Shown here piece after piece: positions 1 through 64,000 of a DNA stretch of 64,000 nt. How positions within the stretch are numbered: the first letter of the stretch is position 1; each line of letters opens with the position of its first letter. A program made the translations under genes and the position numbers. This stretch comes from Gemmatimonadota bacterium (GTDB taxonomy: Bacteria > Gemmatimonadota > Gemmatimonadetes > Palauibacterales > Palauibacteraceae): contig JBHHYJ010000003.1 of NCBI GenBank assembly GCA_046757485.1, positions 14,866 to 78,865 of the forward strand. Reading direction: 5' to 3'. The notes under the pieces are model-generated. The model was given only the letters and a program-made list of their open reading frames with translations. It did not search any database and had not been told where the DNA came from.

Positions 1-648
1 CGCGAGGACTCGAAGAGGCCGGAGCCGGGTGACCGGGGCGCCGACCGGCCGCTGCGGCTCGTGGCGGGCTCCACATGGCCGGAAGACGAGGAGCCTTTGC
101 TCGCGGGCGTGGCGAAGGTCGAGCGGCGGGGGTGCCCGGTGGAGCTGGTGCTGGTTCCTCATCGCCCGGAACCCGAGTCGGTGGCCGCTCTGGCCGGGCG
201 GTGCGCCGAGCGTCTGGGACGCCCGCCGAAGCTGTGGTCACGGGTGGACGGCCCTCGCCCGCGCGGAGAGTCGCCGCTCCCCCTGATCGTGGATGTGGTG
301 GGAATCCTGGCGGACCTGTACGGCCTGGCGGACGTGGCCTACGTGGGAGGGGGATTCGGGAAAGGCGGTCTCCATTCCGTGGTGGAGCCGGCGGCGGCCG
401 GGTTGCCGGTGCTCTTCGGACCGCAGGGCGCGCGGTGGGAGGCGGTGGAGCTGGAGGAACGGGGCGGCGCGGTGCGGGTCTCGGGTCCGGACGTGGCGGA
501 GACCCTGGAGCGCCTGGCGGACGAGTCCGTGCGGAGGAGGATGGGAGGCGCCGCCCGTCGTTACGTGGAGGAGCGTTGCGGAGGGGCGGCGGCCGGGGCG
601 GCGCTGGTCCTCGAGCTCCTGGGCGCGCGCTCGCGGCGCGCCGGTTGA
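1..648 (+). CDS. waaA: Kdo transferase (3-deoxy-D-manno-octulosonic-acid transferase), C-terminal fragment; 5' end lies outside the window
   Basis: Frame 1 is open from base 1. The C-terminal region resembles the Kdo-transferase family (VGGGFGKGGLHSVVEPAAAGLPVLFGP). No credible start in the window. Confidence 0.75.
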   Translation, partial: REDSKRPEPGDRGADRPLRLVAGSTWPEDEEPLLAGVAKVERRGCPVELVLVPHRPEPESVAALAGRCAERLGRPPKLWSRVDGPRPRGESPLPLIVDVVGILADLYGLADVAYVGGGFGKGGLHSVVEPAAAGLPVLFGPQGARWEAVELEERGGAVRVSGPDVAETLERLADESVRRRMGGAARRYVEERCGGAAAGAALVLELLGARSRRAG

Positions 649-687
649 CGGGCGCCGCGGCGGTCCCGGCGCCGCCCGCCGGAGTCG

Positions 688-948
688 TCAGCTGCCGGCA
701 CTCTCCGTGGGGGGAGACGACGGGGGCCGGTGCGTCCGCACCAGATTCGGCTTGGGCCCGAGCACGTACCACAGGAGACATCCGACGATCGGACACAGGA
801 GGATCACCCCGCTCCACAGGGCCTTCTCGCGGGTGCCCGTCCGCGCGGCGATCACCAGGATGATCGCCCACAGATCCAGGGCGGCCAGCAACGCGAGCAG
901 CAACCAGCGGCTGTCGACCGCGGCCAGAGCTTCCACGAGACCGCTCAC
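688..948 (-). CDS. small two-helix membrane protein, PLDc_N-like
   Basis: 86-aa ORF with two hydrophobic helices (WLLLALLAALDLWAIILVIA; VILLCPIVGCLLWYVLG). Its start overlaps the stop of the upstream ABC gene (945-948). Confidence 0.55.
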   Translation of the reverse strand: MSGLVEALAAVDSRWLLLALLAALDLWAIILVIAARTGTREKALWSGVILLCPIVGCLLWYVLGPKPNLVRTHRPPSSPPTESAGS

Positions 949-2789
949 GCGGCCGCCGTCGGGACGGCGAACTGAAGACGATACAGCCGCGCGTACAGTT
1001 CGCCGCGCTCCAGCAGCTCCCGGTGAGTGCCCGCCTCCCGAATCTCGCCGTGGTGCAGGACGAAGATCCGGTCCGCGTGCTGGATGGTCGAGAGTCGGTG
1101 CGCGATCACGATGCTCGTCCTCCCCTCCATGAGCTTCTCGAGGGCCTCCTGGATCTGGTACTCCAGCTCGGAGTCCACGGAGCTCGTCGCCTCGTCCAGC
1201 AGCAGGACTTCGGGGTCGCCGGCCAGCGCCCGCGCGAAGGAGAGCAACTGCCGCTCCCCGGCGCTCAGGTTGGCCCCCCGCTCCCCCAGACCGTGCTCGT
1301 ACCCGTCGCGGAGGCGTCGGATGTACCGATCGAGCCCCACCCGGCTGGCGGCGGCCCGCATCGCCCCGTCGGAGATCTCCGCGCGCCCCAGCACGATGTT
1401 CTTGCGAGCCGTCCCCGAGAAGAGATACACGTCCTGAAGCACCAGCCCCATCCGGGCCCGGAGCTCGGCGAGAGGAATCTCCCGGAGCTCCACCCCGTCC
1501 AGGGTGATCCGGCCTCTCTGGGGCTCATAGAAGCGCATGAGCAGGTTGAGGATCGTCGTCTTCCCGGCTCCCGTGGCCCCGACGATCGCCACCCGCTGGC
1601 CCGGTTCCACCACGAAATCGATCCCCTTGAGCACCCACTCGCGGCCCGGCGCCGGGGATCCGTCGCCCCCGCCTTCCCCGGGTGGTGCCTCCGTGTACCG
1701 GAACCACAGGTTCTCGAACGCGATGCGTCCATGCGCCGAGGGCCCGAGAACGCGTGGCCCCTCCGGCTCCCCGATCTCCGGCTCTTCGTCCAGCAGACGG
1801 AAGATGCGCTCCGAGCTCGCCATGGCACTCTGGAGGATGTTGTACTTCTCCGAAAGATCCTGGATCGGCCGGAAGAAGCGGCGGGCGTACTGGAGGAAGG
1901 CCGCGATGACGCCGATCGTCACCTCGCCACGGAGAGCGGCTCCTCCGCCGTACCAGATGATGAGGGCCAGGGCGATCGCCGCGAGGAGCTCCACGATCGG
2001 GAAGAAGAGAGCGTAGTACGTGATGGAACGGAGGTGAGCCTTGAGATACTCATCGTTGATCTGCCGGAAGCGGCCCCGGGTCGCTTCTTCCTGCCGGAAG
2101 AGCTGCACGACGCTCATCCCGCCGATGCGCTCCTGCACGTACGCGTTGATGCGAGCCAGACGCACGCGAATGTCGCGATACGCCCCGCGCGCCTTGGCCC
2201 GGAAGAGCGCGGCGGCGAGGAAGACGAACGGCAGGACGGTGAAGGTGGCGAGGGCCAGCTTCCAGTCCAGGGCCAGCATCGCCCCGATGATGAACAGAAG
2301 GGTGAAGACGTCGCCGAAGATCGTTACGACGCCGGTGGTGAACATCTCGTTCAGCACCTCCACGTCGCTCGTCAGCCGGGTCATGAGCCGCCCGACGGGG
2401 TGTCGGTCGAAGAAGGAGAGGCTCAGGCGCTGGAGGCGGGCGAAGACCTGGTTGCGAAGGTCCTGCATCACCCGCTGGCCGATCCAGGTGGTCAGGAGGG
2501 TGCGACCGTACTCCAGGGCGCCCGCCACCAGCAGGGCCGCCAGGTAGGCGCCGCCGAGGAGAGCGAGAAGCCGATGGTCGCCGGCCGGAATCGCCCGGTC
2601 GATCGCCACCTTCGTGAGCCAGGGACCGACGAGCTCCAAACCCGAGGCCGCTATGAGGGTCGCGACGGCGACGGCGACGTGCCACCGGTAGCTTCGCAGG
2701 TAGCGGAGCAGACGACGCATGAGGCGAGCGTCGTACGCCTTCCCGAGCGCTTCCTCTTCTCTGATCGCGGTTTCTGGACTCGTCCGCAC
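945..2789 (-). CDS. ABC exporter, fused permease/ATPase (MsbA-like lipid/LPS-precursor exporter)
   Basis: N-terminal 6-TM exporter domain followed by an NBD with Walker A GATGAGKTT, signature LSAGERQ and Walker B LLLDEATS. Start set at GTG 2789 (AAGGA about 7 nt upstream), not the ORF-track start at 2969. Lies next to waaA. Confidence 0.9.
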   Translation of the reverse strand: MRTSPETAIREEEALGKAYDARLMRRLLRYLRSYRWHVAVAVATLIAASGLELVGPWLTKVAIDRAIPAGDHRLLALLGGAYLAALLVAGALEYGRTLLTTWIGQRVMQDLRNQVFARLQRLSLSFFDRHPVGRLMTRLTSDVEVLNEMFTTGVVTIFGDVFTLLFIIGAMLALDWKLALATFTVLPFVFLAAALFRAKARGAYRDIRVRLARINAYVQERIGGMSVVQLFRQEEATRGRFRQINDEYLKAHLRSITYYALFFPIVELLAAIALALIIWYGGGAALRGEVTIGVIAAFLQYARRFFRPIQDLSEKYNILQSAMASSERIFRLLDEEPEIGEPEGPRVLGPSAHGRIAFENLWFRYTEAPPGEGGGDGSPAPGREWVLKGIDFVVEPGQRVAIVGATGAGKTTILNLLMRFYEPQRGRITLDGVELREIPLAELRARMGLVLQDVYLFSGTARKNIVLGRAEISDGAMRAAASRVGLDRYIRRLRDGYEHGLGERGANLSAGERQLLSFARALAGDPEVLLLDEATSSVDSELEYQIQEALEKLMEGRTSIVIAHRLSTIQHADRIFVLHHGEIREAGTHRELLERGELYARLYRLQFAVPTAAA

Positions 2790-2932
2790 CGGTCGTCCTT
2801 CGCAGCGCCATCCGGCCGAGCGTCGGCCCGGCCCGCGTCTCCCGCCGAAAGCTGGGCAAGATAGGCGGGGCTCGCGAGGGGGGCGAGCCGTCCGCCTCCC
2901 GTGTCGCCGGCGCCCCCCCGGGGGCCCGTCGT

Positions 2933-2950
2933 GGTTCTTCAACAGGCTTC
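2933..2950 (+). repeat. 18-nt intergenic motif GGTTCTTCAACAGGCTTC, copy 1
   Basis: Exact match to 42135-42152 and 15/18 match to 31595-31612. Lies in the divergent ABC/uvrA intergenic region. Confidence 0.6.
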
Positions 2951-3001
2951 GAGGCGGCGCACCTGGCACCTGCGGCCGTCACCCCGGTATCATCTCGGCC
3001 G

Positions 3002-5893
3002 ATGAAGGATGCGATCCAGATCCGGGGCGCCCGCCAGCACAACTTGAAGGGAATCGACCTGGAGATTCCCCGGCGATCTCTCACGGTCCTGACGGGCCCC
3101 TCCGGCTCGGGCAAGTCGAGCCTCGCCTTCGACACCGTGTACGCGGAAGGCCAGCGCCGGTACATCGAGTCGCTCTCCACCTACGCGAAACAGTTTCTGG
3201 AGCGCATGGAAAAGCCCGCCGTGGACCGGGTCGAGGGCGTGAGCCCTTCCGTGGCGATCGATCAGCGGAATCGGGTCAAGACGAGCCGCTCCACGGTGGG
3301 CACGGTCACCGAGGTATACGATTACCTTCGCCTCCTGTGGGCCCGGGTGGGGCGGACGCGCTGTCCGGGGTGCCGGGCGGAGGTCGTCCCGGACACCGTC
3401 CACTCGGCGGCGGCGGAGATCCTCGCGTGGGCCTCGGGCCAGCGGCTGTACGTGGCGTTCCCCCTCCATCTGAGCGCCGGAATCGGTCACGAGCTCGCGG
3501 CCGCCAACCTCCGGGCTCAGGGCTACCTCCGGGTGCTGGCCGACGGAACGGAATGGCATCTGGCAGAGTCGGAGGCCGAGCCTTCGAGCGGGGCCGCCGT
3601 CCCCGATCTCGCCGCCGCCCGCGAGCTGCTGGTCGTCGTGGATCGACTGCGCGTGGATCCGAAGGCGCGAGAGCGGCTGGTGGACTCGCTCGCCGCGGCG
3701 TTCGCCGAGGGGGACGGCCAGGCCGTGGCGCTCCGTGGGAGCTCGGAGGGTCTCGAGGACTGGCGTGCGCGGGAACGGCGCACGTTCTCCGAGGCGTTCC
3801 GGTGCGGGTGTGGCCAGGAGTTCGCCGAGCCCCGGCCCTCCCTGTTCAGCTTCAACAGCCCGGCGGGGGCATGTCCCGCGTGCACCGGCTTCGGTGCGAC
3901 CCTGGAGTACGACCCTGACCTCATCGTGCCGGACCCGAGCCTGTCGCTCGCGGGGGGGGCGATCGATCCCTGGGCCAAGCCACGCTATCGAGAGCAGCGA
4001 AGCCGGCTGGCGAGCTGGACCCGCCGGAAGGGCGTCGATCCGCGGACGCCGTGGCGGGAGCTGCCGGAGAGCGCCAGGCAGGAGCTTCTGCACGGAGGGG
4101 CGGGGTTCCAGGGAGTTCTTCCGTTTCTTCGCTCCAAGGAGAGGAAGCGCTACAAGCGGTACATCCGGGTCTTTCTGCGGCAGTATCAGACGCCGCGGAG
4201 ATGCGCTTCCTGCGGCGGCGCCCGGCTCCGACCGGAGGCGCTGAACGTGGAGGTGGGCGGGCTGTCGATCGCGGCGGCCGCGGCGCTGCCGATCGACGAG
4301 CTGCGAGGGAGGCTGAACGGCCTGGAGCTGCCGCCGTTCGCGCGCAAGATCTCCGCCTCGGTACTGGAGGAGCTGGCCGACCGGCTCGGTTTTCTCGCCG
4401 AGGTGGGCCTCGGCTACCTGACGCTGGACCGTCCGGCCCGCACGCTGGCGGGCGGCGAGATGCAGCGGATTCGTCTGGCCAGCTGTCTCGGGAGCCACCT
4501 GGCCGACACGCTGTACGTGCTCGACGAGCCCACGATCGGCCTTCACCCCCGCGACGTGGAGCGCTTCCTGGACGTTCTGTGCCGGCTCCGGGACCGGGGG
4601 AACACCGTGCTCGTGGTGGAGCACGAGCCGCGCGTCCTTCGTCGCGCCGATCTCATCGTCGAGCTGGGACCCGGAGCCGGCGAGCGGGGCGGCGAGGTCG
4701 TCTTTCGGGGAAGCTGGGAGGCGCTTTGCGAGGCCGACACGGCCACCGGGCGGGCCCTGGCCCGACGGGGACGACGGCCGGTGCGGATCGGCTCCCGACA
4801 GCGGCGACTGGCGCTGGGCGCGGGCGCGGGCGGCCCCGCCGGCGGTTGGCTACGCCTGCGCGGGGCCGAGCTGCACAACGTTCGGGGGCTGGACGTGGAG
4901 ATCCCCCTGGGGTGCCTGACCGTGGTCACCGGCGTGTCGGGCGCCGGGAAGTCCACTCTGGTGCACGACATCCTGTATCGGGCCCTCGAACGGCGGCTGC
5001 ACGGACGAAGCAGCGCCAAGGAGCATCTGGGCGAGACGACCGGCACCCTGAGCGCCCTGGAGGGCTCCTCCTCCCTGGATGCCGTCGTGCTCGTGGATCA
5101 GTCCCCGATCGGGCGTACGCCCCGCTCGAATCCCGTTACGTACATCAAGGCGTTCGGGGAGATCCGTCGGATCTTCGCGAAGCAGCCGCTGGCCCGACGG
5201 AGGAACTACGGCCCCGGACACTTCAGCTTCAACGTTCGCGGTGGACGGTGCGAGGCGTGCAAGGGCGTTGGTGTCGAGCAGGTCGAGATGGTCTTCCTGG
5301 CGGACGTCGCCGTGCCGTGCGACGCGTGCCGCGGCGCCCGCTACCGAGCGGGGGTGCTGGAGGTCGAGTACCGGGGGAGAAACATCCGGCAGGTGCTGGA
5401 GCTTACGGCCGACCAGGCGATCCGGTTCTTCCTGCGGGAGGATCGTCTGGGAGGGATCCTGTGGCAGCTCCAGCGGGTGGGGCTCGGTTACCTGCGGCTC
5501 GGACAGCCGGCGACGACCCTCTCCGGGGGCGAGGCCCAACGTCTGAAGGTAGCCAGGGAGCTGGCCGTCCGTCCGGGCTCCGGCCGACGCCTGTACATTC
5601 TGGACGAGCCCACCGTGGGCCTCGGCCTCGGCGAGATCGAGACCCTGGTCTCGGTGCTGCGGGAGCTCGTGGGTGAGGGCCACACGGTCCTGCTCGTGGA
5701 GCACAACCTGGACGTGATCGCCCGGGCGGACTGGGTGATCGACCTGGGTCCCGAGGCGGCGGCGGGGGGCGGTCGCCTCGTGGTGGCGGGAGAGCCCGAG
5801 CGCGTGGCCCGCGCCCGCGCCTCCCACACGGGACGGTATCTCCGTCGGCACCTGGCGGCGGCCGACTCGGCCGGGGAGGCGCGGGCGGGATGA
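3002..5893 (+). CDS. uvrA: excinuclease ABC subunit A
   Basis: 963 aa. N-terminus MKDAIQIRGARQHNLKGIDLEIPR..GPSGSGKSSLAFDT. Two ABC ATPase modules with Cys-cluster zinc modules, colinear with UvrA. Confidence 0.97.
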   Translation: MKDAIQIRGARQHNLKGIDLEIPRRSLTVLTGPSGSGKSSLAFDTVYAEGQRRYIESLSTYAKQFLERMEKPAVDRVEGVSPSVAIDQRNRVKTSRSTVGTVTEVYDYLRLLWARVGRTRCPGCRAEVVPDTVHSAAAEILAWASGQRLYVAFPLHLSAGIGHELAAANLRAQGYLRVLADGTEWHLAESEAEPSSGAAVPDLAAARELLVVVDRLRVDPKARERLVDSLAAAFAEGDGQAVALRGSSEGLEDWRARERRTFSEAFRCGCGQEFAEPRPSLFSFNSPAGACPACTGFGATLEYDPDLIVPDPSLSLAGGAIDPWAKPRYREQRSRLASWTRRKGVDPRTPWRELPESARQELLHGGAGFQGVLPFLRSKERKRYKRYIRVFLRQYQTPRRCASCGGARLRPEALNVEVGGLSIAAAAALPIDELRGRLNGLELPPFARKISASVLEELADRLGFLAEVGLGYLTLDRPARTLAGGEMQRIRLASCLGSHLADTLYVLDEPTIGLHPRDVERFLDVLCRLRDRGNTVLVVEHEPRVLRRADLIVELGPGAGERGGEVVFRGSWEALCEADTATGRALARRGRRPVRIGSRQRRLALGAGAGGPAGGWLRLRGAELHNVRGLDVEIPLGCLTVVTGVSGAGKSTLVHDILYRALERRLHGRSSAKEHLGETTGTLSALEGSSSLDAVVLVDQSPIGRTPRSNPVTYIKAFGEIRRIFAKQPLARRRNYGPGHFSFNVRGGRCEACKGVGVEQVEMVFLADVAVPCDACRGARYRAGVLEVEYRGRNIRQVLELTADQAIRFFLREDRLGGILWQLQRVGLGYLRLGQPATTLSGGEAQRLKVARELAVRPGSGRRLYILDEPTVGLGLGEIETLVSVLRELVGEGHTVLLVEHNLDVIARADWVIDLGPEAAAGGGRLVVAGEPERVARARASHTGRYLRRHLAAADSAGEARAG

Positions 5894-6753
5894 GGGTGAG
5901 AAGACGGAGTCGAGCGATGTTCCAGACAGTCGAGGGAACGCCACCCACACTCTTCCCGGCGGCCGACTCCGCGAGGGCCGCCCGGAGCGTAGAGGTGCGG
6001 CGGACCGTGGCCGTCGCGGGCGTCCTGGGTTCGCTGGCGTGCGGCGGGGTGGCGGGCTTCGCACACGCCCAGGAGCCGCCGCCCTCCCCGGCCGCCGGGA
6101 GCTCGCTGGATGCGTCCAGGATCGCCACCGGAGCGTTCCGGTACGTGATGCTGCTACAGGGGAGGAAGTTCGGGGAGTTCGGCCTCACGGTGACCCGGCG
6201 GGAGGACGGCAGCTTCCAGGTCAGCGAGGAGGCCGCGGGCGCCGCGGGGCGACAGCGAAGCACGTACCTCTTCACCCGGGATCTCCGCCCCGTGTCGGCG
6301 GACCAGGAGGGCACGTTCGGGGAGGTGAGCGCTTCCCTTCATCTGACGTACGAGGGTCCCTGGGTGCGGGGTCGTGCACGGCTGCCGGCGGAGGAGGACC
6401 CCCCCACCGACAGCCCCCGGGTGCGCGAAGTCGTCGTGGACACGCTTCTGGCGCCGGGCACGCTGGACGAGCAGATGGAGCTGGCCGTGATCCTGGCCGG
6501 CCCGCTGCGTCCGGGTGCCCGGATCGAACGACCGATCTTCAGCCCCGGTCGCGGAGTCCGGCGCTTGCGGGCCGCGGTGACGGATGAGGTCACCGTGAAG
6601 GTCCCGGCGGGCACGTTCGAGACGTACCGGGTAGAGATCTCCTCGGCGGAGTCGGGCCTCGTGGTGTACGTGACCCGGGACCTCCCACGACGCCTCGTCA
6701 AAGAGGAGCTGGGGGGCGGGGCCGTTTCCATTGAGCTCGAGTCGGGCGGCTGA
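5890..6753 (+). CDS. hypothetical exported protein (possibly DUF3108-like)
   Basis: ATGA start/stop overlap with uvrA. Signal-like segment VAVAGVLGSLACGGVAGFAHA. Coding-type GC3. No motif I can assign firmly. Confidence 0.5.
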   Translation: MRVRRRSRAMFQTVEGTPPTLFPAADSARAARSVEVRRTVAVAGVLGSLACGGVAGFAHAQEPPPSPAAGSSLDASRIATGAFRYVMLLQGRKFGEFGLTVTRREDGSFQVSEEAAGAAGRQRSTYLFTRDLRPVSADQEGTFGEVSASLHLTYEGPWVRGRARLPAEEDPPTDSPRVREVVVDTLLAPGTLDEQMELAVILAGPLRPGARIERPIFSPGRGVRRLRAAVTDEVTVKVPAGTFETYRVEISSAESGLVVYVTRDLPRRLVKEELGGGAVSIELESGG

Positions 6754-7059
6754 GCCTCGGGTCGATCCTGTACGGGAGCAGGACAACGGTCCCGCCGCGC
6801 CCGCCGGCGGAAGCCCTGCGGGTCCCTCGCGCCGCCTGCCAGCGGAGGCCGGTGCAAGCGTCTCCCGTCCCTGGCCGGAGGGCATTCCGGGCCGCTCATC
6901 GGATTCGCGCCGGGCTCGGGCGGCGGCTAGATTTTCTCCGTGGCAGGCCTACGGCCCGCCGCCGGGAAGCGGCTGCGGGGCGACCGATCGGGGCGACTCC
7001 CGCCGGCCGCCGACGAAGACTCTCCCGCCGGACGTTTTGACCCGAACAGAGCGGCTTTC

Positions 7060-9600
7060 ATGGCGACATCCGAACGCGTGGAGCGAATAGAATCTCGCCT
7101 GCTGGAAGATGAGATGCGGGATTCGTTCATCGACTACTCGATGAGCGTGATCGTGCAGAGGGCATTGCCGGACGTGCGGGACGGGCTGAAGCCGGTGCAC
7201 CGCCGGATCCTGTATGCCATGCACGAGCTCGGCCTGGCGCCCAACCGTCCCTATAAGAAGAGCGCCACGGTCGTGGGCGACGTGCTCGGGAAGTACCATC
7301 CGCACGGCGACGCCGCCGTGTACGACTCTCTCGTCCGCATGGTACAGGAGTTCTCGCTGCGCTATCCCCTCGTGGATGGCCAGGGGAACTTCGGCTCCGT
7401 CGACGGGGACAGCGCGGCCGCCTACCGGTACACCGAGGCCCGCCTGGCGCCGATCGCCATGGAGATGCTGGCCAACATCGAGAAGGACACGGTCGGCTTC
7501 GCGCCCAACTTCGACGATCAGCGCCGCGAGCCGACGGTGCTGCCGGCGACGCTCCCGAACCTCCTCGTCAACGGCTCGTCGGGGATCGCGGTGGGGATGG
7601 CCACCAACATCCCGCCCCACAACCTGCGGGAGGTCGTCGCGGCGTGCGAGCGGCTCATCGAGGATCCCGAAGCGCGGGTCGAAGAGCTCGCGGAGCTGGT
7701 GCGGGGTCCGGATTTCCCGACCGGGGGGTTCGTCTACGGCACTCAGGGAATCGAGCAGGCGCAGCGTACGGGTCGCGGTCGCATCGTGATGCGAGCTCGG
7801 ACCCACTTCGAGGAGCGCGAAGGGGGCCGGGAGCGGATCGTGGTCACCGAGATCCCGTTCATGGTGAACAAGGTCCGGCTCATCGAGCAGATCGCCCAGC
7901 TCGTGCGCGACAAGAAGGTGGACGAGATCGCCGACCTGAGGGACGAGTCCGACCGGGACGGAATCCGCCTGGTGATCGAGCTGAAGCGAGACGTCATCCC
8001 CGAGATCGTCCTCAACCAGCTGTACAAGCACACCCAGATGCAGTCGACCTTCGGGGCGATCATGATCGCCCTGGTGGACGGCGTTCCGCGGGTCCTGAAC
8101 CTGAAGGAGATGCTCCAGCACTTCGTGGAGCACCGCCATGACGTGGTCGTGCGACGGAGCGAGCACGATCTCGGGGTGGCCAGGGACCGGGAGCACGTCC
8201 TGGAGGGCCTCAAGGTCGCGGTCGACAACATCGAAGAGGTGATCGAGATCATCCGCGAGGCCCGGGACGCGAAGGTGGCGGGCGATCGTCTCCGGGAGCG
8301 GTTCGAGCTCACCGAGCGTCAGTCCGAGGCGATCCTGAACATGCGTCTGGCCCGCCTCACCGGGCTCGAGATCGAGAAGCTGGAGGAGGAGCTGGAGGAG
8401 GTGCGGGCCGAGGTGAAGCGGTTGGAGGAGATCCTCGGCTCGCGGGCGCTCCGCATGCAGATCGTCCGCGAGGAGCTCCGGGCGGTGGCCGACAAGTACG
8501 GGGACGTGCGGCGCACGGAGATCCTGGATGTCCGGGCGGAGCTTACGGAGGAGGACCTGATCGCCGAGCAGTCGATGGTGATCACCGTGAGCCACGCGGG
8601 CTACATCAAGCGCATTCCCCTGGACGTGTACCGGCAGCAGCGGAGGGGAGGGCGGGGGATCGCGGGCATGGAGACGAAGGAGGAGGACTGGGTGGAGCAC
8701 CTCTTCCTGGCCTCGACCCACGATTCGCTCCTCATCTTCACGGCGGACGGCCAGGTCTATGTCCTGAAGGTGTACGAGCTTCCGAGGGCGGGTCGAACGG
8801 CTCGGGGGAAGCCGATCGTGAACCTGATCCCCGTGCACAAGGAGGATGTCATCGCGGCCGTCCTTCCGGTCAGGGAGTTCCGCGAGGATCGCTACCTGCT
8901 GTTCGCCACGCGGAACGGCCAGGTCAAGAAAACGAGCCTGGCAGAGTACGTGAACGTTCGTTCTCCCGGGATCAACGCGATCAACGTGGTGGGCGACGAC
9001 CGGCTCATCGAGGTGCAGCTCACCGACGGGACGAACGACGTGATCCTGGCCACCCGGAACGGCATGGCGATCCGCTTCCCGGAGTCGGACGCGCGTCGGA
9101 TGGGCCGGGTCACACAGGGCGTGCGGGGCGTGAATCTCGAGGAAGGGGATGAGGTGGTGGGCATGGTCGTCGTTCGCCGGGAGGCGAGCTTGCTGACGGT
9201 CACGGAGAGGGGGATGGGGAAGCGGACGCGGGTCGGCGAGTACCGCCCCCAACGCCGCGGCGGGAAGGGGCTCATCAACCTGCGGATCACCGAGAGAACC
9301 GGGCGGGTGGTCGCGGCAAGGGAGGTGGCGGATGAAGATGAGATCATCCTCGTCACCCGAAACGGAGTCATCAACCGCCAGCGGGCCGCGGAGATCCGGG
9401 TCATCGGGCGGAACACACAGGGAGTGCGCCTCGTGAACCTGGACGATGGGGATGAAGTCGTGGACATGGCTCGCGTGGTGACCGAGGAGGAGGCGGCCGC
9501 GGCGGCGGAGGCTCCCGGAATCGGACCCGGCGACACGAAGCCTGGCGCCGCCGCAGCTTCCGCGGAGGGAGCGGGACGGGCGGGCGGGGAGCGGGAGTGA
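7060..9600 (+). CDS. gyrA: DNA gyrase subunit A
   Basis: Start at ATG 7060 ([49 protein letters not shown]). [19 protein letters not shown], catalytic Tyr region [10 protein letters not shown], GyrA box QRRGGRG. Confidence 0.97.
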
Positions 9601-10697
9601 CGGCCGACCCCCGCACCGCCACCACCGTGCCTCCGGCGGTGCCCGACGACCGGGTCCGGAACGCGGGCGGGTCGCTCGTCTCCCTGAAGGAGATCCGAGA
9701 GGCGGCCCGGGCGCTCGCCGGCGTGGCCCGCCGGACCCCGCTGTTTCCGGTATCGCTCCCCACCGGCGGGCCGCACGCCGTGCCGCGGGAACCCGCCTCG
9801 CCCCCCGAGGCGTGGCTGAAGTGCGAGAACCTCCAACACGTCTCCGCTTTCAAGCTTCGGGGCGCCTACAACTTCGTCCGGTTGCTGGAGGAGGAGCGGC
9901 GCCGCATGGGGCTTGTCACCTACTCCTCCGGCAACCACGCGCAGGGCGTGGCGTTCGCGGCCCGCGCCTTCGGAATTCCGGCGACCGTCGTGATGCCCGA
10001 GGACGTCCCGCCCATCAAGCTGGAAGCGACGCGGGCGTTGGGCGCGGAAGTGGAGCTGGCCGGGACGACGAGCCCGGAGCGCCAGGCCCGGGCCGAGGAG
10101 ATCGTTTCGGAGACGGGCGCGGTCATGGTCCCGCCGTTCGATCACCCTCACATCATCGCCGGGCAAGGTACCGTGGGGCTGGAGGTCATCGAGCAGCTAT
10201 CGGGGAGGGAGACGCCCGCGGCGCGAGGCGGACGAGGACTTCCGGCCCTCCTTCTGGTTCCGGTGGGCGGGGGAGGCCTCATATCGGGCATCGCCGCGGC
10301 AGTGCGAGCCGTCGCCCCGGGGGCGAAGGTGATCGGCGTGGAGCCGGAGGGAGCCGCCTCGATGGCCGCGTCGCTGGCGGCGGGACGCGCGGTCACGCTG
10401 GAGCGGGTGGATACGCTGGCGGATGGTCTGAAGCCGGTCCGGCCCGGCGACCTCACCCTGCGTCACTGCCAAGAGCTGGTCGAGCGGGTGGTCACCGTGT
10501 CGGACGAAGAGATCGTGGAAGGAGTGCGGTGGCTCTTCGGCCAGCGCCTGGTCGTGGAGCCGAGCGGCGGCGCCGCGGTCGCCGCTCTCCTGGCGGGTCG
10601 CGTGCGGATCGCCCCTCCGGCGGAGGGCGCCACGGTGGCCATCCTCTCGGGCGGGAACCTGGATCCGGCGCTTCTGGCCCGGTGGGTGGCGTCGTGA
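9597..10697 (+). CDS. PLP-dependent threonine/serine dehydratase (threonine ammonia-lyase family)
   Basis: PLP-lysine motif [10 protein letters not shown] and glycine loop [14 protein letters not shown] start overlaps the gyrA stop (GTGA). Confidence 0.85.
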
Positions 10698-10773
10698 GCG
10701 GCCGCGAGCTCGGCCTCCCGGGGCGCTCGTAACGCGGCCGCTGGAATCCTTCAGGGACCTGCTAGGTGGGAAG

Positions 10774-11724
10774 GTGGAGAACCGTTCCCTTACCGCGGTT
10801 CCGGGAATCGCCGTGGGCCACGCGACGGAGGAAGCCGACGCCACGGGTTGCACGGTGATTCTGGGCCCGTTCGTCGGCGCGGTGGAGTTGGCGGGGCAGG
10901 CCACGGGGAGCCGGGAGCTGGACGTCCTCTCACCTCACCACCTGGTCCCGAGCTGTGACGCGATCCTCCTGACGGGAGGCTCCGCCTTCGGGCTCCGGGC
11001 GGCAGACGGCGTGGTGAGCTGGCTGGAGGAGCGCGGGCGGGGGTTTCTCACCCGGGAGGGCCGCGTCCCGATCGTCCCGGCCGCGGTCATCTACGACCTG
11101 GGGGTGGGGCGGGCCGACGCGCGACCGGACGCCGGCATGGGGTACGCGGCCGCGGCGGCGGCGTCCACGGCCGCCGTGCGGGAAGGACGGGTCGGCGCCG
11201 GAACGGGAGCTTCGGTCGGAAAGCTCATGGGTCGCCGGGGGGCGGAGCGGGGTGGCGTGGGGAGCTGGGCCTGCCGCCGCGCCGAGTCTTCCCATACGGT
11301 CGGGGCTCTTGCCGTGGTGAACGCGTTCGGCGACGTGCTGGACAAGAGGGGCACGATCGTGGCGGGATGCCGGGCCGATGACGGTACGTATCTCGATACG
11401 GCGAAGGCGCTTCGAGAGGGAGCCGTTCGGCCGCTCGGGTACGGGGGCGCGGAGAACACGACGCTGGGAGTGGTGGCCACGGACGCCCCGCTCAGGAGGA
11501 CGGAGCTTCAGGTCGTGGCCCGTCACGCGGCGGGAGCGCTCGTCCGACGCATCTCACCGGCGGGCACGGCGTTCGACGGTGATCTCGTCTTCGCCCTCTC
11601 CACGGGCCGCGGCGAGGCTTTCGAGGCGGGCCCGGGCGACCTCCTCACCCTCGGGCTCCGGGCCCGGGCGACGCTGGAGCGGGCGATCGAGCGGGCCGTG
11701 GATCGGCAGCCGGGAGGCGGATAA
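10774..11724 (+). CDS. P1/S58 family peptidase (DmpA/BapA-like aminopeptidase)
   Basis: N-terminus LTAVPGIAVGHAT..TGCTVILG and overall length are typical of the DmpA/S58 family. GTG start. Confidence 0.8.
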   Translation: MENRSLTAVPGIAVGHATEEADATGCTVILGPFVGAVELAGQATGSRELDVLSPHHLVPSCDAILLTGGSAFGLRAADGVVSWLEERGRGFLTREGRVPIVPAAVIYDLGVGRADARPDAGMGYAAAAAASTAAVREGRVGAGTGASVGKLMGRRGAERGGVGSWACRRAESSHTVGALAVVNAFGDVLDKRGTIVAGCRADDGTYLDTAKALREGAVRPLGYGGAENTTLGVVATDAPLRRTELQVVARHAAGALVRRISPAGTAFDGDLVFALSTGRGEAFEAGPGDLLTLGLRARATLERAIERAVDRQPGGG

Positions 11725-11728
11725 GGAG

Positions 11729-12553
11729 GTGAGCGCCGCCCGGGGTGACGATCGGGACGCCGAGCCGTGCCTTCTCCTGCTGTTCGACGTGGATGGCACG
11801 CTGGTGCACGTGAACGGCGCGGGGCGGGCCGCGCTCCGCACCGCGATGACGGAGGTGTACGGCGAGACGGGGCCGATCGAGACGTTCGACTTTCACGGTC
11901 GGACGGACCCGGAGATCGTGCGGGGTCTGCTGCGCGCCGCCGGCCGGGCGGATGCATGGATCGACGAGAGCCTGCCTCTCCTGTGGGAGCGCTACGTGGG
12001 CCTTCTCAGAAGGGAGCTCCGCCTCCGCAGGGAGACGCTGCGGGTGTGTCCCGGCGTGGGCGAGCTGCTGGAGCGGGTCGCGGTCGACCCCTACCTGACC
12101 GCCGGCCTCCTGACCGGCAACGTGGAGGCGGGAGCGTGGGCGAAACTGGGGGCCTGCGAGCTGGGTGGAGCGTTCGCCTTCGGGGCGTTCGGCTCCGATT
12201 CGGAGCACCGAGGGGATCTGCCCCCCGTGGCGCTGCGACGCGCCCGCCGGCACACGGGAGTGGAGTTCCGGCCGGATCGTGTGCTGGTCATCGGGGACAC
12301 ACCGGAGGACGTCCGCTGCGCGGAGGCCACGGGGCTGCGCTCCCTGGGAGTGGCCACGGGCCGGTACTCGGTCGGCGAGCTGACGGAGGAGGGAGCGGAC
12401 GCCGTCGTTCCGACGTTGAGGGAATGCGGGCCTCTGCTGGACGAGATGCTGAGAAGCCTGTGCAAGACTCAAAGCGGGCCGCGCGCGCGGGTCGTGCCCG
12501 GGGCAGACCAGCGAGCAGGAGGCTTGTCTAGCAGGTCCGGCCGAGGAGCCTGA
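11729..12553 (+). CDS. HAD-superfamily hydrolase (phosphoglycolate-phosphatase-like)
   Basis: HAD motif I LLFDVDGTLV and motif IV VLVIGDTPEDV. Only the in-frame start GTG 11729 keeps motif I; the ORF-track start at 11378 overlaps the previous gene. Confidence 0.8.
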   Translation: MSAARGDDRDAEPCLLLLFDVDGTLVHVNGAGRAALRTAMTEVYGETGPIETFDFHGRTDPEIVRGLLRAAGRADAWIDESLPLLWERYVGLLRRELRLRRETLRVCPGVGELLERVAVDPYLTAGLLTGNVEAGAWAKLGACELGGAFAFGAFGSDSEHRGDLPPVALRRARRHTGVEFRPDRVLVIGDTPEDVRCAEATGLRSLGVATGRYSVGELTEEGADAVVPTLRECGPLLDEMLRSLCKTQSGPRARVVPGADQRAGGLSSRSGRGA

Positions 12554-12555
12554 CG

Positions 12556-13173
12556 GTGGAGGAGTTCGAGCTCAAGGCGAGGCTGGAAGAGGGTCCCGAG
12601 CCGCTGCGGCAGCGCCTCGAGGCGGCGGGCTGGCGCCTGTGCTTCCGGGGGGAGATGCGCGATCGGCGCTTCGACACCCCCGGCGGCGAGCTCGAGCGTC
12701 GGGACGAGGTGTTGCGTCTGAGGAGCTATCTGCCGGAGGAGGGGCCGGCCCGCGACCTCGTGTCGTGGAAAGGGCCGGCTCGCGAGGTGGACGGCTTCAA
12801 GCTCCGCGAGGAGCTGGAGACGCGGGTGGAACGGGGCGGGAAAGCGCGGGAGATCCTCGCGCGGCTGGGGTTCCCGAGCGTGTCGCTCGCCATCGACCGG
12901 CGGGTGGAGGTGTACGAAAAGGAGGGCGTGCAGGTTCGGATCGAAGAGTACCCGCGCATGGACCGCCTGGTGGAGATCGAGGGCGCCCCGGCGCAGGTGG
13001 AGGAGCGGCTCGTGGATCTGGGCCTGCCACGCGAAGCCTGGCGGCCTTGGCCGCTGTCGGAGTTCGTCGCGCGCTTCGAGGCCCGCACGGGTCGGCGGGC
13101 TCGGCTGTGCCGGCCGGTCGCGGCGGAACGGGCTCCGCCGGACTCCGGATCCCCGTCGCGGAGCGAGGAGTGA
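12556..13173 (+). CDS. CYTH-domain protein (class IV adenylate cyclase / triphosphatase family)
   Basis: N-terminal ExExK signature (EEFELKARL) and about 200-aa length typical of the CYTH/CyaB family. GTG start 2 nt after the HAD stop. Confidence 0.8.
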   Translation: MEEFELKARLEEGPEPLRQRLEAAGWRLCFRGEMRDRRFDTPGGELERRDEVLRLRSYLPEEGPARDLVSWKGPAREVDGFKLREELETRVERGGKAREILARLGFPSVSLAIDRRVEVYEKEGVQVRIEEYPRMDRLVEIEGAPAQVEERLVDLGLPREAWRPWPLSEFVARFEARTGRRARLCRPVAAERAPPDSGSPSRSEE

Positions 13174-13175
13174 GC

Positions 13176-14594
13176 GTGGCGGTGCCGGGAAGCGAGCCGT
13201 CCGGACGTCTCCTCGACGTCTACATCGAGGGAGAGCCGCTGCGCCGCCGGGCCGCCGTCGAGGTGGGCCCTGACGCCCTCGAGGTGAACGGCCGCATCCT
13301 CCCGTTTCGTTCGATCTACTGGATGGCGAGGCGAGCCGGGCTTCTGCTGCTCTTCGGAGAGACGTTCACCGCGGCCCTGAAGGGGCGCAGGCGGGAGCTG
13401 GAGGAGCTCGCCCGGGCCGTGGAGCAGGGGGGCGCGCGCAGCGACCGCCGCCGTCGCGTCCTCCTGCGGCCGTTCGCGCCGGAGGTCGTGGTGTGCACCG
13501 CGGGGGTCGCGGTCCGAGGAACGTTGGCGGGTGAGGAGGTGAGCGGGCTTCATCTGGCCGTCTTCACGCAGCGGGCCCTGCACCTTCTCGTCCGGGGGCG
13601 CTGGCTCTCCCTTCCGTGGCCCGTGGACCGGGCGCGGCGGGAGCGGCCCGCCGGGTCCGAGGCGACGCACGAAACGCTGGTTCTCCGCAAGGAGGGAAGC
13701 TCGCTCCGGCTGCGCTACCTGTTCCCCGAGGAGATCCGGGCCGCGCTGCGCGTGGCGACGCGCCTGCCCGGGCCGACGGAGGAGGAGACCCCGGCCGGCG
13801 CGCTGGAGCTCTTCGCGCGCGGAGAGGTCGCCCCGCCCGTCCCCCCTCGCCTGCCCGACTTCCGCCTGACGGTCGAGGAGGTCCGCCGCGAGTCCGCGGC
13901 GCAGGCCGCGCGGATTCCGGACGGCGCACGGGAAGGGGCGGGACTGCCGGGCGCTTTCTTCCAAACGCATTTTCGGGAGCTGGGGGAGATCGTGCTGGGG
14001 CCGCTCCTGGCCCGCCGCTCGGCGGCGGCGGCGGCGGCCAGCCTGCACGCTACGCTGGAGGTGCTGGACGCAGGCGAGCTGCGGGCCGACACGGACGCGG
14101 CCGTTGCGGCTTCAGCCGCCCGCCTGGCGGAGGCGTTCGAGGCCGAGGCGCGGAGAGTGCTGCACGGCGCAGGAGGACGGAGGAGGCGGAGAGTCGTTCC
14201 CCGTCTCACGGAGGCCGAGCGGGACGCGCTGACCAGCCGGCTCCGACAGCCGCTCACGGCACTGTCTCCGCTCTTCTCCCGGCTGGAGTCCTGCCAGGAG
14301 AGCCTCCTCCAGGGGCTGGAAGCCTATGAAGGCGGGCCCCCGGAGGGGATGGGAGAGGCGCTGGAGGGGGCGGGAGAGGAGTGGCGAGCCGCGCTCGCCC
14401 GCCTGGACGGAGCGTTCGGGAACCTCTGGAAGCGTCTGCTGGGCGAGGTCTCCGACACGTGGAGGGAGGTGTTGATTCCGCGGCTGGTGAGCGCCAGGAG
14501 CACTCCCCGGCGGCGAATGACGGACGCGACCCGGCTCGTCGTCTTCGCGGGAGCGGTCCTGCTGGCGGTCGGGCTCCTCCTGTTGTTCTTTTGA
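13176..14594 (+). CDS. hypothetical protein with a single C-terminal transmembrane anchor
   Basis: GTG 13176 lies 2 nt after the CYTH stop. 472 aa, Ala/Arg/Glu-rich and helical, ending in the TM segment ATRLVVFAGAVLLAVGLLLLFF. No recognisable catalytic motif. Confidence 0.6.
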   Translation: MAVPGSEPSGRLLDVYIEGEPLRRRAAVEVGPDALEVNGRILPFRSIYWMARRAGLLLLFGETFTAALKGRRRELEELARAVEQGGARSDRRRRVLLRPFAPEVVVCTAGVAVRGTLAGEEVSGLHLAVFTQRALHLLVRGRWLSLPWPVDRARRERPAGSEATHETLVLRKEGSSLRLRYLFPEEIRAALRVATRLPGPTEEETPAGALELFARGEVAPPVPPRLPDFRLTVEEVRRESAAQAARIPDGAREGAGLPGAFFQTHFRELGEIVLGPLLARRSAAAAAASLHATLEVLDAGELRADTDAAVAASAARLAEAFEAEARRVLHGAGGRRRRRVVPRLTEAERDALTSRLRQPLTALSPLFSRLESCQESLLQGLEAYEGGPPEGMGEALEGAGEEWRAALARLDGAFGNLWKRLLGEVSDTWREVLIPRLVSARSTPRRRMTDATRLVVFAGAVLLAVGLLLLFF

Positions 14595-14638
14595 GGGGAC
14601 CGCCGATCACCGGAGCCATCGCAGGTAAGGAGTAGGAC

Positions 14639-15406
14639 GTGGCGAAAGGCAAGAGCGAACCCGCCCGCTCCGGCGGACCGGGGCTGGGCTTCTATCTGAT
14701 CCTCGGGGCCGTTGCCCTCGGGGGAGTCCTCTTCCTCGTGCTGGCCCGAAACGGAGGAGGAGGCGGCGACGTGAACCGTCCGCTGCCCGCCTGGGCCGGT
14801 CAGGTGGAGCCGGACTCTCTGGCCGGCATTCCGCTCGGGCCGGAGGATGCGCCGATCACGATCGCGGAGTTCGCCGACTTCCAGTGCCCGCACTGCGCCC
14901 AGTTCGGTGCGTTCACCGGACGCCTGATTCGGCAGAACTACGTAGAGGCCGGCGGCCAGGTTCGGTGGGTGATGTACGACTACCTGGTCGGATTCCCGAA
15001 CTCGATGGCGGCCGCGCTGAGCGCCCGGTGCGCGGACGAGCAGGGCAGGTACTGGCCGATGCACGATCTGCTCCTGGCCCGCCAGACGAAGTGGGGCGCG
15101 AAGGGGTCGCCCGGCAAGCTGTTTCGGGAGTACGCCCGAGAGATCGGCCTCGACGGCCAGACGTTCGACGCCTGCTTCGAAGAGCGCCGGCACCTGGACA
15201 AGGTGCTCGGCTCCTACGAGTACGGGAAACAGCTCGGCGTGCAGGGGACTCCGACCCTCTTCTTCAACGGCCGGAAGCTGGACGGTGGCAGCGAGATGAG
15301 CTACGAGGGTCTCGAGCGGCTGATCAAGGCCGCGCAGGACTCCGTCCTCGGCGCCCGGGCCGCTGCCGATGCGGCCGGAGGGATCCCGGGCGGTGGAGGC
15401 CCGTGA
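14639..15406 (+). CDS. DsbA-family thiol:disulfide oxidoreductase, membrane anchored
   Basis: N-terminal TM segment, then a thioredoxin fold with active site FQCPHCAQF. Confidence 0.85.
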   Translation: MAKGKSEPARSGGPGLGFYLILGAVALGGVLFLVLARNGGGGGDVNRPLPAWAGQVEPDSLAGIPLGPEDAPITIAEFADFQCPHCAQFGAFTGRLIRQNYVEAGGQVRWVMYDYLVGFPNSMAAALSARCADEQGRYWPMHDLLLARQTKWGAKGSPGKLFREYAREIGLDGQTFDACFEERRHLDKVLGSYEYGKQLGVQGTPTLFFNGRKLDGGSEMSYEGLERLIKAAQDSVLGARAAADAAGGIPGGGGP

Positions 15407-15825
15407 CGGCCGCCACGCATCGCAAGGCGATCGCCGTCCTGGCGCTCGCCGGGCTGTTCCTCTCGACCTACCTGCTGCTCTTCAAGCTGGGGATCTACGG
15501 CGAGCTGATCTGCGGGGAGGGGGGCTCGTGCGACCTCGTGCAGGCCTCCTCCTACGCGACGTTTCTCGGAGTTCCGGTGGCAGGCTGGGGAACGGCGTGG
15601 TATGCCGTCGTCTTCGGGCTGGCCGTCACGGCACTCCAGCCGCGCCTCGCCGGAGCCCGTTGGCCCGGCAGCGGGCTCCTCGCGCTGGCGACGATCGGGC
15701 TGCTGTTCTCGGCCTACCTGACGGGAGTGGAGCTCTTCGTCCTGCACGCCATCTGCCGGTGGTGCGTGGCCAGCGCCGGGATCACGCTGGGCATCTTCGG
15801 GCTGGCCGTGACACGCCGCTCATGA
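15403..15825 (+). CDS. vitamin K epoxide reductase (VKOR) family protein
   Basis: GTG 15403 overlaps the dsbA-like stop (GTGA). Four TM segments with loop Cys pair CGEGGSC and membrane CxxC (CRWC). Confidence 0.85.
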   Translation: MTAATHRKAIAVLALAGLFLSTYLLLFKLGIYGELICGEGGSCDLVQASSYATFLGVPVAGWGTAWYAVVFGLAVTALQPRLAGARWPGSGLLALATIGLLFSAYLTGVELFVLHAICRWCVASAGITLGIFGLAVTRRS

Positions 15826-15852
15826 GCGGTGCCACGGCCGCCCGTCGCGCCC

Positions 15853-16713
15853 TCAGGCCACCGTCCAGAAGCCTTCCAGCGCCACACCGTCCTCGGAGCT
15901 CCGGAGCTTCTCGAACGCCCGGTTGCGGATCTGCCGGATGCGCTCCCGGGTCACGCCGAGGAGCTCGCCGATCTGTTCGAGGGTCATCTCCTCACCGTCA
16001 TCCAGCCCGTAGTACAGGACCAGGATCTTGCGCTCGCGCTCCGTGAGATAGCGCTCGAACATACGCTCGAGGAACTCGCGGCGGCGCTGGACCTCCACAT
16101 CCTCCTCGATGTCCCCGTCGTCCATTCCGGAGAAGCGCTCCCCGAAGGAGGCGCTGTCCCGGTCCGTCTTGTCCAGCGGAGCATCCAGGCTCAGCTCGGC
16201 GGACGCCACCCGTCGGAGGGCCCGCACCGTCTCCACCGGCTCGCCCATCTCGTCGGCGATCTCCCGATCCGTGGGAGACCGCCCCAGCTTCTGGGTGAGG
16301 GCCGTCTCCGTCCGCGAGAGCTTCACCAGGTTGGAGTTCTGATTCAACGGGATGCGGACGGATCGGGTCTGCTCCGCGAGGGCCTGAAGCACGGTCTGGC
16401 GGATCCACCACACCGCGTAGGAGATGAACTTCACCCCCTTGTCCGGGTCGAACTTCTTCACCGCCTTCAGGAGCCCCTCGTTCCCGATGCAAACGAGCTC
16501 CGCCAGGTTCAGGCCCCGACCCTGGTACTTCTTCACGTACGAGATGACGAAGCGCAGATTGGCGGTGACGAGGCGTTCCGCCGCGGCGCGATCCCCGGCC
16601 CGCGCGCTGCGGGCGATACGGCGCTCTTCCTGCGGGTCCTCGATCAGCGGGTACCTCTCGACGTCCTGGAGGTACTGATCGAACGAGTCCAGCGCACGAG
16701 AGTCGAAGAACAT
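15853..16713 (-). CDS. RNA polymerase sigma factor, sigma-70 (RpoD/SigA) family, short form lacking region 1.1
   Basis: 286 aa. Region 2 (NLRFVISYVKKYQGRGLNLAELVCIGNEGLLKAVKKFDPDKGVKFISYAVWWIRQ), region 3, and region 4.2 (TLEQIGELLGVTRERIRQIRNRAFEKLR). Confidence 0.9.
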   Translation of the reverse strand: MFFDSRALDSFDQYLQDVERYPLIEDPQEERRIARSARAGDRAAAERLVTANLRFVISYVKKYQGRGLNLAELVCIGNEGLLKAVKKFDPDKGVKFISYAVWWIRQTVLQALAEQTRSVRIPLNQNSNLVKLSRTETALTQKLGRSPTDREIADEMGEPVETVRALRRVASAELSLDAPLDKTDRDSASFGERFSGMDDGDIEEDVEVQRRREFLERMFERYLTERERKILVLYYGLDDGEEMTLEQIGELLGVTRERIRQIRNRAFEKLRSSEDGVALEGFWTVA

Positions 16714-16915
16714 ACTCTCTCCGGCTCTTTCTCCTAAGGTGATCCGCGAACCCTTACCGCCCCCCGGCCCGGCCCGGCCTCAGGAGGGGGCTCTCGCCCG
16801 CCGCCCGGCCGCGCCCGCTCCGCCAACTTCCTTTCCGGCGCGAGGCTTGATACAGGCCTGTTCTCGACGTGTTCCCGGCTCCGCGGGCGCTCCAGGCGCT
16901 CCTCGAGGCCGCTCG

Positions 16916-17680
16916 TCATCCCCGTCGCAGCGCCTCTCTGAGCCACTCCTCATCCTCGGAGGAAAGGCCCGCAGGGCCGGGGGGAGAACGTTCCGCCGTC
17001 TCGGTCTCGGGTCTCGCGTCGGGAACCGCCTCGTCCGCCGCTTCCGCGCGCGCCGCACCGGAAACCCCTTTCCGCGGCGTTTCGTTCCCCGCGGTGGGAA
17101 ACGGCTCCGCCGATCCGGCGGCCGCCCTCCAGCGGCGGAGCCGGTTGCGCACGAGCAGAGCACCCGCCAGCAGGAGCAGCGGAGGGAGCACGTAGACGGC
17201 CAAGTTCACGCCCCGCGCGGTCGGTTTGAGGAGAATCCACTCTCCGTAGCGCGCCACGAAGTACGCCTTGACCTCCTCCGGGGTGGCACCGGCGGCGAGC
17301 TGATCCCGGATGACCGATTGCATCTGCCGGGCGAGCTCGGAGGAGGACTCGAGGACGGATTGATTCCGGCACACCGGGCAGCGCAGCTGGGCGGCCAGCT
17401 CCGCCGCCACGGCGTCCAGCTCGGGGGAGAGAGGGGTCGTCCGGCGTCGCCCCGTCTCCTCTCCCTGCGAGCCCTCGGCCTGCCGGGCCGTGGTGCGGGG
17501 GATGGGGCCCCGGCGGACGGCCGCCGCCTCCCACGGGGCCGCCGGCGCCCATCGAGCGGCGCGAGCGTCGGCTGGCGCGTCCGGGACGCGGCTCGGCGCC
17601 GCGGTCAACGGGACGAACGGGGCGCCGAGACCGACCAGAAGGGCCGGGACCCGGAAGTGCAGGAGTCGGGAGGCGCTCAT
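16916..17680 (-). CDS. ccmH: cytochrome c-type biogenesis protein CcmH/NrfF
   Basis: Signature LRCPVCRNQSVLES followed by a TM segment. Start overlaps the ccmG stop. Confidence 0.85.
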   Translation of the reverse strand: MSASRLLHFRVPALLVGLGAPFVPLTAAPSRVPDAPADARAARWAPAAPWEAAAVRRGPIPRTTARQAEGSQGEETGRRRTTPLSPELDAVAAELAAQLRCPVCRNQSVLESSSELARQMQSVIRDQLAAGATPEEVKAYFVARYGEWILLKPTARGVNLAVYVLPPLLLLAGALLVRNRLRRWRAAAGSAEPFPTAGNETPRKGVSGAARAEAADEAVPDARPETETAERSPPGPAGLSSEDEEWLREALRRG

Positions 17681-18354
17681 CCCCGATCGGTGTCCGTCGC
17701 GGGGAGGGGGCCCCTCGCGGCGAGGAGGGAGTCGATCGTCGTCTGCACGAGCTCCCAGGTGAGAGGACCTATGTGCTTGCGGACGATCGTGCCGTCCGGA
17801 GCCAGGAAGAAAGACTCGGGAACCCCGTACACGCCGAACTCGATCGCCACCCGGCTCCCCGGGTCCACCGCGCTCGGCCAGTCACCCCCGAGCTCCCGCA
17901 TGAACCGTCGGCCGTTCTCCGGAGAGTCCTGATACAGGATTCCCACCAGGGCCACTTCGGACTCGGGGTACACGCGGCGCAGCTCGCGGAGGACGGGATG
18001 CTCGTCGCGGCAGGGAAGGCACCAGGAGGCCCAGAAGTTCACGAGCGCCACCCGGCCTCGGAGGTCGGCGAGACGAAGTGTATCGGCGTCCAGGCCGCGG
18101 AGGGCGAACTCCGGGGCGGGCTGTCCCGGCAGAGGAGACTCGATGATCCGGGCATCCCGGGTGAGACCGAAGGCGAGCAGGGCCAGGAACGGAATCGCGG
18201 CCAGGGCGGGGAGCCACCGAGCCCAGGGGCGACGACGCGGCCCGGCCGGCCCGCCTCCGGGGCCGCCCCCGCTTCTCGGCCCGGGGTGGCTCTCGTGGGT
18301 TGCGCTCCCGTCCGTCACGCCACGCTCCGGGTTCGCGCGACTCTCGCCGTTCAT
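17677..18354 (-). CDS. ccmG: thiol:disulfide interchange protein CcmG/DsbE
   Basis: Start at ATG 18354 (ATGA overlap with ccmF). TM anchor, WASWCLPCRDEHP active site, GVYGVPESF motif. Confidence 0.85.
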   Translation of the reverse strand: MNGESRANPERGVTDGSATHESHPGPRSGGGPGGGPAGPRRRPWARWLPALAAIPFLALLAFGLTRDARIIESPLPGQPAPEFALRGLDADTLRLADLRGRVALVNFWASWCLPCRDEHPVLRELRRVYPESEVALVGILYQDSPENGRRFMRELGGDWPSAVDPGSRVAIEFGVYGVPESFFLAPDGTIVRKHIGPLTWELVQTTIDSLLAARGPLPATDTDRG

Positions 18355-20384
18355 ACGGGCACCGTCTCCCGCTCCTCGGACCGGGGGGGCGGGGCCGCGG
18401 ACTCCGAGAGCGTCCGCTCCGGCGCCCGGCGCCGGACACCCGTCGGCCGGATCGCCAGGATGCCGCCCAGGGCCACGATCACGCCTCCGATCCACAACCA
18501 CGGTACGGCGGGGTTCACGATCGCCCGCACCGTGGCGTGGGCTCCCTGCTCGGGGTCGAACGCCATCAACGTGAGGTAGAGGTCCTCGCGGAGCGAGGAG
18601 CGGACCGCCGGGGTGGAGATCGGCTGCTCGGAGGTCGGGTAGAAGTTCAGACGCGGCTCCAGCTCCCCGATCGGACGGCCGTTCTTGCGGATGGCGAAGG
18701 TGCTTCCGACCACGAAGCGTTGGGGCTCCTGCCGGGCCCACACCTCCTCGAAGCGGACTCCGTACTCGCCGATCGCCAGCTCCTCCCCCTGGCGCAGCGT
18801 CTGCTCTCGCTCGGTCTTCCAGCTCCCGGAGATCGCGAGGGCGACGATGATCACCACCACGCCCAGGTGGACGGTGTAGCCCCCGTACCTCCGCCCGTTC
18901 CTCGACAGGAGCTCCAGGAACGCGCTCCCTGTCGAGCCCCCCGAGATCCGGCGGCGGGCCGAGATCCCCCGGCGGAACTCCTCCACGATCGTCGTGAGGA
19001 CGAAGCCGGCGAACGCGAACGTCACGATCGGGTAGGGGCGCCGGACCCCGATCAGGAGAGCGGCGGCCGCGAAGATCAAGCCCACGCCGGTGGGCCACAG
19101 AAAGCTGCGCTTCAACCGGTCGAGGCCGGCCCTCCGCCAGGGCAGCGCGGGACCCACGCCCATGAGGAAGAGGATCGCCAGGCCGATCGGCACGGCGACC
19201 ATATCGAAGTAGGGCGGACCGACGCTGATCCGCCGCCCTCCCGTGGCCTCCACCACCAGGGGCCACATCGTTCCCAGGAGGACGGTGAACGTGAACGCGA
19301 CGAAGAGGAGGTTGTTCACGATGAACGCGCTCTCACGGGAAGCCACTCCGTCCAGGGTGCCGGGCGCGTACAGGCGGTTGCTTCGCCAACCGATGAGGGC
19401 CAGGGAGGCGAGGGCCACCAGGGTGATGAAGCCGAGGAAGAGGGGCCCGATGAGGCCTTCCGTAAACGCGTGCACGGAGTCCAGGATCCCCGACCGGGTG
19501 AGAAACGTGCCGAGCAGCGTGAGGAGGAACGTCCCGATCACCAGGCTCAGATTCCAGGTCTTCAGCATCTCCCGCCGCTCCTGGACCATGGCCGAGTGCA
19601 GGAACGCGGTCGCCGTGAGCCACGGGAGGAAAGAGGCGTTCTCGACCGGGTCCCATGCCCACACGCCGCCCCAGCCGAGCACCTCGTACGACCACCAGCC
19701 GCCCGCCACGATCCCCACGGAGAGGAACGCCCACGCCGCGACGGTCCACCGGCGGGCGGCCCGCAGCCATCCCTGGCCGAGATCGCCGGACACGAGTGCG
19801 GCGATGGCGAACGCGAACGGGACGGAAAGTCCCACGTACCCCAGGTACAGCATCGGGGGATGGAGCCCCATGAGGGGATGGTTCTGGAGAAGCGGGTTCG
19901 GCCCGGGCCCGTCCGGCGGGACGGGGAAAACGCGGCCGAACGGGCTCGCCGGACCGAGGAGGAGCCCGTAGAAGAAGAGCCCCACGACGCCGAGCGTGGC
20001 GTGCACGTACGGCATGTACCGCGCGTACGCGGGCCGATTACGGTTCACGAACGCGACCAGCGCCGCGTATGCCGAGAGGATCCATCCCCAGAAGAGGATC
20101 GAGCCGTCCAGGCTGCTCCACAGGGAGATCGCGGTGTAGAAGGGCGGCGTCTGCCGACTCCCCACGCTCGCCACGTACTCCACGCTGAAGTCGTGGGTGA
20201 GGAGGGCGATCTCCATGACGACCATGGCGACCGTCATGGAGAAGAAGGTGGTGTAGATGCCGAAGCGGGCCGCCTGGACGAGCGCCGGTCGGCCGCCGCG
20301 CCCGCCCACCGCACCGGTGAGGAACGCCGCCCCGGCGCCCAGGAAGGCGGCCGCCACCGCGGCGGTCCCCAGGAGGCTCAGCAC
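18351..20384 (-). CDS. ccmF: cytochrome c heme lyase subunit CcmF
   Basis: 677-aa polytopic protein with the WWD motif WGGVWAWDPVENASFLPWL. Confidence 0.95.
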   Translation of the reverse strand: MLSLLGTAAVAAAFLGAGAAFLTGAVGGRGGRPALVQAARFGIYTTFFSMTVAMVVMEIALLTHDFSVEYVASVGSRQTPPFYTAISLWSSLDGSILFWGWILSAYAALVAFVNRNRPAYARYMPYVHATLGVVGLFFYGLLLGPASPFGRVFPVPPDGPGPNPLLQNHPLMGLHPPMLYLGYVGLSVPFAFAIAALVSGDLGQGWLRAARRWTVAAWAFLSVGIVAGGWWSYEVLGWGGVWAWDPVENASFLPWLTATAFLHSAMVQERREMLKTWNLSLVIGTFLLTLLGTFLTRSGILDSVHAFTEGLIGPLFLGFITLVALASLALIGWRSNRLYAPGTLDGVASRESAFIVNNLLFVAFTFTVLLGTMWPLVVEATGGRRISVGPPYFDMVAVPIGLAILFLMGVGPALPWRRAGLDRLKRSFLWPTGVGLIFAAAALLIGVRRPYPIVTFAFAGFVLTTIVEEFRRGISARRRISGGSTGSAFLELLSRNGRRYGGYTVHLGVVVIIVALAISGSWKTEREQTLRQGEELAIGEYGVRFEEVWARQEPQRFVVGSTFAIRKNGRPIGELEPRLNFYPTSEQPISTPAVRSSLREDLYLTLMAFDPEQGAHATVRAIVNPAVPWLWIGGVIVALGGILAIRPTGVRRRAPERTLSESAAPPPRSEERETVPV

Positions 20385-20424
20385 GCCGCGCCGTCCCGCG
20401 TCGCCGCTGGGGGGACGCCGCTGA

Positions 20425-20946
20425 TCACCCGCCCTCCTTCTCCTGGATGAGGGACTCGAAGACGTGGGCCGGCTTCTCTCCCTCGGGCGGCGGCCGATAC
20501 TCGTTCGAGTGCTTCACCATCACGTTGGTGGACTCGAAGACGCCCTCCGAGTTCAGGCGTCCCTCCACCACCACGCCGAGTCCCTCCCGGAACATGGCCG
20601 GCGGGGCGCCGGTGGAGCGCACGCGGACCGAGGCTTCGCCGTCGGTGAGCAAGAACTGCAGGTCCCGCGTCTCCGCATCCCAGCTCACCGACTCGGGCTG
20701 TACCTGCCCTCCCAGCCGGACCGCCTGCCCCGTCAGGCCGGCGTTCTCCGCCAGCAGCTCGGCCGGCGTGAGGAAGTAGACGACGTTCTCCCGCAGGCCC
20801 CCGAGGACCAGAAGCAAGATCGCGCCGACGACCGCCGTCAGGCCGACGGCGGCCCACAGCCGGCGCTTGCCGCGGCGCGCCCCCGCGGCGCGCGCCCGGC
20901 CGAGGTTCGCCGGACCTCCTCCACTCGCTCCGGCCGCCCCGGTCAC
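20425..20946 (-). CDS. ccmE: heme chaperone CcmE
   Basis: TM anchor plus OB-fold region, with the heme-binding His in VMVKHSNEYRPP. Start placed at GTG 20946, overlapping the ccmD stop (GTGA), rather than at 21057. Confidence 0.85.
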   Translation of the reverse strand: MTGAAGASGGGPANLGRARAAGARRGKRRLWAAVGLTAVVGAILLLVLGGLRENVVYFLTPAELLAENAGLTGQAVRLGGQVQPESVSWDAETRDLQFLLTDGEASVRVRSTGAPPAMFREGLGVVVEGRLNSEGVFESTNVMVKHSNEYRPPPEGEKPAHVFESLIQEKEGG

Positions 20947-21113
20947 GCCCCCGATCCTTCCTCTCGCGATTCGGCGGCGGGCCCGGCACCCGGCCCCCGG
21001 GTCGAACCGGCGGCCAGCGCACGCCCGGCACGCCGGGAGCGACGCTCGAGTCGCCACGCGTACCAGGCCAGGACGCCCCAGGTCAGACCGTAGCCTGCCA
21101 CCAGATAGCTCAT
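20943..21113 (-). CDS. ccmD: heme exporter protein CcmD (small, not in the ORF track)
   Basis: Hand translation gives the 56-aa MSYLVAGYGLTWGVLAWYAWRLERRSRRAGRALAAGS...: one TM followed by an Arg-rich tail. It sits exactly between ccmC and ccmE, as in ccm operons. Confidence 0.65.
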   Translation of the reverse strand: MSYLVAGYGLTWGVLAWYAWRLERRSRRAGRALAAGSTRGPGAGPAAESREEGSGA

Positions 21114-21126
21114 CTCGCCCCCGATC

Positions 21127-21807
21127 TCACGCGCTCGCCTCCGCCTCCTCGAGCCGCTGCTCCGCGGCCGCGAGCCGGTACCGGCGCACCATCAGGTATG
21201 CGTATACTAGCGTGAAGGCGAGGAGATTCACCAGCAGTGCGCCCACGATCGACGGAGCCACGGAGCGAGGCGTGGACGGAGGCTGATGCAGCGTCCGCCA
21301 CCAGTACACGGAGAGGTAGACGATCGGCACGTCCACGAACCCCACGATCCCCACGATCGCGGCCCAGCGGGCCCGCCGCTCGGGATCCTCCGCGAAGGAG
21401 CGCACGGTCAGGTACCCGACGTAGATGATGAGCAGGATCGCCGTCGTGGTCAGGCGGGGATCCCACGTCCACCAGACCCCCCAGGTCGGCTTCCCCCACA
21501 GGGAGCCGAGCGCCAGGGTGAGCGCCGTGAAGACGACGCCGATCTCCGCCGAGCTGGCCGCCACCAGGTCCCAGCGGCTCTTCCGCTGCACCAGATAGAG
21601 GACGCTCATGACGAAGACGACGAAGAAGGCCAGCATGGAGAGCCAGGCCGCCGGGACGTGAACGTACATGAGGCGCTGGACCTGGCCCTGTAAGGCGTCC
21701 GCCGGTACGACAAAAAGTCCCACCAGGCTGCCCACCACCAGCGAGATCAGGGCCGCCGCACCGAGCCCGGGGAGTCCCCGGAGCTCCCGAACGATTCCTT
21801 CGCTCAC
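21127..21807 (-). CDS. ccmC: heme exporter protein CcmC
   Basis: WWD motif WGKPTWGVWWTWDPRLTT; 226-aa polytopic protein. Confidence 0.95.
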   Translation of the reverse strand: MSEGIVRELRGLPGLGAAALISLVVGSLVGLFVVPADALQGQVQRLMYVHVPAAWLSMLAFFVVFVMSVLYLVQRKSRWDLVAASSAEIGVVFTALTLALGSLWGKPTWGVWWTWDPRLTTTAILLIIYVGYLTVRSFAEDPERRARWAAIVGIVGFVDVPIVYLSVYWWRTLHQPPSTPRSVAPSIVGALLVNLLAFTLVYAYLMVRRYRLAAAEQRLEEAEASA

Positions 21808-21808
21808 C

Positions 21809-22486
21809 CTATTCCTCCAGGACCAGCGGGAAGACCCACGTACACACGACGAAGAAGATGATGTCGAAGGCCACCAGCAACCGGAGCCAACCTCCCAGCC
21901 GACCCAGCGGATCCCCGCCGAGGACGAGCGCCGTCGCGTTCACGGCCCCGAGCAGCGCCGGGACGAGCAGTGGAAAGAGGAGCAGCGGGAGCATCACCTC
22001 TCTCGCCCGCAGGTGTACGGTGAGTCCTGCATAGAACGTTCCAACGATCGAGAAGCCGAGGGTGCCCAGCAGAGCGATGAGGATCAACGGCCCGGCGTGG
22101 GGCCACAGCTCCATCTGGAAGAGGATCGCCGCCGCGGGAAAGAGAATCGCCTCGACGACGAGGAGGATCGTCAGGTTCCCCAGCAGCTTCCCCACGTAGA
22201 TGGCCCGCAGGTCCCCCGGGTAGAGACGCAGGTTTCGGAGCCCACCGCTCAGCTCCTCCGCCTGGAACGTCCGCCCGAGGGAGAGGGTGCCGGTGAAGAC
22301 GATCCCCACCCACAGGAGCCCTCCGGCCAGCCGCCGGAGAAGCTCGGGGTCCGGGCCGATCGCGAAGCTGAAGATGATGAGGAGGAGGGCCGCGAAGAAC
22401 GCCATCGCGTTGATGCCCTGCTTCGTCCGAGCCTCCGTGAGCAGGTCCTTCCACAGGATTCCCCACGTGCGCAGGAGGAACTCCAT
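21809..22486 (-). CDS. ccmB: heme exporter permease CcmB
   Basis: 225-aa six-TM protein (MEFLLRTWGILWKDLLTEARTK...) positioned between ccmA and ccmC. Confidence 0.9.
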   Translation of the reverse strand: MEFLLRTWGILWKDLLTEARTKQGINAMAFFAALLLIIFSFAIGPDPELLRRLAGGLLWVGIVFTGTLSLGRTFQAEELSGGLRNLRLYPGDLRAIYVGKLLGNLTILLVVEAILFPAAAILFQMELWPHAGPLILIALLGTLGFSIVGTFYAGLTVHLRAREVMLPLLLFPLLVPALLGAVNATALVLGGDPLGRLGGWLRLLVAFDIIFFVVCTWVFPLVLEE

Positions 22487-23229
22487 CAGAGCCCCTCGGC
22501 CGGCCGCAGTCGAGCCGCATCCAGGACCTCGGCCGGGGGACCCTCCGCGGAGATCCGACCGCCCGAGAGGACCACGAGCCGATCCGCACCCAGCACTGCC
22601 TCTCCCCTTTGGTGGGAGGCCAGGACCACCGTCGCTCCGTCGGTCCGTGCCTGGGAGATCACCTGGTCCACCAGCCGGATCCCTTTCGCGTCCAGGCTCG
22701 CGTACGGCTCGTCCATGAGCAGGAGGTCGAGGCGTCGGAGGAGCAGGCGTGCCAGCTCCAGCCGCTTTCGCATGCCGGCGGAGTAGCCCCGCACCCGGAC
22801 GTCGGCCGCGTCCGCCAGGCCCACCCGTTCCAGGGCCTGGAGAATACGGCTGCCGTCCGGTCGCTGGCCGCCCATCAGGATCGCGAAACGGAGGTTCTCG
22901 GCCCCCGTCAGCTCGTCGTACAGATACCCCGTCGCGGTGAGCAGCCCCACCCGGCTGCGGATCGCATCCCCTTCCGGGCCGACCGGGTGGCCGAAGACCT
23001 CCACCTCTCCGCGCGACGGCTTGACCAGGGTCGCCAGGATGCGGAGCAGGGTGGTTTTTCCCGCCCCGTTCGGGCCAACGAGGGTGACGGAGGTCCCTCG
23101 CTCGACGATGAGGTCGACGTCACGCAGGGCCCACCGCCACCCGAACCGCTTGCAGAGTCTCCGGGTGAGGACCGCGGGGCTGGGAGGCACGAAGCCGGAG
23201 CCGGGAGTGCCGGAAGGGGGTGCGGGCAT
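22486..23229 (-). CDS. ccmA: heme ABC exporter ATP-binding protein CcmA
   Basis: Walker A GPNGAGKTT, signature YSAGMRKRL, Walker B LLLMDEPYASLD. Start is ATG 23229 or 23265; the stop overlaps the ccmB start. Confidence 0.9.
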   Translation of the reverse strand: MPAPPSGTPGSGFVPPSPAVLTRRLCKRFGWRWALRDVDLIVERGTSVTLVGPNGAGKTTLLRILATLVKPSRGEVEVFGHPVGPEGDAIRSRVGLLTATGYLYDELTGAENLRFAILMGGQRPDGSRILQALERVGLADAADVRVRGYSAGMRKRLELARLLLRRLDLLLMDEPYASLDAKGIRLVDQVISQARTDGATVVLASHQRGEAVLGADRLVVLSGGRISAEGPPAEVLDAARLRPAEGL

Positions 23230-23378
23230 GGCCCACGAGATGCGCTGCCGAGCCCCGGCACGCAAGCCGTCGCTGGCTGCCGGGCAAGGTCACGGGTAGC
23301 TTGGGCGTCGCCCGGGACGGCCTCCGGAGCACACGGCCGCTCGAGCCGACCGCAACGGCAGCGGAGTTCTGCGAGACC

Positions 23379-24587
23379 ATGGATCTGGACGACATCGCCC
23401 GCCTCGCCCGTCCCTCGGACGCGAAAGTCCTCCTTTTCGTGCTCGACGGCCTGGGAGGCCTTCCCCGGGAACCGGGGGGGGGCCGGACGGAGCTGGAAGC
23501 CGCCCGTACCCCGAACATGGACCGGCTCGCCCGCGAGGGCGACTGTGGCCTCCACGAGCCGGTCGGCCCGGGGATCACCCCGGGGAGCGGTCCCGGCCAC
23601 CTCGCGCTTTTCGGATACGATCCGCTGTGCTACCGCATCGGGCGGGGCGTTCTCGAGGCGCTGGGGGTCGGGGTGGATCTCGCACCCGGGGAGGTGGCCG
23701 CCCGGGGGAACTTCTGCACGGTCGACGCCCGGGGACGGGTGGTGGACCGCCGCGCGGGGCGGATCTCCACGGAGGAGTGCGCGCGGCTCAGCCAGCGGCT
23801 ATCCGAGCTCTCCGTGGAGGGAGCCGAGATCTCCGTGCGCCCGGTGAAGGAGCACCGCTTCCTCCTCCTCGTCCGGCCGTCGGCCGTCTCCGGCGCGGAG
23901 GTCGGGGACACGGACCCGGGCCGGCCCGGCGTGCCGCCCGGCGCGGCGGCGGCGCTCGACGAGCGGTCCGAGCCGGCCGCCGCGGCCGTCAGCCGCTGGG
24001 TGGAGCTCGCCCGGGAGAGCCTGGCGGGGGAGGAGCGGGCGAACATGGTTCTCCTGCGGGGGTTCTCCCGGCTGCCCGCCTGGCCCCGCTTCCCGCAGGT
24101 CTTCGGAGTGCGGGCCTTCGCCGGCGCGGCCTACCCGATGTACCGGGGCGTCGCCCGCTTGGTGGGGATGGAGGCCGCGGCATGCGGCGAGTCTCCCGAG
24201 GATCTGGCCGCGGAGCTCGAGGGGCGGATCGCCGACTACGACTTCCTCTTCCTCCACTTCAAGGGGACGGACAAGGCGGGTGAGGACGGCGACTTCGACC
24301 GCAAGGTGGCCCTCATCGAGGCGGCGGACGCCGTCCTCCCCCGCCTGCTGGACACGGGGCCGGAGGTCCTGCTTCTCACCGGCGACCACTCCACCCCGGC
24401 CCGCCTCCGGAGCCACAGCTGGCACCCGGTTCCGTTTCTCCTCTACGGGGGCCCGGGACGCTCGCCGGGGATCGAGGAGTTCGGCGAGCGGAGCTGCGCG
24501 GCGGGGTCCCTCGGCCTCCGCCGGGGATGCGAGCTGCTGCCCCTCGCGATGGCCCGCGCCGGCCGCCTCGCGAAGTTCGGAGCCTAG
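23379..24587 (+). CDS. apgM: cofactor-independent phosphoglycerate mutase, archaeal-type (ApgM family)
   Basis: Start at ATG 23379 (MDLDDIARL..VLLFVLDGLGG..TPNMDRLA). Metalloenzyme-superfamily layout, about 400 aa. Confidence 0.85.
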   Translation: MDLDDIARLARPSDAKVLLFVLDGLGGLPREPGGGRTELEAARTPNMDRLAREGDCGLHEPVGPGITPGSGPGHLALFGYDPLCYRIGRGVLEALGVGVDLAPGEVAARGNFCTVDARGRVVDRRAGRISTEECARLSQRLSELSVEGAEISVRPVKEHRFLLLVRPSAVSGAEVGDTDPGRPGVPPGAAAALDERSEPAAAAVSRWVELARESLAGEERANMVLLRGFSRLPAWPRFPQVFGVRAFAGAAYPMYRGVARLVGMEAAACGESPEDLAAELEGRIADYDFLFLHFKGTDKAGEDGDFDRKVALIEAADAVLPRLLDTGPEVLLLTGDHSTPARLRSHSWHPVPFLLYGGPGRSPGIEEFGERSCAAGSLGLRRGCELLPLAMARAGRLAKFGA

Positions 24588-24613
24588 CTCCGGGAGCCGT
24601 CCGAGTCCCGGAG
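24588..24613. terminator. GC-rich hairpin between convergent genes (possible bidirectional terminator)
   Basis: Perfect 8-bp arms CTCCGGGA/TCCCGGAG with a 10-nt loop, directly after the apgM stop. No U-tract. Confidence 0.35.
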
Positions 24614-24631
24614 CGTGCCGCCGCCAGGATC

Positions 24632-24973
24632 CTAGGAGGCCGGCTTTCGCCCGTACTCCAGCCCCGCGCCGCCGACCGCCACCCCAGTGCCCACGGTGAT
24701 CACGCCGAAGACGAGGTCGTTGAACAGCGCGGCCGCGTGGATCAGGTAGCCGTGGAGGAACGGGGCGAACATGCTGTACGCGCCGATCAGGATGAGGAGC
24801 CACCCCGTGAGGCGTCCCGGCGACAGGAGGAAGGAGAGGGAGAGGGCCACGATCCCCGCGCCGATCAGAAGATCCTGCCAGATGAGGAATCCGGTCGGAT
24901 ACCTCCACACGAACGGGGCGATCGCGTACCAGAGACCCACGGCCAGCCCGACGTACGGTGACTTCATGCCCAC
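24632..24973 (-). CDS. small four-TM membrane protein (SPW-repeat-like)
   Basis: 113 aa, four hydrophobic helices, internal repeat (IAPFVW / FAPFLH). Confidence 0.5.
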   Translation of the reverse strand: MGMKSPYVGLAVGLWYAIAPFVWRYPTGFLIWQDLLIGAGIVALSLSFLLSPGRLTGWLLILIGAYSMFAPFLHGYLIHAAALFNDLVFGVITVGTGVAVGGAGLEYGRKPAS

Positions 24974-25123
24974 CTCTCGAGTCGTGACGGAGCGCGCCCG
25001 GGGGCGCCCGCGAGGGGCGTATGATGCCTGCCGCCAGCCGGCCTGTAAATGCCGCCCGCCTGGCGCGGCCGTAGACCTCCGGCCACGGGAGAGCCAGGGC
25101 GGGCGGTCAACCCCGTGGTCCGC

Positions 25124-27487
25124 CTACAGGCGAGCGCGCCGCAGGCGGTTCGCGTTCCCCACCACGGTGACGGAGCTGAACGCCATCGCCGCCTCCGCGA
25201 TCACCGGGTGCAGGAGGCCGAAGAAGGCGACCGGGATCGCGACCGTGTTGTAGAAGAAGGCCCAGAAGAGGTTCTGGCGGATCTTCCGGAAGGTGGCCGC
25301 CGAGAGCCGGATCGCCCGCGCGAGGCCGTCGAGATCGCCCCGGACCAGCGTGATGTCCGCCGACTCGATCGCGATGTCCGTCCCCGTGCCGATGGCGATC
25401 CCCACGTCCGCCTGCTTCAGGGAGGGCGCGTCGTTGATCCCGTCCCCCACCATCGCGACGACCTCGCCGGCCGTCTGGAGCGCCCGGATCGCCTCCACCT
25501 TCTGATCCGGGAGGAGAGAGGCCCGCCATGCCTGGATGCCCACCCGGCCGGCCACCGCGGCGGCCGTGCGCTCGTTGTCGCCGGTGAGGAGGAGCGTGCG
25601 CAGCCCGCGACCCCGCAGCTCGCGGAGGGCCGCCGCCGCCTCCTCCTTGAGCGGGTCCTCGACCCCCAGAAGACCCACCGCCCGCCCGGCCGTCGCGACG
25701 TACATGACGGTGCGCCCCTCCTCCTCCAGATCCGCCGCGGTCGGGGCGAGGGCGGAGAGATCGATCCCCCTCTCCTCCATGAGCCGCTCGCTCCCCACCT
25801 CGACCCGCTGGCCCCGCACGGTCCCGCGCACCCCCCGTCCGACGACGGCCTCCACCGACTCCGCCTCGGGGAGGGCCAGGGACCGTCCTTCGGCCGCCGC
25901 CACGACGGCCCGGGCCACCGGGTGCTCGGAGTCCCGCTCGACGGCGGCCGCCAGACGGAGCACCTCCTCCTCCCTCTCCTCCTCCGCCGGGAGGATCCGG
26001 GTGACGGAGGGCTCGCCGCGCGTCAGGGTGCCCGTCTTGTCGAACGCCACCACGGTGGCGGCGTTCAGGGTCTGGATCGCGGCTCCGTCCCGGATGAGGA
26101 TCCCCCGCTCGGCTCCCAGGCCCGTGCCGACCATCAGCGCGGTCGGCGTGGCCAGCCCCAGGGCACAGGGGCAGGCGATCACCAGGACGGCCACCGCGGC
26201 GAAGATCGCCAGGGAGAGCGTGCCGAGCTCCGGGTTGACCCACGGGACGAAGCCGGCGGCCCAGCGCGCCACGCCCCGGAAGAGCTCCGGCGCGAGCAGC
26301 CAGCCCAGCAGCGCCGCGAGCGCGGTCGCCAGGATCGCGGGGACGAAGACGGCCGTCACCCGGTCGGCGAACTCCTGGATCGGCACCTTGCTCGCCTGGG
26401 CCTCCTCCACGAGGCGGATGACCGATGCGAGAAACGTCTGCTCGCCCACGCCCGTCGCCTCCACCCGGAGGACGCCCTCCCGGTTCACCGTCGCCCCGAT
26501 GACCCGGTCCCCCGGGCCCTTCTCGACCGGCATCGACTCTCCCGTCACCAGGGTCTCGTCCACGGCGCTCCGCCCGCGGAGGACGACCCCGTCGGTGGGG
26601 ATCTTCTCGCCGGGCCGCACGACCATCACGTCGCCCACCCGGACCTCCGAGACCGGGACCTCTAGCTCGTGGCCGTCCCGCACGACCCGGGCGCGCCGCG
26701 GCTCCAGGGAGAGAAGCTTCTGGATCGCCGAAGAGGCCCGCCCCCGCGCCTTCGTCTCCACGTAGCGGCCCGTGAGGTGGATCGCCATGATCATCGCCCC
26801 GACCCCGGCGTAGTTCATCAGCGGCGGGCCGAGGCCCAGGTCGTGGAGGATCGCCACCCCGCCCGTGAGGGCGGAGACCCCGCTCCCCAGCGCGATGAGC
26901 ACGTCCATGTTCGGGCTCAGGCCCCGCGCGGAGCGAACGGCGCTCCGCCACGTCTCACGGCCCGGGCCGGAGAGGACGAACGTGGCCAGCAGCAGCATGC
27001 CCGCGTCGAAGATCCCCCGGGCCGGCCAGGCGATCCCGAGCAGCATCTCCGGGATCATCCACAGGATGACGGGCACCGTGAGGGCCCAGGCCCGGACCAT
27101 GCGCCTCTTCGCCCGGCGCAGCTCCTCGCGCGACCGCTCGCGCCGGACCCGCTCCCTTTCCGCCCGGTCCTCCTCGGGGGAGATCGGGGGCTCCAGCTCG
27201 TAGCCCGCCCCCTCCACGGCCTCCTTCAGCTCCTCGAAGGTGATCCGCCCGGCGGGGTAGGTCACGGTGGCGGACTCCGAGGCGAGGCTCACGCTCGCCT
27301 CCACGCCGTCCAGCCGGTTCAGGGCCCGCTCCACCGCGGTGCTGCAGCCCGCGCAGTGCATCCCTCTCACCCTGAACACCCGGCGGCCCTCGGCCGCCAC
27401 TTCGGGCGGAGCTTCCCGGCTCCGTGTCGCGCTCATCTCTCCTCCAGCCTGATCAGAGGCCTCCACCCGCACCGGCGGTGCGGTCAC
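25124..27487 (-). CDS. copA: copper-translocating P1B-type ATPase
   Basis: N-terminal HMA domain [19 protein letters not shown] in [26 protein letters not shown]. Confidence 0.95.
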
Positions 27488-27553
27488 CTCCGAAGACTCC
27501 GAACCTCATCCCCGCGGGCGATCCACCCCACGGGACCACCCGCGCGGCCGCCC

Positions 27554-27856
27554 TCACTTCAGATAACGGCCGAACAGCTCCAGGATCTCCTCCCGCACCT
27601 GCTCGGCGGCCTCTCCCCCCTGCCGAATGGCCACCGTCGCGCACCGTTCCAGATGGCTCGCCAGGAGCAGCTTCTGCGCGGCGCGCAGGGCGGAAGAGAC
27701 GGCGGCGAACTGCTGAAGCACGTCGGGACAGTAGCGTTCCTCCTCCACCATCCGCTGAATCCCCTCCACCTGCCCGCGGATCCGCGACAGCCGGCGGGTG
27801 AGGTCTCTCTTCGTCCGCTCCTCGAATCCCATCGCGTGAGCGACCCCCGCTTCCAT
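27554..27856 (-). CDS. csoR: CsoR-family metal-sensing transcriptional repressor
   Basis: 100 aa from ATG 27856 (SD GGAAGGAGG upstream). RIRGQVEGIQRMVEEERYCPDVLQQ...SHLERC carries the CsoR Cys/His/Cys ligand pattern. Directly upstream of copA. Confidence 0.9.
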   Translation of the reverse strand: MEAGVAHAMGFEERTKRDLTRRLSRIRGQVEGIQRMVEEERYCPDVLQQFAAVSSALRAAQKLLLASHLERCATVAIRQGGEAAEQVREEILELFGRYLK

Positions 27857-27907
27857 GTCTGCCTCCTTCCGTTCCCGCTCGGAGAGAGGATCGTTCCGGC
27901 GCGAGAA

Positions 27908-27927
27908 TACTATACCATAGTATAGTA
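27908..27927. promoter_or_regulatory. candidate CsoR operator / csoR-copA promoter region
   Basis: Perfect inverted repeat TACTATAC-CATA-GTATAGTA in an AT-rich island, about 50 nt upstream of the csoR start. Contains TATAGT/TAGTAT -10-like hexamers on the csoR strand. Confidence 0.5.
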
Positions 27928-28034
27928 CACGGCGCCCGGCCGCCACCCCGGGGAGGGGTACGACGGTCGCGGGCCGTGACCCAAGCCCGGTGGGCGGGTG
28001 GACGCAGCCACGGCACCCGCCTTAGACTCCCGGC

Positions 28035-28712
28035 ATGTTCGGCAAACTGCGCACGGCTCTGGAGGAGGCGCTCACGAGGCTCGAGCGCCGGAGCGGGTCC
28101 GGCGTCGAGGAGGACGTGAACCGGTTGCTTCGTTCGATGCGGGAGGAGCTCATCGAAGCGAAGGCCCGGGTGCCGGAGATGGAGGCCCATCTCGAGCTGC
28201 TGGAGCGCCGCCGGGTGGCAGAGAAGACCCGGGCGGAGGACTGCGTGCGGCGGGCCGCCCAGGCGGAGGCGATCGACGACGAGGAGACGCGGGAAGTCGC
28301 CGAGCGATTCGCGAAGCAGCACCTGGCTCGCGGCGAGGTCCTGGAGCAGAAGATTCAGGCCGCGAGGGCGGAGCTCACCCTGCATCGCGAAGAGGTGGAC
28401 CGCATGACCGCCCATCTGAAGGACGCCATCGCGCGCCAGGACGCGCTGGCGATCCAGGCGAGACGGGCGCGGACGATCGAGACGACCGGGGGTGCGGGCT
28501 CGGATCTGCTCGAGGAGCTGGAACGCGTGACGGAGAGGATGTCACGGCCCTCGGATCTGGAGGCGGCTGAACGACAGCTGGACCGGGAGCTCGAGGGAGA
28601 ACCGGATCCGGCGGACGATCCGGAGCTGTCTCGGCTCGATCGCGAGGCCAGGGCGGAGGAGCTTCTCCGGGAGCTGAAGCGTCGCATGGGCGTGGAGCGC
28701 GGGAACGGCTGA
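28035..28712 (+). CDS. pspA: PspA/IM30 (phage shock protein A / Vipp1) family protein
   Basis: 225-aa coiled-coil protein. N-terminus MFGKLRTALEEAL..LLRSMREELIEAKARV and overall heptad-rich layout are typical of PspA/IM30. Confidence 0.8.
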   Translation: MFGKLRTALEEALTRLERRSGSGVEEDVNRLLRSMREELIEAKARVPEMEAHLELLERRRVAEKTRAEDCVRRAAQAEAIDDEETREVAERFAKQHLARGEVLEQKIQAARAELTLHREEVDRMTAHLKDAIARQDALAIQARRARTIETTGGAGSDLLEELERVTERMSRPSDLEAAERQLDRELEGEPDPADDPELSRLDREARAEELLRELKRRMGVERGNG

Positions 28713-28776
28713 TCCGGGGCCGCCGATTCGTTGCCCGACGCCACGGAGCGCTCGGCAGCGAAGCTCCCGCGAGCCT

Positions 28777-29760
28777 CTACGCCGCCGTGATCGCCCTCAG
28801 GCGGTCCACCTGGTCAGCGATGAGGCCCGTCCGCTCGCGGATCCGGGCGTCCGCCAGAGTCGTACCGGCCAGCGTCGAGCCCTCCGGCACCTGAACCTCC
28901 TCGAGGCGGAGAGAGATCCCCTCCCCCCGGGTCACCACGTCCAGAAAGCTCATCACCTGAGGCCGCAGGAGGACGGATGCCATCTGGGTGCCTCCGCTGA
29001 TGTTCGGGCTCACCACGTGGTCGGCGCCCGCCCGGTAGAGCTTGCTCACCGTCTCTTCCTGGAACGCGCGGGCGACGATGGTGAGGTCTGGATTCAGGTC
29101 CCGGGCGCTCAGGCACACGAAGAGGTTGTCCGTGTCGGCGCTGAGCGATGCCACCAGGCCTCGCGCGTGGCGGATCCCCGCGGAGAGCAGCGTCTCGTCC
29201 TCGGTGGCGTCGGCCTCGAGAACGAGGGGACCGGAGTCCATCTCCCGCAAACTGTCCGCGCGTTCGGGGTCGAGCTCGATCGCTACGAGCGGCATCCCGC
29301 TCGCCGCCAGCTCCTCCATCACCTGCCGGCCCGTCCCGCCGGCACCACACACGACGATATGGTCACGCAGCCTGTCGATCTCTTTCATGGTGCGCCGTGT
29401 CCGGAAGACGTGAGCCAGGTCCATCTCGACGATGGCGGATGTGATGAGGGCGAACCACAGGCCCATGGAAGTGATCCCGCCCGCGAGCAGAAAGCCGGCC
29501 AGCAGCCGACCGGCGTCGTTCAGGGGGTGGACTTCCTGGTAGCCGACGGCCGTCAGGGTGATGACCGTCATGTACAGGGCGTCGGAGAAGTTCCACCCGG
29601 GCAGGGCGAGGAAACCCAGGGTTCCGAGCACCAGCAGCGCCGTCCCCAGCGCGAGGAGCCACACGAAGCGGCGCCGGAAGAGGGCGATCCGGCGCAGCGT
29701 GGCGGCCAGCCGGGCGGAGGGCCACTCCACCTCCCTCCTGGCGGATGCGAGGTCGAACAC
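28777..29760 (-). CDS. two-TM potassium-channel-like protein with cytoplasmic RCK/TrkA-N domain
   Basis: Pore helix plus filter TVITLTAVGYQEV, then Rossmann VVCGAGGTGRQV (TrkA-N) and a short TrkA-C-like end. Confidence 0.8.
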   Translation of the reverse strand: MFDLASARREVEWPSARLAATLRRIALFRRRFVWLLALGTALLVLGTLGFLALPGWNFSDALYMTVITLTAVGYQEVHPLNDAGRLLAGFLLAGGITSMGLWFALITSAIVEMDLAHVFRTRRTMKEIDRLRDHIVVCGAGGTGRQVMEELAASGMPLVAIELDPERADSLREMDSGPLVLEADATEDETLLSAGIRHARGLVASLSADTDNLFVCLSARDLNPDLTIVARAFQEETVSKLYRAGADHVVSPNISGGTQMASVLLRPQVMSFLDVVTRGEGISLRLEEVQVPEGSTLAGTTLADARIRERTGLIADQVDRLRAITAA

Positions 29761-29768
29761 GGCCGGGG

Positions 29769-31301
29769 TCAGCGCTCTCGGTCGGGGCGGGCGACGATCT
29801 CCCGCCCTCTGATGTGCGTGCCCATCAGGCCCCGGATCACCTCCTCGGCGATCTGTGAGTCCACCTCCACGAGCGAGTAGGTCCCCCGGATCTCGATCTT
29901 GCCGACGTGAGCACCCCGCGCGCCGGTCTCGCCGGTGATCGCCCCCACGAGGTCTCCGGGGCCGACGCCGTCACGCTTCCCCACGTTGAGGTACAGTCGA
30001 GTCCAGGCCGACCGCAGGGCCGGCTCTCCCGCCACGGAACCCGAGAGCGTCCGCGACCCCTCCCCGATCTCTTCCTCCCGCTTCACTCGGGTCAGGGCCG
30101 TGGCCACCCGGAGCGGGCCGAACTCCTCCAGCAGCGGTTCCAGCAACAGCAGCTCGGCCCCCGTTTCCCCCTGCTCGATCGCGGCACGGAGACGAGAACG
30201 GAACCGGGCGACCGCATCCATTCCGGCCTCCGTCGGCTGTACGGACAGCTCGCGGGCGGCCCAGCCGGCCCGCAGGGCCATGAGCCGGAGCTGGGGAACG
30301 TGGAGGGGCGAGATGACGACCAGCTTTTCTCGGCCCGGCTCCAGGCGGTGAAGCAGATCGGCCAGCCGGGTGGGTAGCCACGTGAGGACGTTGACCCCCT
30401 CCGCCGCGGCCCGTTCCTCAGCCCACGCCACTCCCACTCCGGGCTCGGCCGGATCTTCGACGAGGCGGAAGCCGGCCGCCTCCAGGTGGGCCGCCGCGCG
30501 GTGAGCCGTCGGTCCATCCCGGCAGTGGACGAGGGCTCGGTCCGTTCCGCTCGCTTTCGCCAGCCGCCGGAGCCCCTTCGCCAGGGCGTCCAGCCGGGCC
30601 TCCTCCCCCGCGGCGGGCGCGTACCACAGGCGGGTTTCGCCACCTCGCTTCGCCGTCTTTCCCGGCTCGCCTCTCTCGGCCGCCGGACCGAGCAGCTCGG
30701 GAGGCCAGCGGCGGGCCCGCGGGAGGCGGCGCTCCACCAGCTCATCGAACGCGCCGCCGGCCGACCGGGCGCAGAGGATCTTCTGTCCCTCCGTCTCCAG
30801 GGTGTCCAGAAAGACCTCCGCCGCGGGCCAGTCTCCCAGGGCCTGGAGAGCCTCGACGTCGTCCACGATCAGCAGGCGGAGATCGGCGGTCGACAGAGCC
30901 CCGGTGCGAACGGCGCGCAGCAGCCCCTGCGGGCGTCCGGCCAGAAAGGAGGCGCTCTCGGCTTCCCCGTCCCGATCGGGGGACCAGGTGAAGGCCCGAA
31001 GCCCGCTGTGCCGGTTCAGCAGGCGAACGGCCCGGGCTACGCGGGCCGCGCTCTCCCGGGTGGCACACAGGGCGAGGCCCTCGAGGCGTGGAGGGTCCGC
31101 GACGCAGCGGATCGCCGCGGCGAGCCCGTAGAGCAGCTCCCGACCCGACCCCTCGCCTGCCAGCAGGGCGACGTGGTGTCCGCGCTGCACGGCGACGGCC
31201 AGCGCCTCCACCACCTCGGGCAGCGGGGCGTAGCCCAGCTCCGCGGCCGCGCCGATCTGTTCCGGACTCAGGGGCTGCGTGGGCGTTTTCTCCTCCGTCA
31301 T
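29769..31301 (-). CDS. DEAD-box-helicase-like protein with degenerate ATPase motifs and a C-terminal DbpA-type RNA-binding domain
   Basis: Start at ATG 31301. Positional equivalents of helicase motifs: I AGEGSGRE, Ia ATRESAARV, Ib AGRPQGLL, II DDVE. C-terminus LYLNVGKRDGVGPGDLVGAITGETG..VGKIEI..YSLVEV resembles the DbpA domain. Confidence 0.65.
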   Translation of the reverse strand: MTEEKTPTQPLSPEQIGAAAELGYAPLPEVVEALAVAVQRGHHVALLAGEGSGRELLYGLAAAIRCVADPPRLEGLALCATRESAARVARAVRLLNRHSGLRAFTWSPDRDGEAESASFLAGRPQGLLRAVRTGALSTADLRLLIVDDVEALQALGDWPAAEVFLDTLETEGQKILCARSAGGAFDELVERRLPRARRWPPELLGPAAERGEPGKTAKRGGETRLWYAPAAGEEARLDALAKGLRRLAKASGTDRALVHCRDGPTAHRAAAHLEAAGFRLVEDPAEPGVGVAWAEERAAAEGVNVLTWLPTRLADLLHRLEPGREKLVVISPLHVPQLRLMALRAGWAARELSVQPTEAGMDAVARFRSRLRAAIEQGETGAELLLLEPLLEEFGPLRVATALTRVKREEEIGEGSRTLSGSVAGEPALRSAWTRLYLNVGKRDGVGPGDLVGAITGETGARGAHVGKIEIRGTYSLVEVDSQIAEEVIRGLMGTHIRGREIVARPDRER

Positions 31302-31594
31302 CCTGCCTCGGTGCCGCGGGAAAGCCGGGCCGACGGGTCGGGCCGCCGTCTGGAGCCGCTCGGAGCGCGCGGAAGGTGCACGGGACCGGAGGCCACGGAC
31401 GAGCAACGGTTAGCGGCCCGGCCCCGGAACGTCAACCGAGGTCTCCCGTCCCGCCGACTCGCGGGGCGGTCCCCGGTTGACGCGTCGGGGCGCGCCTCCC
31501 TAACGTTCGCGACCGGGTGGGCAGAGGGGCTCCCGTAAGCCTCGCCGCGCCGCCTTGGTGCTGGCCCCACGGCGCTCGTAACGCGACCCGCCGT

Positions 31595-31612
31595 AGTCCT
31601 TCAACAGGCTGC
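31595..31612 (+). repeat. 18-nt intergenic motif, copy 3 (AGTCCTTCAACAGGCTGC, 15/18)
   Basis: Matches the core CTTCAACAGGCT of copies 1 and 2. Ends 17 nt upstream of the symporter ATG. Confidence 0.45.
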
Positions 31613-31628
31613 CAGACGGGATAACAGC

Positions 31629-33014
31629 ATGCTCGATCTCCTGCAGGGCGCCAGCGACCGGGTGTGGGGCCTGCCGCTCATCTTCCTCCTGGTCGGGACG
31701 GGTCTCTACCTGACGCTCCTCCTGCGTGGCCTTCAGTTCCGCGAGCTGAAGCACTCGCTGTGGCTGGCGCTCGTGAAGCGGAGGGAGGAGGGGGCGGAGG
31801 GAGACATCTCTCATTTCCAGGCGTTGATGACCGCCCTGGCCGCGACCGTGGGCACGGGCAACATCGTGGGCGTGGCCACGGCGATCGGCGCGGGGGGCCC
31901 GGGAGCTCTCTTCTGGATGTGGGTGACGGGCCTCGTCGGGATGGCCACGAAGTACGCGGAGGCGGTGCTGGGCGTCCGCTTCCGGGAGACGGACGCCCGG
32001 GGCGAGAAGTCCGGCGGTCCGATGTACTATCTGGAGCGCGGCATCCCCTGGCGGCCGGTGGGCAAGACGCTGGCCCTGGCCTTCGCCCTCTTCGCTTCGG
32101 TCGCCGCCTTCGGGATCGGCAACGGCGTTCAGTCCCAGGCGGTGGCGGATGCGGTGAACCAGTCCTTCGGAGTTCCCCACTGGGTGACGGGTCTGGTGGT
32201 GGCCTTCCTGGTGGCGACGGTGATCCTGGGGGGTATCCGGTCCATCGGCCGCTTCACGGGCGTCTTCGTCCCGGTGATGATCGTCCTGTACATGGGAGGG
32301 GCCGGGCTCGTCATCCTTCTGAACGTGGAGCGCGTGCCGGAAGCGCTTCGTCTCGTCTTCGAGGGAGCGTTCAGCGGGGGCGCGGTCGCCGGAGGCGCTT
32401 TCGGTTACACGGTGATGCAGGCGATGCGCTTCGGCGTGGCTCGAGGGATCTTCTCCAACGAATCGGGGCTGGGGACGGGCGGGATCGCGGCGGCGGCCGC
32501 ACAGACCGAGGAGCCGGTACGCCAGGCCCTGGTTTCGATGACTCAGACGTTCATCGACACGATCGTCGTGTGCAGCTTCACCGGGATCGCGATCCTCAGC
32601 ACCGGAGCGTGGCTCGCCGAGGCGGATGGAGCGAACATGACCCAGCTCGCTTTCCACACCGGCCTGCCCGGAGAGTACGGGGGATGGATCGTCGCCATGG
32701 GGCTCAGCCTGTTCGCCTTCAGCACGATGCTGGGTTGGGCCTACTACGGGGAACGGAACCTGGAGTACCTGGCGGGGGTGCGGGCCGTCGTTCCGTACCG
32801 CCTGGTCTTCGTGGCGGTCATCTTCGTGGGCGCCATCGCGAAGCTGGACGTCGTGTGGGCGCTGTCGGACGTCCTGAACGGGTTGATGGCGTTCCCGAAC
32901 CTGGTGGGGCTGCTGCTGCTGTCGGGGATCGTGTGGCGGGAGACGCGTTCCTACTTCGGCCGGCATCCGGTGGAGGGCACGGGGAGGGGCTCCACCCCGG
33001 GGCGGGGGTTGTAG
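31629..33014 (+). CDS. alanine/glycine:cation symporter (AGCS family)
   Basis: 461 aa. [37 protein letters not shown] is the family signature region. Confidence 0.93.
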
Positions 33015-33017
33015 GGT

Positions 33018-33326
33018 TCAGCCGCGAAAGCGGGGGTAGTGGCCGAGGTCGTACGCCCGGATCGAAAGAGCCTCCCCCGGCCGTACGCCCAGCGCCTCCA
33101 GGGTCAATGACTCGTCCCGCACCTCCCGCTCCGCGTACTCGGTGTAGTAGTCGACTGGGTCGTCCGTGTCACGCAGAAGCATGGCGCGCAGGCCGATCAG
33201 CTTCGCCTCGGCGACGCTCGTGGTCGCCGGCAGCTCCGCCACGTGCTCCAGCCAGCGGTCCGGCATGATGAGCCGCACGGTGAGCCGGGGGCCCGGATCG
33301 GCACTCGTCTCCGCTGCCTCAGACAT
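33018..33326 (-). CDS. hypothetical protein (possible beta-grasp/ubiquitin-like fold)
   Basis: 102-aa ORF with coding-type GC3. Overlaps the upstream small ORF by 8 nt. No recognisable motif; the fold guess is weak. Confidence 0.4.
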   Translation of the reverse strand: MSEAAETSADPGPRLTVRLIMPDRWLEHVAELPATTSVAEAKLIGLRAMLLRDTDDPVDYYTEYAEREVRDESLTLEALGVRPGEALSIRAYDLGHYPRFRG

Positions 33327-33579
33327 GCCCGAGGGTGTAGAGGAAACGTTTCGTGAGGTCCGTCACGTCGAGCCCGACCCCCCGGTCCGTCTCGGCGTAC
33401 ACGTTCGTATGTCCGTGAGCCCGATCCACCCGGAGCGAGGCGGTGCCGATCTCGCCCGCGAAGGTGACGGAACCCGGCGCTTCCCGGCTGACCGCCAGCG
33501 TGGAATGCTCGGCGAAGAAGCGCTTCGCCCGCGCCACCACCTCCTCGGGGGGCACTTCCGTCATGACCACGTACTGCAT
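33319..33579 (-). CDS. hypothetical small protein
   Basis: Start placed at ATG 33579 (MQYVVMTEVPPEEVVARAKRFF...). 86 aa, apparently translationally coupled to the downstream ORF. Confidence 0.4.
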   Translation of the reverse strand: MQYVVMTEVPPEEVVARAKRFFAEHSTLAVSREAPGSVTFAGEIGTASLRVDRAHGHTNVYAETDRGVGLDVTDLTKRFLYTLGHV

Positions 33580-33680
33580 GTCATCCCGGCTTTCAAGGTC
33601 CTCATCCTTACCCGGCGGCGGCAACTTCGGCCTCCCGCGCAGCGGCGTCAACTGAAGTTGAGCCCCGGCGCTCTCTGCCG

Positions 33681-35123
33681 GTGAGAGGATCGATGGAGAG
33701 GTGGCCGCGGAACCGTGGGGCGCGGGGAGCCCGGCTCGTGGCGGCCGCGGCGGGACTCGGCCTGCTGGCCGGGACGATCCTGGCGGCCGACGAGGTGCGG
33801 CCGTTCTCCACCTGGTACTACGCGTTCGCCTGGTATCCCGTGCTCCTTCTCCTCGACGCCGGGGTCGCGGCGCGGGCCGGCCGGTATCCCCTGCTGGGAC
33901 GCCCCGCGTTCGCCGTCTCGTTGTGGCTGTGGTCGGTTCCCGTGTGGCTTCTCTTCGAGCTTCTCAACTTCCGGGTGGCGAACTGGTATTACGTCTTTGC
34001 TCCCGGAGGTCTGGCGCTGCGGCGGCTGAACGCGTTCCTCGCTTTCGGCACCGTGCTGCCGGCGATCTTCCTCGGCCACCGGACGCTGGAGGGTCTGGGC
34101 CTCTTTCGAGGGGCGCGCGGCCCTCGCCTCCGCGCGCGGAGGTGGAGGGGCGTGCTCCCCCCTGCCGGTGGCCTCTTCCTGGGGCTGGCGATGTGGCGGC
34201 CGCTCCTGTTCTTTCCGTTGGTGTGGGGGGGGCTCACCCTTCTGCTGGAGCCGTGGAACTACCGGCGGGACCCGGGAAGGTCGCTGCTCGGCGATCTGAC
34301 CCGCGGCCGGTACGGCCGCCTCCTGCGGCTCCTGGCGACGGGTGCGGGAATCGGTCTGCTGTGGGAGCTGTTCAACTCCTTCTCGGAGACGCGGTGGATC
34401 TACACGGTCCCCGGCCTGGAGACGGGGAAGCTGTTCGAGATGCCGGTCCTCGGGTATCTGGGGTTCCCGGTCTTCGCCCTGGACTGTTTCGTCATCTACC
34501 AGGCGCTCGTTAACGTGGGGATCGCCCGGCCGGGGTGGGGTTCCGGGCGGTCATCGGAACGGGAAGGGGAGGGCGCCGCGGCGGAGGGAATCCCGGCGGA
34601 ACGCTCGGCGCGGCCCGTGGAGGGGACGGAGCTTCGCCGGGTGAGGAACACGGCCGCGTGGAGCGTGGCCGCCCTCTTTGCCCTGACCGTCCTCGCGGGC
34701 ATGGACCGCTGGACGGTGGACTCCGTCTACCCGCGGCTGCGGGACCTTCCCGGAGTCGAGGGCACGGCGGTGCTCGCGCGGCTACAGGGGGCGGGTCTGG
34801 GCGAGGTGAGGGAGCTGGCGGCGTCGGACCCGGCCGATCTCGCGGACCGGACCGACCTCCCGGCGACCGAGGCGAGCCGGCTGGTAGAACGGGCGCAGCT
34901 CGCCCTCCTGCGAGGTCTCGGAACGACGAACGCCGCGGCGCTCGTCGACTCGGGGATCGGAAGCGTCTGCGCGCTGGCCCGATCGGCGCCCCCCGTCGTG
35001 GCCGGGGCGATCCGCGCCCGGCGGAGCGATCCCCGGGCGGGTCACGTTCCGAGGATCCGGGGCTGGCTACGCGCGGCCCGGAGAGAGTGCGAACGATCGG
35101 CAGCGAGGAGCGAGAGCGGATGA
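33681..35123 (+). CDS. polytopic membrane protein with a C-terminal helix-hairpin-helix (DUF4332-like) domain
   Basis: About 270-aa Trp/Tyr-rich multi-TM N-terminus (WYYAFAWYPVLLLLD, ELLNFRVANWYYVF, LWELFNSFSETRWIY). C-terminal HhH-like repeats (LRDLPGVEGTAVLARLQGAGL..; LLRGLGTTNAAALVDSGI). The start may be a few codons downstream. Confidence 0.6.
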   Translation: MRGSMERWPRNRGARGARLVAAAAGLGLLAGTILAADEVRPFSTWYYAFAWYPVLLLLDAGVAARAGRYPLLGRPAFAVSLWLWSVPVWLLFELLNFRVANWYYVFAPGGLALRRLNAFLAFGTVLPAIFLGHRTLEGLGLFRGARGPRLRARRWRGVLPPAGGLFLGLAMWRPLLFFPLVWGGLTLLLEPWNYRRDPGRSLLGDLTRGRYGRLLRLLATGAGIGLLWELFNSFSETRWIYTVPGLETGKLFEMPVLGYLGFPVFALDCFVIYQALVNVGIARPGWGSGRSSEREGEGAAAEGIPAERSARPVEGTELRRVRNTAAWSVAALFALTVLAGMDRWTVDSVYPRLRDLPGVEGTAVLARLQGAGLGEVRELAASDPADLADRTDLPATEASRLVERAQLALLRGLGTTNAAALVDSGIGSVCALARSAPPVVAGAIRARRSDPRAGHVPRIRGWLRAARRECERSAARSESG

Positions 35124-35148
35124 GGGGCGTAGCGAGGAGCGAGCGCGG

Positions 35149-36258
35149 ATGACGGGATTCGGCCGGTTCTTCCTTCCCGGTCCCACCGAGGTGAGGCCGG
35201 AGGTGCTGGAGGCTCTGAGGCGTCCCGCGATCGGGCACCGCAGCGCGGAGATCGTGGAGCTCATCGAGGGGATGAAGCCGCGGCTCTCGGCCCTCTTCCG
35301 GACGGAGCGCCCCGTCTTCCTCTCCACCTCCTCCGCCACCGGGATGATGGAGGCGGCGATCACGAACCTCAGCCGCCGGCGCGTCCTGTGCCTCGTGTGC
35401 GGGGCGTTCAGCGAGCGGTTTCGGCAGATCGCCGAGGCGTGCGGCCGCCCCGCCGACGCGCTGGAGACCGAGTGGGGCGAGCCGAGCCGGCCCGAGGCGC
35501 TTCGGGAGCGTCTCGCGGCGGAGCCGGGGCGATACGATCTCGTCACGGTCGTCCACTCGGAGACCTCGACGGGGGTCCTGAACCCGGTGGCCGAGCTGGC
35601 CGCGGTCGTGCGAGAGCAGGAAGGGCTGCTCCTGGCGGTGGACACGGTCTCCTCCCTGGCCGGGGCCCCCGTGCTGACCGACGATTGGGGGCTGGACTTC
35701 GTTCTGACGGGAGCCCAGAAGGCGCTCGCCCTGCCACCCGGCCTGGCGCTCGCCGTCGCCTCCGAGCGCGCCCTGGGGCGCGCCCGCGAGGTGGAACGCC
35801 GGGGTTTCTACTTCGATCTGCTGAAGTTCGAGCGGCAGATGGAAAGGTCCCAGACACCGAACACGCCGTGCGTGTCGCTGTTCTTCGCCCTGGATCGCCA
35901 GCTGGCCAGGATCGAGGCCGAGGGCCTGGAAGATCGCTGGCAACGGCACGAGGCCATGGCCCGCCGCACCCACGCTTGGGTCGAGGAGGTCGCCGCGAGG
36001 ACGGGCCGGCCGTTCCGGGTCCTGGCCCCGGAGGGCTATCGGTCGCCCACCGTGACGGCCGTCCGGCTGCCGGACGGCCTGGAGGGGCCGTCGGTGGCGG
36101 CCCGCCTGGGCGAGCGAGGGTACACGGTGGCTCCCGGGTACGGGAAACTGCGGAGGGATGGCATCCGGATCGGACACATGGGGGACCACACTCCGGCGGA
36201 GCTGGAAGAGCTTTTGGGCGTGTTGGGCGACGTGCTGGAGGAGGCGTTGGCGGCGTGA
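35149..36258 (+). CDS. class-V aminotransferase (serine-glyoxylate / phosphoserine aminotransferase-like)
   Basis: MTGFGRFFLPGPTEV..; PLP-lysine context TGAQKALALPPG; 369 aa. Directly upstream of serA. Confidence 0.85.
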   Translation: MTGFGRFFLPGPTEVRPEVLEALRRPAIGHRSAEIVELIEGMKPRLSALFRTERPVFLSTSSATGMMEAAITNLSRRRVLCLVCGAFSERFRQIAEACGRPADALETEWGEPSRPEALRERLAAEPGRYDLVTVVHSETSTGVLNPVAELAAVVREQEGLLLAVDTVSSLAGAPVLTDDWGLDFVLTGAQKALALPPGLALAVASERALGRAREVERRGFYFDLLKFERQMERSQTPNTPCVSLFFALDRQLARIEAEGLEDRWQRHEAMARRTHAWVEEVAARTGRPFRVLAPEGYRSPTVTAVRLPDGLEGPSVAARLGERGYTVAPGYGKLRRDGIRIGHMGDHTPAELEELLGVLGDVLEEALAA

Positions 36259-36278
36259 GAACGTCGGAGCCGGGGACG

Positions 36279-38027
36279 ATGGCGGAGAGGGCGGAGAGGG
36301 CGGCGGGGCCCGCGGTGAGCGACGGGGTGGAGGGCGACGCCGCGGCCACGGCCCGGCGGGTGGTCCTGGCGGACCCCCTGTCGGACGAGGGCCTGGCCGT
36401 GCTCCGCGAGTCGCCGGGGCTGGAGGTGGTGGACCTGTCCGCGGAGGAGCGGGCCTCCCTCATGCACTCCCTGGGCGGGGCGTCGGCGCTCATCGTGCGG
36501 AGCCGCACGCGGGTCGATGCCGCGCTTCTGGATGCGGCGGAGGCACTGGAGGTCGTGGGACGGGCGGGGGTCGGGGTGGACAACATCGACGTGCCGGCCG
36601 CGACCCGCCGGGGGATCGCCGTGCTGAACGCCCCGGGCGGAAACACCCGCTCGACGGCCGAGCTCACCTGGGGGCTGATCCTCGCGGCGGCTCGCAAGAT
36701 CGCCGCGGCGGACCGCTCGATCCGGGCCGGCCGCTGGGAGCGCAAGGCCCTGCGCGGGGTGCAGCTGCACGGAAAGACCCTGGGTGTCGTGGGTGCGGGC
36801 AGGATCGGCTCGGCGGTGGGCGCCCGGGCGCGGGCGTTCGGAATGCGCGTGCTGGTCCACGATCCGTACCTGACTCCGGAGCGGGCCGCCGAGCTCGGGC
36901 TGGAGCGGACCGAGCTGGATGCGCTGCTCGCCGAGTCGGACGTGGTGACCCTCCACGTGCCGCTCACGGAGGTCACCCGCGGGATGATCGGCACCGCGGA
37001 GATCGAACGGATGAAGGCGGGGGCGTTCCTGGTGAACGCGGCCCGCGGGGGACTCGTGGAGCAGCGCGCCCTGGCGGAAGCGCTGGGCTCCGGCGAGCTG
37101 GCCGGTGCCGCCCTGGACGTGTACGAGATGGAGCCGCTGCCCCCCGAAGATCCGCTGCGCTCCGCACCGAACCTGGTCATGACGCCCCACCTGGGCGCGG
37201 CGACGGGAGAGGCACAGCGGGAGGTGGCGGTGGAGATCGCGGCGGCCGTGCGGGATGCCCTTCTGCTCGGCGACTACCGCACCGCCGTGAACGCGCCGTA
37301 CGTGGAGCCGGGGGAACGTCGGCTCCTGGACCCCGTGATGGAGCTGGGGCGGCGGCTCGGCACGCTGCTGGCCGCCCTCACGGACGGGCCGTGCGGGAAG
37401 CTGGAAGTCCGGTACGGCGGCTCCGTTCGGAACGTGCTGCGGCCGCTGGCGGCGGCCGCTCTCGAGGGCTACCTGCGCCCCACGGTGGACCGCCATCTGA
37501 ACGTGGTGAACGCTCTGTCGGTCGCGTCGGAGCGGGGAATCCAGGTCGGCCGCGTGCGGCTGGGCGAGCCGCCGGACTACTCGAACTACGTGGAGGTGGC
37601 GGCGGCCTTCGGAAGCGGGGAGGCCGAGGGAGGGGAAGCTTCCCGTTCTCGGGCTCCGCGCTCCGGCGACCCGTCGAGCTCGCCCGCCCGGACCCCGGAG
37701 GGCGAGGCCGTCGTCGGGGGGGCGCTGCTGGGAGAGGGACAGCACCCGCGCATCGTGCGCATCGGAGAGTTCCACGTGGACACGGTCCCGGACGGAGTGC
37801 TGCTCCTGGTGAGAAACCGGGACGTGCCCGGAGTGATCGGCCAGGTGGGGACCGGACTGGGTGCCGGGAAGATCAACATCGCCGAGTACCACCAGGCCCG
37901 CCGCGAGGCCGGGGGAGATGCGCTCGGGGTCATACGGGTGGACGGCCGCGTGCCGGCCGAGGTGCTTGCCGTCCTCCGGGCGCTGGCGGCCGTCCAGGAG
38001 GTGCGGCAGGTCGAGTTTCGGCGCTGA
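36279..38027 (+). CDS. serA: D-3-phosphoglycerate dehydrogenase (long form with ASB and ACT domains)
   Basis: Start at ATG 36279. NAD loop GVVGAGRIGSAVG, NAARGGLV, TPHLGA, C-terminal ACT (LLLVRNRDVPGVIGQVGT). Confidence 0.93.
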   Translation: MAERAERAAGPAVSDGVEGDAAATARRVVLADPLSDEGLAVLRESPGLEVVDLSAEERASLMHSLGGASALIVRSRTRVDAALLDAAEALEVVGRAGVGVDNIDVPAATRRGIAVLNAPGGNTRSTAELTWGLILAAARKIAAADRSIRAGRWERKALRGVQLHGKTLGVVGAGRIGSAVGARARAFGMRVLVHDPYLTPERAAELGLERTELDALLAESDVVTLHVPLTEVTRGMIGTAEIERMKAGAFLVNAARGGLVEQRALAEALGSGELAGAALDVYEMEPLPPEDPLRSAPNLVMTPHLGAATGEAQREVAVEIAAAVRDALLLGDYRTAVNAPYVEPGERRLLDPVMELGRRLGTLLAALTDGPCGKLEVRYGGSVRNVLRPLAAAALEGYLRPTVDRHLNVVNALSVASERGIQVGRVRLGEPPDYSNYVEVAAAFGSGEAEGGEASRSRAPRSGDPSSSPARTPEGEAVVGGALLGEGQHPRIVRIGEFHVDTVPDGVLLLVRNRDVPGVIGQVGTGLGAGKINIAEYHQARREAGGDALGVIRVDGRVPAEVLAVLRALAAVQEVRQVEFRR

Positions 38028-38100
38028 GCGGACCCCCACCAGACGGGCGGCCGCGGCGGTGCTCCGGTGATCCCGGTGAGAGGCCGGCGACGGCCTCGGT

Positions 38101-39015
38101 CTACCCCGGCCGCCACACGGCCGCCGCGTCGGGGGCGGGCGGCTCCACCGCCTCCGGGTGCAGCAGGCCGGCCAGGATCTCGACCCCGGCCACCACGCGG
38201 GGCCCGGAACGGTTGAAGTAGGAGGAGGCGTCGACCACGAAGGCTCGCTCTCCCCGCACCGCCCGGGAGGCGATCTCCAGCAGCCGTTCCGCGTGCGCGT
38301 CGGCGTCCCGGCGCGCCGCCTCCAGGTGGTAGCCGCAGGGCATCACCACGAGCACGTCGGGGTCCAGGTCCCGCAGCGCCTCCCAGGGGAGCTCCCGGGA
38401 GGGGGCCCCGGCGTCTCCGAGGAGGTTCTCGCCCCCTGCGATCTCCACCATCTCCGGTACCCAGTGTCCGGGGGCGAACGGGGGATCCAGCCACTCCACG
38501 GCCAGGACTCGGGGTCTGGCGGCACCGGCCACGGCGCTCCGGACGGCGTCGAGCCGGTCCCGGAGCCGGATCAGGACGTCGTCGGCCTGCCCGGCGGCCC
38601 CGGCGGCCCGCCCGACCTCGAGGAGGGAGCCGAGGATCTCCTCGATCGTGTGGGCATCGAGGGAGAGGACCCGGGCCTCGAGCGCCCGACGCTGGACGAT
38701 CTCCTCCACTCCGGCCGCCGGCACGGCACACACCTCGCACACGGCCTGGGTCAGGATGAGCTCCGGGCGGAGCTCGGCGAGGAGCGCCTCGTCCACGGCG
38801 TACACGCTTCCGTGCTCGGCCATCGCCCGGCGGACCGCCCGGTCGACCTCGCCGCTGGACAGGCCCTCCGGGTCGAAGACGGGACGGCTCACCCGGGGGC
38901 GGTCCAGGATCTCGGGCGGGTGGTCACACTCGTGGGAGATCCCCACCAGCCGCTCCTGGAGCCCCAGGGCGAAGAGCATCTCCGTGCCGCTGGCCAGCAG
39001 GGAGACGACGCGCAC
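38101..39015 (-). CDS. BtuF/FhuD-type (class III) substrate-binding-protein homologue without a signal peptide
   Basis: MRVVSLLASGTEMLFALGLQERLVGISHECDHP.. matches the periplasmic-binding-protein-2 fold pattern but begins directly with the first beta-strand. No ABC permease or ATPase nearby. Confidence 0.75.
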   Translation of the reverse strand: MRVVSLLASGTEMLFALGLQERLVGISHECDHPPEILDRPRVSRPVFDPEGLSSGEVDRAVRRAMAEHGSVYAVDEALLAELRPELILTQAVCEVCAVPAAGVEEIVQRRALEARVLSLDAHTIEEILGSLLEVGRAAGAAGQADDVLIRLRDRLDAVRSAVAGAARPRVLAVEWLDPPFAPGHWVPEMVEIAGGENLLGDAGAPSRELPWEALRDLDPDVLVVMPCGYHLEAARRDADAHAERLLEIASRAVRGERAFVVDASSYFNRSGPRVVAGVEILAGLLHPEAVEPPAPDAAAVWRPG

Positions 39016-39050
39016 GGCTCAGCTGCCGGGCGGGCGGCGGGCCGCCACCC

Positions 39051-40508
39051 TCAGTAGGTGGGCATCTCGGGATCGATCTCCTGGGCCCAGGCCAGGATCC
39101 CACCCCGCAGGTTCACCGCGTTCGTAAAGCCGATGCTGCGCAGATAGGCCACCGCCCGGGCGCTCCGGCCCCCGGATCGGCAGTGGATGACGAGCTCTCC
39201 CTCGCGATCGATCTCCTCCGCGCGCTCGGGGACTTGGTCGAGGGGGATGAGCCGCGCGCCGGCCAAGCCCAGGTTGCAGATCTCCCACTCGTACGGCTCT
39301 CGGACGTCGATGAGCTGGAGCGGGGCTCCGTTCTTCAGCTTGGCGCTCAGCTCCGCGACATCGATCTCGGGCACCGTCTCTTCCTCCTCTTCCTCCCTCC
39401 CGACGCCGCAGAAGAGCTCGTAGTCGATCAGCTCGGTCAGGGTGGGCTCGTCGCCGCAGACGGGGCAGTCGGGGTCGCGGGCGATCTTGACCTCCCGGAA
39501 CTCCATGCGCAAGGCGTCGAGGAGCAGGAGTCGACCCACGAGAGGGTCGCCGATCCCCAGGATCAGCTTGACCGCCTCGGCCGTCTGGATCGTCCCCACG
39601 ATCCCCGGCAGCACCCCCAGCACGCCCGCGTCCGCGCAGCTCGGGACGAGGCCGGCGGGAGGGGGCTGCCGGAAGAGGCACCGGTAGCAGGGCCGACCCG
39701 GCAGGCCGAAGACGGAGACCTGCCCCTCGAAGCGGAAGATCGCCCCCCAGACGGTCGGAATCCCCAGAAGCACGGCCGCGTCGTTCACCAGGTAGCGGGT
39801 CGGGAAGTTGTCGCTCCCGTCCACGACCAGGTCCCAGCCTGTGAAGACCTCGAGCGCGTTCTGCGAGTCGAGTCGGTTCTCGTACGTGACGATCTCCACC
39901 TCGGGGTTCAGCGCCTCGAGGCGTCGGCGGGCGGAAGCGAGCTTGGACTCGCCCACCGCCTCGGTGTCGTGCAGCACCTGTCGCTGGAGGTTCGTGAAGT
40001 CGACCGCGTCATGATCCACGATGCCGATGCGGCCCACGCCGGCCGCCGCCAGGTAGAGGCCGAGGGGAGATCCGAGCCCGCCCGCCCCGATGAGGAGCAC
40101 GCGGGCCGCCTTGAGCTTCTGCTGGCCCTCCACGCCGACCTCGGGGATCATCAGGTGCCGGCTGTAGCGCTGGAGCTCCTCGGGGCTCAGCTCGGCGGCC
40201 GGAGACGAGGCGTCCGGGCGGGTCGCGGAGCGCCCTCCGGCGATGGAGGGGACGATCCGCAGCTCGCCTCCCTCCGGGAGCCGGGCCTCCTCCGGGCTCA
40301 GCTCGCGGAGGTTGCGCTCGCCCACGTACACGTTGACGAACCGGCGCAGCTCGCCGTCTTCGTCGTACAGCTGGGCTCGAAGCGGCTCGTTCTCCTCCGT
40401 GAGCCGTTCCAGCGCCTCGCCCGCCGACGAGGCCTCCACCTCCACCCGCGACCGCCCGTCCACGAAGGAGCGCAGCGGCGTGGGGATTCGGACCGTCACC
40501 TTCGCCAT
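39051..40508 (-). CDS. tripartite fusion: MoaD/ThiS/CysO-like sulfur-carrier domain (ends ..SIAGG) + MoeZ/MoeB-type E1 adenylyltransferase + rhodanese
   Basis: Residues 1-92 have a beta-grasp carrier pattern ending in GG. Then YSRHLMIPEVG, GAGGLGSP, CYRC and CPVC zinc pairs, and PSCADAGVLG. The C-terminal rhodanese has the CRSGGRS loop. SD GGAGGAAGG lies upstream of the ATG. Confidence 0.9.
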   Translation of the reverse strand: MAKVTVRIPTPLRSFVDGRSRVEVEASSAGEALERLTEENEPLRAQLYDEDGELRRFVNVYVGERNLRELSPEEARLPEGGELRIVPSIAGGRSATRPDASSPAAELSPEELQRYSRHLMIPEVGVEGQQKLKAARVLLIGAGGLGSPLGLYLAAAGVGRIGIVDHDAVDFTNLQRQVLHDTEAVGESKLASARRRLEALNPEVEIVTYENRLDSQNALEVFTGWDLVVDGSDNFPTRYLVNDAAVLLGIPTVWGAIFRFEGQVSVFGLPGRPCYRCLFRQPPPAGLVPSCADAGVLGVLPGIVGTIQTAEAVKLILGIGDPLVGRLLLLDALRMEFREVKIARDPDCPVCGDEPTLTELIDYELFCGVGREEEEEETVPEIDVAELSAKLKNGAPLQLIDVREPYEWEICNLGLAGARLIPLDQVPERAEEIDREGELVIHCRSGGRSARAVAYLRSIGFTNAVNLRGGILAWAQEIDPEMPTY

Positions 40509-40656
40509 GTCGATACCTTCCTCCGAGATGGGTCCGGGCTCGGGGCACCTTGCCCCGCCCGCCGTTTTCCGAGCCTGTCCTGTCCGCCGCCACCACGCCT
40601 GTCCGCCGCCGTGACGCCCAACCGCCGCCCGCCGGGACGGGGCTTCTCCGACGTCC

Positions 40657-41124
40657 TCAACCGATCCGCACGGGACGCTCGACGAACGTGCCTTCCTTCA
40701 GCTTCCAGACGCGCCCGTCCCGGGCCCGGCCGCGGCTCACCTCGACGATCAGGTAATGATACCAGGGCCAGGCGAGCTTCCGGTCCGTGGCCGAGGGCAC
40801 CGGCCTCGCGTCGGGGTGGGAGTGGTAAAAGCCGAGCACCTTCGGCCCGCCGGCCTCTTCCTCCTCCAGAAGACGGCGGAGCGTTTCCGGGTCCAGCCGG
40901 TAGCGGTCGTTCCGTCCCGGCCATCGGTTGGCCGACGCTTCCAGGCGGGTGACGCGCCGCTCCTCGCCCTCGAGCCTCCCGAGCAGCACCCCGCACGCCT
41001 CGCGGGGGTACGCGCGCGCCAGCTCCTCACGAACCCGGGCCAACAGCCGACCCGGGATCACCAGGCTGTCGCCGGGAGCCGGCGACGGAGCGACCTCTCC
41101 GCCCGGGCTCACTTGCTCCACCAC
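40657..41124 (-). CDS. mec: JAMM/MPN+ metallopeptidase (Mec+-like)
   Basis: Conserved Glu (REACGVLLG) and HSHPDARPVPSATD (HxHx7Sx2D). Overlaps the cysM stop by 16 nt. Confidence 0.85.
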   Translation of the reverse strand: MVEQVSPGGEVAPSPAPGDSLVIPGRLLARVREELARAYPREACGVLLGRLEGEERRVTRLEASANRWPGRNDRYRLDPETLRRLLEEEEAGGPKVLGFYHSHPDARPVPSATDRKLAWPWYHYLIVEVSRGRARDGRVWKLKEGTFVERPVRIG

Positions 41125-42098
41125 GGGCCGCCCAGGTACCGGGTGCCGGCATCCGGGAGCACGGGGACGATCGTGCCGTGCTCGAGCCGGGCCGCCACTC
41201 GCAGGGCGGCCGCATAGGCGGCGCCGGACGAGGGCCCGACCAGGAGCCCCGCCTCCCGCGCGAGCCGCACGGCGTGCTCCTGGGCCTCCTCCGTGGCCAC
41301 GCCGAGCCGCTCGTGCGCCACGCTGTCGTCATAGATCGCGGGCCGGAGCGCGGTCTCCATGTGCTTGAGCCCCTCGAGTCCGTGCAGCGGTTCCGCCGGC
41401 TCCACGGAGACGATTCGCACGGTGGGCCGGAGCTCCCGCAGCCTTCTCCCCGTCCCGACCAGCGTGCCGCTCGTCCCCAGGCCGGCCACGAAGTGGGTCA
41501 ACCGGCCACGGGTCTGGGCCCAGATCTCCGTCGCCGTGCCGAGGTAATGGGCTCTCCAGTTCTCCGCGTTCGCGTACTGGTCGGCGTACCAGAAGCGCCG
41601 CGGATGGGCGGCCGCCAGGCGCCGCGCCCGCTGAATCGCTCCATCCGTCCCCTCCAGCGGATCGGTGAGCACCAGCTCCGCGCCGTACGCCCGGAGGGTG
41701 CCCAGGCGCTCCGGGCTCGCGTTGGCGGGCAGGCAGAGAGTGACCGGGAATCCGATCGCCGAGCCCAGCCACGCGTAGGCGATCGCCGTGTTTCCCGAGC
41801 TCGCATCCAGGAGTCGCCGTTCGGGCAACATGCCCTCGCGAAGCGCCCGCCGGACGATCCGCCAGGCGGGACGATCCTTGACCGAGCCCCCCGGGTTGAA
41901 CCACTCCGCCTTCCCCAGGATCCGGACCCGCGGGCCCGGGGATGGGAGCGGGAAGAGCGGCGTGCCGCCGATCCGCTCCACCAGCGCGCGCGCCGTCGGC
42001 CCCAGCCCGAGGCCGGCCGCCTCATCCCGCCGGGCGCCGAAGGTCGTCCGCGGGGTTCCGCCCATCCTAAGAGGCTGTGTCCTCTTCTCCATGCTCAT
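41109..42098 (-). CDS. cysM: PLP-dependent cysteine synthase, CysM type
   Basis: GGSVKDRPA PLP-lysine motif, GNTAIAYA, GTSGTLVG. 329 aa; the start may be the second ATG, 2 codons downstream. Confidence 0.9.
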   Translation of the reverse strand: MSMEKRTQPLRMGGTPRTTFGARRDEAAGLGLGPTARALVERIGGTPLFPLPSPGPRVRILGKAEWFNPGGSVKDRPAWRIVRRALREGMLPERRLLDASSGNTAIAYAWLGSAIGFPVTLCLPANASPERLGTLRAYGAELVLTDPLEGTDGAIQRARRLAAAHPRRFWYADQYANAENWRAHYLGTATEIWAQTRGRLTHFVAGLGTSGTLVGTGRRLRELRPTVRIVSVEPAEPLHGLEGLKHMETALRPAIYDDSVAHERLGVATEEAQEHAVRLAREAGLLVGPSSGAAYAAALRVAARLEHGTIVPVLPDAGTRYLGGPWWSK

Positions 42099-42134
42099 CC
42101 GCCCTCGGCAAGACCCACGCGCGCGGCCTCCTGC

Positions 42135-42152
42135 GGTTCTTCAACAGGCTTC
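42135..42152 (+). repeat. 18-nt intergenic motif GGTTCTTCAACAGGCTTC, copy 2
   Basis: Exact copy of 2933-2950. Lies between the leader terminator and the cysM start codon. Confidence 0.6.
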
Positions 42153-42163
42153 CAGGGGAAACG

Positions 42164-42193
42164 AAAAAGGCCGCGAGCCGGAGCTCGCGGCCT
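42164..42193 (-). terminator. intrinsic terminator in the cysM leader
   Basis: On the minus strand: AGGCCGCGAGC-TCCG-GCTCGCGGCCT followed by TTTTT. A perfect 11-bp stem about 65 nt upstream of the cysM ATG and about 285 nt downstream of the rpe stop. Confidence 0.7.
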
Positions 42194-42218
42194 GCGCCGC
42201 ATCCGGTGAAACACCGAG

Positions 42219-42329
42219 CTACGGCCGGCTTGCCGCGGGCTCCCCGCTCGAGGGGAGGGTACAAGCGCACGGACACCGGGGGCGGAACGCCCCGCGACCG
42301 GTCGGCTCGCTCTGGCGGCAACGGCTCAC
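42219..42329 (-). promoter_or_regulatory. candidate Cys-codon-rich leader peptide ORF (attenuator) upstream of cysM
   Basis: SD AGAGGA, 5 nt, GTG, then a 36-codon ORF VSRCRQSEPTGRGAFRPRCPCACTLPSSGEPAASRP ending 25 nt before the terminator stem. It has 4 Cys codons, 3 of them within 5 codons (TGT CCG TGC GCT TGT). 30 of 36 codons end in G/C. Confidence 0.35.
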
Positions 42330-42364
42330 GACGATCCTCTTCTTCAGGTGTGTCGGTGCGATCC

Positions 42365-42437
42365 CTCCCGGGCCGAACCTGTCTGTGTACGCGGAGGATC
42401 GGAGAAAGGTTCCGGCAAAGGGGGGGCGGCCCGGGAG
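42365..42437. other. long imperfect GC-rich hairpin downstream of rpe
   Basis: Outer arms CTCCCGGGCC/GGCCCGGGAG (10 bp, perfect). Inner arms CCGAACCT/AGGTTCCGG (one bulge). 73 nt in total. Confidence 0.5.
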
Positions 42438-42478
42438 CGCTCCGAGTATGCGACCCGCTCGCGTTCTGTGGCCGCCTG

Positions 42479-43165
42479 CTACAGCCGGACGGCGAGGGAG
42501 CGACGCAGCGCCTCCAGGTTCTCCTCGACGGAGCCCGAGCCCCGAAAGACGGAGGATCCCGCCACGAGGACCGAGGCGCCGGCCTGCACCGCCAGCGGGG
42601 CCGTCTCCGGGTCGATCCCGCCGTCCACCTGCACGTGGAGCTGTCGCAGGCCGAGCTCCGCCGCCACCCGCCGGACCTCCTCCACCTTGCGCAGCGCCGC
42701 ATGAATGAACGCTTGCCCCCCGAAGCCGGGGTTCACCGTCATCACGAGGACCAGATCCACCAGCGGAATCACTTCGTGCAGGGCGGATACGGGCGTGGCG
42801 GGGTTGATCGCCACCCCGGCCCGGGCCCCGAGACGACGGATGTCGGTGAGATCACGGTGCAGGTGGATCGATGCCTCCTGGTGGACGGTGAGGAGGTCCG
42901 CCCCCGCATCGGCGAACGCGCCCAGCAGCCGATCGGGACGTTCGATCATGAGGTGGACGTCCAGGAACCCTTCGGTCGCGGGTCGCAGCGAGCGAACCAC
43001 GGGAAGCCCGACGCTGATGTTCGGAACGAAGTGGCCGTCCATCACGTCCACGTGAATCCAGTGCTCCCCGGCCGCCTCGACCTCGGCCACCTGCTCGCCC
43101 AGCCGCGTGTAGTCGGCCGCCAGGATGGAGGGGGCAATGAGCGTTCCCTCGGGCATCACCCGCAT
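42479..43165 (-). CDS. rpe: ribulose-phosphate 3-epimerase
   Basis: APSILAADYTRLGEQV..HVDVMDGHFVPNIS..; 228 aa, colinear with Rpe. Confidence 0.95.
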   Translation of the reverse strand: MRVMPEGTLIAPSILAADYTRLGEQVAEVEAAGEHWIHVDVMDGHFVPNISVGLPVVRSLRPATEGFLDVHLMIERPDRLLGAFADAGADLLTVHQEASIHLHRDLTDIRRLGARAGVAINPATPVSALHEVIPLVDLVLVMTVNPGFGGQAFIHAALRKVEEVRRVAAELGLRQLHVQVDGGIDPETAPLAVQAGASVLVAGSSVFRGSGSVEENLEALRRSLAVRL

Positions 43166-43247
43166 CGTACGTACTCCTCTCTCAGAGCGTCGGTGGCCAT
43201 CGAGCCGACCCGACGGCCTCGAGGCCCGGATCCGCGGCGACTTCGAG

Positions 43248-44474
43248 TCAGATCACTCCCAACCGCTTGCCCACCGTGTCCAGCGCGTCCAGCGTGCGGT
43301 CCAGGTGCTCCCGATCATGTCCGGCCGAGACCTGGCACCGGATGCGCGCCTGCCCCTTCGGGACGACCGGGTACCCGAACCCGATCACGAACGCTCCCTC
43401 CTCCAGGAGCTGGGTGGAGAGGGAGATCGCCGTGGCCGTCTCGCCGACCACCACGGGGACGATCGGGGTCTCCCCCTCGATCGGCCGGTAGCCGAGGCGG
43501 GCGAGCTGCTCCCGGAAGTAGGCCGTGTTCTCGCGGAGCTTGGCCACGCGCTCCGGATGCGACTCGAGATGATCGATCGCCGCCAGGGCGCCGCACGCGG
43601 AGTGGGGTGGAATCGCGTTCGTGAAGAGCTGCGTGCGTGAGCGCTGGACCAGGTACTCCACGACCTCCCGGCTGCCGGCGGTGAAGCCACCCGCCATTCC
43701 CCCCAAGGCCTTTCCCAGGGTGGAGGTGACGACGTCCACCTCCCCGTGGATCCCGAAGTGCTCGGGCGTACCGCGGCCCGTTTCGCCCAGCACGCCCGTG
43801 GCGTGGGAGTCGTCGATCGCCATGACCGCGTCGTACCGGTCGCACAGGTGGCGAATCTCGACCAGCGGCGCGATCTCCCCCTCCATGCTGAAGATCCCGT
43901 CGGTGATGACGAACCGGTGCCGGGCGTTCCCGGACTCCTTCAGGGCGTCCTCCAGAGAGTCCATGTCCATGTGCCGGTAGATCCTCCGCCGGGCCTTGCA
44001 GAGACGAATCCCGTCGATGATGGAGGCATGGTTCAGCTCGTCGCTGATGATCGCGTCCTCCTCGGAGAGAAGCGGCGCGAACAGGCCCTCGTTGGCGTTC
44101 CAGCAGGAGGTGTACGTCAGGGAGGCGGGCATCTCCAGAAAGTCGGCGATCCGGTCCTCCAGCTGCCGGTGGATGTCGAACGTGCCGCAGATGAAGCGCA
44201 CCGACGAGGTGCCGGCTCCGTACCTGTCCACTCCCTCCCGGACGGCGCTCATGACGTCCGGCTCGTCACACAGCCCCAGATAGTTGTTCGAGCACAGGTT
44301 CACGACCTCGCCGTGCCCCTCCAGCTTCACCACGGCGGACTGGCGACCCAGGATGTGCTGGAGCTCCTTGTACACCCCGCGCTCGTGCATCTCCCGCAGC
44401 TCGGCGGCCAGTCTCTCCTGCAGCCCCCGGTTGCCGTCACGCGTCGCCACTTCGGATTCCTGATAGAGGGTCAT
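43248..44474 (-). CDS. kbl: glycine C-acetyltransferase (2-amino-3-ketobutyrate CoA ligase)
   Basis: Start at ATG 44474 (MTLYQESEV..). NNYLGL, PLP-lysine context TLGKALGG. Operon with tdh. Confidence 0.93.
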   Translation of the reverse strand: MTLYQESEVATRDGNRGLQERLAAELREMHERGVYKELQHILGRQSAVVKLEGHGEVVNLCSNNYLGLCDEPDVMSAVREGVDRYGAGTSSVRFICGTFDIHRQLEDRIADFLEMPASLTYTSCWNANEGLFAPLLSEEDAIISDELNHASIIDGIRLCKARRRIYRHMDMDSLEDALKESGNARHRFVITDGIFSMEGEIAPLVEIRHLCDRYDAVMAIDDSHATGVLGETGRGTPEHFGIHGEVDVVTSTLGKALGGMAGGFTAGSREVVEYLVQRSRTQLFTNAIPPHSACGALAAIDHLESHPERVAKLRENTAYFREQLARLGYRPIEGETPIVPVVVGETATAISLSTQLLEEGAFVIGFGYPVVPKGQARIRCQVSAGHDREHLDRTLDALDTVGKRLGVI

Positions 44475-44518
44475 CGTCTCGATTCCCGGCTGAAGTCTTC
44501 TCTTTCTTCGGCGACCTG

Positions 44519-45175
44519 TTACGGGTAGTACCTCGTGGCCTCCCTCTCCGTCACCCACGCCGTATCCACCCGGATGACGGGACGCGAGCCGTACCGGCTG
44601 CACAGGGTGAAGCCCGCCAACCGACCCTCCACGTGCACCACGCGGTCCGTCTCCTGCTGCGCGGCGATCGCGGCGGGCGCTCCGTGGAGCGCGAACGGGC
44701 GCTGGTTTCCCATCCAGCCGGGGCCAAAGAGCACACAGCCACCCGCGCCCTGCACCGTTCCGTCCCCCACGGCCCGCATCCGGGCGAAGCGCCCTGAGTC
44801 GACCGCGGTCAGCGTGCCGAAGGAGCGCCCGTCGGCGGTACGCACGGCGTACCGACCCGGGCGACGAAGCACCAGAGAGCGGGCCTCGTAGAAGCTCACG
44901 CGCTGCCTGGCGCACATCGCCCGAAACGTGCTGCGCCGGGCGGCCAGCTCGATGCTCGTGTCCGTCACCGCGAGCGTCGCCGTATCCAGCCGGCCGCAGG
45001 TGTTGTGCGCTACCGGTCCGGCGAACTCGAAGGAGAAGGCCTGACCGACGATCACGGTTTCCGGATACGCCGCCCACGTCACGAGCGCCGCTCCCGGCGT
45101 CGGCTCACCGATCCGCCAGCAGGCGGTCAGCAGGGCCGCCGTGCCGCACGCCGTCGCGCGGAGTGCCCGCCGCAT
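44519..45175 (-). CDS. hypothetical lipoprotein
   Basis: Start at ATG 45175, 2 nt after the tdh stop. Signal plus lipobox MRRALRATACGTAALLTAC. 218 aa with no recognisable domain. Confidence 0.55.
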   Translation of the reverse strand: MRRALRATACGTAALLTACWRIGEPTPGAALVTWAAYPETVIVGQAFSFEFAGPVAHNTCGRLDTATLAVTDTSIELAARRSTFRAMCARQRVSFYEARSLVLRRPGRYAVRTADGRSFGTLTAVDSGRFARMRAVGDGTVQGAGGCVLFGPGWMGNQRPFALHGAPAAIAAQQETDRVVHVEGRLAGFTLCSRYGSRPVIRVDTAWVTEREATRYYP

Positions 45176-45177
45176 GA

Positions 45178-46209
45178 TCAGGTCAGCGCGAGCACGACCT
45201 TCGCCGCCTCGCCGCTCCGCATCGCCGCGATGCCCTCCTCGAACCGCTCGAGCGGGAGGCGGTGGGTGATCACGGGCTCGACGTCCAGCAGGCCTGCCGC
45301 CAGGAAGTCGATCATGCGGATCCAGGTGGCGTACATCCGCCGGCCGACGACCCCGTACAGGTGAAGGCCCTTGAAGATGACGTCCCGGGCGAGATTGACC
45401 TCCACGGCGCCTTTCGGGAGGCCGAGAAGCCGCACGTGTCCCGCGTTGCGGCAGATCCGCAGGGCGGTCGTCACCCCGTCGGGGTGCCCGCTCATCTCGC
45501 ACACGACGTCGGCACCGTATCCGCCGGTCATCTCCCGAACCGCCTTCTCCGCATCCTCGCTCGCCGGATCCAGGGTTAGATCGGCGCCCATGCGCCGGGC
45601 GATCGCCAGGCGGTCCCCGTGGGGTTCCACGGCGACCACGGCCGCCGCCCCCGCCGCCTTGGCGATCCCGACCGCGAACAGACCGATCGGTCCGCAGCCG
45701 ACCACCGCCACCGTCTTTCCCGCCACGTCCGTGTGCAGGACGGTGTGGAACGCGTTGCCCAGAGGGTCGAAGACGGCGGCGTGATCGTTGGAGATGGTGT
45801 CCGGGATCGGGACGAGGTTCGAGGCGGGCAGGGCCACGTAGTCGGCGAAGGCGCCGTCGCGATCGATTCCCACGATCTCCGTCCGCGGGCAGACGTGGGC
45901 GCTGCCCGTTCGGCACAGCTCGCAGTGACCGCAGGACACGTGTCCCTCCGCGGCGACCCGATCCCCCCGCGCCACGTTGTCGACGAGCTCTCCCAGCTCC
46001 ACGACCTCTCCCACGAACTCGTGGCCGAGGACGAGAGGGGGAGTGATCCGGTTGCGGGACCAGGTGTCCCACTCGTAGATGTGCAGGTCGGTGCCGCAGA
46101 TGCCCGCCCGGGTCACCCGTACCAGCACCTCGTCCGCCTGAATCCCGGGCCTCTCGACCTCCCCCAGCTCCAGCCCCACTCCCGGCGCGGTCTTGCGGAT
46201 CGCCCTCAT
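45178..46209 (-). CDS. tdh: L-threonine 3-dehydrogenase
   Basis: Zn-ADH motifs ICGTDLHIYEWD and GHEFVGEVV, structural-zinc Cys cluster CGHCELCRTG. 343 aa. Confidence 0.93.
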   Translation of the reverse strand: MRAIRKTAPGVGLELGEVERPGIQADEVLVRVTRAGICGTDLHIYEWDTWSRNRITPPLVLGHEFVGEVVELGELVDNVARGDRVAAEGHVSCGHCELCRTGSAHVCPRTEIVGIDRDGAFADYVALPASNLVPIPDTISNDHAAVFDPLGNAFHTVLHTDVAGKTVAVVGCGPIGLFAVGIAKAAGAAAVVAVEPHGDRLAIARRMGADLTLDPASEDAEKAVREMTGGYGADVVCEMSGHPDGVTTALRICRNAGHVRLLGLPKGAVEVNLARDVIFKGLHLYGVVGRRMYATWIRMIDFLAAGLLDVEPVITHRLPLERFEEGIAAMRSGEAAKVVLALT

Positions 46210-46472
46210 CGTTCGGGCAGCGACATGGCTCGTCCATTCCGGTAGCCGTACGGCGAGTCGGAGCGTTCCCGTGCGATGTGTCGGAGCCGCCCCGGCGGCG
46301 AACGGCCGTGAAATGTGCCCGGCCTCACGTGGCCCGGCAAGCCGCCGGCTGCCCGGCCGGGCAGACCGCCGCAGGAGGAACCTGCCGGCGACCGACCCCT
46401 ACTAAGAGGTGGCCCGCGCGGGGGGAGGGAACCGGACCGGGTGGAGCCTCGGAGGGGGGCTGAGCGGGTCAG

Positions 46473-47180
46473 ATGATCGGGGGTGCCGTGGGAGCCAGTG
46501 CGGACAGCGTCGCCGCGGAGCGTCTCCCTCCGGGAGGGAAGCCGCGCCCTCGCGGCGACCGGCTGTACAGTCGGCCCCTGGGGTGGGGCATCCTGCTCTC
46601 GGCCCTGGTCCATGCCGCGGCGTTCCTCCTGTGGCGGGCCCCGCTGCCCTCTCCCCAGGCAGGGGAGGGCGCCTCGCGGCTCACGGCGCCGGAGCCGGTG
46701 CGCGCCGGCTCGTTGATCGGCGTGCGGCTGAAGGTGGAGAGACTCGAGATCCCGCCTCCCCCGCGCTCTCCTGTCGAGCTGGAGGAGCCGCGGGTGGCAT
46801 ACCTTGCCCACCGCCCCGTGGTCGCGGAACCGCTGCTCGCAGCGCCGGAGTCGCGTTCCGTCGGGCTCGGCACCCTGGACGGAGGGGCGGCCGACAGGCT
46901 CGGCAAGCGAGGCGCGTCCACTGGTCTCGTCTCTCCCACGCCCCGGGCCGTCTTCCCCGAATGGGATCCGCCCCCGGCGATCCGCGGCACTCAGGTCCGA
47001 GTCCGCATCCTGGTGGATCGCGAAGGCATTCCGACCGGCAGGATAGAGCTGTTGCCGCCGACCGCGGACGCCGCTTTCAACCGGCGCCTGCTCGAGAAGG
47101 TGAGACGCATGGAGTTCCATGCGGGTCGCATCGACGGCGTTCCGGTGGAGGCCTGGGCCGAGCTGGTCTTCGTCTTTTAG
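46473..47180 (+). CDS. TonB-family energy-transducer-like protein
   Basis: N-terminal TM WGILLSALVHAAAFLLW, Pro-rich spacer, and a C-terminal TonB_C-like region (VRVRILVDREGIPTGRIELL..AFNRRLLEKVRRMEFHAG). Confidence 0.65.
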   Translation: MIGGAVGASADSVAAERLPPGGKPRPRGDRLYSRPLGWGILLSALVHAAAFLLWRAPLPSPQAGEGASRLTAPEPVRAGSLIGVRLKVERLEIPPPPRSPVELEEPRVAYLAHRPVVAEPLLAAPESRSVGLGTLDGGAADRLGKRGASTGLVSPTPRAVFPEWDPPPAIRGTQVRVRILVDREGIPTGRIELLPPTADAAFNRRLLEKVRRMEFHAGRIDGVPVEAWAELVFVF

Positions 47181-47187
47181 AAAGCCT

Positions 47188-47802
47188 CTAGTTCGGGGGC
47201 GACGCCTCCGGCGCCAGGCGCCCCCGCCCCAGCCAGCGGAGAGCGAAGACCTCGCAGTGAGGCGCCGCGACCCGGTGGTACTCGGCCAGGGGGGCGTTCC
47301 TCGCCGTCAGCCACAGGACCCGAATGAGGGCCAGATGACTGACGATGACGGCCGGTGCCTCATCGGCCGCGAGCTGGGCGTGTCCGATCTGGTCCAACGC
47401 CTGCACGGCGCGCTCCGCCAGCCCCGCGAGTGATTCGCGACCCTCCAGACGGAACGCCGCCGGCTCCTCTCGCCAGCGACGGTAATCGCCAGGCCATCCC
47501 TTCTCCACCTCCGCCTCGGTGAAGCCCCGCCACGGGCCGATCTCGATCTCGTGCAGGTCATGAACCGTCCGAACCTCGGCCTCCCACGCGTCGGCCAGGA
47601 GCTCGGCCGTCTCGACCGCCCGGCGCACGGGGCTGGAGTAGACGTGACGGATGCCGTGTGAAGCCAGCCGGTCGCCGAGCGCCCGCGCCTGGCCCCGGCC
47701 GGTCTCGTTCAGAGAGTCGTCGCTCCAGCCGGCGTAGCGGCGCTCCACGTTCGCATCCGTCTGAGCGTGTCGGACCAGGTACAGCAGCGGCGTCTCGGCC
47801 AT
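47188..47802 (-). CDS. histidine phosphatase family protein (phosphoglycerate-mutase-like / CobC-like)
   Basis: Start at ATG 47802. LYLVRHAQTDAN (RHG-type motif) and downstream SHLALIR His motif. Confidence 0.85.
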   Translation of the reverse strand: MAETPLLYLVRHAQTDANVERRYAGWSDDSLNETGRGQARALGDRLASHGIRHVYSSPVRRAVETAELLADAWEAEVRTVHDLHEIEIGPWRGFTEAEVEKGWPGDYRRWREEPAAFRLEGRESLAGLAERAVQALDQIGHAQLAADEAPAVIVSHLALIRVLWLTARNAPLAEYHRVAAPHCEVFALRWLGRGRLAPEASPPN

Positions 47803-47925
47803 CCTCTTCCGTTCGGACCGCGGGTCTCCGCTCGTCACCCGTTCGTCGGGAGAGAGAGTATACCGGCCCCGTGCCCGATCAGGGAGACCGCCGGTTGAGA
47901 GGCGGTTGACCGGCGGGAGCAACCT

Positions 47926-48639
47926 GTGCGGAAGAGACGGATGCCGAGGGAGATCGTGTGGGAGCTGAACCGTGTCGAGCGTCGGGCCCTGCTGCTGGCC
48001 TCGATGCTGATCACCGCGGGGGCCGGAGTTCGCACTGCCGTGGGGCCGGGAGCGATCGACTTTGCGTGGCGGCCCGCCCCGAGCGAGCCGACAGCGCCCC
48101 CGAGCGCGGCGGAGGTACGGGCCCGAGTGGAGGAGGAGGTGGCTCGTGAGGAAGAGGCTTCGCGCCCTCTGTCCGGCGGGGAGAAGCTGGATCCGAACTC
48201 CGCTCCGGAGGAGCAGCTCCGCCGCCTGTCCGGGATCGGAAGCGTCCGGGCCCGGGCGATCGTGCAAGCTCGGCAGGCGGAGCCGTTTCGCGCTGCGAGG
48301 GACCTTCTTCGCGTGCCGGGGATCGGCGAGGCCACTCTGGCGCGCATCGCTCCGCACCTGATCTTCGGGGGACCGGGGCCGCGCGGGGTCGTGACCCCGC
48401 CCCCGGCCGGCCGAGGGACGACAGGAGATCCCGGGCCACGGCTCCGAGTGAACGTCAATCAGGCGTCGGCGGAGGAGCTGACGCGCCTGCCGTGGATCGG
48501 CCCGACCCGCGCTCGGGAGCTGCTGGAGACGCGCCGTCGCCTCGGACGATTCCGCTCCGTTGACGAGCTGATCGAGGTGCGCGGAATCGGTCCCCTCATT
48601 CTCGAGCGGCTCCGACCGTACGTGTACGCGGGCTCGTAG
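47926..48639 (+). CDS. comEA: ComEA-family DNA-binding protein with two helix-hairpin-helix modules
   Basis: N-terminal TM. Two copies of the ComEA HhH module (LDPNSAPEEQLRRLSGIGSVRARAIV..; VNVNQASAEELTRLPWIGPTRARELL..VRGIGPLILERL). Start is GTG 47926 or ATG 47941. Confidence 0.8.
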   Translation: MRKRRMPREIVWELNRVERRALLLASMLITAGAGVRTAVGPGAIDFAWRPAPSEPTAPPSAAEVRARVEEEVAREEEASRPLSGGEKLDPNSAPEEQLRRLSGIGSVRARAIVQARQAEPFRAARDLLRVPGIGEATLARIAPHLIFGGPGPRGVVTPPPAGRGTTGDPGPRLRVNVNQASAEELTRLPWIGPTRARELLETRRRLGRFRSVDELIEVRGIGPLILERLRPYVYAGS

Positions 48640-48895
48640 CCGCTCCGCAGAACGCAAGGCTCTCTCGGCATATCGCAAGAACCGCCGTCTCACGGGGGAG
48701 CGGGCCAGCGCCCGGACGGAGCTGCGGACAGGCGGTTCCGGGCCCGCAGGAAGCCCGCCGCGGGGGGAAAGGCACGGTGGACGCAGCCGAAGGAGACGCG
48801 CGGGCGGGAAGCCCGCAAATGGCCTTCAGATGGCATGTTTCTTGACCGCTCGGCCCCGAGCAGCTCACGACTACCGCGGACGGGGGACGGTCGTT

Positions 48896-50668
48896 TTGAG
48901 TCAATCGTCACAGACAGCTTCTGCCACCGCAGCGCCGCTCGAGCTCTCGGGATGGACGGACCTGTCCCTCGCCGAGCGCAAGGCGGTGGAGCGCCTCCGG
49001 GAGGCCGGGCTCCTCACGCAGGAGGGGCTCGAGAAGGCCGTGCACGAGCACCGCCAGACCGGAATGAGCCTTCCGTTCGTGCTCGTCTCGACCGATCTCG
49101 TGCCGGAGGCCGAGCTCACGGCCGTCCTCTCGGAGCTGTACGGCGTTCCGGCCGTGGACCTGTCCACCATGGCGCTGGACCCGAAGATCCTGAATCTGAT
49201 CCCGGTCGACTTCGCCTCGAAGCACCTGGTCCTTCCCCTGAAGCGGGTCGGCCGGACGCTGACCGCCGCCATGGCCGATCCTACCGACCTGAACGTGGTC
49301 GACGACCTGAAGTTCATCACCCGCTTCGACATCGATGCCGTGCTGGCCGGGGAGTTCTCGCTCCGCACGGCGATCGACCGGTACTACGAAGTCGCGACGG
49401 CGAAGCTCGGAGAACTGCTGGAGGAGCTGGAGGAGCAGGAGATCGAGCTCGTCGAGGAGGAGGAGGAAGAGGACCTCTCCGCGGCGGCGCTCCGGGCACA
49501 GGTGGAGGACGCGCCGGTCGTCAAGCTGATCAACGGCGTCCTCACGGACGCGGTGCGGCGCGGGGCCTCCGACATCCACGTGGAGCCGTACGAGAAGGAT
49601 CTCCGCATTCGCTACCGGATCGATGGGGCCCTGCTCGAGATCATGCGGCCCCCCGTGCGGATGAAGGCGGCCCTCATCTCCCGGATCAAGATCCTCGCCG
49701 ACCTGAACATCGCCGAGCGGCGGATCCCGCAGGACGGCCGGATCAAGATGAAGATCGGGAAGAGGGTGATCGACTTCCGGGTCTCCACCCTGCCCGTCCT
49801 CTTCGGAGAGAAGATCGTTCTTCGGATCCTCGACAAGGGCAACCTCCGGATGGATCTGGAGACGTTCGGGATGGAGTCCCGGGCGGAGAAGGAGTTTCTC
49901 CGGGCGATCGCCAACCCGTACGGCATGGTGCTGGTGACCGGGCCGACCGGGTCGGGGAAGACGACCACCCTGTACGCCGCCCTGAATCGGATCAACCTGG
50001 AGGACGTCAACATCATGACCGCGGAGGACCCGGTCGAGTACAACCTGCACGGGATCAACCAGGTGCAGGTGCGGCCGGAGATCGGGCTCACCTTCGCCTC
50101 CGCTCTCAGGGCGTTTCTGAGGCAGGATCCGAACGTGATCATGGTGGGAGAGGTCCGGGATCTGGAGACGGCGGGGATCGCCGTGAAGGCGGCCCTGACC
50201 GGACACCTGGTGCTCTCCACCCTGCACACGAACGACGCCGCCTCCACGATCACCCGCCTGGTGGACATGGGGGTGGAGCCGTTCAACGTCTCGGCGGCCG
50301 TGAACCTGATCACCGCCCAGCGCCTCGTGCGCCGCATCTGCAACAACTGCAAGGCGGAAGCGACGTACCTCCCGGAGGCCCTGGAAGCGGCCGGAATCCC
50401 GTCGGATGAGCTGGCCGACTACAACTTTTACAAGGGCGAGGGGTGCGACGCCTGCAGCGGCTCGGGGTACTCCGGCCGCCAGGGCCTGTACGAGGTCCTC
50501 CCCCTCTCCAGCGAGATTCGGCGCCAGGTGCTTCAGGGGGAGTCGGCAGACGAGCTCAAGGCCCAAGCGATCGCCGAAGGAATGCTCACCCTGCGGGACG
50601 ATGGCCTCCAGAAGGTGAAGCGGGGGGTGACGACCCTGGACGAGGTGCTCAAGGAGACGTCGCTCTGA
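48896..50668 (+). CDS. pilB: type IV pilus assembly ATPase PilB (GspE family)
   Basis: N-terminal T2SSE_N-type domain, Walker A GPTGSGKTT, Asp/His boxes, tetracysteine CNNC..CDAC. The start is ambiguous (ATG 48830, TTG 48896 or GTG 48986); GC3 is low before about 48900. Confidence 0.93.
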   Translation: MSQSSQTASATAAPLELSGWTDLSLAERKAVERLREAGLLTQEGLEKAVHEHRQTGMSLPFVLVSTDLVPEAELTAVLSELYGVPAVDLSTMALDPKILNLIPVDFASKHLVLPLKRVGRTLTAAMADPTDLNVVDDLKFITRFDIDAVLAGEFSLRTAIDRYYEVATAKLGELLEELEEQEIELVEEEEEEDLSAAALRAQVEDAPVVKLINGVLTDAVRRGASDIHVEPYEKDLRIRYRIDGALLEIMRPPVRMKAALISRIKILADLNIAERRIPQDGRIKMKIGKRVIDFRVSTLPVLFGEKIVLRILDKGNLRMDLETFGMESRAEKEFLRAIANPYGMVLVTGPTGSGKTTTLYAALNRINLEDVNIMTAEDPVEYNLHGINQVQVRPEIGLTFASALRAFLRQDPNVIMVGEVRDLETAGIAVKAALTGHLVLSTLHTNDAASTITRLVDMGVEPFNVSAAVNLITAQRLVRRICNNCKAEATYLPEALEAAGIPSDELADYNFYKGEGCDACSGSGYSGRQGLYEVLPLSSEIRRQVLQGESADELKAQAIAEGMLTLRDDGLQKVKRGVTTLDEVLKETSL

Positions 50669-50727
50669 GCGCGGACGCGGCCCCGTAGGCGACGACGGCT
50701 CGAACGAGAGAGAAGAACGGAGAACCG

Positions 50728-51831
50728 ATGGAACACCATACGCCGATCAGCCTGAGGCTCCTCCTGGACGAGATGATCGACAAGGAGGCGTCCGATCTGC
50801 ACCTGACGGTGGGCGAGCGGCCGACGCTCCGCATCGACGGCCGGCTGATCCCCAGCTCGGTGGAGCAGTCGCTGACCCCGAAGGACTCGATGGCCCTGGC
50901 GTACAGCGTGCTGACCGAGCAGCAAAAGAAGCGGTTCGAGCAGGAGCGGGAGCTCGACTTCTCCTTCAGCATCGAGGGGGTCTCCCGCTTCCGGGCGAAC
51001 ATCTACCGGCAGCGGGGAAGCATCGGCAGTGCGATCCGAGCGATTCCGTACAAGATCCTCAGCTTCGAGGAGCTGGGGCTCCCCCCGGTGATCGAGCGCT
51101 TCGCGGAGAAGCCCCGGGGGCTCATCCTGGTGACGGGCCCGACGGGATCCGGGAAGTCCACGACCCTCGCCGCGATGATCGACAAGGTGAACCGGGAGCG
51201 GCGGGGCCACATCATCACGATCGAGGACCCGATCGAGTTCGTGCACGATCACAAGAACTGCCTCGTGAACCAGCGCGAGGTGGGGAGCGACACGGCGAGC
51301 TTCCCCTCCGCCCTGAAGTACGTGCTCCGTCAGGATCCCGACGTGATCCTCATCGGCGAGATGCGGGATCTGGAGACGATCCAGGCGGCCCTCACGATCG
51401 CCGAGACGGGCCACCTGGCGTTCGCCACCCTGCACACGAACTCGGCGGCGGAGAGCATCAACCGGGTGATCGACGTCTTTCCGGCCCACCAGCAGCAGCA
51501 GGTGCGCGCCCAGCTCGCGTTCGTCCTCGAGGGGGTGGTGACCCAGACGCTGCTTCCCAGAGCGAGCGGCAAGGGCCGCATCGTGGCGTGCGAGGTCCTC
51601 TCCGTGACGCCGGCCGTCCGGGCGCTCATCCGGGAGGACAAGGTCCACCAGATCTACTCCGCCATGCAGGCGGGGAAGAAGTTCGGCATGCAGACGCTGA
51701 ACGACGCCCTCTACCAGCTTTACATGCAGCGCCAGGTGGAGGGGGACGAGTGCCTCCGCGTGAGCCCGGATCCGGCGGAGCTGAAGCGGATGATGGGCGC
51801 CGGCCGGGGGTTGGCGGCCGCGGCAGGCTGA
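50728..51831 (+). CDS. pilT: twitching-motility retraction ATPase PilT
   Basis: EASDLHLTVGERPTLRIDGRL, GPTGSGKST, and LRQDPDVILIGEMRDLETI are typical of PilT. 367 aa. Confidence 0.93.
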   Translation: MEHHTPISLRLLLDEMIDKEASDLHLTVGERPTLRIDGRLIPSSVEQSLTPKDSMALAYSVLTEQQKKRFEQERELDFSFSIEGVSRFRANIYRQRGSIGSAIRAIPYKILSFEELGLPPVIERFAEKPRGLILVTGPTGSGKSTTLAAMIDKVNRERRGHIITIEDPIEFVHDHKNCLVNQREVGSDTASFPSALKYVLRQDPDVILIGEMRDLETIQAALTIAETGHLAFATLHTNSAAESINRVIDVFPAHQQQQVRAQLAFVLEGVVTQTLLPRASGKGRIVACEVLSVTPAVRALIREDKVHQIYSAMQAGKKFGMQTLNDALYQLYMQRQVEGDECLRVSPDPAELKRMMGAGRGLAAAAG

Positions 51832-52152
51832 CGCGGGACCTCCGGGGCCGCTCGCGAATCGCGGCACGGCTTGCGTTTCGCGCCGTGTCCGGGAAGCCGA
51901 GAGCGCTGCCTCCGGTGAAGGGAAGTACGGGAACGACAGTGTCTTTCAGAGAGTTGCAGGCGGATCCCGGGCTCCGGTACCGCGCTTGCGCCCCCACCCG
52001 GCGGGAAGCGGGGGTCCGGATTCGCCGATGGGTGGATCGGGCCTCGAGCGGAGGGCTGGTCGCCGGCGGGTCGATGGGGTGAGGAGGATGGGAGCCGGCC
52101 GCCAGCCCTCGCTTTCTGGAGCGGACAGAACCTCTCTCGCGGAGTAGCGGAA

Positions 52153-53346
52153 ATGCCCGTTTGGACCTACAGCGCCCGCAGCCTCACCGGCGACCTGCGC
52201 CGGGACGAGATCGAGCTCCCTTCCAAGGATCACGTGATCAGCTATCTGCGCAAGCAGAAGCTGATTCCCGTATCCGTGCGCGAGAAGCCGAAGGAGATCA
52301 CGTTACGCCGCGGGGTGAGCACCCGGGAGATCGTCATCTTCACCCGGCAGTTCGCGACGATGATCAACGCGGGACTGCCGCTCGTGGCGGCCCTGAACAT
52401 CCTGGCCAAGCAGACGGACAACAAGTTTCTCCGCAAGACCGTGCAGGACGTCCTGTACGACGTGGAGTCGGGCAACACGCTGGCCGACGCGCTCCGATCG
52501 CACCCCAAGATCTTCAGCGACCTGTACATCAGCATGGTGGCGGCGGGAGAGTCGGGAGGGATCCTGGACACGATCCTCCTGCGTCTGGCCTCCTTCCTCG
52601 AGAAAAACGAGGCTCTCACCCGGAAGATCAAGGGCGCGATGATCTATCCGGCCGTCGTCCTCAGCGTGGCGGTCGTCGCGATCGCGATCCTGCTCCTGTT
52701 CGTAATCCCGACGTTCCAGGAGATGTTCGCCAGCTTCAACCAGCAGCTTCCCCTCCCGACCCGGATCGTCATCGGACTTTCCGAGCTCCTTCAGGGCTAC
52801 TGGTGGCTGCTGATCGGAGGCCTCTTCACGGGCGTCTTCCTGTTCCGCCGCTGGGTGAGGACGGCGAAGGGCCGCCTGCAGTTCGACCGCTTCCTGCTCC
52901 GCGTCCCGGTTCTCTCGGGGCTGGTGCGGAAGGCGGCGATCGCCCGCTTCACGCGGACGCTCTCCACGATGCTGAGCTCCGGTGTGGCGATTCTCGACGG
53001 CCTGGAGATCACGGCTCGCACCTCCGGGAACCGGGTCGTGCACGACGCGGTGATGGCGAGTCGAGCGGCGATCGCGGGAGGCAAGTCGATCGCCGAGCCC
53101 CTCAAGGAGACCGGGGTCTTTCCCCCGATGGTGACCCAGATGATCCACGTGGGAGAGGAGACCGGCGACCTGGACGGCATGCTGACCAAGATCGCCGACT
53201 TCTACGACGAGGAGGTGGACGTGGCGGTGGAGAGCCTGCTGAAGGCGCTCGAGCCGGCGCTCATCGTCGTTCTGGGAACGATCGTCGGAGGGATGATCGT
53301 GGCGATGTACCTGCCGATCTTCGGCCTGGTCAACGTAATCCAGTAA
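52153..53346 (+). CDS. pilC: type IV pilus platform protein PilC (GspF family)
   Basis: 397 aa with two GspF repeats and three TM segments. Follows pilB-pilT. Confidence 0.93.
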   Translation: MPVWTYSARSLTGDLRRDEIELPSKDHVISYLRKQKLIPVSVREKPKEITLRRGVSTREIVIFTRQFATMINAGLPLVAALNILAKQTDNKFLRKTVQDVLYDVESGNTLADALRSHPKIFSDLYISMVAAGESGGILDTILLRLASFLEKNEALTRKIKGAMIYPAVVLSVAVVAIAILLLFVIPTFQEMFASFNQQLPLPTRIVIGLSELLQGYWWLLIGGLFTGVFLFRRWVRTAKGRLQFDRFLLRVPVLSGLVRKAAIARFTRTLSTMLSSGVAILDGLEITARTSGNRVVHDAVMASRAAIAGGKSIAEPLKETGVFPPMVTQMIHVGEETGDLDGMLTKIADFYDEEVDVAVESLLKALEPALIVVLGTIVGGMIVAMYLPIFGLVNVIQ

Positions 53347-53380
53347 GCTCCGAGCCCTCGCCGTACCTTTCGGACAGCAT

Positions 53381-53404
53381 GGAAGCCCGCCACGGCGGGC
53401 TTCC
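53381..53404 (+). terminator. GC-rich hairpin after pilC (possible terminator, no U-tract)
   Basis: GGAAGCCCGC-CACG-GCGGGCTTCC, a perfect 10-bp stem 35 nt after the pilC stop. Confidence 0.35.
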
Positions 53405-53574
53405 GCGCATCCGGGCAGCCCCGGGCTCGGGTCGCCACCGGAGCCGACGGCGGCCAGGCGCGGCCGCCGGCCGGGCCCGACCCCCCCGCTCCCGCGCCGT
53501 GACACGCGGCGGGCCGGCCGGTATTCTCCCCCCGTGAGCCCGCGCCGTCTCCGGTCGGCGCACGACTCTTCCCC

Positions 53575-55698
53575 GTGGCGAACGGGCGCCGGTTCGTGAA
53601 ACGTCTGAAGAAAGAGCTCCAGCTCTTCGACGTGTACGCCATCAGCACCGGAGCCATGTTCAGCTCGGGATTCTTCCTCCTGCCCGGGCTGGCGGCCGGC
53701 AAGGCGGGGCCGTCCGTCGTGCTGGCCTACCTGCTCGCCGGCCTGCTCGTGGTCCCGGCGATGCTCAGCAAGGCGGAGCTCAGCACCGCGATGCCGCGCG
53801 CCGGCGGCACGTACTACTTTCTCGATCGCAGCATGGGCCCCATGGTGGGGACGATCGGGGGGTTCGGCACCTGGCTCGCGCTCGTCCTGAAGAGCTCCTT
53901 CGCTCTCATCGGCATGGGGGCGTATCTGAGCCTGTTCCTGAACGTCGAGATTCAAGCCCTGGCCCTGCTGCTGACGGGCCTCTTCGTCCTGCTGAACGTG
54001 GTCGGGGCGAAGCAGTCGAGCGGGGTGCAGCGCGTGCTGGTCGTGACGCTGCTGGTGATCCTGACCTTCTTCCTCGCGCAGGGCCTGGCCGGCGTGGGCT
54101 CCATGGGGCTCGGGGAGGTGAGGAGGACCCGCTTCACCCCGTTCCTTCCGTTCGGGACGGACGGTCTGGTCTCCACCGTGGGGCTGGTCTTCGTCTCCTA
54201 CGTGGGCCTCACGAAGGTGGCCAGCATCCCGGAGGAGGTGAAGGACCCGGAGCGGAACATCCCGCTGGCCATGTTCCTCTCCCTGGCCACCGCCACGCTC
54301 GTCTACGTGGTGGGCGTCTTCGTGATGGTCGCCGTGCTGGAGCCGTCGGCGCTGCGGAACGACCTGACTCCGGTGGCCACGGCCGGGGAGGCGGTGATGC
54401 ATTGGCTGCCCGGCCGGCTCGGGATGATCCTGATCGCGGCCGCCGCGGTGGCGGCGTTCTCTGCGATGGCGAACGCGGGAGTGATGGCCGCCTCCCGCTA
54501 CCCGCTCGCCATGGCCCGGGACCGCCTGATCTGGCCGGGCTTCTCCCGGCTGGGCCGTTTCCACACGCCTTCCCGAGCGGTCGTCGCGACGGGAGGCATG
54601 ATGGCCGTCGTCCTCCTTACGCTGGACGTGGAGGGGGTGGCGAAGCTCGCGAGCTCGCTCCAGCTCCTCCTCTTCGGCCTGATCAACCTGGCCGTCGTCG
54701 TGATGCGTGAGAGCCGGCTTGCCGCCTATGATCCCGGGTTCCGCTCCCCCCTCTACCCCTGGATGCAGATCGCCGGCTTCGGGGTCCCGTTCCTCCTCAT
54801 CGCGGAGATGGGCGGGATGTCGATCCTGTTCACCCTGGCGGTCACCGCGGGCTCGATCGGCTGGTACGTGTCTTTCGCGCGACCGCGGGTCGAACGGCAG
54901 GGAGCGATGTTCCACCTCTTCGAGCGCCTCGGCCGGCAGCGCTTCTCGGGCCTCGACGAGGAGCTTCGGGAGATCCTCAAGGAGAAAGGACTCCGCAAGC
55001 AAGACCCGTTCGACGAGGTGGTGGCGGGAGCCTCGGTGGTGGATCGGCCGGGGGCCCTACACTTCGAGGCGGTGGCACAGGAGGCTGCGGGTCTTCTGGC
55101 CGCCGATCTGCCGGTCACCCCGGAAGAGCTGGCCGGCCGTTTCCTGGAGGGAACCCGGCTGGGCATCACGCCGGTGGCGCACGGCGTGGCGCTTCCCCAC
55201 GCCCGCCTGGCGGCCGCCGCCGGGCCGAGCATGGTGCTCGTGCGGGCCCGGGAAGGGATTCAAGGGGGCCTGGCGTCCGAGGACGAGGACGGTCCGGGGG
55301 AGCCGATCCGCGCGGCGTTCTTCCTGGTCAGCTCGGAGGAGGATCCGAGCCAGCACCTGAGGATCCTGGCCCAGCTGGCCGGCCGGGCCGACGACGACGG
55401 ATTCATGCGCGAGTGGCTGTCGGCGACCAACGAGCAAGAGCTCAAGGAAGCGGTGCTCCGCAACGAGCGCTATCTCTCGCTGTGTCTGCATCGCGGAACG
55501 GCGGCGGCGGCCCTCATCGGGAGGACGCTCCGCGAGGTTCACATGCCGGAGGGGTGTCTCGTCGCCCTGGTGCGGCGCGACGGGGAAGTCGTGGTTCCCG
55601 GCGGCGGCACCGTGTTGAAAGCGGAGGATCGTCTGACCATCATCGGGAGTCCGGACGGGATTCGGCAGCTCGAGGACCGTTACAGGGGGGCGGCGTGA
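53575..55698 (+). CDS. APC-family amino-acid permease fused to a PTS-EIIA(type 2/Ntr)-like domain and a TrkA-C domain
   Basis: About 440-aa 12-TM permease (FDVYAISTGAMFSSGFFLLPG...). Then an EIIA-2-like segment with the His motif HGVALPHARL, and a terminal TrkA-C (CLVALVRRDGEVVVPGGGTVLKAEDRLTIIG). GTG start. Confidence 0.8.
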   Translation: MANGRRFVKRLKKELQLFDVYAISTGAMFSSGFFLLPGLAAGKAGPSVVLAYLLAGLLVVPAMLSKAELSTAMPRAGGTYYFLDRSMGPMVGTIGGFGTWLALVLKSSFALIGMGAYLSLFLNVEIQALALLLTGLFVLLNVVGAKQSSGVQRVLVVTLLVILTFFLAQGLAGVGSMGLGEVRRTRFTPFLPFGTDGLVSTVGLVFVSYVGLTKVASIPEEVKDPERNIPLAMFLSLATATLVYVVGVFVMVAVLEPSALRNDLTPVATAGEAVMHWLPGRLGMILIAAAAVAAFSAMANAGVMAASRYPLAMARDRLIWPGFSRLGRFHTPSRAVVATGGMMAVVLLTLDVEGVAKLASSLQLLLFGLINLAVVVMRESRLAAYDPGFRSPLYPWMQIAGFGVPFLLIAEMGGMSILFTLAVTAGSIGWYVSFARPRVERQGAMFHLFERLGRQRFSGLDEELREILKEKGLRKQDPFDEVVAGASVVDRPGALHFEAVAQEAAGLLAADLPVTPEELAGRFLEGTRLGITPVAHGVALPHARLAAAAGPSMVLVRAREGIQGGLASEDEDGPGEPIRAAFFLVSSEEDPSQHLRILAQLAGRADDDGFMREWLSATNEQELKEAVLRNERYLSLCLHRGTAAAALIGRTLREVHMPEGCLVALVRRDGEVVVPGGGTVLKAEDRLTIIGSPDGIRQLEDRYRGAA

Positions 55699-55743
55699 AG
55701 CTCCTTCTGTGAGCCGCCGCGCCTTCCGGGCCGGGAGGGAGAT

Positions 55744-56235
55744 ATGAGGACGCTCCAGGCCGGGGTGCTTGCGCAGGCTTCGGAGTCCGAGGCGACCCCT
55801 AGCAGGTCGCCGCTCCTGCTCCTCGCCCTCACCGGGACGCTCGCCTGTGGGGGGAGCGCGGTGGCCAGGGTCGAGATCGTCGAGCCGGCCGACGGGGCGG
55901 AGGTCGCGGGGTCGGAGGTCCGGGTCGTGCTGGCGGCATCGGGCGTCGAGATCGCGCCGGCCGCCGACGAACGCCCGGGAACGGCCCATCACCATCTCTT
56001 CGTCGATCGCGACCCGACACCTTCGAGCGACACGATTCCGGCGGGCGTCTCGGGGATCCTCCACCTGGGGCGCGGCCAGGAGAGCTTTGCGCTCGGGGGC
56101 CTCGCTCCGGGCTCCCACCGGGTGATCGCGATCCTCGCGGACCGCGACCACGTGCCTCTGGCTCGGGCGGCGGCGGACACGGTGCGGTTCGTGGTCCTCG
56201 CGGGCGACGAGGGATCGGAGGCCCCGGAGCGGTGA
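55744..56235 (+). CDS. DUF4399-like lipoprotein
   Basis: Lipobox LALTGTLAC. The GTAHHHLFVD motif and Ig-like length are typical of DUF4399. Confidence 0.6.
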   Translation: MRTLQAGVLAQASESEATPSRSPLLLLALTGTLACGGSAVARVEIVEPADGAEVAGSEVRVVLAASGVEIAPAADERPGTAHHHLFVDRDPTPSSDTIPAGVSGILHLGRGQESFALGGLAPGSHRVIAILADRDHVPLARAAADTVRFVVLAGDEGSEAPER

Positions 56236-56242
56236 GCCTCTC

Positions 56243-56677
56243 GTGGGGTGGACCGGCGGGGGTCCGGGAGGGGCAGTGACGACGCTTTCGGTGCGAACGA
56301 GCACCCGAGAGGAGCTCGTGGAGATCACCTCGGATGTGGAGCGGGCCGTGGCGGCGTCTGGAGTGCGGGAGGGGATCTGCGTCCTGTGGTCGGAGCACAC
56401 GACCGCGGGCCTCACCGTGAACGAGGGAGCCGACCCGGCCGTGGCCCGGGACATCTCCGCCTGGCTCGAGGCGAGCGTGCCGCGCGGGGCCCGCTACCGG
56501 CACCTGGAGGGAAACGCGGACTCCCACATCAAGACGTCGCTCGTCGGCCCGGGCCTCACCCTCATCATCTCGGAAGGCCGGGTGCGGCTCGGCCGATGGC
56601 AGGGCGTCTTTCTGTGCGAGTTCGACGGCCCGCGGGAGCGGCGTGTGACGCTACGGGTCGTCCCGGCGGAGGGATGA
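56243..56677 (+). CDS. yjbQ: YjbQ/UPF0047 family protein (secondary thiamine-phosphate synthase enzyme)
   Basis: ITSDVERAV..GICVLWSEHTTAGLTVNE..GNADSHIKTSL matches the YjbQ family pattern. The start may be GTG 56276. Confidence 0.85.
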   Translation: MGWTGGGPGGAVTTLSVRTSTREELVEITSDVERAVAASGVREGICVLWSEHTTAGLTVNEGADPAVARDISAWLEASVPRGARYRHLEGNADSHIKTSLVGPGLTLIISEGRVRLGRWQGVFLCEFDGPRERRVTLRVVPAEG

Positions 56678-57129
56678 GGCGGGTGTCCGAGCCGCCGACG
56701 CTTCCCCTGCGGGGGATGGTGGGGCGCACGGCGGAATCGGCGAAGGAGCTTCTGGGCGAGCCGTCCGCCGAGCGCCGGATCGGAGCGGACCGGTGGCTCG
56801 TCTACCGGTATCCGACCCTGATCGTTCGGCTTCGCTGTCGGCGAGCGCCCGGGAGCGAGGAGGATCGCGTGGCGTCCTGGACGGCCACCTTCGGCACGGC
56901 ACGCACGAGCCTGAGGGAAGCGGCCGGCCCCCTGGGGCTGTGGCCGGCGTGCGCCCCGGACGCGCGGGCCGGAGCCCGAGACGGCCTCCTGCGTCGTGCC
57001 CTGGCGGACCCTGCGGCCGCGATGCCTCGCTCGCTCACCGCCTCCGTTCGACAGGGTTCGATCCGAACGATCAGCGTGTTCGACGAGCCGCCCGAGTGGA
57101 CCGGCCCGGAGCGGGAAGCCTCGGAGTAG
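56674..57129 (+). CDS. hypothetical protein
   Basis: ATG 56674 overlaps the yjbQ stop (ATGA). 151 aa, no recognisable motif. Supported only by coupling and frame-specific GC3. Confidence 0.4.
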   Translation: MRRVSEPPTLPLRGMVGRTAESAKELLGEPSAERRIGADRWLVYRYPTLIVRLRCRRAPGSEEDRVASWTATFGTARTSLREAAGPLGLWPACAPDARAGARDGLLRRALADPAAAMPRSLTASVRQGSIRTISVFDEPPEWTGPEREASE

Positions 57130-57140
57130 GACGGCGATCG

Positions 57141-58955
57141 TTGGAATCGAGCCGATCGAGCCCCGGAGAGACCCGCACCCCGCTGGAGGCGGCCAGGGTG
57201 CTGTACTGGATCTACGCGGGGCGCCTTGTCGTCACGCTCGGCGTGTACGGGACGGCACTGCTTCTGAGCGACGTCTGGCTCCGCGGCGCGGCCGAGAACC
57301 TGGATCCGCAGATCCGGGTCGTGTCACTCGCGGGGCTGGCCCTGGCGGGCCTGGTCACCCCCCTCTCGTACTGGTACAGCCACGGAGGGCGTCCCCGCCC
57401 CCTGGGGCCCGGCTTCCTGTACGTTCAGGCGGCGGTGGACCTGCTGCTCGTCACGGGGATCGTCCACATCACCGGAGGGAGTCGAGGGGTCTTTCCCCCG
57501 CTCCTGTACATCGCCCTCGTCTCCGGCTACGCTCTGATCCTTCCCCTGGCCGCGGCGGTGAAGACCGCACTGGCCACCGGCCTCGCCTACCTGCTGGAGA
57601 TCGCGATCGCCTATCCGGAGATGTTGGACATCACGGTTCTCGTCCAGGTCGGGATCTTCACGGTGGTGGCGACGGTGAGCGGCGTCATCGCCGCCCGGCA
57701 CCGCCAGCTGGGCCAGGCGCTGCACACCGTGGAAGGGGAGCTCCGCCGCCTCCGCCTGGGGACGGCGGACATCCTGCGTACGATCGAGGCGGGCGTGGTC
57801 GCGCTCGACGCGGAGGGCCGGGCCGCGTACCTGAACCCCGCGGCGGAGGAGCTCCTGGGCCTGCACGCGGAAGCGTGGGTGGGGCGGGACCTGCTCTCGG
57901 AGCTGATACGCCGCGCGCCGGAGGCGGCGAGAGCGGTCCAGGAGACCCTGCGGACGGGGCGGCCCGTCCGGAACCGGGAGGCGGAGGTTCACCGTGATGC
58001 GGCGGGGGGGGAACGTCGGCCGGCGACGGTGCAGGCGACGGCGTACTCCCGTCCGGGGACGCCTCCGCTCGTGATGCTCGTTCTCCAGGACGCCCGGCAG
58101 GCGCGGCAGCTCGAACGTCTCCGGCTGCGGGCGAGTCGCCTCGAGGCCGTGGCCGAGCTGTCCGCTTCTCTGGCCCACGAGCTGAAGAACCCCCTGGCTT
58201 CGATCCGGAGCGCCGTCGAGCAGCTGTCGGGCGATCGGCCGGCCGGGGAGCAAGCGAGCGTCCTGAGCGGCCTCATCGTGCGAGAAACGGACCGCCTCGC
58301 CCGCCTCCTGGGTGAGTTCAACGACTTCGCGCGGGTGGACGTCGCCCGACGCCAGCCGGTGGACGTCGAGCAGGCCGTCCGGGAGGCGGTGGAAGTCGTG
58401 CGGCAGCGCCCGGAGGCCGCCGGAGAGAGAGCCTCGTTCGAGGTGGAGGTGGAGGAGGCGCTTGACGACCTCTGGGGGGACCCGGACCTTATCCACCGGA
58501 CGCTGGTGAACCTCGTCTTGAACGCGGTGCAGGTAGGCGGGAGGGAAGGGTCGGTCAGCGTCCGGGTTGTGGTGGACTCCCCCCCCGCCGAGGCGTCGGT
58601 CCGGGACGTCGCGGCGGGGGCGCCCGTGCGGATCCGGGTCATCGACGACGGCCCCGGCATCCAGGCGGAGGAGCTGGAGAGGATCTTCGACCCGTTTTAT
58701 ACACGGAGGAGCGGAGGTAGCGGCATGGGGCTGGCCATCGCCAACCGGGCCGTGCAGGCGCACGGCGGAGCGCTGCTGGTCAGCTCGGAACCGGGCCACG
58801 GAGCCACCTTCAGCGTCGTCCTGCCCCGCCGGGAACCGGAAGGGCGGAGGGCGTTCGAGGAGGAGGGCTGGAGCACCGTGAGGGCCCGACGCGGGAGCGA
58901 GGGTCGGGTGGACCCATCTCCGGCCTCGGCCGCGTCCGAAGCCTCCGAGGCGTGA
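57141..58955 (+). CDS. pilS: PilS-like sensor histidine kinase (NtrB family)
   Basis: Multi-TM N-terminus, PAS-like segment, H-box LAHELKNPLASIRSA, G boxes DDGPGI and GGSGMGLAI. The start is TTG 57141 or GTG 57198, not 56793. Confidence 0.85.
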   Translation: MESSRSSPGETRTPLEAARVLYWIYAGRLVVTLGVYGTALLLSDVWLRGAAENLDPQIRVVSLAGLALAGLVTPLSYWYSHGGRPRPLGPGFLYVQAAVDLLLVTGIVHITGGSRGVFPPLLYIALVSGYALILPLAAAVKTALATGLAYLLEIAIAYPEMLDITVLVQVGIFTVVATVSGVIAARHRQLGQALHTVEGELRRLRLGTADILRTIEAGVVALDAEGRAAYLNPAAEELLGLHAEAWVGRDLLSELIRRAPEAARAVQETLRTGRPVRNREAEVHRDAAGGERRPATVQATAYSRPGTPPLVMLVLQDARQARQLERLRLRASRLEAVAELSASLAHELKNPLASIRSAVEQLSGDRPAGEQASVLSGLIVRETDRLARLLGEFNDFARVDVARRQPVDVEQAVREAVEVVRQRPEAAGERASFEVEVEEALDDLWGDPDLIHRTLVNLVLNAVQVGGREGSVSVRVVVDSPPAEASVRDVAAGAPVRIRVIDDGPGIQAEELERIFDPFYTRRSGGSGMGLAIANRAVQAHGGALLVSSEPGHGATFSVVLPRREPEGRRAFEEEGWSTVRARRGSEGRVDPSPASAASEASEA

Positions 58956-58986
58956 CGAACTCCATTCAGGCGAGCGAGGCCGTCCC

Positions 58987-60357
58987 ATGAGCAAGGAAAA
59001 GCCCCGCGTGCTCGTCATCGACGACGAGCAGAGCATGGTCGAGACGCTCAGCGTGCTGCTGGCGGGCGAAGGGTTCGAGGTGCTTTCGGCCCTCTCGGGG
59101 GCTGAAGGACTCGAGAAGTTCGCCGACACGAACCCGGATGTCGTGCTCACGGACGTGCGCATGCCGAAGGTGACCGGGGTCCAGGTGCTGGAGTCGATCC
59201 GGGAGGAAGATCCCGACACGCCCGTCGTGCTGATGACCGCACAGGCTTCTCTCCAGTCGGCGGTCCAGGCGGTGAACCTCGGCGCGACCCACTACATCCA
59301 GAAGCCGTTCAAGAACGAGGAGCTGGTGGCCGTCCTGCGAAGCTCCATCGATTTCGGCCGCGTGAAACGGGAGAACACCAAGCTCAAGAAGGAGATTCAG
59401 AGACGGGAGCAGCGCGATGCGATCCGCCCGATCGGGGGAAGCCCCGCGTTTCTGAAGGCGCTGGAGATGGCCGAGGCGGTGGCGGCCAGCGACTCCACGA
59501 TCCTCATCCGGGGCGCCAGCGGAACCGGCAAGGAGATCTTCGCCCGCTACATACACGAGCTTTCCGACCGGGCAAGCCGCCGCTTCCTGTCGCTCAACTG
59601 CGCCGCGCTTCCCGAGGGACTTCTCGAGTCCGAGCTGTTCGGGCACGTGAAGGGCTCCTTCACGGGCGCGGTGCGTGACAAGGAGGGCCTCTTCGTCGCG
59701 GCCTCGGGCGGCAGCTTCTTCCTCGACGAGGTGGGCGAGATGGCGGCCTCCACCCAGGTGAAGCTCCTGCGCGTCCTCCAGGAGAGGGAAGTGATCCCGG
59801 TCGGCTCCACCAAGGCCCTCCCGGTGGACGTCCGGCTCATCGCCGCCACGAACCGCGACCTGGAGCGGGACATCGAGCAGGGTCGCTTCCGGAGCGACCT
59901 GTACTACCGCCTGAACGTCATCTCCATCGAGCTTCCACCCCTCCGGGACCGGGTAGATGACATTCCGTTGCTGGCGGAGCATTTCCTGGAGAGAGAAGCG
60001 GAGCGGACCGGCGAGCCGGCCAAGGCGCTCTCCGCCGAGGCGATGGAGGTGCTGCAGGGCTACCGCTGGCCGGGGAACGTCCGGGAGCTGGAGAACGTGG
60101 TCGAGCGTGCGGTCGTGCTCAGCCGGGGGGACGTCATCAAGCCGGACGCCCTCCAGGCCCGCCTCAGGACGAAGGAGCCCGTGCCCCTCATCCAGGACAA
60201 GCCTCCCGCCAACCCGACCCTCGAGGTGATCGAGCGCGCCTACATCGAGCACGTTCTGCGGGCGGAGTCGGGCAACAAGAGCCGCGCCGCCGAGGTGCTG
60301 GGGATCGATCCCAGCACCCTGTACCGCAAGATCAAGCGGTTCGGACTCGACGTGTGA
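58987..60357 (+). CDS. pilR: sigma-54-dependent response regulator (NtrC family, PilR-like)
   Basis: REC domain (VVLTDVRMP), AAA+ Walker A GASGTGKE, ESELFGH, GSFTGA (GAFTGA-type sigma54 contact), C-terminal Fis-type HTH. Confidence 0.9.
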   Translation: MSKEKPRVLVIDDEQSMVETLSVLLAGEGFEVLSALSGAEGLEKFADTNPDVVLTDVRMPKVTGVQVLESIREEDPDTPVVLMTAQASLQSAVQAVNLGATHYIQKPFKNEELVAVLRSSIDFGRVKRENTKLKKEIQRREQRDAIRPIGGSPAFLKALEMAEAVAASDSTILIRGASGTGKEIFARYIHELSDRASRRFLSLNCAALPEGLLESELFGHVKGSFTGAVRDKEGLFVAASGGSFFLDEVGEMAASTQVKLLRVLQEREVIPVGSTKALPVDVRLIAATNRDLERDIEQGRFRSDLYYRLNVISIELPPLRDRVDDIPLLAEHFLEREAERTGEPAKALSAEAMEVLQGYRWPGNVRELENVVERAVVLSRGDVIKPDALQARLRTKEPVPLIQDKPPANPTLEVIERAYIEHVLRAESGNKSRAAEVLGIDPSTLYRKIKRFGLDV

Positions 60358-60497
60358 GGGATCCCTCTCCGCTCGGCGGCGGGGAGGGGTCGTGGGAGGG
60401 TGGTTGCAGATGGGGAAGGGTCGTGCATCCTGCAAGGCCGAGGGGCTGACGGGAGCCTTTTTCGGTCGACCACCGCACCATGTAACTCCAGTCATAA

Positions 60498-60510
60498 CAA
60501 TAGGTTGAAT
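60498..60510 (-). promoter_or_regulatory. IHF-like site in an AT-rich patch upstream of the pilA sigma-54 promoter
   Basis: Minus strand reads ATTCAACCTATTG, against WATCAANNNNTTR (1 mismatch). The surrounding AT-rich 60481-60525 stands out in GC-rich DNA. Confidence 0.3.
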
Positions 60511-60534
60511 AATCCTGCCGTGCGGGGCACGGGG

Positions 60535-60550
60535 GTTGCCCGGGAACGCT
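60535..60550 (+). promoter_or_regulatory. sigma-54 (-24/-12) promoter of pilA
   Basis: GGGCACGGGGGTTGCC against TGGCAC-N5-TTGCW. The GG and GC are at the correct 12-nt offset, about 80 nt upstream of the pilA ATG and directly downstream of the sigma54-dependent activator gene. Confidence 0.7.
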
Positions 60551-60629
60551 GCGGAGGCGGGGGCCTCTAGGCGACTCAGGGTTCTCGGGACAGCTCCCGG
60601 GCAGGCAACCACAGCAAGCGAGGAGTGAG

Positions 60630-61037
60630 ATGCGCAACGCGAAGGGATTCACCTTGATCGAGCTGCTGATCGTCGTGGTGATCATCGGCATCCTGGCCGC
60701 GATCGCCCTTCCGCAGTTCGCCAGCACGAAGGAGAAGGCGTACGACGCGGCGGCGAAGAGCGACCTTCGGAACCTGATGACCTCCCAGGAGGCGTACTTC
60801 GCCGATGCCCAGACGTACTGGGGCGGAGCCGTGGCCGCTGGTACCGCCGTCGACATGGACGGGAACAGCACGACGGACTTCGTGGCCAGCCAGAGCGTCG
60901 CCCTGGGGGCGACCTCCGCCACGAACGGCTTCACGGCGACGGCCAAGCACTCGAGCTCGTCGAAGACGTGGTGCGTGAACACGACGCCGGCGGCCGGGAA
61001 CAACTCCGGCAAGATCGCGTCGGGCACCAGCTGCTGA
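60630..61037 (+). CDS. pilA: type IV major pilin (prepilin with N-terminal cleavage/methylation motif)
   Basis: MRNAKGFTLIELLIVVVIIGILAAIALPQF. 135 aa. C-terminal Cys pair (WCVN...GTSC). SD GAGGAG upstream. Confidence 0.9.
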   Translation: MRNAKGFTLIELLIVVVIIGILAAIALPQFASTKEKAYDAAAKSDLRNLMTSQEAYFADAQTYWGGAVAAGTAVDMDGNSTTDFVASQSVALGATSATNGFTATAKHSSSSKTWCVNTTPAAGNNSGKIASGTSC

Positions 61038-61074
61038 GCTGAGCGGCAGAACGCGCCAGCGAAGCTGACGTGAG

Positions 61075-61117
61075 AGAGGGCGCCGCGGCACGGCCGAGGC
61101 GCCCTCTTCTTCTTTTT
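61075..61117 (+). terminator. strong intrinsic terminator after pilA
   Basis: AGAGGGCGCC-13 nt loop-GGCGCCCTCT followed by TCTTCTTTTT. Confidence 0.8.
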
Positions 61118-61303
61118 GGGCAGGTCCGCGGGCGGGCGGCGGGTCCGGGCGCTCCGGGTGGCGAGCCCCCGGCGGTCGCCGCGCCGTTGTCAACGGGCCC
61201 GAGGCATCGTCTCTTGGAGCGGCTACGGAGCTCCGAGGGTTCCGATGGGCGACGGAGGGAGCGGTCGGTGAGGGGGAAGGCTCAGCTCGGGGGCGGGGGG
61301 GCG

Positions 61304-63694
61304 GTGCGAGAGGTGGTGGCCGTGCTCGGCCTCTCCCTGCTGGGGTCGCTCTTTCTGTGGGAGCTCCTCACCATGGCGTGGGTGCCGGTCGCCCGCGACA
61401 TGCAGATGTTCTTCATCCCCCAGCTCCACCTCCTGTGGTCCGCCCTCCAGGAGAGCCGGATCCCGTTGTGGACCCCGTTCTACGGAACCGGGGCTCCCCT
61501 GATGGCCAACTTCCAGTCGGGCGTCTTCTACCCGCCTCACTGGCTGTTCGCCGTGCTGGGATTCTTCCCGGCCTTCAATCTCCTGGTCGTTCTCCACTTC
61601 ATCTTGGGCGGCGTGGGGATGTACGCCTTCGCCCGGCGCACGCGCCTCTCCCCGTTCGGGAGCGCGGTGGCCGCCGTCTCCTTCATGTTGGGGGGCTACT
61701 TCGCCTCCCTTCTGAACCTGTTGAACGCGCTCCAGGCGGCCGCCTGGGTCCCGTTGGTCGGCTACTTCCTCCTCCGGCTGGCCGAAGAGCGATCCCGGGC
61801 CGCCTTTCTGGGCCTGGTCGCGACCGCCACCCTCGGTTTCCTGGCCGGTGAGCCCCAGACGTTCGTGATCGGCGTCCTGCTCGTGGGGGCGTTCGTCGGT
61901 CTCCGGCTGCTCGACGCGCGGCCCACCCGGGCCGCCGCCTGGCGGCTCCTCCTGCTGTTGGGCCTGGCGGTCCTGGCGGTCGTGGGCCTCAGCCTGGTGC
62001 AGCTCCTGCCGACGGCCGAGATGTTGGCCCACTCGAGCAGGGGCACCGGGCTGACGTACGAGGAGGCGACGGGCTTTTCCATCGATCCGTTGCGCCTCCT
62101 GCACCTCGTCTTCCCGCCCGACTACAGCGATCCGGTGTACCGGTTCGGGGTGAGGAGCCAGATCGGCACGACGGATCCCTGGCTCTTCTCGATTTACCTG
62201 GGGGCCGTGCCCCTGGGTTTGGGGCTGTTCGCCTGGCGAGAGGCCGGGATCCGCCGGGAAGCCCTGTTCTGGACCGGCGCCATGGTGGCCGGGGTCCTCC
62301 TCGGCCTCGGTGACCACCTGCCACTGTATCGCTGGTGCTTCGAGCTCGTGCCCGGTTTCGCCGCCTTTCGCTTCCCCGAAAAGTTCTTCCTCGCCACCGG
62401 GGTGGGCACGGCGATGCTCGCCGGGCGGGGGCTCGACTCGCTGAGGGTGCGTGGGGCGGGGCGCCGCTTCGCGGCCTCGGCCCTGCTTCTCCTCGCGGTG
62501 GGGCTGGGTGTCAAGCTTGCGTGGCTTACGGGCAAGGAGGCGTTCTACACGTTCGCGCGGAGCCGGGTGCCGACCCAGAACTTCGTGTGGAACTTCGACT
62601 TCACGTGGCTCGTCTGGGGCCGACACCTGGACATCCTTCTGGCCCTGACCACGGTCGGCGTCGCGGCGATCTGGCTGCACCGGCGAGGCAGGCTGGCGCC
62701 GCAGAGGCTCGCGGCTCTCCTCCTCCTCCTCGTCACGGGAGATCTCTTTCTCGCCCACCGGGGGCTGAACCCGGTCGTGGAGAGGGCGTTCTACGAGCGC
62801 GAGCCGCTCCTCGCCCGCTATCTGCCGATGGAGGAGCTGCGGCTCACGTATCGATACCGGGCCACGCCGTTCGACGAGCTCTCGGGGATCGTGCGCATCC
62901 AGCCCCGGGTGGCGCTTCAGGCGCAGAAGTGGCTATGGCAGCAGACGATGGCTCCGAACACGAGCCAGTACCGCCGGATCCTGGCACCGGACACGTGGGA
63001 CGCCATCAAGCTCCGTCGCTACGTGGACCAACACGAGATCTATCGGGTCCTGCCGGACGCCGAGCGGCGCTGGCGCCTGCTGAGGCTGACCAGCGTGAAG
63101 TACGCGTACCACCGGGCGTGGCTCGCCGCGGAGGGGTACCGGGCCGCGGTCGTGCTGGATTCCGTTCCCGGATACCTGTACGAGGTGCGCGATCCGCTCC
63201 CGCGGGCGTACGTGGTCCCCCGGGGAACGTTCTACCGGGACGAGGTGGAGGCGCTGAACGCGGCGCTGGACGCCGGGCGGGACCCGGAGCGGGAGGTCGC
63301 TCTCGTCGGGTCGCCGGAGTTGGCCCGGAATGCATCGGAGCGGGCCGAGGCGTGGTCGGCGCGGGCTCGCGGGCAGGCCGAGATCGTCTCCGACAGCGGC
63401 GAGGTGATCCGGGTACGCCTCTCGGTTCCGGGGGCGGGCTACCTGGTGCTGACCGACAGCTACTATCCGGGATGGAGCGCGGTGGTGGACGGGGAGGAGC
63501 GGCCGGTGTACCGGGCGAACTTCTTCTTCCGTGCCGTGCCGGTCGGGCCCGGTGACCGGGAGCTCGTCTTCCGTTACCGGTCACGACCCTACGAGATCGG
63601 CCGATGGCTCTCCCTCGCGGCCGGGCTCACGCTGCTCGGCGGACTGGGCCTCAGCCGCCGCCGACGGCGGCGGTTCGGGCCAAGCGGCGAATGA
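61304..63694 (+). CDS. large polytopic membrane protein, YfhO-like (GT-C-type glycosyltransferase family candidate)
   Basis: About 800 aa with many N-terminal TM segments (FFIPQLHLLWSALQESRIPLWTPFYGTGAPLMANFQSGVFYPPHWLF). A large extracytoplasmic C-domain and a final TM plus Arg tail, as in the YfhO family. Start chosen at GTG 61304 (ambiguous, 61304-61322). Confidence 0.65.
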   Translation: MREVVAVLGLSLLGSLFLWELLTMAWVPVARDMQMFFIPQLHLLWSALQESRIPLWTPFYGTGAPLMANFQSGVFYPPHWLFAVLGFFPAFNLLVVLHFILGGVGMYAFARRTRLSPFGSAVAAVSFMLGGYFASLLNLLNALQAAAWVPLVGYFLLRLAEERSRAAFLGLVATATLGFLAGEPQTFVIGVLLVGAFVGLRLLDARPTRAAAWRLLLLLGLAVLAVVGLSLVQLLPTAEMLAHSSRGTGLTYEEATGFSIDPLRLLHLVFPPDYSDPVYRFGVRSQIGTTDPWLFSIYLGAVPLGLGLFAWREAGIRREALFWTGAMVAGVLLGLGDHLPLYRWCFELVPGFAAFRFPEKFFLATGVGTAMLAGRGLDSLRVRGAGRRFAASALLLLAVGLGVKLAWLTGKEAFYTFARSRVPTQNFVWNFDFTWLVWGRHLDILLALTTVGVAAIWLHRRGRLAPQRLAALLLLLVTGDLFLAHRGLNPVVERAFYEREPLLARYLPMEELRLTYRYRATPFDELSGIVRIQPRVALQAQKWLWQQTMAPNTSQYRRILAPDTWDAIKLRRYVDQHEIYRVLPDAERRWRLLRLTSVKYAYHRAWLAAEGYRAAVVLDSVPGYLYEVRDPLPRAYVVPRGTFYRDEVEALNAALDAGRDPEREVALVGSPELARNASERAEAWSARARGQAEIVSDSGEVIRVRLSVPGAGYLVLTDSYYPGWSAVVDGEERPVYRANFFFRAVPVGPGDRELVFRYRSRPYEIGRWLSLAAGLTLLGGLGLSRRRRRRFGPSGE

Positions 63695-64000
63695 AGGCCG
63701 GGCGGGCGGCGGGGCGCCTCGCCGGAGCCTTCCTGCTCGTCGTTCCGTTCCTTCCGCTGCGCCGACTGTTCGGCGAGGTGAAGGGGGGGACGTTCCTGGC
63801 CCACCCGATGGAGTGGGTCTCGGGCGCCGCCCTGTTCGGGGGCGGGGCCTGGCTCCTGTCGCTGCTTCTGCCGGCGGAGTGGCCCGGCAGGTTGTACGAA
63901 CGGGTTGCCCGGTGGAGCGCCCGGGTCCGGATGCCGATCCTCCTCGGCCTCCTCCTCGCGAGCCTGCTGGGCCTCGCGTCCGCGGGGGTCTTTCGAGGGA
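63691..64000 (+). CDS. hypothetical membrane protein, N-terminal fragment (runs off the window)
   Basis: ATG 63691 overlaps the stop of the YfhO-like gene (ATGA). The open frame to the window end encodes hydrophobic segments (AFLLVVPFLPL; GAWLLSLLLPA; ILLGLLLASLLGLA). Confidence 0.35.
   Translation, partial: MKAGRAAGRLAGAFLLVVPFLPLRRLFGEVKGGTFLAHPMEWVSGAALFGGGAWLLSLLLPAEWPGRLYERVARWSARVRMPILLGLLLASLLGLASAGVFRG

Follow-up and report, generated by a model that had tools for sequence, protein, structure and literature searches.

In the 64,000-nt stretch of Gemmatimonadota DNA analyzed here (the window), one open reading frame (ORF) joins a sulfur-carrier module, whose terminal Gly-Gly thereby becomes internal, to its own E1 enzyme and a rhodanese domain. 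The locus raises the question of how such a carrier could be activated. A peptide-bonded Gly cannot be adenylated, and this chemical argument for a prior release of the carrier, already put forward in the initial annotation, is sound. Taken together with the two genes upstream, which code for a JAMM/MPN+ peptidase and a cysteine synthase, the fusion is likely to constitute a module of the CysO/MoeZ/CysM/Mec+ type, which synthesizes cysteine via a protein thiocarboxylate. The carrier of this module would be translated as a pro-protein with its own E1 attached.

Architecture of the Fusion Protein

The initial annotation had read the ORF as a MoaD/ThiS/CysO-type module of about 92 amino acids ending in GG, followed via an in-frame linker by a complete MoeZ/MoeB-type E1 and a rhodanese domain with the motif CRSGGRS (Table 1). 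Each feature that it listed was recovered at the given coordinates, on the minus strand, which it had not specified. Profile searches matched each of these segments to its family, as they did for the JAMM ORF: Pfam ThiS scored 23.1 bits over residues 6–92 (gathering score 22.5), ThiF 269 bits over residues 115–350 and Rhodanese 58.4 bits over residues 384–476.

Table 1. Features of the fusion locus; positions are counted from the first nucleotide of the window.
Feature	Position	Strand	Remarks
Whole fusion ORF	39051..40508	(-)	485 aa + stop; carrier, linker, E1 and rhodanese in this order
Carrier module, CysO-like beta-grasp, residues 1–92	40233..40508	(-)	ThiS profile, CysO alignment, AlphaFold2 model
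Gly91-Gly92 codons (gga ggg)	40233..40238	(-)	Predicted scissile bond directly after Gly92
Linker, residues 93–106 (RSATRPDASSPAAE), 14 aa	40191..40232	(-)	Disordered, not conserved
E1 domain, ThiF/MoeB/MoeZ-type adenylating, residues 107–370	39399..40190	(-)	ThiF profile, NCBIfam, structure model
Rhodanese domain, residues 384–485	39054..39359	(-)	Rhodanese profile; active-site loop C443-RSGGRS
Spacer between JAMM and fusion genes, 148 nt	40509..40656	(-)	Two exact GGCGGCGGACAGG copies and ribosome-binding site
JAMM/MPN+ zinc peptidase	40657..41124	(-)	Intact E...HxHx7Sx2D motif; Prok-JAB 83.5 bits
Cysteine synthase, CysK/CysM family, PLP fold type II	41109..42098	(-)	PALP 218 bits; lysine motif GGSVKDR
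Terminator-like hairpin, 11 pairs + T-run	42168..42193	(-)	Between rpe and cysM, upstream of cysM

Residues 85–92 of the carrier module read IVPSIAGG, so that the module ends in PSIAGG. Solved CysO proteins match it end to end (4n6e_B, E = 2e-11; M. tuberculosis CysO 3dwg_C, E = 3e-8), and its GG falls on the C-termini of both in the alignment. The NCBIfam SAMP1 model matches residues 11–92 with E = 1.3e-10, at a score under its curated cutoff. In the AlphaFold2 model, residues 1–80 show the strand and helix order of a beta-grasp fold with block-mean pLDDT values of 81–95, in line with the initial assignment, while pLDDT is below 50 for residues 89–102 in the tail and linker. Residues 93–107 read RSATRPDASSPAAEL and are followed by the N-terminal helix of the E1, LSPEELQRYSRH.

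The E1 exhibits all motifs listed for it, i.e., the arginine helix RYSRH, GAGGLGSP, two CxxC zinc pairs (CYRC and CPVC) and the PSCADAGVLG loop, and its model superimposes on the MoeB structure 1jw9_B with a TM score of 0.96 and an rmsd of 1.4 Å. It scores over the cutoff of the NCBIfam MoeB model NF006444 (468.5 bits; cutoff 449), under that of the MoeZ model (487 bits; cutoff 647) and, with 339 bits, under the curated cutoff of the SAMP-activating UbaA model. Invariant among homologues are R114, R117, G141–G146, D165, C274, C277, C291, C348 and C351 of the E1 as well as C443, G446, R448 and S449 of the rhodanese domain, the codon of Cys443 being located at 39180–39182.

Authenticity and Distribution of the Fusion

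Several split relatives (e.g., L005, L009, L053, and L062) have one in-frame stop between the carrier and E1 genes, and a single base error could therefore yield an apparent fusion. Nevertheless, a sequencing or assembly artefact, in which a stop codon was lost or a frameshift introduced after the GG, is almost certainly not the explanation: two assemblies made independently from different runs (SRR29324611 and SRR29324609) carry the gene without a single nucleotide difference, 120 full-length fused homologues sharing 57–76% identity and 44 fused species representatives were found, and the linker lacks a start codon or ribosome-binding site for a separate E1. Chance is not a concern either, given that hundreds of genomes conserve this in-frame arrangement. 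The fused form is real and common across many soil bacteria.

The survey of split versus fused relatives that had been suggested comprised 80 species-representative loci, in which 44 fused genes, 32 adjacent but split carrier and E1 genes and four E1 genes alone were identified; the fused form spans at least eight phyla. The split-adjacent loci are new here, and 28 of the 32 carriers extend 1–14 residues past the GG. Among the best 150 carrier-domain cluster representatives, 14 end at the GG, 53 have 1–20 extra residues and 24 continue into an E1. Since most unfused carriers extend past the GG, C-terminal trimming appears to be the rule in this clade and trimming by a JAMM apparently its ancestral maturation step. 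Judged by these sequences, fusion to the E1 looks like the extreme form of a C-terminally extended carrier. Fused and split states interleave on a neighbor-joining tree of the E1, computed without branch support, with about 20 changes; if the carrier is trimmed anyway, losing the stop codon between neighboring cysO and moeZ genes would carry no cost, which would explain the repeated alternation of both forms among relatives.

Evidence for a Predicted Release of the Carrier

The motif P-x-h-A-G-G is present in all 120 full-length homologues, where it precedes a hypervariable linker of 1–53 amino acids rich in Ala, Gly, Pro and Glu. Conservation differs sharply along this stretch, with 93% identity to the window sequence in tail residues 85–92 versus 14% in the linker, and the position after the GG is occupied by various residues (A, R, S, G, T, V, and others). 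No ATG, GTG or TTG was found between codons 63 and 119 of the fusion, and a free carrier or intact E1 would therefore be obtainable only via proteolysis. These comparative data fit a release step for the carrier.

For Campylobacter-type Ubl-ThiF fusions, whose operons also contain a standalone ThiS, it was proposed that the fused domain is never released (Iyer et al., 2006; PMC1779556). By analogy, the beta-grasp domain could be a permanent docking, regulatory or chaperone-like part of the E1, with another small protein, encoded at a different locus, acting as the true carrier. This is unlikely here, as end-to-end alignment identifies the fused domain as an orthologue of CysO and not as a distinct Ubl family, and the same domain exists as a standalone gene at the same position in close relatives. 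Within the module, conservation is highest in the AGG tail, which lies beside a freely varying linker, as would be expected for a cleavage and activation site and not for a docking domain. A search for a second carrier gene, which covered approximately 6 kb around each of the 44 fused loci and all 64 kb of the window, found none.

Genomic Context

The JAMM peptidase reported upstream was recovered with its motif intact (EACG...HSHPDARPVPSATD). Its ORF matches the solved structures 2kcq (E = 6e-15) and P. furiosus JAMM1 5ld9 (E = 5e-9) and scores 90.5 bits with the NCBIfam desampylase model, under the cutoff of 130. The neighboring gene had been designated a CysM-type synthase with an SVKDR motif. 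While it does code for a cysteine synthase with this motif, the scores do not establish the designation in the mycobacterial, O-phosphoserine-dependent sense: the protein scores 190 bits against M. tuberculosis CysK1, 184 bits against E. coli CysM and 162 bits against M. tuberculosis CysM, and its 292.9 bits with NCBIfam cysM TIGR01138 are under the cutoff of 394.2.

The cysM and JAMM ORFs overlap by 16 nt, the JAMM start lying over the cysM stop, and both are located directly upstream of the fusion gene on the same strand. From this arrangement, the three genes may belong to one transcription unit, although a 148-nt gap precedes the fusion gene and weakens the case for co-transcription. The gap contains the GGCGGCGGACAGG copies (40579–40591 and 40598–40610) and, at 40516–40524, the ribosome-binding site GGAGGAAGG, situated 7 nt 5' of the ATG start codon of the fusion. 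A search of the spacer against Rfam gave no match, and no unusual RNA structure was detected in it (z = +0.52). The hairpin between rpe and cysM, the sole terminator-like site within 37900–43400, probably marks the upstream operon boundary, for which it is weak evidence because about one such site is expected by chance.

Neighboring genes could be judged for 40 of the 44 fused loci and for 28 split loci. In 38 of these 40, a JAMM gene on the same strand directly precedes the fusion, including L044, where it overlaps the fusion start; none was found within 2.5 kb of the other two (L033 and L054). A cysteine synthase gene is also present upstream of the JAMM gene in 34/40 fused loci, and an orthologue occupies this place in 21/28 split loci. 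Four fused loci (L019, L035, L044, and L060) have the JAMM gene and no nearby cysteine synthase gene, and the module is therefore not always tied to CysM.

It might be argued that a housekeeping protease or autocatalysis releases the carrier and that the JAMM only hydrolyzes the carrier-cysteine adduct, like mycobacterial Mec+. Indeed, two fused loci lack an adjacent JAMM, M. tuberculosis has Mec+ though its CysO already ends in GG in the alignment, and the mycobacterial protease that cleaves MoaX was not identified, with E. coli cutting MoaX at the wrong position (PMC4326299). Such a division of labor appears improbable, however. Adduct hydrolysis cannot be the local task of the JAMM in the four loci without a nearby CysM, and wherever such systems have been tested, a JAMM cuts the linear Ubl fusion or C-terminal extension (PMC8832034; PMC5925218). 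The unconstrained residue after the GG fits recognition of the Ubl by a JAMM and not a sequence-specific protease, and no conserved Cys, Ser or Thr, as candidates for self-cleavage, was found after the GG among the homologues. The predicted release of the carrier by the JAMM before adenylation is thus well supported by sequence comparison.

Proposed Maturation and Function

By sequence, translation yields a single 485-aa chain in which neither the carrier nor the E1-rhodanese part has an internal start. The adjacent JAMM, for which two successive roles are proposed, would recognize the folded beta-grasp together with its PSIAGG tail and cut after Gly92, generating a carrier whose Gly-Gly carboxylate is free, along with an E1-rhodanese bearing a short, disordered N-terminal stub. 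As in related families, the E1 would then adenylate Gly92, and the persulfide of Cys443 would convert the acyl-adenylate into a thiocarboxylate. The conserved operon suggests the cysteine synthase as the proposed acceptor enzyme, which would add the thiocarboxylate to its PLP-aminoacrylate intermediate. Following an S-to-N acyl shift, the same JAMM would hydrolyze the carrier-Cys adduct to cysteine and recycled carrier.

Because the E1 passes the MoeB and not the MoeZ model, it could have a role in molybdopterin synthesis or another thiocarboxylate pathway, and the main output might be tRNA or other thiolation, or a SAMP/TtuB/Urm1-like conjugation with the JAMM as deconjugase. The matches of the three proteins to the UbaA, SAMP1 and desampylase models and the four fused loci with JAMM and without CysM point in this direction, and M. 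tuberculosis MoeZR is reported to serve both Moco and cysteine synthesis (PMC3227635). A main output other than cysteine is nonetheless very unlikely, given that the scores with the SAMP, UbaA and desampylase models are all under their curated cutoffs, that solved CysO proteins are closest to the carrier, that the order CysM-JAMM-carrier/E1 recurs on one strand in most fused and split loci, and that the conserved core is devoid of MoaE, MoaA/C, ThiG or tRNA-thiolase genes.

Comparison With Known Systems

The fusion represents a variation on a principle established for other carriers, and a literature search turned up no experimental work on a carrier-E1-rhodanese fusion. It shares with the mycobacterial CysO/MoeZ(R)/CysM/Mec+ system an AGG-ended beta-grasp carrier, an E1 with a C-terminal rhodanese domain, a PLP cysteine synthase and a JAMM hydrolase. 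Here, however, a single chain contains both carrier and E1, and the E1 is encoded within the putative operon (cysM-JAMM-cysO~moeZ). In M. tuberculosis, moeZ lies unlinked and the GG forms the end of CysO. In addition, the present cysteine synthase does not resemble M. tuberculosis CysM more closely than CysK1.

In eukaryotes, the precursors of ubiquitin and other Ubl proteins (polyubiquitin and ubiquitin-ribosomal protein fusions) likewise hold the modifier GG in peptide linkage to a functional downstream protein, and the modifier has to be released by a dedicated peptidase, in the case of ubiquitin mainly a cysteine-protease deubiquitinase, before E1 activation. In the present case, the partner is the E1 itself, the output would be sulfur transfer instead of protein tagging and the presumed processing enzyme is a JAMM.

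Ubl-E1 fusions, including the Campylobacter-type Ubl-ThiF and Thaumarchaeota Ubl-E1-TBP proteins, were noted earlier by comparative genomics (Iyer et al., 2006, PMC1779556; Makarova and Koonin, 2010, PMC2948915). In the Campylobacter type, the Ubl was assigned to a family apart from ThiS, accompanied by a solo ThiS, without a JAB and with an inferred non-carrier role, in contrast to the CysO orthologue found here with its invariant AGG, adjacent JAMM, rhodanese-bearing E1 and no solo carrier nearby. JAMM cleavage of fused ThiS/MoaD was proposed in the same study (Iyer et al., 2006; PMC1779556). The activity of M. tuberculosis MoaX, a MoaD-MoaE fusion, requires cleavage exactly after the GG, at Gly82 (PMC4326299), and the D. 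radiodurans JAMM DR0402 cuts the MoaD-MoaE fusion DR2607 (PMC8832034). Both proteins resemble the present fusion in having an internal carrier GG and a partner enzyme, which in their case is the sulfur acceptor MoaE of the molybdopterin pathway, and here is the E1 of a presumed cysteine pathway. The MoaX protease is not encoded alongside its substrate, whereas the JAMM gene is adjacent here.

JAMM-trimmed carrier precursors include HcyS/HcyD of methionine synthesis in Wolinella. For QbsE/QbsD (thioquinolobactin) and CxnE/CxnF (chuangxinmycin), the JAMM of the cluster is required for exposing the GG carboxylate before adenylation by the E1 (PMC5925218). In all three systems, as in the present locus, the carrier is translated with residues past the GG and a JAMM is encoded in the cluster. 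Their extensions, however, consist of 1–10 disposable residues, while here a functional enzyme of 393 residues, the carrier's own E1, takes this place, and one cleavage would therefore mature two proteins at once.

Domain Architecture and Authenticity of the Fusion

Pfam profiles for ThiS (residues 6-92), ThiF (residues 115-350) and Rhodanese (residues 384-476) matched the fusion protein with 23.1, 269 and 58.4 bits, respectively, and Prok-JAB matched the neighboring JAMM peptidase. The ThiS match clears the gathering score of 22.5 by a narrow margin, which is backed by end-to-end alignments of residues 1-92 to solved CysO structures (4n6e_B, E = 2e-11; M. tuberculosis CysO 3dwg_C, E = 3e-8). 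In these alignments, Gly91-Gly92 is superimposed on the C-terminal Gly-Gly of CysO. The carrier also matched the NCBIfam model SAMP1 (E = 1.3e-10). An AlphaFold2 model of the fusion built from 33 homologues (mean pLDDT 85.5) displays the element order of a beta-grasp fold, with block-mean pLDDT values of 81-95 over residues 1-80. The beta-grasp is confident over residues 1-88, as are the E1 and rhodanese domains, while tail and linker (residues 89-102) remain below a pLDDT of 50.

The modeled E1 domain is closely similar to MoeB (1jw9_B; TM 0.96, rmsd 1.4 Å) and contains the GxGxxG loop, the N-terminal arginine helix and two CxxC zinc pairs. In an alignment of 33 sequences, its residues R114, R117, G141-G146, D165, C274, C277, C348 and C351 do not vary, nor do C443, G446, R448 and S449 of the rhodanese loop C443-RSGGRS. 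Among the NCBIfam models, the E1 passes MoeB NF006444 (468.5 bits vs. cutoff 449) and subfamily model NF004281 (311.8 vs. 266); the score of the MoeZ equivalog NF005902 was not reached (487.1 bits vs. cutoff 647). Searched against the PDB with Foldseek, the complete model hit E1 enzymes only (MoeB, ThiF, Uba4), and a solved Ubl-E1 fusion was not among the hits. ORFs, domain scores, CysO alignment and structural model therefore confirm in every detail what the initial annotation had observed, namely a carrier module ending in a diglycine that continues into an E1 and a rhodanese domain within one ORF.

An artefactual in-frame fusion can be excluded for practical purposes, as the gene is nucleotide-identical in the Logan assemblies of two runs (SRR29324611 and SRR29324609) and a search covering 5.8 billion protein clusters brought up at least 120 clusters whose members are full-length fused homologues (length 471-526 aa, coverage 97-100%, identity 57-76%). 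Named sources include Gemmatimonadota, Acidobacteria, Firmicutes and Betaproteobacteria MAGs. All of 120 fused homologues carry the motif P-[SA]-[IVL]-A-G-G followed by the E1 helix ...RYxR[HQ]. The fusion family is large and already present in public databases, usually under the name MoeB; some JGI names give all three domains.

Operon Organization and Flanking Genes

Features of the window and of homologous loci (L, loci among species representatives; P, proteins from the carrier-domain cluster search)
Feature	Position	Strand	Remarks
Fusion ORF	39051-40508	(-)	485 aa; ATG with GGAGGAAGG 7 nt upstream
Spacer between JAMM and fusion gene		(-)	148 nt; z = +0.52 on folding
GGCGGCGGACAGG, two exact copies	40579-40591, 40598-40610	(-)	19 nt apart, in the spacer
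JAMM peptidase	40657-41124	(-)	155 aa; EACG...HSHPDARPVPSATD; Prok-JAB 83.5 bits vs. cutoff 25 (Pfam)
Cysteine synthase (cysM)	41109-42098	(-)	329-aa PLP enzyme; GGSVKDR; PALP 218 bits (Pfam)
Terminator-like hairpin	42168-42193	(-)	11 pairs, 9 G-C; T-rich tail (7 T in 10 nt)
Ribulose-phosphate 3-epimerase gene rpe	42479-43165		
Peripla_BP_2 (BtuF-like substrate-binding) protein	38101-39015	(-)	304 aa; starts 36 nt past fusion stop
Class-V aminotransferase	35149-36258	(+)	serC-like match 88.6 bits
SerA	36279-38027	(+)	549.6 bits vs. cutoff 454
Carrier with Cys-rich tail, L052	6001-6294		
Carrier with Cys-rich tail, L050	692-985		
Carrier with Cys-rich tail, L039	2207-2488		
Carriers with Cys-rich tail, P0145, P0158, P0175, P0185			
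Carrier/E1 separated by stop, L005	6276-6283		
Carrier/E1 separated by stop, L009	6276-6292		
Carrier/E1 separated by stop, L053	2093-2106		
Carrier/E1 separated by stop, L062	6273-6310		
Rhodanese-like segment and second one downstream, L045	7105-7419, 7818-8126		tblastn

All three ORFs of the operon lie on the minus strand, and those of cysM and JAMM overlap by 16 nt (see table). The proposed JAMM/MPN+ peptidase upstream of the fusion was borne out, as its metal site E...HxHx7Sx2D is intact; the protein aligns to 2kcq and P. furiosus JAMM1, and its desampylase score (90.5 bits) is below the NCBIfam cutoff of 130. The "CysM-type" synthase held as a fold-type-II PLP enzyme of the CysK/CysM family by its motif and PALP match, whereas a specific relationship to CysM over CysK was not found: the score against TIGR01138 cysM (292.9 bits) misses the curated NCBIfam cutoff of 394.2, and among PDB entries M. 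tuberculosis CysK1 (189.9 bits) scores above E. coli CysM (183.6) and M. tuberculosis CysM (161.9).

A riboswitch or structured leader was found neither in an Rfam scan of the whole window nor upon folding of the spacer. The spacer contains two exact copies of GGCGGCGGACAGG, for which the window holds five matches at one mismatch or less compared to 0.9 expected; the pair may represent an operator or internal promoter region. A promoter scan found no sigma-70-like site, which says little at 72% G+C. Within the 5.5 kb scanned, a terminator-like hairpin was found at a single site, between rpe and cysM.

Directly behind the fusion gene, a Peripla_BP_2 gene, which may be co-transcribed with it, encodes a protein starting with MRVVSLLASGTEMLFALG... 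and lacking an obvious signal peptide. Genes for a class-V aminotransferase, whose serC-like match is weak and far below the cutoff, and for SerA, a bona fide phosphoglycerate dehydrogenase, converge on the operon; these genes of the phosphoserine pathway adjoin a cysteine synthase that possibly uses O-phosphoserine. Synteny of SerA and aminotransferase with the operon is shared only with L044 and partly with L055, so that this linkage is probably lineage-specific. SerA, aminotransferase and Peripla_BP_2 were rejected as parts of the system because their synteny with the operon is not conserved; neither these genes nor rpe are conserved partners of the core in other species.

Distribution and Gene Order in Other Species

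A single scan of GTDB species representatives, with an alignment of fused proteins as the query, yielded 80 loci, and the carrier frame of each was read through to its stop. This survey of split and fused relatives classified 44 loci as fused (41 complete, three cut by contig ends) and 32 as split, with the carrier gene upstream of and adjacent to the E1 gene except in L074 (about 1.1 kb apart). The remaining four are E1-rhodanese genes without carrier, JAMM or CysM nearby. Fused loci occur in Gemmatimonadota, several classes of Acidobacteriota, Eisenbacteria, Bacteroidota, Chloroflexota, Verrucomicrobiota, Elusimicrobia, Armatimonadota and in MAGs labelled Cyanobacteriota and Heliomicrobium. 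Four MAGs labelled Thermoplasmata archaeon (L017, L041, L058, L073) also carry the cluster of cysM, JAMM and fused carrier/E1, with proteins 52-54% identical to that of the window, indicating either inter-domain transfer or binning contamination. In one Acidobacteriota locus (L045), a second rhodanese-like segment points to a variant in which the fused protein has tandem rhodanese domains.

Upstream context was counted for those 40 fused loci in which 2.5 kb or more of sequence precedes the fusion gene. JAMM is located just upstream on the same strand in 38 of them, including L044, where it overlaps the start, and a cysteine synthase lies upstream of JAMM in 34. The order CysM-JAMM-carrier, found in these 34 fused loci and in 21 of 28 split loci, consequently constitutes a conserved core.

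Sequence Conservation at a Predicted Processing Site

Across 120 homologues, the stretch IVPSIAGG (residues 85-92) shows 93% identity to the window sequence; identity drops to 73% in the E1, to 52% in the remainder of the carrier and to 14% in the linker. The linker comprises 1-53 residues (median 16), is rich in Ala, Gly, Pro and Glu, and may begin after the diglycine with A, R, S, G, T, V or other residues. Gly-Gly is internal in the primary translation product and a free terminus would require cleavage. ATG, GTG and TTG are absent between codons 63 and 119 of the window's fusion gene, and the first later start codon, Met120, lies beyond the helix with the invariant R114 and R117. Independent translation of a free carrier or a complete E1 is thereby ruled out, and the reading frame indicates that the fusion is obligatorily made as a single chain. 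As in a JAMM-processed precursor, the product runs beyond the diglycine and the cluster also includes a JAMM gene.

It is possible in principle that the carrier represents a permanent, uncleaved regulatory domain, by analogy with Campylobacter-type ThiF, and that the true carrier is encoded elsewhere. However, this is hard to reconcile with the orthology to CysO and with an invariant AGG beside a free-running linker. Furthermore, standalone orthologues occupy the same position, and a second carrier gene was found neither within about 6 kb of any fused locus nor in the 64-kb window.

Carrier Tails and Transitions Between Fused and Split Genes

In only four of the 32 split loci (L038, L053, L055, L074) does the carrier stop at ...AGG; the other 28 carriers continue for 1-14 residues past the diglycine, ending for example in AGGMY, AGGD, AGGNGDR, AGGAGNKRAR, AGGSSCCR, AGGCARRCICR or AGGNAVPPNRRAQG before the stop codon. 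A carrier-domain search of 1.84 billion cluster representatives, of which the best 150 representatives at 50% identity were classified, gave a useful picture of these tails: 14 end at Gly-Gly, 53 extend by 1-20 residues, 24 continue into an E1 and 15 lack the motif; the other 44 have longer, unclassed tails, many of them resembling fragments or frame errors. The search is poorly suited to counting fusions, since full-length fusions merge into few clusters at 50% and many of the hits are fragments at contig ends. Taken together, the split carriers and the tails of the cluster representatives indicate that a carrier in need of C-terminal trimming is the norm in this clade.

Many of the standalone CysO-like carriers possess Cys-rich tails after the diglycine (AGGCARRCICR, AGGRPLRCACS and AGGSSCCR at the stop; ...CCCCCCL, ...ACACYCPCRMNA, ...ACCRSKHLAR). 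Such a pro-peptide on a sulfur carrier could serve in metal binding, in holding a persulfide or as a recognition tag.

Several split loci have no more than one in-frame stop between carrier and E1, whose start follows within a few codons, and a one-base change would fuse or split these genes. On a neighbor-joining tree with 81 tips, calculated for the E1 domain, about 20 changes occur between fused, split and E1-only states, a rough figure as the tree is without support values. In the simplest reading, trimming by JAMM came first and rendered subsequent fusion or fission of the adjacent genes nearly neutral.

Proposed Pathway

At the level of sequence, domain composition, intact catalytic motifs of all four activities and the conserved operon are clear. 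JAMM is predicted to cut the fusion after Gly92, as suggested by precedents (PMC8832034; PMC5925218) and by its position next to the fusion gene in 38 of 40 fused loci. Release by a different protease would be less economical; it is in line with the two fused loci without an adjacent JAMM and with M. tuberculosis MoaX, a MoaD-MoaE fusion that is cut between Gly82 and Ser83 by a protease left unidentified and is inactive when this cleavage is blocked (PMC4326299). After cleavage by JAMM, the E1 would adenylate the freed Gly92 carboxylate, a rhodanese persulfide on Cys443 would turn the carrier adenylate into a thiocarboxylate, and the cysteine synthase would take the latter as sulfide donor. 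Finally, JAMM would hydrolyse the carrier-Cys product; the Mec+ step of the mycobacterial pathway was reportedly described in work of the Begley laboratory. These last three steps (E1/rhodanese, synthase and adduct hydrolysis) are carried over from the mycobacterial pathway, with PMC3227635 as the source for MoeZR and CysO.

The module might in addition feed an output other than cysteine (Moco, thiolation or protein conjugation), given that the E1 passes the MoeB model and that four fused loci (L019, L035, L044, L060) have JAMM and no CysM. The dominant context, however, is a cysteine synthase.

A more speculative and rather improbable extension regards the fused carrier as a cis-acting pro-domain whose tail sits in, or obstructs, the adenylation site of the dimeric E1 until JAMM cuts; the arginine helix of the E1 begins only 1-53 residues after the diglycine. 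If this were true, E1-rhodanese would be a zymogen activated by proteolysis, the whole thiocarboxylate pathway would be switched on through one regulated cleavage responding, for instance, to sulfur or redox state, and a prokaryotic E1 would be gated by the processing of its own Ubl.

Significance and Comparison With Known Systems

With one chain, one neighboring JAMM and one predicted scissile bond after Gly92, the fusion offers a compact bacterial model of ubiquitin-precursor-style maturation and could reveal how prokaryotic JAMM enzymes recognise a Ubl together with a linear peptide bond. The survey of loci further revises the standard view of CysO-type carriers, which outside actinobacteria appear to be mostly pro-proteins, either extended or fused; a "MoeB" annotation therefore hides the carrier gene. 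A thiocarboxylate-dependent cysteine route may be missed in metabolic reconstructions of Gemmatimonadota, Acidobacteriota and other soil phyla. The fusion overturns no concept and is a good experimental handle on both prokaryotic Ubl-precursor processing and the annotation of cysteine synthesis in soil phyla.

A literature search retrieved no description or test of a carrier-E1-rhodanese fusion in a CysM/JAMM operon, nor of its prevalence. The operon type combining ThiS/MoaD, E1-rhodanese, JAB and cysteine synthase has already been listed (PMC1779556). The same study describes other Ubl-ThiF fusions, which differ in kind from the carrier-E1-rhodanese fusion: they involve a distinct Ubl family, are accompanied by a solo ThiS and lack a JAB. 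Ubl-E1-TBP fusions were mentioned by Makarova and Koonin (PMC2948915). Regarding extended carriers, QbsD takes off two residues after the diglycine of QbsE, and CxnF was proposed to take ten residues off CxnE ahead of adenylation by MoeZ (PMC5925218). Among linear fusions, the D. radiodurans JAMM DR0402 cleaves a MoaD-MoaE fusion and exposes its C-terminal Gly, while HvJAMM1 and P. furiosus JAMM1 cut linear Ubl fusions whatever follows (PMC8832034). The concept of precursor carriers released by JAMM enzymes is established; a prediction of 2006, it has been demonstrated for related fusions.

Follow-up and report, generated by a model that had tools for sequence, protein, structure and literature searches.

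In the stretch of Gemmatimonadota DNA analysed here (64 kb, hereafter the window), a short open reading frame (ORF) containing clustered cysteine codons and an intrinsic terminator lie one after the other between rpe and cysM. This raises the question of whether the cysteine synthase operon is governed by leader-peptide attenuation, the textbook case of coupled transcription and translation. We consider it probable, at around 0.7 on the strength of comparative data and modelled folds, that the region is a classical ribosome-mediated transcription attenuator which responds to charged tRNA-Cys and controls read-through into cysM-mec-cysO::moeZ.

The operon and its leader in the window

The genes concerned are the following.

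41109-42098, minus strand: cysM, PLP cysteine synthase, the gene taken to be regulated (Pfam PALP)
39051-41124, minus strand: rest of the operon past cysM, comprising the next two genes
40657-41124, minus strand: JAB/Mec-like protease (Pfam/NCBIfam)
39051-40508, minus strand: ThiS-ThiF-rhodanese fusion, CysO::MoeZ-like (Pfam/NCBIfam)

This gene order is repeated in relatives. The best NCBIfam match of the cysM product is cysM, below the cut-off. Its start is uncertain, with ATG codons at 42098, 42092 and 42065; CysM homologues align only from about residue 31-41, and the database gene call of 318 aa implies ATG 42065. No sigma-70 consensus promoter was found in a scan of 41000-44000. Long ORFs that cross the gap, antisense or overlapping, were considered as real genes and rejected, having no Pfam hits. 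Among sequencing runs, the locus is present in DNA runs of a hydrothermal-vent metagenome only, and in no RNA run.

Upstream of cysM, the leader contains these elements.

42335-42340, minus strand: SD-like AGAGGA, 5 nt before the leader GTG (direct reading)
42219-42329, minus strand: leader ORF of 36 codons plus TAG, VSRCRQSEPTGRGAFRPRCPCACTLPSSGEPAASRP (direct reading and translation)
42261-42275, minus strand: putative sensor codons TGT CCG TGC GCT TGT, C-P-C-A-C (direct reading)
42164-42193, minus strand: intrinsic terminator with an 11-bp stem AGGCCGCGAGC / GCTCGCGGCCT, loop TCCG, then TTTTT (terminator search)

An earlier note on this DNA, made from the letters alone, had described all of them, and each was found where it had been placed. 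The ORF runs from GTG 42329-42327 to TAG 42221-42219 and has four Cys codons, three in the cluster and the fourth at 42320-42318 (TGC); the last, TGT 42263-42261, lies 13 codons ahead of the stop. A recount again gave 30 of 36 codons ending in G or C. The note's expectation that TGT would be the rarer Cys codon holds for the 27 long genes of the window, where it makes up 16% of Cys codons. The terminator hairpin (42193-42168; 11 pairs, nine of them G-C; T-run 42168-42164) begins 25 nt past the leader stop, and its T-run ends 65 nt before ATG 42098, again in agreement with the note. No other terminator-like site lies in 41000-44000, and a single occurrence of the stem pattern was found in the window. 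The leader ORF has no match in Pfam, and a second copy of the element, as in a Cys regulon, is absent from the 64 kb.

By themselves, the window's own ORF and Cys cluster are non-significant and constitute weak evidence. Shuffling 330-nt upstream stretches yields at least three Cys in six codons in about 7% of cases, and an open 36-codon frame at 70% GC has roughly even odds, as estimated from base composition, so that the note's caution about long ORFs arising by chance was well placed.

Conservation among relatives

As far as sequence comparison can tell, support for an attenuator comes from conservation in relatives and not from the window alone. A CysM scan of genome contigs returned at least three Gemmatimonadota loci among the matches listed. 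Alignment of the orthologous upstream regions, a check that the note had proposed, bore out its reading: of 14 readable Gemmatimonadota-type loci, 11 carry a Cys-cluster leader ORF and a terminator between rpe and cysM. These 11 distinct leaders (the window's own, WIN, with L001, L082, L084, L205, L206, L207, L209, L215, L217 and L218) share descent, and counts made over them are not counts of independent events. The element is missing from L081, the closest CysM relative (77% identity), and from L002 and L216, the last having a MarR-family gene in place of the leader. In L003, one of the three loci from the contig scan, a 100-N scaffold gap falls exactly within the rpe-cysM spacer.

What is preserved in the ORF is its frame and its Cys codons. 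The motif TGY-NNN-TGT (C-x-C) is invariant, with TGT as the last Cys codon in 11 of 11 leaders, and the distance from that codon to the in-frame stop is 13 codons in eight of the 11, the intervening sequence differing. Indels within the ORF are multiples of three, as seen in the 3- and 9-nt gaps of alignment A1 (mean column identity 62%); in L219/L220 a 21-nt duplication adds a second C-Y-C. Cys makes up 10.5% of leader codons versus 0.69% in the window's genes, a 15-fold enrichment, and TGT accounts for 53% of Cys codons in the leaders versus 16% in those genes. The number of Cys per leader ranges from two to eight and the N-terminal parts of the peptides are unconserved, with CC or CCC present in L082 and L215 only. 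Purine runs resembling an SD precede the leader starts of L001, L082, L215 and L218, with little or nothing comparable in L206, L207, L209 and L217.

A hairpin with a T-run follows the Cys ORF in all 11 leaders, its helix 97% paired over the set. At a CysM identity of about 70%, eight of ten stem pairs show no change. From the hairpin to the cysM start the distance is 19-112 nt and, in the relatives, the cysM SD is outside the helix. In three relatives (L084, L215 and L218) the T-run ends just 19-24 nt before the cysM ATG, too short a distance for a promoter to fit, so that transcription of cysM must pass through the terminator.

Alternative folds and the position of the ribosome

Three further elements are predicted within the leader RNA.

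42232-42243, minus strand: candidate antiterminator strand GGAGCCCGCGGC, codons G-E-P-A-A (RNAfold pairing)
42240-42257, minus strand: local hairpin CTCCCC (42257-42252) / GGGGAG (42245-42240) (MFE fold of the untranslated leader)
42196-42225, minus strand: small hairpin that includes the leader stop codon, nested inside the antiterminator helix (RNAfold)

The antiterminator strand is similar to the 3' arm of the terminator. The note had proposed by eye that GCCCGCGGC (42240-42232) pairs with the terminator 5' arm, and RNAfold recovers this in the window and in 10 of the 11 leaders, beyond dinucleotide shuffles. In the window, once a ribosome occupies the Cys codons and the terminator 3' arm is left out, the pairing extends to 42243-42232 with 42191-42180, interrupted by one central C.A mismatch. 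The resulting energy gain is -17.3 kcal/mol, versus -8.1 +/- 3.3 kcal/mol in shuffles, 1% of which equal it; in 10 of the 11 leaders the gain is matched by at most 4.5% of dinucleotide shuffles. A homologous strand, YCGCGGY, lies 3-6 codons ahead of the stop in relatives, and the antiterminator register is 76% paired, compared with 38-49% for slid controls. The leader thus contains a predicted antiterminator that uses the 5' arm of the terminator, the two helices being mutually exclusive. Compensatory changes, which the note had proposed to look for in the stems, are seen in the terminator (pairs 96-122 and 103-115 of A1) but in the antiterminator covariation does not go beyond shuffles, 71 of 500 reaching the observed score.

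The local hairpin 42240-42257 shares bases with the antiterminator strand at the latter's 5' end and may correspond to region 1:2 of a classical attenuator. Small hairpins at the stop-codon site are predicted in most relatives, with no conservation of sequence.

All 11 leaders were folded in a three-state model: naked RNA, ribosome at the stop codon and ribosome at the Cys codons. The terminator forms with a modelled probability of 0.55-1.0 in 10 of 11 naked leaders and of about 1.0 once the ribosome has reached the stop, while its 5' arm pairs upstream in 10 of 11 with a ribosome on the Cys codons. The exception as regards the antiterminator is L084, for which neither the shuffle test nor the three-state model gives a significant one. 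For the window itself, a ribosome at TGC 42269 lets the antiterminator win in the equilibrium model (P 0.80), whereas one at TGT 42263 does not (P 0.14), and the result for the window therefore depends on the footprint assumed. An A-site at TGT 42263 is 21 nt before the antiterminator strand, and the stop codon is 11 nt past the end of that strand. The three-state folds are as expected of an attenuator in 10 of 11 leaders. Taken with the conserved ORF, Cys codons and helices, modelled ribosome positions that reproduce attenuator logic support the note's interpretation.

Proposed mechanism

The analysis shows the sequence elements, how they are conserved and spaced, and the alternative folds predicted for them. 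From these we infer that the ORF is translated, that ribosomes stall in it and that termination responds to cysteine, along the following lines. The leader RNA would be translated from GTG 42329. Where Cys-tRNA is ample, the ribosome would reach TAG 42221-42219 and its footprint would mask the CGCGGC core (42237-42232) of the antiterminator; the terminator (42193-42168) could then fold and RNA polymerase would stop at the T-run. Where Cys-tRNA is scarce, the ribosome should stall at the C-x-C codons, with greatest sensitivity at the rare, wobble-read TGT. Being at least 21 nt upstream of the antiterminator strand, the stalled ribosome would leave that strand free to pair with the newly made terminator 5' arm and loop (42191-42180), so that no terminator forms and cysM is transcribed. 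Untranslated RNA would also terminate, because upstream pairings hold the antiterminator strand.

If this is correct, a Cys attenuator would regulate the CysO-dependent cysteine pathway in little-studied phyla, Gemmatimonadota and probably Chloroflexota (see below), and would imply transcription-translation coupling there. It would also constitute a compact natural cysteine sensor, of two or three codons and about 100 nt of RNA, for reporters and synthetic biology. For annotation, the rule gained is to expect unannotated regulatory short ORFs upstream of cysM.

Relation to known systems

In the enterobacterial attenuators the position of the ribosome picks the helix, and untranslated RNA terminates. 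The present leader behaves likewise in the model. As in trpL, hisL, leuL, thrL, pheL and ilvL, a leader ORF rich in codons for the operon's own amino acid, here clustered, lies upstream of the regulated gene behind a start signal (the SD being weak in four relatives); an intrinsic terminator stands between it and the first structural gene, and the antiterminator shares the terminator 5' arm. The differences are that the amino acid is cysteine and the phylum Gemmatimonadota, that the codons form a spaced C-x-C ending in rare TGT and not a consecutive run, and that the final codons of the ORF contain the antiterminator strand. The window has no similarity to the enterobacterial attenuators in sequence or to their Rfam models.

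Sulfur amino-acid genes under T-box and S-box (SAM) control in Firmicutes likewise have a 5' leader in which transcription ends prematurely, by a choice of terminator or antiterminator; there, the RNA directly senses uncharged tRNA or SAM, without translation. The window, by contrast, matches no T-box or SAM model. Rfam produced nothing relevant at E-values up to 10 in 41000-44000, nothing relevant in four homologous loci and no match reaching gathering scores anywhere in the 64 kb.

Our literature search found no terminator-type attenuator for cysteine. The Cys leader ORFs that it did find are confined to Actinobacteria and either lack terminators or act on translation. Mycobacterial polycysteine leaderless short ORFs have been characterised experimentally (Canestrari et al. 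2020, bioRxiv 10.1101/834739; Mol Microbiol 114:93): stalling on Cys codons under limiting cysteine relieves downstream repression, two Cys codons being enough. The dissected locus has a leaderless mRNA, consecutive Cys codons and a translational output, its stalled ribosomes blocking a duplex that hides the downstream SD (10.1101/834739). The present leader resembles these in having a Cys-codon short ORF upstream of a cysteine-metabolism operon. It differs in having an SD and a spaced C-x-C, and in that its hairpin is a terminator, complete with T-run, placed well before the cysM SD. The SD-like AGAGGA argues, from its sequence, for canonical and not leaderless initiation in the window, whose C-P-C-A-C contains no two consecutive Cys codons and is thus not polycysteine in the mycobacterial sense. 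Nor is there a duplex sequestering a downstream SD: the hairpin carries a T-run and is at least 65 nt from the cysM start, and the SD of relatives falls outside the helix.

Comparative genomics has also predicted Cys leader peptides ahead of actinobacterial cys/cbs operons (Seliverstov et al. 2005, PMC1262725); these short ORFs, too, precede genes of cysteine biosynthesis and have Cys codons close to the stop. Those leaders have no conserved terminator hairpins, Rho-dependent termination being merely suggested (PMC1262725), whereas here there is a conserved intrinsic terminator and a predicted antiterminator. The in silico evidence thus supports placing the leader in classical leader-peptide transcription attenuation, as a cysteine-specific and so far undescribed member.

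Alternative explanations

Could the terminator be made conditional in some other way, a protein or small ligand binding GGRGC-YCGCGGY / GCCGCGAGC and the Cys codons being incidental to a conserved RNA? The stem and antiterminator strand are indeed unusually conserved at the nucleotide level, as the invariant stem pairs attest, C-terminal peptide conservation largely mirrors the RNA strand, and the MarR-family gene of L216 indicates that protein regulators of the operon exist. Stem conservation is expected anyway, however, if the bases of the 5' arm each pair in two helices, no Rfam riboswitch or leader family matches, and the in-frame TGY-NNN-TGT, the 13-codon stop spacing, the in-frame indels and the presence of two to eight Cys within otherwise unconserved peptides would be left unexplained; we regard this explanation as unlikely. 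Those same peptides make it quite improbable that the ORF is an independent small gene for a Cys-rich, metal-binding or redox peptide, with its own terminator and a separate promoter for cysM. The very Cys-rich, metallothionein-like homologues in L082 (...ACGCCCGCASGCAC...) and L205 (...CGCPCPCGCHGCAC...) would suit such a gene, as would the strong terminator and, in the window, the 65-100 nt from T-run to cysM start, room enough for a promoter. Against it stand the variable Cys count and unconserved N-terminal parts, the many non-synonymous differences between L215 and L218, the lack of a Pfam family and the mimicry of a terminator arm by the 3' end of the ORF, as well as the three loci whose short T-run-to-ATG distances force read-through.

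A translational attenuator of the mycobacterial type, in which stalling opens a structure hiding the cysM ribosome-binding site, has in its favour that the only experimentally shown Cys-sORF attenuators act in this way (10.1101/834739). The T-run behind the hairpin in 11 of 11 leaders, and an SD that lies clear of a helix 19-112 nt upstream of the cysM start, render it very improbable. Least credible of all is a chance ORF followed by the ordinary terminator of the upstream rpe unit, the Cys cluster being a GC-rich coincidence. The shuffles and frame odds given above would allow this for the window, and this GC-rich stem is widespread, serving as a generic terminator in more than 120 unrelated metagenome contigs. 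The hairpin, however, lies 285 nt past the rpe stop, and a separate hairpin (42476-42425) directly follows rpe. The comparative data also disfavour chance: 10 other loci, which at the mean column identity of A1 are diverged and not near-identical, repeat the Cys motif, the frame, the distance to the stop and the antiterminator, whereas among 140 unrelated terminators with an identical stem only seven have an upstream CC/CxC ORF, even by a looser criterion.

Occurrence in other phyla

The terminator pattern GCCGCGAGC-N(3-9)-GCTCGCGGC-N-TTTT was also scanned against metagenome DNA as a means of finding homologues, and was rejected for this use, cysM being downstream in none of the 120 loci returned; it provided instead the control set of unrelated terminators used above. 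The idea that Cys clusters generally precede CysM genes of this clade in other phyla was also rejected, at least three Cys in six codons being found in eight loci versus 5.6 expected, no more than chance. Only the stricter threshold of at least five Cys in six codons stands out, with three loci versus 0.00 expected.

An undescribed multi-phylum family of Cys leader-peptide attenuators guarding the CysO/CysM/Mec route, with a sensor of two or three spaced Cys of which the last is a wobble-read TGT, is a proposal that we make tentatively, at a little short of an even chance; such a family may share descent across phyla. In Anaerolineales, poly-Cys ORFs and then terminators precede cysM. L217 and L218, both leaders from Gemmatimonadota, contain the peptide motif C-x-C-P-G, and so do Chloroflexota leaders from Thermoflexus (CICPGRGR) and an Anaerolineaceae bin (CLCPGQGR).

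The gap between rpe and cysM

In the window, which derives from a hydrothermal-vent metagenome, the following genes and elements are arranged in transcriptional order.

43165-42479, minus: rpe, followed by a 380-nt gap and then the cysteine synthase gene
42340-42335, minus: SD-like AGAGGA, then GTG at 42329 (read from the sequence)
42275-42261, minus: Cys codons TGT CCG TGC GCT TGT
42240-42232, minus: GCCCGCGGC, candidate antiterminator segment
42221-42219, minus: stop codon TAG of the 36-codon leader ORF
42193-42168, minus: 11-bp terminator hairpin, then TTTTT
42098-41109, minus: PLP cysteine synthase, CysM/CysK family (cysM)
41124-40657, minus: JAB/Mec-like protease
40508-39051, minus: ThiS-ThiF-rhodanese fusion

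Every element listed in the earlier note was found in place when the minus strand was checked. The hairpin is the single terminator-like site in 41000-44000, and its stem pattern occurs once across the 64-kb window. The gap gave no Rfam match, even at E-values up to 10, nor did anything in the window match at gathering scores, and long ORFs overlapping the gap had no Pfam matches.

Taken by itself, the window shows hardly more than chance would provide. Estimated from base composition, an open 36-codon frame has roughly even odds at about 70% GC, and when 330-nt upstream regions are shuffled, some 7% of them (5.6/78) contain at least three Cys codons within six. TGT is indeed the rarer Cys codon, as had been expected, accounting for 16% of Cys codons in the 27 long, high-GC3 genes of the window, in which Cys makes up 0.69% of all codons.

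The start of cysM itself is ambiguous (42065-42098, minus), with ATG codons at 42098, 42092 and 42065 all in frame. Homologues align only from about residue 31-41, and the database gene call of 318 aa implies ATG 42065; a 7-codon frame from GTG 42119 shares its TGA stop with ATG 42098 in an ATGA overlap. Further downstream, the protease gene immediately precedes one whose product is a fusion, with a ThiS/CysO-like sulfur carrier (residues 6-92) as the N-terminal part and a MoeZ-like ThiF-rhodanese enzyme behind it. Release of the carrier's C-terminal Gly-Gly would require cleavage. This fusion, of about 490-505 aa, is also present in relatives. Directly after the rpe stop lies a GC-rich hairpin, GGCGGCC...GGCCGCC, followed by CCCCCCTTTG (42476-42425, minus), which may serve rpe as a weak terminator; the related loci L001 and L084 have a similar hairpin after rpe, and L215, L217 and L218 do not.

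Conservation of the leader

The closest CysM proteins among the matches listed come from Gemmatimonadota, at 67-77% identity. The DNA around these homologues, which the earlier note had proposed to compare, gave ten distinct loci besides the window with rpe, a gap of 200-500 nt and cysM-JAB-ThiS/ThiF/rhodanese, and in every one of these gaps a short Cys-cluster ORF is followed by a strong hairpin and T-run. The 11 leaders are related, so that counts over them are not independent.

Leader peptides at the window's own locus (WIN) and at ten related cysM loci
WIN: VSRCRQSEPTGRGAFRPRCPCACTLPSSGEPAASRP
L001: MTLLRPLARSGSPHGGRGGHCACSTFPSSAGFAVRRL
L084: VIHRAIDPSRGRGCRATCRCTTSLRERSVAMAQRGRH
L082: MCIDSHNHTDATARPDTRPFGHACGCCCGCASGCACLARPPGGLAVPGT
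L205: MKGVNRCGCPCPCGCHGCACPAPPEGGLAVPPT
L206: MEKHGQSVETFERSRCRCGCPRRGSVPGRR
L207: ...ATGATCACTCTVFTDGGLAARRR
L209: MTPQARKAGTTNSPAVCSCRISSRRRGTAVRA
L215: MSAFGFHAFAACCCTGHARQRRVAVRA
L217: MNAYRSDIDAACSCPGRLRKRKVAVRA
L218: MSDFEFNVFAACYCPGHARQRRVAVRA

The N-terminal halves of these peptides are not conserved, and many non-synonymous differences between L215 and L218 fall there. What is invariant is a TGY-NNN-TGT motif, the last Cys codon being TGT in 11/11 leaders. Across the set Cys makes up 10.5% of codons, 15-fold above background, with TGT at 53% of Cys codons. As a control, 140 unrelated terminators with an identical stem were examined under a looser criterion, and an ORF with CC or CxC ends close to only seven of them. 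The last TGT lies 13 codons before the in-frame stop in eight leaders (14, 17 and 10 in the remaining three), and 63-84 nt before the terminator 5' arm (71-77 nt in nine). In the nucleotide alignment of the leaders, gaps within the ORF part are of 3 and 9 nt. Two further loci, L219 and L220 (1773-2003 in each), differ from L218 only by a tandem duplication of 21 nt (TFAACYC), in frame, which adds a second C-Y-C and takes the putative sensor Cys codons from two to four.

Three readable loci have no such element. In L081, whose CysM is the closest among the matches listed (77% identity), the rpe stop lies 7 nt before the cysM ATG (L081:540-640) and there is no leader, which points to gain or loss of the attenuator in the history of this lineage. 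L002 has another upstream gene, while in L216 (CysM 68% identical) a MarR-family gene abuts cysM and both leader and terminator are absent. This MarR-family gene (L216:1398-2003) has a Cys-rich C-terminus (...GCCTSCGHLRGDGCLGEEYSCG...) and ends 30 nt before cysM; it may represent a protein regulator in place of an RNA one. L003, from a Gemmatimonadota MAG with a 73% identical CysM, was left unscored, exactly 100 N of scaffold gap (L003:2868-2967) replacing its rpe-cysM spacer.

Predicted alternative helices and modelled ribosome position

Over the 11 sequences 97% of the terminator helix is paired. Of ten pairs, eight do not vary, with seven of these paired throughout, and two show the compensatory changes that had been sought: A-U/G-C/C-G at alignment columns 96-122, and A-U to G-C in L206 and L207 at columns 103-115. 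Near the 3' end of the ORF is an antiterminator strand of consensus GGRGS-YCGCGGY (GGAGCCCGCGGC in the window, 42243-42232), which resembles the terminator 3' arm and has the potential to pair with the loop and the 5' arm. A stalled ribosome was imitated by starting each RNA 15 nt past the position where the last Cys codon begins and ending it before the 3' arm. RNAfold then paired 5-12 bases of the 5' arm with the antiterminator strand in every leader; in the window this recovers the helix with 42240-42232 that had been assigned by eye. In 10/11 leaders the energy gained was larger than when the upstream part was dinucleotide-shuffled, the gain in L084 not being significant; for the window it was -17.3 kcal/mol, whereas shuffles gave -8.1 +/- 3.3 kcal/mol and 1% of them did equally well. 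In the fixed register of the alignment the antiterminator is 76% paired, compared with 38-49% when partners are slid by 1-3 columns. Its covariation does not exceed column shuffles (71/500), and the helix therefore rests on pairing potential. A near-invariant stem is expected where every base of the 5' arm has to suit two partners.

Equilibrium base-pair probabilities were calculated for the 11 leaders in three ribosome states. Untranslated, the terminator forms with P of 0.55-1.0 in all except L001, and with the ribosome at the stop codon it forms in all (0.80-1.0). Once the ribosome is placed on the last or the second-last Cys codon, the 5' arm pairs upstream in 10/11 (0.44-1.0). The predicted helices are alternatives to one another, as the note had envisaged, and in the window the modelled outcome depends on the footprint assumed: a ribosome at TGC 42269 gives P of 0.00 for the terminator and 0.80 for the antiterminator, and one at TGT 42263 gives 0.82 and 0.14 respectively. 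The predicted window antiterminator is weakened by a mismatch.

The MFE fold of the untranslated window leader (-90.8 kcal/mol) includes the terminator, and forced opening of the 3' arm costs about 13 kcal/mol. In the same fold CTCCCC (42257-42252) and GGGGAG (42245-42240) form a hairpin, and GCGGCAA (42236-42230) pairs with TTGCCGC near the ORF start, an interaction that would sequester the antiterminator strand in the manner of region 1 of the trp leader. The distances fit an attenuator. A ribosome protects roughly 12-15 nt, and with its A-site at 42263 it would stand 21 nt short of the antiterminator strand, beyond that reach; positioned at TAG 42221, it would mask the CGCGGC core (42237-42232). 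The strand lies one codon nearer the stop in L209, L215, L217 and L218 than in the window, L082 and L207, and the 13-codon spacing holds despite this shift.

Probable transcriptional output

A T-run follows the hairpin in 11/11 leaders, and the SD of cysM is not part of the hairpin, being located downstream of it. The distance from T-run to cysM ATG is a mere 19-24 nt in L084, L215 and L218, too short for a promoter, so that cysM can be reached only through terminator read-through. In L215, L217 and L218 the distance from the rpe stop to the leader start is 46-81 nt, and in L081 rpe and cysM abut; transcription at these loci therefore probably enters from the rpe operon. A sigma-70 consensus scan of 41000-44000 did not locate a promoter in the window. 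Comparison and folding together support the ribosome-mediated reading offered in the earlier note, and we consider the element likely, with a probability of about 0.7, to be a transcription attenuator sensing Cys-tRNA.

Known systems and other phyla

Mechanistically the element would be a leader-peptide attenuator of the trp, his and leu type, all of whose sequence-level defining features are found here, and it belongs to no Rfam family. Cys-codon leader ORFs upstream of cys/cbs operons in Actinobacteria have been described as "without obvious terminators" (PMC1262725). The leaderless polycysteine short ORFs of mycobacteria act on translation at the dissected locus (10.1101/834739; also cited in PMC13236596), where stalled ribosomes block a duplex that hides the downstream SD, a mechanism its authors set against terminator-based models (10.1101/834739). 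In the full texts searched, which were those outside subscription journals, we found no report of a Cys leader peptide with intrinsic terminator and antiterminator, and none in Gemmatimonadota.

Among 78 cysM loci of other phyla, three have at least five Cys in six codons upstream, against 0.00 expected; lower thresholds gave chance levels. When Cys short ORFs and terminators were sought together, five loci qualified in sense against two in antisense, small numbers both. Hairpins with T-runs lie downstream of the ORFs of Anaerolineales L022 (...FCCCCCCEMGR; 2668-2950) and L024 (MFKAICCCCCHKMGR; 2712-2950) and of Thermoflexus L045 and L048 (...HCICPGRGR). C-x-C-P-G with TGC-NNN-TGT codons is common to Thermoflexus, L047 (CLCPGQGR) and Gemmatimonadota L217 and L218. 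Chloroflexota cysM loci with a Cys leader ORF and then a hairpin and T-run include L022, L024, L045, L048 and L055 (about 2580-2900 in the last three) and L047 (2774-2990). In Acidobacteriota, short ORFs ending ...TRCCCCC, ...TRCCC or ...TRCCCSL run up to where the cysM match begins (L049:999-1064, L012:2886-2984, L065:2922-2987). A local hairpin spans their Cys codons and a T-run is lacking; these may be a translational variant.
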